Positions 1 through 22,158 of a stretch of 22,158 bases of DNA are shown here, one piece after another (the first letter of the stretch is position 1; each line of letters begins with the position of its first letter). Source of the stretch: Candidatus Heimdallarchaeota archaeon (lineage in GTDB: Archaea > Asgardarchaeota > Heimdallarchaeia > Heimdallarchaeales > Heimdallarchaeaceae); the NCBI GenBank assembly GCA_016840095.1, contig JAEOSZ010000033.1:1-22158 (forward strand), given 5' to 3'. Both the position numbers and the translations under genes were made by a program. Under the pieces are notes generated by a model, which was not told the DNA's origin, searched no databases, and was given only the letters and a program-made list of their open reading frames with translations.

Positions 1-2
1 AA

Positions 3-89
3 GAAGTGAAAAAACCTCCTAAGAATATTATTACTTGGATGCTCAAAAGAGCTTTCAATAGAGGAATAAACATATTGAAATTATTTTAG
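3..89 (+). CDS. Probable 3' end of an upstream gene (partial, unknown product)
   Basis: Frame open from the window edge (EVKKPPKNIITWMLKRAFNRGINILKLF*), stop TAG at 87-89, followed by an AT-rich intergenic region. Too short to assign. Confidence 0.35.
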   Translation, partial: EVKKPPKNIITWMLKRAFNRGINILKLF

Positions 90-276
90 CTTAGTTCTAT
101 CTATAAATTAGAGAAAATTCATTCTCGCCTTTGAAATAGACTAGATTTTTCTTTTTACCTTAAATATGTGTGAAAAATGCGTTTTATTGTCTCTGATTCT
201 AATGATTAAAATATTGTAAAAATACTTAATAATATTGATTCTTTAAGCTTTAGCTAGTTGAAGAAGAGGAGATAAA

Positions 277-2079
277 ATGAAAAAAAGATGGTTTTCTTTT
301 GTTGTTTTTGTAACGATTATTCTTTCACCTATTCTAGTTACAGGTCAAGAAACCGAAGTGCCATTCATTTTCCAAATGGTACTTCTATCTCCTAATACTA
401 ATTATGAAAGAAATCAATATTCAATTCTTATTCAAAATACATTACCGAAAGTTGGGATTGGAGTCCGTTTTCATGAATCAACTACATGGGAAAATATTGC
501 AATACGAACGTGGCAATACCCCTTGAAGAACTATGATTATATTCCTGTTTACATGGAAGGAGGTTTTGATGCACTTTTTATGAGTTGGTCTTGTGATTTA
601 GACTGGGATCCATCAGGAGTTTTCAATTGTGATTCTATTAGTTGTCTTCTCCAAGGGAAGAATTATTATCAATTTGCAAATCCTGCTTATGATTCAAAGC
701 TTCAGCAGTATCTTACAGAATTTGATCCTATTAAAAGAGAAGAGTATGCTCATGAATTACAAGCCATACTATACCATGATTTGCCATCAATCTGTATTGT
801 GTATCCTAGAATGCTTTATGGTTTTAGAGAAAATGTATCTGGCATTGATAGCCAACTACTTTCAATCTTTAAACATAGAACTGAAAACTGGATGGACAGT
901 GAAGATAATATCATTAACTATGCCATACCAGAAGAATTGAATGCATATAGTGCTTTTAGTCAATTTTCCACTTTTGACAACTTATGGATGTCATCATTAT
1001 ATGGTTGTCTTCTACATAGAAGCCAGTTTTCCTATGAATGGGAACCTGTTATTGCTACAAATTACAGTTTAAGTTCTGATAGAAAAAACTATACAGTAAT
1101 ACTTGATCCCAATGCTAAATTTAGTGATGGTTCTGCTGTTTTAGCTGAAGATGTGAAATACAGTTATGAACTCCATATGACTCCTACAATTAACTCAAGG
1201 CATTATAAGTTTCTAAGAAAATGGTTAGATTCAAATAATTCTATTGAGATTGTAGATACTCATACTTTGAACTTTAATTTAACATCATTCTCTCCTTTTT
1301 CAAAGAGTATATTGTCTATGGGGATAGTCGATAAGAGTAGTATTGAGCCTGCAATAAGTACATATGGATATTCAATCTTTGATGAAACTCCTCTTACTGG
1401 AAATGTAACTGACATACTTGTAAAATCGTGTGGTCCATTTATTCTAAGTACTTATACTAATACTGTAGTCAGTCTTCAACCGAATCCTTACTGGTTAGCT
1501 TTGAATTACTCAAAAGGCATTAATCCTTTTCTTGATGAATTGATATTTAGATGTATACCATCAATGGATGAAGCTTTTACTGGTCTTCTTTCAGGTACTG
1601 TGGACGTTTTCGATGGACACTATGGTTTTGGGTATATTTCTGCTCTTGAAGATCTTGCAGATATTCGAGGAGAAATTGTAAAAGACCTAGAATATCAAGA
1701 ACTAGGCTTTAATTTAAAGCACCCAATTTTTGGAACTGGAGAACTAACTCCTAAAGGAACTCCAGCTGCTGCTCTGGACATGCGCACAGCTATTAGTCAT
1801 GCTATTCCAAGAAGGAAAATTGTTCATGAAATTTATGAAGGATTAGCTGCAGAAGGTTCTGTTCCGATGTCAGATGGTTGTATTGGTTTTGATGACTCAT
1901 TAGAACCTTATGCTTATGATTTAGATTTAGCTATTGAATATACTGAAGATGCAGGATATACAGTGTTAGTAACTTGCTGCGCGACTGAACCCGTTATTGG
2001 ATTTACATTGATTATCTTTACAGTTTCTCTCGTTTGCTTAACATCCTATAATTATGTGAGAAAGAGATTCTTGAAGTAA
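277..2079 (+). CDS. ABC transporter substrate-binding protein, family 5 (peptide/nickel-like), circularly permuted, with signal peptide and C-terminal membrane anchor
   Basis: Signal peptide MKKRWFSFVVFVTIILSP. SBP5 motifs EPVIATNYSLSSDRKNYTVILDPNAKFSDGSAVLAEDVKYSYE, SCGPF, PNPYW, LGFNLKHP, MRTAISHAI and NYYQFANPAYD...DPIKREE. C-terminal hydrophobic helix plus RKR. GAGGAG Shine-Dalgarno upstream. Confidence 0.88.
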   Translation: MKKRWFSFVVFVTIILSPILVTGQETEVPFIFQMVLLSPNTNYERNQYSILIQNTLPKVGIGVRFHESTTWENIAIRTWQYPLKNYDYIPVYMEGGFDALFMSWSCDLDWDPSGVFNCDSISCLLQGKNYYQFANPAYDSKLQQYLTEFDPIKREEYAHELQAILYHDLPSICIVYPRMLYGFRENVSGIDSQLLSIFKHRTENWMDSEDNIINYAIPEELNAYSAFSQFSTFDNLWMSSLYGCLLHRSQFSYEWEPVIATNYSLSSDRKNYTVILDPNAKFSDGSAVLAEDVKYSYELHMTPTINSRHYKFLRKWLDSNNSIEIVDTHTLNFNLTSFSPFSKSILSMGIVDKSSIEPAISTYGYSIFDETPLTGNVTDILVKSCGPFILSTYTNTVVSLQPNPYWLALNYSKGINPFLDELIFRCIPSMDEAFTGLLSGTVDVFDGHYGFGYISALEDLADIRGEIVKDLEYQELGFNLKHPIFGTGELTPKGTPAAALDMRTAISHAIPRRKIVHEIYEGLAAEGSVPMSDGCIGFDDSLEPYAYDLDLAIEYTEDAGYTVLVTCCATEPVIGFTLIIFTVSLVCLTSYNYVRKRFLK

Positions 2080-2133
2080 ATGAAGTTGGTTAGAAGAGCT
2101 ATACTCATAAGGGAAACTTGTGTTGCTTTTTCA

Positions 2134-2751
2134 ATGATAAATCTAAATGAGTTATCCAATTATTTCTTCCTTTCTTACATGCTCTTCTATATTTTAATTC
2201 ATTTTCCATTCGATATTTATATGTTAATTAAGAAGGATAAAGCCTCTTATCCTACTCCTAGCTTTGAATCACTTTTAGAAGGCTTGTCAGTTGTTTTAAC
2301 TTCTTTCATTTTCTGGTTTTACTTATTGTTTAGTCCAACAGTTGTATTAAGTTCTGGTAAAAATATCTTTGTTCTTGAAAACATCCCTTATGAAATTCAA
2401 TTTCCACTCATTTTAGTTGGAATCATAATAATGTCAATAGGTTTGATTGTAGGATGTTTAGGAAGAATAGGAAGAGGAGCATATTTGGCTAGAGGAGAAG
2501 CTAAACTTTCTGCTAATTGGGGTCATGCTCTTGTTCGACATCCATCTTATTTCTTGTACATTACTGGTTTTATTGGGTTACCTTTTGCAGCTTTTTCTCC
2601 TTATCTTTTCGTTCTTCTATTAGGCATACCAGGATACATAATTACAGCGAAAAATGAGGAAAAGGTACTCTTAGAAAAATTTGGGAAAGAATATGAAGAT
2701 TACATGAAAGAAGTAGGCAGATTTTTCATAAAAATAAGAAAAGAAAAATGA
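2134..2751 (+). CDS. Isoprenylcysteine carboxyl methyltransferase (ICMT/Ste14/PEMT) family membrane methyltransferase
   Basis: Multiple TM segments, VRHPSY motif and C-terminal EEKVLLEKFGKEYEDYMKEVGRF signature. The ORF track starts at 2080; the ATG at 2134 is an alternative, probably more likely start. Confidence 0.85.
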   Translation: MINLNELSNYFFLSYMLFYILIHFPFDIYMLIKKDKASYPTPSFESLLEGLSVVLTSFIFWFYLLFSPTVVLSSGKNIFVLENIPYEIQFPLILVGIIIMSIGLIVGCLGRIGRGAYLARGEAKLSANWGHALVRHPSYFLYITGFIGLPFAAFSPYLFVLLLGIPGYIITAKNEEKVLLEKFGKEYEDYMKEVGRFFIKIRKEK

Positions 2752-2752
2752 A

Positions 2753-4111
2753 CTATTTGAAGGGCCATTTCTCCAGAAGCTTCAATTGATCTTCTAATTT
2801 AGCATCTCTCAAGATTTTAATTATATCATTTTCTTTAAGCTTCTTTGGCATTTCTTCTAAATTGCTAAAAACATCAATCAATACAAATGCGAATGCTAGA
2901 GAAAGCTTTGCATCAAGTCTTGTTATTTTATCAAAAGTATCTGCAGAAGTGTGTCCATATCCCCTGCCAACTCTAGGATCTGGTTTTTCACCAAAAATAC
3001 ATACATTGGGAATTCCTTTCAGAAAGAAGGGATAATTATCACTTGCTGTTACAATGGATTTAGAAACTCTTGGATCGTATAGCATCTGGGATTTCAAGGA
3101 ATTCATAAGAATAAATAATTCCTCAATTCCACTACAAGTGATGTGTTTAGGAATATGACCAACAAGTCCGTCAAAGTTTATCATTGCTACGACATCTGAG
3201 AGGTCTACATTGTTTGCATATATTGTTGATCCTACTACTCCAAATTCTTCAACCGCAAAAGCTATGAATCTTAATGTTCTTTTTGGAACATAATTGAATC
3301 TTTTATACAACTTCGCAAGTTCTAGAATGGTTGCTATTGAAGCTGCATTGTCAACAGCTCCTTGAGCTATATCATGACCATCATAGTGACCACCAATGAC
3401 AATCACTTCATCTTCAATCTCTCCTGGAATTTCCCAGATAATATGTTTTGAAGTCAATTTGGGAGTTTCATTTGTAACCTTTACTTTGCAGTTAACTATC
3501 TCTTCTTGAGCTATCATCTCTTTAACTAGCTCATACGTTTCTTTTGAAATTCCTATAGCAGGGATTTCACCTATCCTGTTGGATCTAACAGAACCAGTTG
3601 GAAATAATTGACCTGGATTATGGTTGGCAAATACAAACACTTTAGCACCAAAATCTACTGCGTTAGCATACTTTATTCTCCTGTGTAGCCATCCTTCTTC
3701 AGTATCTCCCGAATTAATCATTACGATTTTACCAGGAATGGAATCATCAATTCGTTTTAACTCAGTTTCAGACCCACCTCCGCCATCAATGATTGTACCT
3801 TCTATTGTTTCTCCATTTGTTGAAGGAGCAAGAACCAGGGATATAGCTGGAAATTCTTGTTTTATTTTACTGCTTTCTATTTCAAAGTAGCAATCTCCCC
3901 TAATCCATCCTTGATACTCAAATTCATAATCATATACTTTGACACCATACGATTTCAAGAAATGGACCATATATTCCTGAGCTTCTTTTTCGCTTTCAGT
4001 TCCTGAAAATCTACTCCCAATTAAGCATAAATCTTTGATTCTTTCATAAATGACATCTTCAGAAAAGATTCTACCAAGAATTCTCTCATTAACCTCTGAA
4101 ACTTCATCCAT
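2753..4111 (-). CDS. M28 family metallopeptidase (aminopeptidase) with PA domain
   Basis: R-x-x-G-T at N-terminus, PA insert (GKIVMI...KYANAVDFGAKVFVFAN...IPAIGIS), Zn ligand motifs GGHYDG, GAVDNAAS, AVEEFG, MINFD, SDNYPF and HTSADT. Confidence 0.9.
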   Translation of the reverse strand: MDEVSEVNERILGRIFSEDVIYERIKDLCLIGSRFSGTESEKEAQEYMVHFLKSYGVKVYDYEFEYQGWIRGDCYFEIESSKIKQEFPAISLVLAPSTNGETIEGTIIDGGGGSETELKRIDDSIPGKIVMINSGDTEEGWLHRRIKYANAVDFGAKVFVFANHNPGQLFPTGSVRSNRIGEIPAIGISKETYELVKEMIAQEEIVNCKVKVTNETPKLTSKHIIWEIPGEIEDEVIVIGGHYDGHDIAQGAVDNAASIATILELAKLYKRFNYVPKRTLRFIAFAVEEFGVVGSTIYANNVDLSDVVAMINFDGLVGHIPKHITCSGIEELFILMNSLKSQMLYDPRVSKSIVTASDNYPFFLKGIPNVCIFGEKPDPRVGRGYGHTSADTFDKITRLDAKLSLAFAFVLIDVFSNLEEMPKKLKENDIIKILRDAKLEDQLKLLEKWPFK

Positions 4112-4141
4112 AATATAGAATAAAACATAGAGTTTTTAATT

Positions 4142-4405
4142 TTAACTCCCCGATATCAAAAATTGATCCATTTGTCTTCGTAAGAATGCTTCATCAACAC
4201 TACCTATAATCCTTTGATTATTTGGTAGAACTATTGTAGGAACAGCTACTACATGATATTCAGCAGCTTTCTCTGTGTTTTCTGTTACATCAATTACTTC
4301 AAGAGTTAATAGTTCTTTATCAGCAATAATATTTCTTAGAACGCCTTCTAAATATGGGCACCAGCTGCAAGTTGGGCTTGTAAAGAATATTATTTGCAAT
4401 CTCAT
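4142..4405 (-). CDS. Thioredoxin-fold protein with CxxC (KaiB-like C-terminal half)
   Basis: FTSPTCSWCP active site, AVPT cis-proline motif, EVIDVTEN...RIIG. Directly downstream of the KaiC-like gene. Start is GTG 4414 or ATG 4405. Confidence 0.85.
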   Translation of the reverse strand: MRLQIIFFTSPTCSWCPYLEGVLRNIIADKELLTLEVIDVTENTEKAAEYHVVAVPTIVLPNNQRIIGSVDEAFLRRQMDQFLISGS

Positions 4406-4414
4406 ATTATTCAC

Positions 4415-5821
4415 TCAATCAAGTATATCTATTAATGGCATTTTATCTTTAAATTTGACAACTTTAGGTAAGAATGTAGCACCTGTTGAACTTTTCAAGC
4501 ATTCAATGTATGTGGTGTAATCTAACCTTGAGAATCGAATAATAGTATCTGCTGTGTTGCGTAATCTTGCTAGCATTTCACGACTTATTGCATTAAAATT
4601 AATGAAGGAATAGCCAATAGCACTTTGTTCTTTGATGTTAAAAGATTGGAGAGCAAAGTATCTAAGGAAATTCGATTCAGTTAGAATATTAGCATCATCG
4701 GTTAAGTCTCCAAACAGAGTTACTTTTTGTTCTGATTTTCTAAATGCTTCCATCAGTTCTACTGTAACAGATATCATATCATCTGTTGTCATCAATTGAC
4801 TCATTTCTCTAGCTTCAACTTCTGTAACTGATCGGTTATATTTGTCTATGAAAATGATATTGCCTTCATTCAAATGTGGAGAGATATCACATTCTACTCT
4901 CTTGAACTCCTCAACTATTCGATTTGAATACATATGGACATTTGAATGTATGATAACTCCTTTGTTTTTCTCTAGATTACAACACATTATCTGTAAAAAC
5001 AATGGAAAATAGTTCGTTTCTCCATCTGTTTCTATTAATACTACACTACCTGAAGGTATTCCTCCTCCTAGCATTTCATCTAGCTTCTCAACACCTATTT
5101 TTTCCTCTTGAATTATAGACATAGGAGGTTGCTCAGATCGGAGTATTGATATTCCTTCACGATTGATTATGAATCTGTTCTCAAAGTTAATTGGTTTAGC
5201 TGATCTTAGTTTTGGAATAGAAATCCGTTTCACAAGTTGATTGTTTTTCAATTCAGTTCTGATTTTGATAACTCCATCTACTAGATATTCCTCAACAGTT
5301 GAATATTCTTCACTCATTTGGGATTCAGCTGTTAGTATGAGAACTGCATCGTTATCTGTTATCTCTCTGATGAAATCCATAAAATTACTTCTTGCAGTTT
5401 TTTCATGTAGAAACTCTGCAAAGAAAGCAGATATTGAATCGAAAATAACTAATTTTGCTTGTATTTTATCCATCTTGCTTTTTGTTCTTGCTATTATAGC
5501 TGATAAATCAAATTTATCAGTTTGAACTAAACTAGTTCCTTTAGGTTTTAGAGACATTTTTTCGAAAACTAATAGTCCCTTCTCCATGTAGGATTGTAAG
5601 TTCATATTGAATGAGTCTCCATAGATTATTAGTTTCTCTGGATCTACTTCTGTAGAAATGAATAAAACAGGTATATCTTTTTGTAGAGCTCCCATGGTCA
5701 TATTTAATGATAGAACAGTTTTTCCAGAACCAGCAGATCCTTTAATAGCATAGCAAAATCCTGTTCTTAAACCACCATCAATCATCTTATCGAGCTCATC
5801 AATCCCAGTTGAGATTATCAT
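4415..5821 (-). CDS. KaiC/RAD55-family RecA-type ATPase with two domains, second domain degenerate
   Basis: Domain 1: STGIDELDKMIDGG, Walker A GSAGSGKT, ISTE, Walker B LVIFDS, VEEYLVDGVI, PKLR finger. Domain 2 starts IGVEKLDEMLGGGIPSGSVVLI but the P-loop is replaced by ETDGETNY. Confidence 0.9.
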   Translation of the reverse strand: MIISTGIDELDKMIDGGLRTGFCYAIKGSAGSGKTVLSLNMTMGALQKDIPVLFISTEVDPEKLIIYGDSFNMNLQSYMEKGLLVFEKMSLKPKGTSLVQTDKFDLSAIIARTKSKMDKIQAKLVIFDSISAFFAEFLHEKTARSNFMDFIREITDNDAVLILTAESQMSEEYSTVEEYLVDGVIKIRTELKNNQLVKRISIPKLRSAKPINFENRFIINREGISILRSEQPPMSIIQEEKIGVEKLDEMLGGGIPSGSVVLIETDGETNYFPLFLQIMCCNLEKNKGVIIHSNVHMYSNRIVEEFKRVECDISPHLNEGNIIFIDKYNRSVTEVEAREMSQLMTTDDMISVTVELMEAFRKSEQKVTLFGDLTDDANILTESNFLRYFALQSFNIKEQSAIGYSFINFNAISREMLARLRNTADTIIRFSRLDYTTYIECLKSSTGATFLPKVVKFKDKMPLIDILD

Positions 5822-5901
5822 ACTCTTCAGTAAAGAAATTAACCAATCATCTATAAAATGATATTGAAGGCGGAAAACATATTCTTCTCAATCTCAATCT
5901 A

Positions 5902-5909
5902 TTTAAATA
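5902..5909 (+). promoter_or_regulatory. Putative archaeal TATA box for endA (leaderless spacing)
   Basis: TTTAAATA lies 23-30 nt upstream of ATG 5932 in the divergent kaiC-like/endA intergenic region, with no obvious SD. Confidence 0.4.
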
Positions 5910-5931
5910 ACAGAGTGAGTTTTAATCCATA

Positions 5932-6483
5932 ATGGCTCCGAAATATCAAGCTCAATTGATGGGTAGAAGAATTATTGTCTGGGATATTGATCAAGGTACG
6001 GAGCTATATTCTAACGGATTTTATGGGAAACCTATGGGTGTTCGAAAACCTAATCTAGGTGATGAATTTAGAGACCCCTCAGAGCTTTCAGCTTTTGAAG
6101 CATTGTATCTTCTTGAGAAAAAGAAGTTGTCAATTGTTAATGAGGATGGAGAGAATATTCCGAAAACTGATTTTTCTAAAAAATGTCAAGAGTTTTACAT
6201 GAACTTTGAAAGTAAGATGAATGTGTACAGATATTTACGAAATTTGGGATACATTGTTAGACCTGGATTAAAATTTGGTGTTGACTTTGCTGTATATATG
6301 AAAGGTCCTGGATTAGAACACAGTCCATATATGATTCAAATCATTGAAAAAGATGGAAAGATTGATCCAATTGAACTGGTTAGAGCTGGTAGGTTAGCAA
6401 CAACTGTTAGAAAGAATTTCGTATTAGCTTCGACAATTAAAAAGAAGTTGCACTTTTTTGTTTTCAATAGATATAAGCCTTAG
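5932..6483 (+). CDS. endA: tRNA-splicing (intron) endonuclease, catalytic subunit
   Basis: LSAFEALYL, VYRYLRNLGYIVRPGLKFGVDFAVY, GPGLEHSPY and RLATTVRK; the catalytic Tyr/His/Lys triad is present. Confidence 0.95.
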   Translation: MAPKYQAQLMGRRIIVWDIDQGTELYSNGFYGKPMGVRKPNLGDEFRDPSELSAFEALYLLEKKKLSIVNEDGENIPKTDFSKKCQEFYMNFESKMNVYRYLRNLGYIVRPGLKFGVDFAVYMKGPGLEHSPYMIQIIEKDGKIDPIELVRAGRLATTVRKNFVLASTIKKKLHFFVFNRYKP

Positions 6484-6525
6484 AAATCACCACAAAAGAT
6501 TAAAGGTAAAAAAAATATCCTTTAA

Positions 6526-7719
6526 ATGTTTATGAGTTCTCCAGCTGAATGGCACGTAGATTTACTAGAAATAGCTCAGAAGTGTGTTTATTGTGGTTAT
6601 TGTTCTTTATGTCCAACTTTCAAAGAACTTAAATGGGAAACTTACCATCCAAGAGGAATTTTAGAACAGATTAGGATGTATTTCTCAGAAGGCGTAAAGG
6701 AAGCAACTCAAGTTGAGGTTTCTAAAACACTTTTTGAAGCCATATTTGCTTGCACAATGTGTAAAGCATGCGAGAATATCTGTCTTGTTGATCTCCCTCT
6801 ACTCAAAGTTTGGGAACAAGTTAGACAAGAAGCTTTTCGTAAAGGAAGATGGAGTCCTCTTCTATTATCGCTATACAATAAAGTTAAGTCAACTCATAAT
6901 ATCTATGGTTTACCAACTGAAGATAGGTTAGCTTGGGCTGATTTAGCTGGAATGAATATGAGTAGAAGAACAAAGAAGAAAGCCAAAATAGCATATTTTG
7001 TAGGGTGTCAGGCTTCATATTCAGGAAAAATGGGTAACGTAGCTCCAAGTGTGGTGAAAATTCTTAGAAAAACAAGAGTAGATTTTACTATTTTAGGTTT
7101 AGATGAATGGTGTTGTGGATCTCCTGTTTTTCTAGCAGGTGGATATTCAGCTGGAAGAGATTTTGCAAAACATAATCTTGATCAACTTAAGGAATTAGGT
7201 ATTGAAAGAATTGTTACGGCTTGTTCAGGTTGTTATAGAGCTTTCAAAATAGTTTATCCCAGAATTCTAGGTAATAAATGGGATATTGAAGTCCTTCATA
7301 TTACTGAGCTAGCTGAAGAACTGATCAAGAGTGGCAAACTCAAACTTAAGCATAGTATCAAAGAGAAGATTACATTCAAAGATCCTTGTGAGCTTGTTAG
7401 GCATTGTGGTTTGGTTGAAGCTCCTAGAGACGTAATAAAACACATCCCCAATGTAAGATTTGAGGAACTGCCTTCGAATAAGCATGAAGCTCTCTGTTGT
7501 GGAGGTGGAGGGTTATTGAAGCTTAATGATTCAGAACTAGTGAATCAAGTAAATGCTCGTTTGATTTCAGAGATAAAGTATACAGAAGCAGAAATTGTTG
7601 CAAATGGTTGTCCAACATGCAAGGATACCATTCTAACTGGAGTGAAAAACGAGAAGTTAAACATTGAAATTTTAGATATTGCGGAGTTAATTGTTAGAGC
7701 AATGGAGGGAGAAAAATGA
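6526..7719 (+). CDS. Fe-S oxidoreductase, HdrD/GlcF family (two 4Fe-4S motifs plus two CCG domains)
   Basis: CVYCGYCSLCP and CTMCKACENIC ferredoxin motifs; YFVGC, WCCG, TACSGC, DPCEL, CCGGGG, GCPTC. Confidence 0.9.
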   Translation: MFMSSPAEWHVDLLEIAQKCVYCGYCSLCPTFKELKWETYHPRGILEQIRMYFSEGVKEATQVEVSKTLFEAIFACTMCKACENICLVDLPLLKVWEQVRQEAFRKGRWSPLLLSLYNKVKSTHNIYGLPTEDRLAWADLAGMNMSRRTKKKAKIAYFVGCQASYSGKMGNVAPSVVKILRKTRVDFTILGLDEWCCGSPVFLAGGYSAGRDFAKHNLDQLKELGIERIVTACSGCYRAFKIVYPRILGNKWDIEVLHITELAEELIKSGKLKLKHSIKEKITFKDPCELVRHCGLVEAPRDVIKHIPNVRFEELPSNKHEALCCGGGGLLKLNDSELVNQVNARLISEIKYTEAEIVANGCPTCKDTILTGVKNEKLNIEILDIAELIVRAMEGEK

Positions 7720-9128
7720 CTTTGAAGAAAACTACTAGGACTAGCTTTACCCGACATTTAGGTAAAAATTTCAAAGATGACTACACAACTTTGCAAGTTT
7801 ATTCTAGAGATATGGCAGATTTACCAAAGCAAGTCAAATTATTTATTGGCAATGTTCCGGATGGGGTTATACAAGTACGAACTAAAGAAGACATGCAGAA
7901 GATTTACCAGATAGCTAACGAAACAAAAGTACCAATTACACAGAGAAGTGGAGGAACTGCGGGTTTTGGTGGAAGCGTTCCATATAAGAAAGGAGTTGTA
8001 GTTGATACAAAAGGATTAGAACATCACTTCTTAGTTGATCCTTTAGAACTAACAGTTACTACTAATCCATCAGTAGTCTTTTCTGATTTACAAAGACAAT
8101 TGAATCTAGAAGGATTTTCTTTGTGTGCTTATCCATCTAGCTTTCATTCAGCTACTGTTGGAGGTTGGATAGCTCACGGTGGCCATGGTATTGGAAGTAT
8201 CCAATATGGAGGAGCTCTGGAGCAAATTGCTGCTTTAGAAGTAGTACTACCAACTGGAGAAATTAAGAGATATACAGAAGAAGATGATATTTCACTTTTT
8301 GTAGGATCACACGGTACTCTTGGAACTATAACAGAAGTTGCACTCAGATTGAAATTTGACATTCCTCTCAAACATCAAGGTTGTACTTTTGATTCACCAG
8401 CTGAATTACTTAATGGTCTGAAACATCTTGCTGAAATCAAACCATTTTCAATCTGGTTTCTTAATCCTGATCACGTTGCACTATTTAACGAACTCTTTGG
8501 ATACAATCTCCCTAGAAGTTATTTAGCTATAATTTCTAAAGAAGTTAGTTTTGAGGAAGAAGAGCAACAATTTAATACTCTCTTCAATAATGCTATCAGA
8601 TCTTCTGGAGGTCAGATATTAGATAGAAGGTATATCAAGGACATCTGGGATTTCAGATTTAAGGGATTTACATTAATAGGAGAAAGTCCTGATTACTTAG
8701 TTACAGAAGTTATTTTGCCAATTGAAACAAGTGAGAGGTACTTCAGAAAACTGATTTCAAAGTTTAGAGGAAAAATCCACTTAGAAGGAGAAATGATTTC
8801 ACCTACTCATTATGCACTATTAGTATATCTACTATTTGATGAGAAAATCTCAGATATTAAGAAAATGATACTATTCTTAAAACTCTACAAAGTAACTACT
8901 AAGAGATCTAAATCTAAGAGAACACCATATTCAACAGGTTTATGGTTTTCAGGTTATTACAGTTCGATATACGGAAAAGATCAGTATAAAAAATACTTAG
9001 AGTTCAAAAAGAAGGTTGATCCGAAAAATATTAGCAATCCCGGTAAGGTAATCTCACCAAAATTTAGATTCTTACCAATTATTAAACTAAAACCAATTGT
9101 AAAATTAGCAAGTAAGTTGATGTTATGA
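7716..9128 (+). CDS. FAD-binding oxidoreductase, GlcD/D-lactate dehydrogenase (FAD-PCMH) family
   Basis: PITQRSGGTAGFGGSVP, YPSSFHSATVGGWIA, LFVGSHGTLGTITEV, KKKVDPKNISNPGK. ATGA overlap with the upstream gene. Confidence 0.9.
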   Translation: MTLKKTTRTSFTRHLGKNFKDDYTTLQVYSRDMADLPKQVKLFIGNVPDGVIQVRTKEDMQKIYQIANETKVPITQRSGGTAGFGGSVPYKKGVVVDTKGLEHHFLVDPLELTVTTNPSVVFSDLQRQLNLEGFSLCAYPSSFHSATVGGWIAHGGHGIGSIQYGGALEQIAALEVVLPTGEIKRYTEEDDISLFVGSHGTLGTITEVALRLKFDIPLKHQGCTFDSPAELLNGLKHLAEIKPFSIWFLNPDHVALFNELFGYNLPRSYLAIISKEVSFEEEEQQFNTLFNNAIRSSGGQILDRRYIKDIWDFRFKGFTLIGESPDYLVTEVILPIETSERYFRKLISKFRGKIHLEGEMISPTHYALLVYLLFDEKISDIKKMILFLKLYKVTTKRSKSKRTPYSTGLWFSGYYSSIYGKDQYKKYLEFKKKVDPKNISNPGKVISPKFRFLPIIKLKPIVKLASKLML

Positions 9129-9562
9129 AAATAAATGATTATGAATTTCCAGATGATTTGTTTTATGTTCTTGGAGAACCAGGACATATTTGGATAAAGA
9201 AAATTGATGATGTAAATATCAAGATTGGTGTAGACAATTATGCTTCTTCAAGAGCTGGAGAAATTGAATTTGTACGTACTATGCCCGTTGACAAAAGAGT
9301 AAAGAAGAATCAAGTAATTGGAACCTTCGAAAGTGGAAAATGGGTTGGTCAGATAAAATCTCCAATAGATGGTATACTTAAGGAGAAAAATACTAAACTA
9401 AAAGGTGATCCTGAACTTGTTAATTCCGATCCTTATGGAGAAGGATGGCTTCTGATTATAGAAGGTAAAACTGTTGATACCCAACTAGAAGAAGATGAAG
9501 AGATCGTTCCAGCTGGAGAGAAATTGGAGGAATATATCCTCTGGCGAATAAGCCAAGAATAA
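9125..9562 (+). CDS. gcvH: Glycine cleavage H-like lipoyl-carrier protein
   Basis: GHIWIK, IGVDNYA, FESGKWVG (lipoyl-lysine), SPIDG, PELVNSDPYGEGWL. ATGA overlap with the upstream gene. Confidence 0.88.
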   Translation: MKINDYEFPDDLFYVLGEPGHIWIKKIDDVNIKIGVDNYASSRAGEIEFVRTMPVDKRVKKNQVIGTFESGKWVGQIKSPIDGILKEKNTKLKGDPELVNSDPYGEGWLLIIEGKTVDTQLEEDEEIVPAGEKLEEYILWRISQE

Positions 9563-9602
9563 TGAGTATTTTTTGGATATAATTTACTAGATTGGTGAAA
9601 AG

Positions 9603-10430
9603 ATGTTCAACTGGTTCATTCTATTATTTGCACTTATTCAAGGAATACTAGAATGGTTGCCAGTTAGTTCAGAAGGTCAAACAGTATCGCTTCTGGTTTA
9701 TCTAACAGGTTTAGATCCTCAAGTTGCTCTCGAAATATCTATATGGCTTCATTTAGGAACACTAATAGCCGTTCTAGTAAAATATAGAAAGGAAATTTTT
9801 CAATATCTAAATTACAAAAACAGAGAAGAATCTGTCATTCAATGGAGATGGTTCATTGTTTTTAGCACCATTGGAACAGTAATAACAGGTGTTCCTTGCT
9901 TTTTCTTAGTGAGGTACTACATTACAAGTCCCAATGTAGGTGAGTATATAATGTTAGTAATTGGTGTAGCTTTGCTAGTTACAGCCTTCTTACTTTATTA
10001 CTCAGGAAAACAGAAACGAGAAGGAAAGCAAATTGAAGAATTATCAAGAGTTCAAATGACTACTAGTGGTCTTTTGCAAGGATTCTCTATTATCCCAGGG
10101 ATAAGTAGATCAGGTATAACAATGAGTGGTTTGTTACTCGTGAATACTAATAAAGAAGACACAGTGAAAGGGAGTTTTCTTATGAGTATTCCAGCTGTTC
10201 TAGGGGGATTCATTCTCAACCTTATTGCAGTTGCAATTGAAGGAGGAAACTTCTTTCCAATTGAATGGTGGCAACTATTAATTGCAGTATTGGTAACAGC
10301 TGTAATTGGTTATCTAACTATGGAATTATTTGTATTTATAGCTAGGAAATATAATTTTGCTCTAATCTGCTTGATCTTAGGAATTATTACTATCATTTTA
10401 TTCTCTTTAAAATTTGTTCCAACACCATAA
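9603..10430 (+). CDS. uppP: Undecaprenyl/polyprenyl-diphosphate phosphatase (BacA family)
   Basis: QGILEWLPVSSEG, LHLGTLIAV, IPGISRSGIT, SFLMSIPA; multiple TM helices. Confidence 0.93.
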   Translation: MFNWFILLFALIQGILEWLPVSSEGQTVSLLVYLTGLDPQVALEISIWLHLGTLIAVLVKYRKEIFQYLNYKNREESVIQWRWFIVFSTIGTVITGVPCFFLVRYYITSPNVGEYIMLVIGVALLVTAFLLYYSGKQKREGKQIEELSRVQMTTSGLLQGFSIIPGISRSGITMSGLLLVNTNKEDTVKGSFLMSIPAVLGGFILNLIAVAIEGGNFFPIEWWQLLIAVLVTAVIGYLTMELFVFIARKYNFALICLILGIITIILFSLKFVPTP

Positions 10431-10625
10431 TAGCTATCCAAAAACCCTCTAGAAAAACTATGGAGGATTTTACTAACTGAACGTTTAAATAATTCGGATT
10501 GAATATGCATTAATTACTAGTTGCTAAAGTTACAGTTAGCGAAAACATTAAATTAGAAATAACTATATTAGAATTGTTCAAACTTTGCAATTCCAGCTCG
10601 AACATTTGAATAAAAAGGTGAAGAA

Positions 10626-11636
10626 ATGTCCTTCTATGAGTTCCGTAAGCGTATTTTGGAAGAGAAACAAAAAAGAGAAAAACAGCAAGGCAAACAAGAG
10701 CGGACAGGGGGAGTAAATCAAGAAACTGTTGTAGGGAGAAACAAGTTTAGTGTTGCATTGTTAGGTCTGGAAAGAGCTGGTAAAACATCCTTAGTTAAGA
10801 AACTGCTTAAACAAGAAGATATCGTAGTTAGACCAACATATGGAGTTAATCTAGAAAACTACCAATATAGAGATCTAAATTTCACTTGTTTTGATTTAGG
10901 TGGTCATCAACCATTCAGATTAAGTTTGTGGAAGAAATTTATTGAAAGAGCTGACTCAGTCATATATCTAGTTGATTCATCTGACCATGTTAGATTTGAA
11001 GAATCAAAACAAACTTTCTGGCATTATATTAATTTTGCAAAGCAAAGTGCTCCAGTACTATTTCTGGCTAACAAAAGTGATTTACCCAATTCTAAAGAAC
11101 TATCTGAAATTAATTCAGCATTTGAGTTAGACAAGTTCCTAAGAAATCTCAGACCATTCAACATAAAGAAAGTTTCAGCATTAACTGGTCAAGGTGTCTA
11201 TGAGGCTTGGGATTGGGTTGTAGATGTTCTTTGTGGAGCTCAACAATGGAAAGTAAAAATCGGAGCAGCTGTATTATCCGATATTGATGGTAATATTATA
11301 TCTGAAGCAATTTTCGGTAAGCCTTCTGATCAAGCTGAAATTGCCAATGATTTCAAGAAACTTAAAGAGTTAACAAGAATGTTTGCTATTGAATCAAAAG
11401 AAAGCATACAATCTGTTAAATTGGAGAGTTTGTTTAAGAAACATGTTAGTCATGTTAAAAGAGGAGCTTACTGCTTGTCTGTAATGATTGATCCAATTGA
11501 TCCTGTTACAAGAGCTCAGCAAATCCAGCTTAGGATTCTTGAGAACTTCAGTCGTAATCCAACAGAAGTTAAAAGGAGTCTCAGCGAAGTTTTTGAGAGT
11601 AAGTTTCCATTAGAAGTTGAAGGAGGAATCCGATAA
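10626..11636 (+). CDS. Arf/Sar-family small GTPase fused to a C-terminal longin/roadblock-like domain
   Basis: G1 GLERAGKT, G2 PTYG, G3 DLGGH, Arf-family R...LW, G4 ANKSD, G5 VSALTG, W..W helix. C-terminal ~125 aa with AAVLSDIDGNII...LSVMID pattern. AAGGTGA SD upstream. Confidence 0.9.
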   Translation: MSFYEFRKRILEEKQKREKQQGKQERTGGVNQETVVGRNKFSVALLGLERAGKTSLVKKLLKQEDIVVRPTYGVNLENYQYRDLNFTCFDLGGHQPFRLSLWKKFIERADSVIYLVDSSDHVRFEESKQTFWHYINFAKQSAPVLFLANKSDLPNSKELSEINSAFELDKFLRNLRPFNIKKVSALTGQGVYEAWDWVVDVLCGAQQWKVKIGAAVLSDIDGNIISEAIFGKPSDQAEIANDFKKLKELTRMFAIESKESIQSVKLESLFKKHVSHVKRGAYCLSVMIDPIDPVTRAQQIQLRILENFSRNPTEVKRSLSEVFESKFPLEVEGGIR

Positions 11637-12632
11637 TTGAGTAATTATCTTTCTTTTATCCGTGATAAGTTGATTTCTTCTCAAGAGCAGAAGATACCCC
11701 AACTTGTTATTTTGGGATTGGAAGGATCTGGAAAATCCAGTGTTGTCAGTCGTTTGTTATATGGAACTGTTTCAGATGGACAACCTCCGCAACTAACTTG
11801 TTATATTAATGTTACTTATGGTAAATCTGTTATCACTGTTCTTGAAGCAGATGAAGAAACTGCAAGAGAAAGCCCATACTTTCAAGACATCTTAGGAAAA
11901 ATAGATGGAATTGTTTTTGTCATCGATGCACAATCCGTACGTCATATCGAGGCATCTTTCGAATATATCTTTAGTTTATTTGATAAGATTCCACAAACTA
12001 CATCCATTTTGTTCTTAGCTAATAAAACCGATTTACCTGATGCAGTACCTTTCCCAGATTTATTGCAGGATCCAGCTTTTCAAGTCATTATGGATGATAT
12101 CAATCGTTCAGTTTCTATTTATCCTGTTAGTATAAAGACTGGTGAAAATTTCTATACAGCTTTCGACTGGATAATATCCAGGATGACTGGAAGAACACCA
12201 TTACGAGAAGAAGTCAATCCAAAACGAGTTATTATTCTTCAAGAGGGTGGAGTTCCAGCGTTTGATCACACATTTGACAAATCAATAGAGGAACATGATA
12301 GTACTTTACTAGGTGGTTTAATTAGTGCTTTGAATATTATGGCTTCAACCATCTTTGAAAGTGAATCCGTCATGGATGTTGTCAAGCTTGGTTTGGTCAA
12401 AATGGTAATTAGAAAAATGGGAGGTTGGAGTATCGTTTTATTCGTTGATCGAGATGATAGTGAATCTAAAGCACAATCTCTAGCTGAAGAGATTCTTAAT
12501 GCATTCATTGAAGATAAGGAACGTGATCCAACGAAAGAAATGCCTAGACAAGTAAAATACGAGTTCTTGTCAAAAATTCCTGAAATAGCTATATTGTTAG
12601 ATCAGGTACCAATGAAAGAAGAAGAATATTGA
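11637..12632 (+). CDS. Arf-like GTPase with degenerate switch regions fused to a C-terminal longin domain
   Basis: TTG start right after the previous stop, with GGAGG SD. G1 GLEGSGKS, G4 ANKTD, G5 VSIKTG, FDWI; G3 position reads EADEE. C-terminus IILQEGGVPAF...DSTLLGGLISALNIMA...WSIVLFVD is typical of longin domains. Confidence 0.85.
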   Translation: MSNYLSFIRDKLISSQEQKIPQLVILGLEGSGKSSVVSRLLYGTVSDGQPPQLTCYINVTYGKSVITVLEADEETARESPYFQDILGKIDGIVFVIDAQSVRHIEASFEYIFSLFDKIPQTTSILFLANKTDLPDAVPFPDLLQDPAFQVIMDDINRSVSIYPVSIKTGENFYTAFDWIISRMTGRTPLREEVNPKRVIILQEGGVPAFDHTFDKSIEEHDSTLLGGLISALNIMASTIFESESVMDVVKLGLVKMVIRKMGGWSIVLFVDRDDSESKAQSLAEEILNAFIEDKERDPTKEMPRQVKYEFLSKIPEIAILLDQVPMKEEEY

Positions 12633-12641
12633 GGAGAAAAA

Positions 12642-13412
12642 ATGATAAATCCAAATGTAACAAAAGAGCCAGTTTTGGTTTTCAGTATCTTCAAAGATTA
12701 TGGACCAGATATTCTATTTAATAACTCCACACTTGAAGAAAATGTAGCTCTTACTCTAGTTATGCAAGGAATGACATTAGTAGAGATGGATAAGGGGTCA
12801 ATTGGAAGAGTTGACGGAACTAAGAATCCAAAAATGTTAGGACCAATCCCAGTTCCAGAAAATGAACACTTAAAAGCTATTGCAATTCCTTTTGAAACAG
12901 AGATTACATCCTCAACCGACGAGAGAATTACAGCTGCAGGATACAGATTATGTGTAGCCTATTTCATCTTTGACGGTAGCGCAGTTAGAGATGTTCTAGA
13001 TAGCTATGGGTTAATTGAGCCATATTTTACTTTAATTGGAAGAAGTCTGCACAAAGAGTCAGAAATCAATCCTACATCAATTAAGCAGCTCTATGTAAGG
13101 ATGATAGATATGTTCTCAGGAAAGATACCTAGAATTTTCGCAGTTAATGCAGATAATTCCCTCAAAGAAATGATTGGTAAAAGACTAGAATATGCTGACA
13201 CATATTTGCTATGTGACATAAACAAGAATGTAATGTATATCTTGTTATACAACCCATCAATGGATGTCTGGAGAAGAAGAGATATCTTCAAAGTTGCTTC
13301 TGAACTTAATTCAAGCATGTTCAGAAGTTCGATGAGAATTAAAACTATAGAAGATGTCAAAGAGATGGTAAGAATTCTTGAGATCTTGAATATAGAAATT
13401 GCTCCTGTTTAA
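12642..13412 (+). CDS. Hypothetical protein: N-terminal longin/uDENN-like domain plus C-terminal gelsolin-like repeat
   Basis: FSIFKDYGP start motif (F-x-x-F...GP as in uDENN/NPRL2-type longins). C-terminal YLLCDINKNVMYILL...RRRDIFKVASELN...IKTIE resembles a gelsolin repeat. GAGGAG SD. ORF is confident, domain calls are tentative. Confidence 0.55.
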   Translation: MINPNVTKEPVLVFSIFKDYGPDILFNNSTLEENVALTLVMQGMTLVEMDKGSIGRVDGTKNPKMLGPIPVPENEHLKAIAIPFETEITSSTDERITAAGYRLCVAYFIFDGSAVRDVLDSYGLIEPYFTLIGRSLHKESEINPTSIKQLYVRMIDMFSGKIPRIFAVNADNSLKEMIGKRLEYADTYLLCDINKNVMYILLYNPSMDVWRRRDIFKVASELNSSMFRSSMRIKTIEDVKEMVRILEILNIEIAPV

Positions 13413-13445
13413 TCCTTTCTTTTTCTTATTTTTAGCTATTTTTGA
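13413..13445 (+). terminator. Putative oligo-T terminator after the GTPase operon
   Basis: TCCTTTCTTTTTCTTATTTTT immediately after the stop, between convergent genes. Confidence 0.5.
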
Positions 13446-13448
13446 ATT

Positions 13449-13862
13449 CTAATTTGGTACATAACTCATCATAACTAAATCTTCTCGAGTGTGCCATCCT
13501 GCTTTTTTGTAAAATTCGATTACACCTTCATTATCAACTTCAATAAATAAATGAACTTTCACTATTTTCTTCTCAGTAAATCGTTTATGTAATTCTTGCA
13601 TAATTTCATTTCCTAGTCCTAATCTTTGATATTCAGGGTCAATTGCTAAATGATGTACATAACCTCTTCTTCCATCAAAAGCCCCCATCACAACTGCAAC
13701 AATTTTTTCATCTTTTTTACCAACAATAAACAGGTCTTGACTATGGTTTACTGCACGTTGAACTTCTTCTTTGGTGTCAGATTTACCTAATGATAGACCT
13801 GTTTTTTTCCAAATCTCATATACTTCAGGATACATTTCAATAGTGAATTGTTCAATTTTCAT
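13449..13862 (-). CDS. GNAT family N-acetyltransferase (YpeA-like)
   Basis: FDGRRGYVHHLAIDPEYQRLGLG acetyl-CoA motif A and N..VIEFYKKAGW motif B. Confidence 0.92.
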   Translation of the reverse strand: MKIEQFTIEMYPEVYEIWKKTGLSLGKSDTKEEVQRAVNHSQDLFIVGKKDEKIVAVVMGAFDGRRGYVHHLAIDPEYQRLGLGNEIMQELHKRFTEKKIVKVHLFIEVDNEGVIEFYKKAGWHTREDLVMMSYVPN

Positions 13863-13938
13863 TGAACAAAATTACTTTATTTGTTAAAATATCTTTTCCT
13901 ATCTAAAAATTCTAAAAGACTTAGGTTTTAGTGTTCTT

Positions 13939-14562
13939 ATGAGATCCAGAAAGGTTGTTTTACTTCTTAGTGGTGGTTTTGATAGTGGTCTTGCTGGATA
14001 TCTACTTCAAAAATCTGGTTATGAGATTATACCATTGCATCTATCGAACGTAGACTTTGCGGGAGAGGAATCAATAGAGAAGAGTATTGAACTAGCTAAG
14101 AAATTTAAGTGGAAGAAGTTTTATGTTGTTGACATTGCAGATGCTCTCCAGTCTTTTGTTGATAAGTGCAAGCATTCATATTACTTTGTTTTAATGAAAA
14201 GATTCATGCTTAAAGTTGCAGGAGAAGTAGCAAAATTAGAGGATGCTCAGTATATCGGAACTGGAGAGAGTCTTGGTCAAGTATCAAGTCAGACATTGGC
14301 CAATATATCTGTTATCGAAGAAGCAGCTGAATTCAGAGTTCTCAAACCATTAATTACTTTTGATAAGGAAAAAATAATCAATATGACAATTGAAATTCAA
14401 ACGTTTGAGATTTCTGCTGGACCTGAAGTATGTGATCTACTCGGTCCTAAACATCCTATTGTTAATGCTAATCTTGAGCATACTTTAAATGAAGAAAAAA
14501 ATCTCCAAGGTTTAAATATTGTTTCTAATTCACTCAAGAGTCTACAAGTTATTGATTTGTAG
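13939..14562 (+). CDS. thiI: ThiI-family PP-loop sulfurtransferase, catalytic domain only (no THUMP)
   Basis: LLSGGFDS PP-loop, TGESLGQVSSQTLANI, KPLITFDKEKII, FEISAGPEVC. Only 207 aa. Confidence 0.8.
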   Translation: MRSRKVVLLLSGGFDSGLAGYLLQKSGYEIIPLHLSNVDFAGEESIEKSIELAKKFKWKKFYVVDIADALQSFVDKCKHSYYFVLMKRFMLKVAGEVAKLEDAQYIGTGESLGQVSSQTLANISVIEEAAEFRVLKPLITFDKEKIINMTIEIQTFEISAGPEVCDLLGPKHPIVNANLEHTLNEEKNLQGLNIVSNSLKSLQVIDL

Positions 14563-14570
14563 TTAGAAAA

Positions 14571-15479
14571 TCAAGTAATAATTTCTTTAGTTTGTAAAAT
14601 TTCTTCAGCGATTTTATCATAATCTTCAGATGGTAATGACTGAATTCTTTCATGTCTAACTTTCTCAGCCGCTAAAGCCATACCAAAACAAATAGAATAG
14701 TCGACCTCTTGATTTTGAATGATACTTGCTAAAATTCCAGTCATTAAAACATCTCCTGCACCAGTTGGATCAGTTTCTTTTTTTACAGGCGCCTTTAATG
14801 AGAATATCGAATTATCTTCATTGTAAATAACACCTTGTGTTCCCAATGTTATTACATTAGTGATGTTCTTTGGAAGTTGTTTAAAGATATCAGAATAGGT
14901 TTTTTTCTGAGTGTAAGATTGTGCTTCATTTAAAGAAAATTTCACTATATTTGCCTGCTTTATTATCTCTTTAACACCCTCAAAATCGAATTCTAAGATG
15001 ATTTTATTGTTCTTATCGATATTTCTAACGAAACCTTGAACATCTAGCCCAATAAACTTGTGATTTTTTCTAACCCAAGGCATAGACAAACCTGAGATTT
15101 CATTGAAAACAGGAGAGATTAAACAAGCTTTGGCACCCTTCTGTTTCTTGAGAAAACTGTCAAGATTATCTGCTTGTGATTGCAAAAACATAGTTCTCTT
15201 ATCATGATAAATTCTATGTAGGAATCGAGTTGATTTTTCACTTTGAAGAATCTGCAAATCTAATCCTTTTAATGAAGAAAGATAGTGGAGAAAAGCAGCA
15301 GGAAAATCATTGCCCACAGCAGTAATAATTCTTGTTCTCAAAGAAAGAAGAGGAATAACCATTGTAGCATATGCCGGAGGCCCTCCAAGCACTGAAAATT
15401 CATTTCTTGGAGGTCCTAAGTCTAGAAACTCTTTATCATCTAGAACAAGATGACTTACAATATTCAGGTCTGTTGGCAC
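14571..15479 (-). CDS. PfkB/ribokinase family carbohydrate kinase
   Basis: GGPPAY, AVGND, LDVQGFVR, ITLGTQG, DPTGAGD anion-hole motif. GTG start. Confidence 0.88.
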   Translation of the reverse strand: MPTDLNIVSHLVLDDKEFLDLGPPRNEFSVLGGPPAYATMVIPLLSLRTRIITAVGNDFPAAFLHYLSSLKGLDLQILQSEKSTRFLHRIYHDKRTMFLQSQADNLDSFLKKQKGAKACLISPVFNEISGLSMPWVRKNHKFIGLDVQGFVRNIDKNNKIILEFDFEGVKEIIKQANIVKFSLNEAQSYTQKKTYSDIFKQLPKNITNVITLGTQGVIYNEDNSIFSLKAPVKKETDPTGAGDVLMTGILASIIQNQEVDYSICFGMALAAEKVRHERIQSLPSEDYDKIAEEILQTKEIIT

Positions 15480-15565
15480 AATCTTTCTTTATAAACATTG
15501 TACTTAAGTTTTATTGCAGAAATAAGTTGGAAAGATTTTTGAAGGAGGAAAGTCAATATATAGAC

Positions 15566-17059
15566 ATGACTACAGAAGAAAGAAGAGTAAGAGATATAGG
15601 TTCATTCTTTTACCTTTGGTTTTTACTGACTCTTGCAGCTTATGCATTTGGTGCGTACTCTATTTATCAGTTGATAATTCAAAATGATGCTGTTGTTGAT
15701 TGGGTACAAGAGCAATTTGCATCTGCATCTGCTTTGCTTGGAGATTATCTCTGGTGGGGATTAGGTGCAGCAGGTGCTTTATTCTTAGTAGGAATAATCT
15801 TTGCATATCTGCAAGTTTGGTTAATGAGCTACATTGGAGCTGAACTCATAAATACTGTCGTTTTTGGCATCCCTCTAGTCCTTACTGGAGCTGGAATCGC
15901 TTCATTCTTCTTATTTGAGGAAGTGTGGATTGGTATAGTATTAATCGTGCCTGCTGTTTTCTTATTGGTAATAGCGTTATTGGTAAGCAAAAGAGTAGTT
16001 CTGGGAGCTAAGATATTTGAGATGAGCAATGAAGCAGTAAATGATGAAAAAAGTTCATTGACTCCTGTGTTCTTCTTTGCGATAATGTCATTGTTTACTT
16101 TCCTATTAGGATTTGCCGCTGCAGTATTTACAGGAGCAAATATTAGCGACTGGGTTGCTGGCTGGGGTGGAAAACAATGGCTAGAATATCTTGTGTTCTT
16201 TATTTTGATTTATGTATATCTAGCAATACATTATACTTTCTTGCACTTCAGTGATGCAATAAACATATGTATATTCAAAAGATGGAACAATTACAAAGAT
16301 TCTTCTCTAAAAATAGCTATAAGAGAAGTCTGGAAAGTGAAAGGAAGCATTGTTCTGTTTGGAATGTTTATAGCTTTCTTTGATGCGATAATTAAGACTA
16401 TACAGTTCTTTGCAAATAGAAAATTCTACAAAGGTTGGAAGAAGAATAAGGCTGTGAGTGTTACTTTGAAAGTTCTGAAAATAATCTTCTTCATATTTAT
16501 CCTAATTCTGAAAGGATTATTCAAGATATTGAAGTTCCTTAATTACTACACTTTAACTCTAATAGTAGTAGAGAAACAAGGGTTCATCAGAAGTGTTGCC
16601 AGATCAGCTGATTTATCTCTTGATTCTGCAGCTGATATAATTATTGGAAAAACTGGTGTAAATATAGCAAAAGGACTTTTCTCTTTACTAACACTAGGTT
16701 TCTTCTCAACCGGAGGTTTCTTCCTAGGTTACTATTGGTTAGCTGATCAGTTGAGTATACCAGATACTGTATTTTTCTGGAATATTTCTTATAAGGTTGG
16801 ATTCTCAATAGTTGTAGCTCTAGTATTCTTCTTGTTTGGTTATTTACCAACAGCTGCAATCTTAAGACCTATCTCAACAGCTTACAAAACAATTCTTTTC
16901 TTCCACATTGCAGATCCATTTAGAGGTCACCCAGGTAGAAGAACAAGAATTTCTCCAGATATCCAGAAGAATATTGATGGAATACAGTCTGAAGTTATGG
17001 AAACCTACGATAAAGAAGAGCGACCTGTTTGGCAAAAACCAGAAGAAGCACAAGCATAA
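15566..17059 (+). CDS. Multi-pass membrane protein resembling the choline transporter-like (CTL/SLC44/Pns1) family
   Basis: About 10 TM segments; RRVRD before TM1, GSIVLFG, KFLNYYTLTLIVVEKQGFIRSVARSADL, TAYKTILFFHIAD. Start placed at ATG 15566 because the longer ORF overlaps the divergent pfkB gene. Confidence 0.65.
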   Translation: MTTEERRVRDIGSFFYLWFLLTLAAYAFGAYSIYQLIIQNDAVVDWVQEQFASASALLGDYLWWGLGAAGALFLVGIIFAYLQVWLMSYIGAELINTVVFGIPLVLTGAGIASFFLFEEVWIGIVLIVPAVFLLVIALLVSKRVVLGAKIFEMSNEAVNDEKSSLTPVFFFAIMSLFTFLLGFAAAVFTGANISDWVAGWGGKQWLEYLVFFILIYVYLAIHYTFLHFSDAINICIFKRWNNYKDSSLKIAIREVWKVKGSIVLFGMFIAFFDAIIKTIQFFANRKFYKGWKKNKAVSVTLKVLKIIFFIFILILKGLFKILKFLNYYTLTLIVVEKQGFIRSVARSADLSLDSAADIIIGKTGVNIAKGLFSLLTLGFFSTGGFFLGYYWLADQLSIPDTVFFWNISYKVGFSIVVALVFFLFGYLPTAAILRPISTAYKTILFFHIADPFRGHPGRRTRISPDIQKNIDGIQSEVMETYDKEERPVWQKPEEAQA

Positions 17060-17107
17060 ATTCCTATTTTTCTCTTTTTTCCTTTTTCCTTTTGAGCAAG
17101 TTTTTTA
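17060..17107 (+). terminator. Putative oligo-T terminator
   Basis: Pyrimidine/T-run tract (TTCCTATTTTTCTCTTTTTCCTTTTTCCTTTTG...TTTTTTT) directly after the stop codon. Confidence 0.5.
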
Positions 17108-17139
17108 ATTCATAAAGATTCTTTTATATTTGTGAGATA

Positions 17140-18795
17140 ATGTCATCAAGATCACCTCGAAGAAGTTTGATAGGGAGTTATAGATATAGTGTTGTTATAA
17201 AACCTAATGAAACAGAGTTTTCAGAAAGTCTAAGTGGAGTTTTGGATTTATATGATGGTAAACATGTAATTGAATCACACAATTTTTCCTCTTTTAGTCA
17301 ACTTGCTGAGAAAATAATAAATTATTGGGAGACAAAATTAGGTTCAGATGTTAATGTTCACAGATTTTCAAACTGGTTATCAGAGTATTTTGGTGATATC
17401 GGTGTAACAGACATAGATTTCTACCAGTTGATGGAAGCCGTTAAAAACTTAGGCAAAGGTGTATCTTTGCAATCATCAGGAATAGCAGTGCGAGAAGCTC
17501 AGGTACGCTCTAATGATTTTGATCCAATAGATCCAAAACCTGCAAAAGCTACAGGAGCACATATGTTGGGAGAGCTTGTAAGACCAGATGACGAACCTGA
17601 ACCTGTTGAACTAAGGCCTAAACAACCTCCTGATGATACTGTAGTCAAGCCAAGTGATTTATTTAAACCAGAGGAAACAGTATCTCCTGAAGTAACTCTT
17701 TTACCACCGGTGAAAACTGAAATTGAAGAGGTTAAAGAAGAGCCACCAGTTAATACCTTACTAAAGCCAAGTGAGATTCTGAAAAAACGTGAAACTGCAT
17801 ATCCGTTGATAGAAGTGTCTTCAGAGGATGCACATCGAGTGACAGGTGATCCTGTTGTAACAAAACCTATTGAGAAATTTGAAAGAGAAGAACCTCCAAC
17901 TGAAAACTTACTTCGTCCAAGTGAATATTTGAAGAAGAGAGAGACAATTGAAGTGATCTCAAGATCATCTCCAAGTCATCCTAGTCAAATTTCAATTGAA
18001 AAAAAAACTAGAATTTTAGACCAATATAAAGAGGTTAAGCAACAGAAATTAGCTCCTCCATCTGAGGTTCCTCGTCAACCAGCTGATTACTTAATAATCA
18101 AAGAAGAGCTTATTAATGAAGAGGATGAGGTTTTAGAGGAAGTTGCTGAGGTATATGAAGAACCCGATATTGTAATCCCTGAAGCTAAACCTACAGTCAA
18201 AATTGATCCAAGTGTACAAGAGATTCCTGTACCTCCGTCAACAGGCAAAGCTGTAACTGAGAAAGAGGTTAAGGAAGAACCAAAAGTATCAGCTAAAGGA
18301 GTAGAGATTCTACCATTCGAAATAGAAATTTTAGAAGATAGTTTTTCAGAAGAAGAGAAGGAAAAATATAAACCAAAAACAATTGCTGATATGAAAGTAA
18401 CTGAAATAATGGGTGTTGGTGATAAGACTGCAATGCTTCTAAAAGATGAAGGGTTTGATTCAGTCGAGAAAATTCTTAATGCTACTCCAGAAGATTTGAG
18501 TAAAGTCCGTGGGATAGGTGTGGCTACAGCTCAGAAGATAATTTCTGAAGCTAATAACCTTAAATTTGGAATAGAACAATTTAAACAACAATCTGTATCA
18601 GAATTGAAAATTACAGATATAATGGGTGTTGCTGATAAGACTGCTATGCTTCTAAAAGATGGTGGATATGATTCTATTGAACAGATTTTAGCATCTACTC
18701 CTGAAGAATTGAGCAAGGTTCGTGGAATAGGCGTGACAACAGCAAAGAAGCTAATCTATGGAGCAAATGCTCTTAAGAAAGAAGTAGAGAAGTGA
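17140..18795 (+). CDS. Protein with small N-terminal domain, long Pro/Glu-rich linker with short repeats, and tandem C-terminal helix-hairpin-helix domains
   Basis: Two copies of (V/I)T(E/D)IMGV(G/A)DKTAMLLKD.G(F/Y)DS.E.IL..TPE.LSKVRGIGV.TA.K.I (HhH_5/RadA N-terminal-like). Confidence 0.75.
   Translation: MSSRSPRRSLIGSYRYSVVIKPNETEFSESLSGVLDLYDGKHVIESHNFSSFSQLAEKIINYWETKLGSDVNVHRFSNWLSEYFGDIGVTDIDFYQLMEAVKNLGKGVSLQSSGIAVREAQVRSNDFDPIDPKPAKATGAHMLGELVRPDDEPEPVELRPKQPPDDTVVKPSDLFKPEETVSPEVTLLPPVKTEIEEVKEEPPVNTLLKPSEILKKRETAYPLIEVSSEDAHRVTGDPVVTKPIEKFEREEPPTENLLRPSEYLKKRETIEVISRSSPSHPSQISIEKKTRILDQYKEVKQQKLAPPSEVPRQPADYLIIKEELINEEDEVLEEVAEVYEEPDIVIPEAKPTVKIDPSVQEIPVPPSTGKAVTEKEVKEEPKVSAKGVEILPFEIEILEDSFSEEEKEKYKPKTIADMKVTEIMGVGDKTAMLLKDEGFDSVEKILNATPEDLSKVRGIGVATAQKIISEANNLKFGIEQFKQQSVSELKITDIMGVADKTAMLLKDGGYDSIEQILASTPEELSKVRGIGVTTAKKLIYGANALKKEVEK
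18391..18780 (+). repeat. Intragenic direct duplication (213-nt period) encoding two HhH domains
   Basis: ATAATGGGTGTTG(G/C)TGATAAGACTGC(A/T)ATGCTTCTAAAAGATG starts at both 18406 and 18619, with continued similarity downstream. Confidence 0.9.
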
Positions 18796-18872
18796 TTTGG
18801 AACTCAAATTCAAATGCTCAAATAGGCAATGTATAGTTCTCTGAATATAACGATATCATAAAAGTGTAATCC

Positions 18873-19394
18873 ATGACTAAACCAAATATTCTGCAAATTA
18901 TTGGTTTCTCCGGTACTGGAAAAACTACATTAATTCAATTATTAATTGAGAAACTTTCAGAAATGAACTATTCATGTGCTACAATAAAATCAGCAAAAAC
19001 ACATACTTATAATTTAACCAACAAAGACTCAGACGTATTTATTAAAGCAGGGTCAAACCTTTCTGCTGTAGTTTTTGAGGATTTTACGCAAATTACACTA
19101 AAAGAGCAAGTTAGTTTAAATAAAATAATCGAAGAGTTTCAAACTAATTTCAAGCTTGATTTCATATTGATTGAAGGTTTTAAGAAAGAAAAGTACCCTA
19201 AATTATTGATTTGGGAAAAAGATATAGTAGAAGAATCGATTGATTTTGATACAATCAAATTTTTATATAGCAATTTTAAGGACTATGATGATAATAAGCA
19301 AGTTATAGATGAGTTTGTTGAAAGGAGTAATATCCTTTTTAGCACTGACGCAAATGAAACTATACAGAATGTCCTGAAATATTTCATTAGTTGA
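18873..19394 (+). CDS. mobB: Molybdopterin-guanine dinucleotide biosynthesis protein B
   Basis: IIGFSGTGKTTLI, ATIK, KDSDVFIKAG, LDFILIEGFKKEKYPK. Confidence 0.88.
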   Translation: MTKPNILQIIGFSGTGKTTLIQLLIEKLSEMNYSCATIKSAKTHTYNLTNKDSDVFIKAGSNLSAVVFEDFTQITLKEQVSLNKIIEEFQTNFKLDFILIEGFKKEKYPKLLIWEKDIVEESIDFDTIKFLYSNFKDYDDNKQVIDEFVERSNILFSTDANETIQNVLKYFIS

Positions 19395-19400
19395 GGAAAC

Positions 19401-20504
19401 ATGCATAGTTCAATAAAAAACCTGCTTGAAGAAGTTGGGAAGAAATCTTCAAGATTTAAACATTCAAAAGAAAATACTACAGGTTTGATACTAGGCTATG
19501 AAAATAATTCCGTAGACTGCGAACATTATATAACTCATCAAATAAGAAAGATGAAAAAATATGTAAATGAAATAATCATCTCTCTTCCCTTTAATTACGA
19601 GATTCAGGATATTCATTTAACAAATGAAATTAAAGATGAAGCAATTAAGCTTGCAAACAGGAATGAAAATCAATCTGCAAGGTCAGTTCTTACCTTTGAA
19701 AGTATGGTAAAAAGAAGTCTCAATGATAAGATTTTATTCTTGCCTTATGACATAGAAATATCGAATACAAAACTAGAGAATCTTGTTAATCACAATCATT
19801 CACTGTTGACGTATTTAGGATCCAATGGTAATTTTTGTCCGCCTTTAGGTTTTCTGAATCGATGGACAAATCGTTTCAATCTACAAATTCTAAGATTCAA
19901 TGAAAAAGATGGTTTAGATGACTTGTATAGAATATGTTCTGAACTAGTATTTTTAAAATTAACACAAAAGGATCAAATTAGAAAGAAATCAATCTCATCT
20001 GCTGATAATCTAGTTGGAATCAATTCCACTGATCCAGGCAGTTATTTTCCACAGAGGATTCACTATCCTTTGGATGAACAATCATTAGTGAAGATGATTG
20101 CACTTTTACACATTTTAGCAAAGGAAATTGATGAGAAAGAAAAAATTACTTCTTCATTTAAAGTGCAACAATTTCTCACTTTAAGCAATAAATTTGCTAA
20201 TTCAGGTCATTTCTTCTTAGCATTTCAAGTTCCGTATTTCTTGATGAATCATCAGAAGTACGATATAAAATATCCGTTAGATTGGTCTAATTCAAAAATC
20301 CGTGATTATGGACGGCGTCTCCTTTTGGAAGAATCAAATGTATATGCAGGAAAAGGATTTGAGAGATTAAGATATGCTTGTCTTAATGATCTGAAATCAA
20401 ACAATCTATGTAAGGAAAGCGAATGTGATTGGTTGACAAATGAGCTCTCAAAAATAAGCAAACTTCTCAATGAAGACAATATAAACCATCATACATTTAT
20501 ATGA
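19401..20504 (+). CDS. Hypothetical protein; N-terminal half resembles a degenerate MobA-like nucleotidyltransferase
   Basis: TTGLILG, HQIRKMKKYVNEIIIS, DKILFLPYD and NGNFCPPLG follow the MobA element order; directly downstream of mobB. ORF is confident, function tentative. Confidence 0.45.
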   Translation: MHSSIKNLLEEVGKKSSRFKHSKENTTGLILGYENNSVDCEHYITHQIRKMKKYVNEIIISLPFNYEIQDIHLTNEIKDEAIKLANRNENQSARSVLTFESMVKRSLNDKILFLPYDIEISNTKLENLVNHNHSLLTYLGSNGNFCPPLGFLNRWTNRFNLQILRFNEKDGLDDLYRICSELVFLKLTQKDQIRKKSISSADNLVGINSTDPGSYFPQRIHYPLDEQSLVKMIALLHILAKEIDEKEKITSSFKVQQFLTLSNKFANSGHFFLAFQVPYFLMNHQKYDIKYPLDWSNSKIRDYGRRLLLEESNVYAGKGFERLRYACLNDLKSNNLCKESECDWLTNELSKISKLLNEDNINHHTFI

Positions 20505-20574
20505 CTGCTTAGTCGTTTTATTGATGACTTATCAAGTCTTAACTCTTTCTAAGCCGGGCGTAAATATATTGTAC

Positions 20575-21966
20575 ATGTTTGTGAAAATATTATTTGGACT
20601 GATATTACCTTTTCTAATTGAAATCTTCGTTTACATCATTTATACAGGACTACGAACTCATGATTATCAATTTTCATCACTATTACTCTTTATCTTTCTC
20701 ATCATTCCGATAATTTTCCTCTATATTATCGCACCAAGATTGATATTCTATTTTGGAGGAGTTAAAAGGCATATTTCACACAATCTGAAAAATAATCTTG
20801 AAGATGTTTTTCTTAAACCAAGACGTTTGAAGATTCGTGAGAAAGCTGTTCCTCTAGAAGATATGGCACATATTCTTAAAGCTGAAGAAATGAAGCTACT
20901 AAAGAACAAGATTGAATCAAAAGTAATTCCTGATTTACTAAAAGAAGCTAGAAAGCAGTATTCACAAAACTTTGTTGATAGGGGAAGCAATAATAGAAAT
21001 GAGCGATTATTGACTTATAATGAAGCTCTATTCCTATTTAGTGGTGTTACTTCCTTATTGCTGTTTATGAACTTGATTCTTGTTCTAATTCTGCAGGGAA
21101 CAAGCATTAAGTTTGATTTTATTGAATTGGATCAAATTTCAAACTCAGTGAATGTTCTCATATTTGCATTGGTTTTCGGAATATTGCTCTTCTGCGGTAT
21201 TTTCCTGTTTTTCACATCATCTAGAACACTATGTAAACTAATTCCAAGAATTGTTCCTATTATCTACTATGAACCGGAGATTGAAAGAGAAAGAAGACTA
21301 ATCCAAATTCTTTCTATTGCGGAATTTCCAATAAGTAATCTCTTTGTGAGAAGAACACAGAAAGATTTGTCAGGTATAATATAAGAAGCAAAAAAGAGTT
21401 TACTATTATCACAACTGGTTGAAACTATTTCGTGGTATTATAGAGATGAAATGGCAAAATCCATTGCATGGAAACTGTATAAAGAAGTATTAGAGGAAAT
21501 TCAAATACCTGAAGAAACAAAGGAGAAGATTGAAAAACAATTCAAATATGATCCACTTTTGCAAATTATTTCTAGTCAAATACTAACTTCAGAAGAAGAG
21601 CAAGCAATTAAAGCTGATTTAGATTATATTCAAGAAAAAATAGCTAAGTGGGATAAGATAAGAAGTGAGGAGCAAACACTCTCTTTTCTACTTATCTACA
21701 GAACTCTAGAAACGGTATTCAGAAAAACTCTGATCAGTCTTTTTCCAGAACTAGAAAGGGAAGAAGTAAATTTCATAAAACTAATTGACATACTAAAAAA
21801 TAATAGACTTATTACAGAAGATGCTTCTTCTTTATTACACGAAATTAGGTTTAAGAGAAATGTTCTATTTCATGAACCAGGGAAATCCTTAGATTTAGGT
21901 AAAGATACAATGAATAAATTACTTTATGTGATAAAGGAAATTATGGATAAGGCTGAAGAGAAATAG
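20575..21966 (+). pseudogene. Membrane protein (4 TM) with C-terminal HEPN-like domain, interrupted by one in-frame TAA at 21382-21384
   Basis: ORFs 20521-21384 and 21451-21966 share a frame. The 66 nt between them are open (EAKKSLLLSQLVETISWYYRDE). C-terminus carries YRTLETVFR and RNVLFH (Rx4H). Confidence 0.6.
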
Positions 21967-21988
21967 ATGTTAGTAAGGTGAATTTAAC

Positions 21989-22158
21989 ATGACAATTCCA
22001 ACCTATTTGAGGAGTGAGATTCCTTTTCTAAGAAATGAAAGACCATTGATTATGGCTCATAGAGGAAGAAGCGCATTCACTCCCGAGAGTTCATATCAAT
22101 CGTTCAAGGAAGCTTATGATTTAGATGTTGATGTTCTTGAAACAGACATTCGTCTAAC
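21989..22158 (+). CDS. Glycerophosphodiester phosphodiesterase (5' partial, runs off the window)
   Basis: Translation MTIPTYLRSEIPFLRNERPLIMAHRGRSAFTPESSYQSFKEAYDLDVDVLETDIRL contains the GDPD HRG, PE(N/S) and ExD motifs. AAGGTGA SD upstream. Not in the ORF track. Confidence 0.88.
   Translation, partial: MTIPTYLRSEIPFLRNERPLIMAHRGRSAFTPESSYQSFKEAYDLDVDVLETDIRL

Follow-up and report, generated by a model that had tools for sequence, protein, structure and literature searches.

Three consecutive genes of a Heimdallarchaeota archaeon, here called p1, p2 and p3, appear to encode a small-GTPase switch (p1 with p2) together with its own regulator (p3), probably an arginine-finger GAP; we give this reading a probability of about 55%. 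The genes lie in a window of 22,158 nt, the whole stretch of DNA that was analysed, on contig JAEOSZ010000033.1 of the family Heimdallarchaeaceae (referred to below as f1).

All three genes are on the plus strand and are separated by 0 and 9 nt in the ORF list, and across f1 the intergenic gaps remain within -11 to +12 nt. On direct reading each start codon is preceded by a Shine-Dalgarno-like motif: GGTGA 4 nt ahead of the ATG of p1, GGAGG 10 nt ahead of the TTG of p2 and GAGGAG 5 nt ahead of the ATG of p3. AGGTGA precedes p1 in the sampled f1 orthologues. The T-rich tail behind p3 (Table 1) is, to judge from its letters, likely to be an archaeal terminator. The original prediction, made from the sequence, had described three same-strand genes with these gaps, Shine-Dalgarno motifs and a T-rich 3′ end, and all of these are seen on reading. 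The best explanation is that the three genes form one operon. The convergent neighbour (13449-13862, minus strand) was assigned by Pfam as a GNAT gene.

Table 1. Features of the p1-p2-p3 locus (positions in the window)
Feature	Position	Strand	Basis and remarks
Intergenic region 5′ of p1, 195 nt; putative promoter region	10431..10625	+	holds TTTAAATA at 10484-10491 and, as ribosome-binding motif, GGTGA
p1, 336 aa, ATG; active Arf/Sar1-like GTPase, longin domain at the C-terminus	10626..11636	+	Pfam Arf, E 1e-38
p1 N-terminal segment MSFYEFRKRILE, candidate membrane-binding amphipathic helix	10626..10661	+	residue conservation, hydrophobic moment
p1 G domain, aa 38-200	10737..11225	+	Pfam Arf range; same place in own-genome Arf search
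p1 switch II D90-L-G-G-H94	10893..10907	+	His as in Sar1/SR-beta; Arf has Gln there
p1 C-terminal longin domain, aa 204-336	11235..11633	+	AF2 model, pLDDT 82, pTM 0.79; topology bb-a-bbb-a-a(-a)
p2, 331 aa, TTG; degenerate (pseudo-)GTPase, longin domain at the C-terminus	11637..12632	+	Pfam Arf, E 1.6e-15
p2 G domain, aa 17-181	11685..12179	+	P-loop GLEGSGKS and NKTD kept, G2 Thr and G3 DxxG lost; motif table, Pfam range
p2 E70-A-D-E-E74 in place of G3 DxxG(Q/H)	11844..11858	+	p1/p2 orthologue alignment
p2 C-terminal longin domain, aa 185-331	12189..12629	+	aligned with p1 C-terminal domain (alignment A2, BLASTP); fold suggested by the shared model
p3, longin-gelsolin-like protein, 256 aa, ATG	12642..13412	+	"hypothetical" in public records
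p3 N-terminal longin domain, aa 5-161, FLCN/NPRL2/SMCR8 "GAP longin" type	12654..13124	+	VIA on predicted model
p3 D19-Y-G21-P22, "GP motif", loop before longin strand 2	12696..12707	+	invariant in alignments A1 and A5
p3 Arg95 (in D93-E-R95), candidate arginine finger; alternative Arg102 just before next strand	12924..12926	+	conservation; putative catalytic role
p3 C-terminal gelsolin-like domain, aa 162-256	13125..13409	+	Foldseek top match Thorarchaeota ProGel 7c2f_B, E 8e-4
T-rich tail, 36 nt, three T5 runs	13413..13448	+	direct reading; between p3 and convergent GNAT gene

p1 belongs to the Arf family but has a catalytic residue of Sar1 type: its switch I is Arf-like (PTYGVN; PT[YF]GVN among orthologues) but its switch II lacks the Arf-type catalytic Gln (DxGGQ) and reads DLGGH. 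The latter is found in the 12 tabulated orthologues, with one DAGGH. As expected for the active GTPase proposed at the outset, p1 is motif-complete: all its G motifs are intact and conserved in the motif table of orthologues. Among PDB sequences p1 matches Arf1/Arl3 and Asgard Arf GTPases best (E 1e-26 to 7e-29), with E-values against the Asgard Arf entries 8ouk-8oun similar to those against eukaryotic Arf1. Arf is the top small-GTPase family in Pfam for both p1 and p2, with SRPRB, Roc, Ras and Gtr1_RagA far below. A Rag-type G domain was considered and rejected: p1 and p2 reach 25.1 and 19.1 bits on Gtr1_RagA (PF04670, cut-off 22), against 133 and 57.5 bits on Arf (PF00025, curated cut-off 22.3), in line with the Arf-type assignment of the original prediction. 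Single Arf-longin paralogues with neither a tandem partner nor a p3 neighbour also occur in the same genome.

An amphipathic segment had also been proposed at the N-terminus of both GTPases, and it is only weakly supported. In p1 the residues M1, S2, F3 and R9 are invariant over f1 and a second Heimdallarchaeial family, f7 (start pattern MSF...R...I/L). The helical hydrophobic moments (0.47-0.73 in p1 orthologues, 0.31-0.79 in p2 orthologues) straddle the internal 90th percentile of 0.52, with p1 near or above it and p2 of f1 lower.

The predicted model of the p1 C-terminal domain points to a longin, as had been anticipated. In VIA structure comparison its closest matches are the longins of SYBL1 (2dmw, Z 12.0), Sec22 (3egd_C, 11.8) and VAMP7 (4afi_B, 11.6), followed by AP sigma and Ykt6 at Z of about 10, and Foldseek returned AP sigma, Sec22b, Ykt6, LAMTOR and MglB. 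A roadblock identity was rejected for the C-terminal domains of p1 and p2 on the longin topology and the higher Z to longins (11.5-12 over residues 1-132) than to roadblocks (8-9.5 over residues 4-110), a gap which is modest because the two folds are closely related.

p2 is a paralogue of p1: their alignment spans 302 residues with 25% identity and takes in the C-terminal domain (BLASTP, E 3e-18). Its degeneration, already suspected from the sequence, is borne out, G1 being intact while the G2 Thr and the G3 DxxG(Q/H) are gone, and neither the Arf-type switch I nor the switch II motif is present in the motif table. The G3 position reads E[AV]DEE in f1 and D[LI]G[KNQE] in f7, where the second Gly is missing, as is the catalytic residue. 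With a dN/dS of 0.05-0.13 (dS saturated), these motif states indicate that p2 is a pseudo-GTPase under purifying selection. In f1 it probably still binds nucleotide, since the P-loop and NKxD are kept; NKxD is partly lost in f7, so nucleotide binding would not be general.

p3 had no match in Pfam or NCBIfam searches, and profile searches against PDB sequences returned none. Its family comprises 61 representative clusters in a library of 1.84 billion proteins, and all returned homologues are named "hypothetical" or "uncharacterized". Foldseek and VIA comparisons of the predicted model suggest a longin followed by a gelsolin-like domain, as first proposed. Confidence in that model is intermediate (pLDDT 66). 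The longin half gives Z of 9.8 with a Lokiarchaeal longin (8yqg_B), 9.7 with the Lst4 longin (4zy8_C), 9.0 with a chain of the FLCN-FNIP2 complex (6nzd_H), 8.8 with C9orf72-SMCR8 (7o2w_A), 8.2 with GATOR1 (8fw5_B) and 7.6 with 8adl_S, values of 8-10 being in the range where common architecture without common function is frequent. SNARE, AP and TRAPP longins score 5.7-7.7. No Pfam Folliculin (PF11704) or NPR2 (PF06218) match was found in p3 and 37 relatives at E up to 1, and no profile similarity was detected between the p3 longin and those of p1 and p2. In one neighbouring Atlas cluster NPR2 is annotated on 19% of members, which we take as a lead only.

The strongly conserved part of p3 is its longin half. 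D-x-G-P, G-P-x-P-V-P and D-x-R are near-invariant across the roughly 60 clusters. D19-x-G21-P22 sits between predicted strands 11-14 and 25-26 and persists in almost every one of about 57 distant representatives; alignment A5 shows no variation at D93 or R95, and only one distant representative departs from D-x-R. The position of the GP motif matches that in FLCN, NPRL2, SMCR8, C9orf72 and Asgard longins, and the motif and a conserved Arg are reported to be specific to GAP longins and missing from FNIP2, NPRL3, adaptin, TRAPP and DENND longins (PMC12290439).

The C-terminal half of p3 gives Z 9.3 with ProGel 7c2f_D (86/88 residues, rmsd 2.8, 17% identity), 8.6 with adseverin, 7.0-7.9 with Loki/Heimdall 2DGel (20% identity) and 6.8 with the gelsolin-like domain of Sec23a, and further structure matches include many gelsolin, villin and adseverin entries. 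A DENN identity was rejected for this half, which is gelsolin-like by structure comparison. Across the family its well-conserved residues are only N223, E241 and E176, and it holds no Arg conserved throughout (R164 in 15/31, R213 in 12/31). Pfam Gelsolin (PF00626) has no match in 38 family members. The link of p3 to actin that had been suggested is weak, because the domain matches gelsolins by fold only and has no Pfam Gelsolin match.

In 30 genomes of their own family the three proteins keep an identity of 60-96%, with dN far below dS for all three (dN/dS of about 0.03-0.17, dS saturated), and so the features of these genes are not due to chance. The conservation of the triplet in related genomes, on which the original prediction depended, extends to two Heimdallarchaeial families: all sampled f1 loci (five genera) and all f7 loci with the p1/p2 pair (11 genomes) show the order p1-p2-p3, and both order and tight spacing survive between the families at 30-40% protein identity. 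Whole-genome searches found p3 in 30/30 genomes of f1 and 12/12 of f7, and p2 in 29/30 and 10/12, respectively. Beyond these families, p3-type genes are recurrently linked with GTPase genes. In family f5, all 22 genomes have p3-like and Rag-like GTPase matches, and 8/8 loci examined carry an array of an active Rag-like GTPase, a degenerate one, a p3-like gene and another Rag-like GTPase, the counterparts of p1 and p2 scoring 115-124 bits on Gtr1_RagA. In a fourth family (L052) one p3-like and one Rag-like gene form a pair, and in P0139, a single chain of 597 aa, a longin, a gelsolin-like domain, a Rag-like GTPase and a C-terminal domain are fused. No GTPase gene lies beside the additional p3 copy of f7 or beside the p3-like genes of three further families. 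A neighbour of the p3-like gene in family f3 gives a weak longin match to Fuz/Mon1/HPS1 (E 1.2e-4). Also in f3, a p3-like gene is followed by one for a stand-alone protein of 197-200 aa without a G domain, which at its N-terminus is similar to the C-terminal longin of p2 (BLAST 2.6e-4 to 4.7e-4, HMM 5e-5).

Rag/Gtr GTPases pair through their roadblock domains, and both Rags are active. Like the Rag/Gtr systems with FLCN-FNIP, Lst7-Lst4 or GATOR1 NPRL2-NPRL3, the module has two paralogous GTPases with C-terminal alpha/beta domains of dimerisation type, and the p3 longin resembles those of FLCN, Lst4 and GATOR1, with the GP motif and conserved Arg. It differs in its Arf-type G domains, its longin rather than roadblock tails, its one degenerate partner and its lack of an mTOR pathway context, and p3 is a single chain of 256 aa in which a gelsolin-like domain replaces the DENN or NPRL2 C-terminal domain. 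SMCR8-C9orf72 (CSW), a longin-pair GAP for Arf1, likewise combines a GAP-type longin with an Arf-family GTPase, on which p3 is predicted to act; p3, however, is one chain without a WDR41-like or second DENN subunit. The Sar1-type DLGGH of p1 and the gelsolin-like end of p3 recall Sar1-Sec23 (COPII), where Sec23 supplies an arginine finger from its gelsolin-like domain; it is this domain that Asgard Sec23-like proteins reportedly lack (PMC11914678). Here, in contrast, p1 has the Arf-like switch I, while p3 has no Arg conserved across the family in its gelsolin-like domain, which reaches only Z 6.8 with that of Sec23a, and the trunk, barrel, Zn-finger and helical domains are all absent. MglA-MglB is also a prokaryotic small GTPase with an adjacent gene for a regulator of the roadblock/longin superfamily, as p3 may be, and MglB and MglC are among the fold matches of the p1 C-terminal domain (Z 8.2-9.5), but MglB, a separate dimer of roadblock domains, has no arginine finger, and MglA has neither a fused C-terminal domain nor a pseudo-GTPase partner.

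The separate parts of the module are each already known in Asgard archaea. GTPase-longin/roadblock fusions have been published (PMC10933270; 10.1101/2020.10.19.343400), and for two Rag-like GTPase-roadblock proteins encoded in one operon of Prometheoarchaeum MK-D1 a heterodimer like that of Gtr1-Gtr2 has been predicted (Tran et al. 2024, PMC10933270), which makes the module less unprecedented than it was first rated. Like p1 and p2, the MK-D1 pair and the solved Lokiarchaeal RagA-like GTPases (8yl2, 9m28) are Asgard GTPases fused to longin or roadblock domains; they too were called Arf by sequence and are operonic, with dimerisation predicted via the C-terminal domains. The present locus differs in its pseudo-GTPase p2, its longin tails, the His of switch II and the longin-gelsolin protein encoded by the third gene of the unit. 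Asgard ArfR/AArf proteins (10.1101/2024.02.28.582541; PMC11914678) resemble p1 in the Arf-family G domain, the absence of the myristoylation Gly2 and probably a short N-terminal helix, but the standalone ArfRs of the same genome are 175-195 aa long with DxAGQ, whereas p1 has 336 aa, a longin tail and DLGGH. GP-motif longins of FLCN/SMCR8 type have been reported in Heimdallarchaeia, the question being left whether their partner is an ArfR or a Rag GTPase; that set of 15 Asgard proteins, described without gene neighbourhood or gelsolin fusion, may include p3 (PMC12290439). We found neither the p1-p2-p3 operon nor the longin-gelsolin family in the searchable literature.

In the mechanism we propose, p1, with its Arf-family G domain, Sar1-type catalytic His and C-terminal longin, would be the working switch, probably with a short N-terminal helix that binds the membrane. 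p2 would be a catalytically dead paralogue that pairs with p1 via both longin domains, as Rag/Gtr GTPases do via roadblocks. The regulator would be p3, whose longin of folliculin/NPRL2/SMCR8 type would most likely put Arg95 into the nucleotide pocket of p1 and thereby accelerate GTP hydrolysis, while its gelsolin-like domain may provide a second contact or an output. p3 is taken for a GAP because it carries both hallmarks of the FLCN/NPRL2/SMCR8 GAPs, the GP motif ahead of strand 2 and the conserved Arg. A Rag-like p1-p2 dimer predicts active/degenerate pairs of the same layout, and such pairs recur in two G-domain flavours. We infer the heterodimer and its binding and regulation by p3 from the likeness to Rag/FLCN/GATOR1, from gene order and from one fusion protein.

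Many longin platforms are exchange factors and not GAPs, which counts against reading p3 as a GAP, and most longin/roadblock regulators, such as Mon1-Ccz1, TRAPP, DENN and Ragulator, are non-GAP. That p3 is an exchange factor or passive platform for p1 is nevertheless unlikely: its N-domain also matches Mon1-Ccz1, TRAPP and CPLANE longins (Z 6-7.7), and the Fuz/Mon1/HPS1-like neighbour in f3 fits this role, but its best eukaryotic matches are the GAP-type longins of Lst4, the FLCN complex, C9orf72-SMCR8 and GATOR1 (Z 8.2-9.7), and the near-invariant GP motif and Arg reportedly set GAP longins apart (PMC12290439). Comparably doubtful is a pairing between the p3 longin and the C-terminal longin of p2 (or p1), with p2 serving as the non-catalytic half of the regulator instead of as the partner of p1. 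Eukaryotic longin GAPs are all pairs of a catalytic and a non-catalytic longin (PMC12290439), and the p2-like longin protein behind the f3 gene agrees with such a pairing; against it stand the common two-domain layout of p1 and p2, the recurrence of active/degenerate pairs with both G-domain types, and the lack of detectable profile similarity of the p3 longin to those of p1 and p2.

Still less probable is that p3 acts as an effector which senses the nucleotide state of p1 and, by way of its gelsolin-like domain, relays it to the actin cytoskeleton. Its C-terminal domain does match actin-binding Asgard gelsolins (Thor ProGel and Loki/Heimdall 2DGel, with the Z values above), yet by fold only, with no Pfam Gelsolin match in the family, and the three well-conserved residues of this half contrast with the more conserved longin. 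Finally, the genes could be merely co-regulated, p1 and p2 forming separate homo-oligomers and p3 having an unrelated role. The homotetrameric RagA-like GTPase from Lokiarchaeota (PDB 8yl2, by its entry title) and the solitary Arf-longin paralogues of the same genome are compatible with this; we consider it very unlikely in view of the order and spacing kept across two diverged families, the same gene order with Rag-type GTPases, and the fusion of a p3-like unit to a GTPase in P0139. On the preferred reading, a GTPase pair with a longin GAP, archaea closely related to eukaryotes would have a small GTPase with a dedicated regulator, and the module is a concrete candidate on which this can be tested.

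The three genes, encoding an active Arf/Sar1-like GTPase with a C-terminal longin (p1), a degenerate paralogue of the same layout (p2) and a longin-gelsolin-like protein (p3), lie on contig C165 of a genome totalling 3.44 Mb in 165 contigs, which the names attached to its nearest protein matches assign to Heimdallarchaeaceae (Asgard archaea). The ORF list and direct reading confirmed the predicted arrangement of three same-strand genes separated by 0 nt (p1-p2) and 9 nt (p2-p3), with SD-type motifs 5′ of the starts (GGTGA, GGAGG and GAGGAG for p1, p2 and p3 respectively) and a T-rich 36-nt tail with three T5 runs 3′ of p3. The unit is bounded 5′ by a 195-nt spacer following a BacA-family gene and 3′ by a convergent GNAT acetyltransferase gene. 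The spacer includes a good archaeal TATA-box-like word, about 135 nt 5′ of the p1 start.

Coordinates of the operon and of related features in the loci compared
Feature	Locus	Position	Strand	Description
TATA-box-like word	window	10484-10491		TTTAAATA
p1	window	10626-11636	+	ORF, 336 aa
p2	window	11637-12632	+	ORF, 331 aa, TTG start
p3	window	12642-13412	+	ORF, 256 aa
Arf-longin paralogue	L042, G000:C62	5856-6704		317 aa
Arf-longin paralogue	L041, G000:C90	3194-4045		317 aa
Fourth gene, f7	L013	5513-6034		Small GTPase
Stand-alone longin, f3	L016	5051-5644		Neighbour of p3-like gene
Stand-alone longin, f3	L017	3738-4340		Neighbour of p3-like gene
Four-gene array, f5	L049, G067:C96	1217-4928		Rag-type counterpart
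Conserved protein, f5	L022	4919-5335		Follows second p3-like gene
Conserved protein, f5	L023	5160-5558		Follows second p3-like gene
Conserved protein, f5	L026	3910-4305		Follows second p3-like gene
Conserved protein, f5	L027	5299-5688		Follows second p3-like gene

Both p1 (133 bits) and p2 (57.5 bits) pass the Pfam Arf threshold and score only 25 and 19 bits, respectively, with the Gtr1_RagA model. In PDB, the sequences that match p1 best are those of Arf1, Arl3 and solved Asgard Arf GTPases. The alignment of p1 with p2 extends through 302 residues and takes in the C-terminal ~130 aa (25% identity, E 3e-18). Their nucleotide-binding motifs were compared in an alignment of 29 orthologues and paralogues.

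G-domain motifs of p1 and p2 in the family of the window (f1) and in a second family (f7)
Motif	p1	p2
G1	GL(E/D)xAGKT(S/T), kept	kept
G2 / switch I	Arf-like PT(Y/F)GVN	Thr lost
G3	DLGGH	E[AV]DEE in f1, D[LI]G[KNQE] in f7
G4	NKxD	NKxD in f1, partly lost in f7
G5	SA(L/K)(T/S)G	degenerate, S(I/V/A)x or T/N-I-x before (T/S)G

The histidine in G3 of p1 is the state also found in Sar1 and SR-beta, whereas the standalone ArfRs of the same genome carry DxAGQ at this position. Across genera, p2 is as well conserved as p1 (60-79% identity) and shows dN/dS values of 0.05-0.13, which are rough because dS is saturated. The label "pseudo-GTPase" given to it in the original prediction is therefore a fair one: judged from its motifs, p2 is a maintained, catalytically dead paralogue, and in f1 it is probably still able to bind nucleotide. 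We also considered whether p1 and p2 might be recent tandem duplicates. This was rejected, since p2 is nearer to a paralogue encoded at another place in the genome (27% identity, E ~2e-25) than to p1 (25% identity, E 6e-16).

Across this genome as a whole, 42 places match the Arf profile. These include four standalone ArfR-type genes of about 175-195 aa with DxAGQ and at least five genes of 306-336 aa with C-terminal extensions, one of which (on contig C22) has DLGGK at switch II. A 317-aa Arf-longin paralogue that likewise has DLGGH is present on two contigs in near-identical form and with the same neighbours; the two copies may represent strain variants or redundant assembly (the contamination estimate for the genome is 7.8%).

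The C-terminal domain was modelled from p1 residues 204-336 using 27 aligned tail sequences of p1, p2 and their paralogues (pLDDT 82, pTM 0.79; order bb-a-bbb-a-a-a). In an all-against-PDB structural search longins rank first (SYBL1, Z 12.0; Sec22, 11.8; VAMP7, 11.6; AP sigma and Ykt6, about 10) and roadblocks second (Z 8-9.5 for MglC, MK-D1 roadblocks, MglB and LAMTOR). For the tail of the solved Lokiarchaeal RagA-like GTPase the value is Z 8.3; a literature search turned up no paper on the Lokiarchaeal Rag-like structures. Foldseek agrees. The proposal that this domain is a longin is borne out, and the tail differs from the roadblock found in true Rags. A profile search of PDB sequences with the domain alignment yielded nothing meaningful.

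The third protein has no Pfam or NCBIfam match and all its returned homologues are named "hypothetical" or "uncharacterized". Its profile retrieved 61 clusters from 1.84 billion representatives, and matches in the ESM Atlas are confined to unnamed Asgard clusters with scores below 0.85. A Pfam scan of 38 family members and 10 distant relatives produced no match to any longin, Folliculin, NPR2 or Gelsolin model, a PDB sequence search with the p3 alignment gave nothing meaningful, and profile-profile comparison with the p1/p2 longin tails detected no similarity (probability 0.8%). The AF2 model is middling (pLDDT 66) and falls into two clear halves in the structural search. Residues 5-161 best match a Lokiarchaeal longin (Z 9.8), the Lst4/FNIP longin (9.7) and a chain of the FLCN-FNIP2 complex (9.0), followed by C9orf72-SMCR8 (8.8), GATOR1 (8.2) and the SEA complex (7.6). 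SNARE, AP and TRAPP longins (5.7-7.7) rank behind these. Residues 162-256 best match Thorarchaeota ProGel (Z 9.3, 86/88 residues) and adseverin (8.6), then Loki and Heimdall 2DGel (7.0-7.9) and the gelsolin-like domain of Sec23a (6.8); Foldseek returned the same gelsolin list.

Near-invariant across the family in the longin half are D-x-G-P (residues 19-22, in the loop preceding strand 2), G-P-x-P-V-P (67-72) and D-x-R (93-95); G-x-R (100-102) is also carried across the family. These motifs resemble the hallmark described in 2025 for eukaryotic GAP longins and one class of Asgard longins, in which an arginine finger lies next to a GP motif that precedes strand 2 (PMC12290439). FLCN, NPRL2 and SMCR8 show this pattern and C9orf72 shares the GP motif, while longins of FNIP2, NPRL3, adaptin, TRAPP and DENND lack it (PMC12290439). 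An arginine finger supplied in the manner of Sec23 by the gelsolin-like half was rejected, since no arginine is conserved family-wide there (R164 in 15/31, R213 in 12/31); only N223, E241 and E176 stand out in conservation.

Whole-genome searches found p3 in 30/30 and p2 in 29/30 other f1 genomes. In f7, which belongs to another order of the same class, the counts are 12/12 and 10/12. The order p1-p2-p3 is kept in all sampled f1 loci and in all f7 loci with a p1/p2 pair, as expected from the claim that the triplet is conserved in related genomes. Between the two families, protein identity is about 38% (p1), 30% (p2) and 39% (p3), and intergenic spacing ranges from -11 to +12 nt in f1 and from about 90 to 170 nt in f7. 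The f7 triplet is followed by a small GTPase gene of 173-197 aa, absent from f1 (L013; same place in L015, L029, L031, L032, L034 and L035); the one scanned, from L013, is of the Ras/Rab family (Pfam Ras, 2.5e-35).

A single fusion of a p3-like unit to a Rag-type GTPase was found, P0139 (597 aa; NCBI MFX1533204.1), from a Promethearchaeota MAG. It comprises a longin (4-153) with GT in place of GP, a gelsolin-like domain (174-263), a Gtr1/RagA-type GTPase (286-473) and a further C-terminal domain. A pattern scan of genome contigs found no relatives, and a search of a 5.8-billion-protein collection for fused p3 forms of greater length yielded none, which is weak evidence. Used as a probe, P0139 matched in both its p3-like and its GTPase halves in 22/22 genomes of another family, f5. 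All eight f5 loci examined (L049, L043-L047, L050 and L051) contain an array of four genes. The first encodes an active Rag-like GTPase that carries a C-terminal domain (motifs GLSQAGKTS, DLGGQ and HKTD), the second a degenerate Rag-like GTPase (P-loop GK-D, without G3 or NKxD), the third a longin-gelsolin protein like p3 and the fourth a further Rag-like GTPase. The arrangement of active GTPase, dead GTPase and longin-gelsolin protein therefore exists in two flavours, Arf-longin in the window and Rag in f5. The tail of the Rag flavour begins with a helix by sequence pattern, which suggests a roadblock. A fourth family (L052) likewise has a p3-like gene paired with a Rag-like one.

Other p3-like genes have no GTPase neighbour: the second f7 copy and genes of families f6 and f33. 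The f3 gene is followed by that of a stand-alone longin of 197-200 aa without a G domain, whose N-terminus resembles the p2 longin tail and which weakly matches the Fuz/Mon1/HPS1 longin (E 1.2e-4). A second p3-like gene in f5 is always followed by that of a conserved ~130-aa protein without Pfam match.

Gene structure, domain identities, motif states, selection, recurrent linkage and fusion are the observations from which a mechanism can be proposed, by analogy with Rag-FLCN/GATOR1 and SMCR8-C9orf72-Arf1. The p1 and p2 proteins would pair through their longin tails, p3 would dock on the G domain(s), and its candidate finger Arg95 would make p1 hydrolyse GTP faster; p1 may also attach to membrane through its short, conserved N-terminal segment. 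Prediction of the p1-p2-p3 complex with alignments scored 0.08 against a mark of 0.32, and counts neither for nor against it. The same observations can be read in other ways. Instead of stimulating hydrolysis, p3 could be an exchange factor or platform; its longin could pair with that of p2 in FLCN-FNIP style; or its gelsolin-like half could make it an actin-linked effector. The three proteins could also be merely co-regulated. In a more far-reaching reading, the operon would be a surviving archaeal form of the ancestral unit behind the eukaryotic longin-GAP systems (FLCN-Rag, GATOR1-Rag and SMCR8/C9orf72-Arf), with a one-chain longin GAP whose arginine finger serves a dimer of one active and one dead GTPase, Arf-longin and Rag-roadblock flavours (window and f5 respectively), and gelsolin modules in Arf/Sar-type GTPase control before Sec23 gained one. 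We consider this unlikely as a whole, with a probability of roughly 15%.

To our knowledge, Asgard archaea possess many small GTPases and many longin and roadblock proteins, and the pairings of regulators with GTPases are largely unestablished. Fusions of Asgard GTPases to longin or roadblock domains, together with an operonic pair for which dimerisation is predicted (PMC10933270; 10.1101/2020.10.19.343400), NPRL2-like and FLCN-like Asgard longins (10.1101/2020.10.19.343400; PMC12290439), and Asgard gelsolins and ArfR/AArf GTPases (10.1101/2024.02.28.582541; PMC11914678) have already been published. In the literature searched we found neither the longin-gelsolin family, nor its operon with an active/dead Arf-longin pair, nor the parallel Rag-type array. 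The 2025 study defining GP-motif GAP longins raised the question of whether their archaeal partners are Arf-related or Rag GTPases (PMC12290439). The operon, its Rag-type counterpart and the P0139 fusion point to specific partner candidates that lend themselves to expression and standard biochemical assays. Should p3 prove to be a GAP, the longin mechanism by which folliculin, GATOR1 and C9orf72-SMCR8 use an arginine finger would be older than eukaryotes and would have served Arf-type as well as Rag-type switches. Pairing an active with a dead GTPase, and fusing the longin to a gelsolin-like domain, would then be two design features unseen in the eukaryotic complexes.
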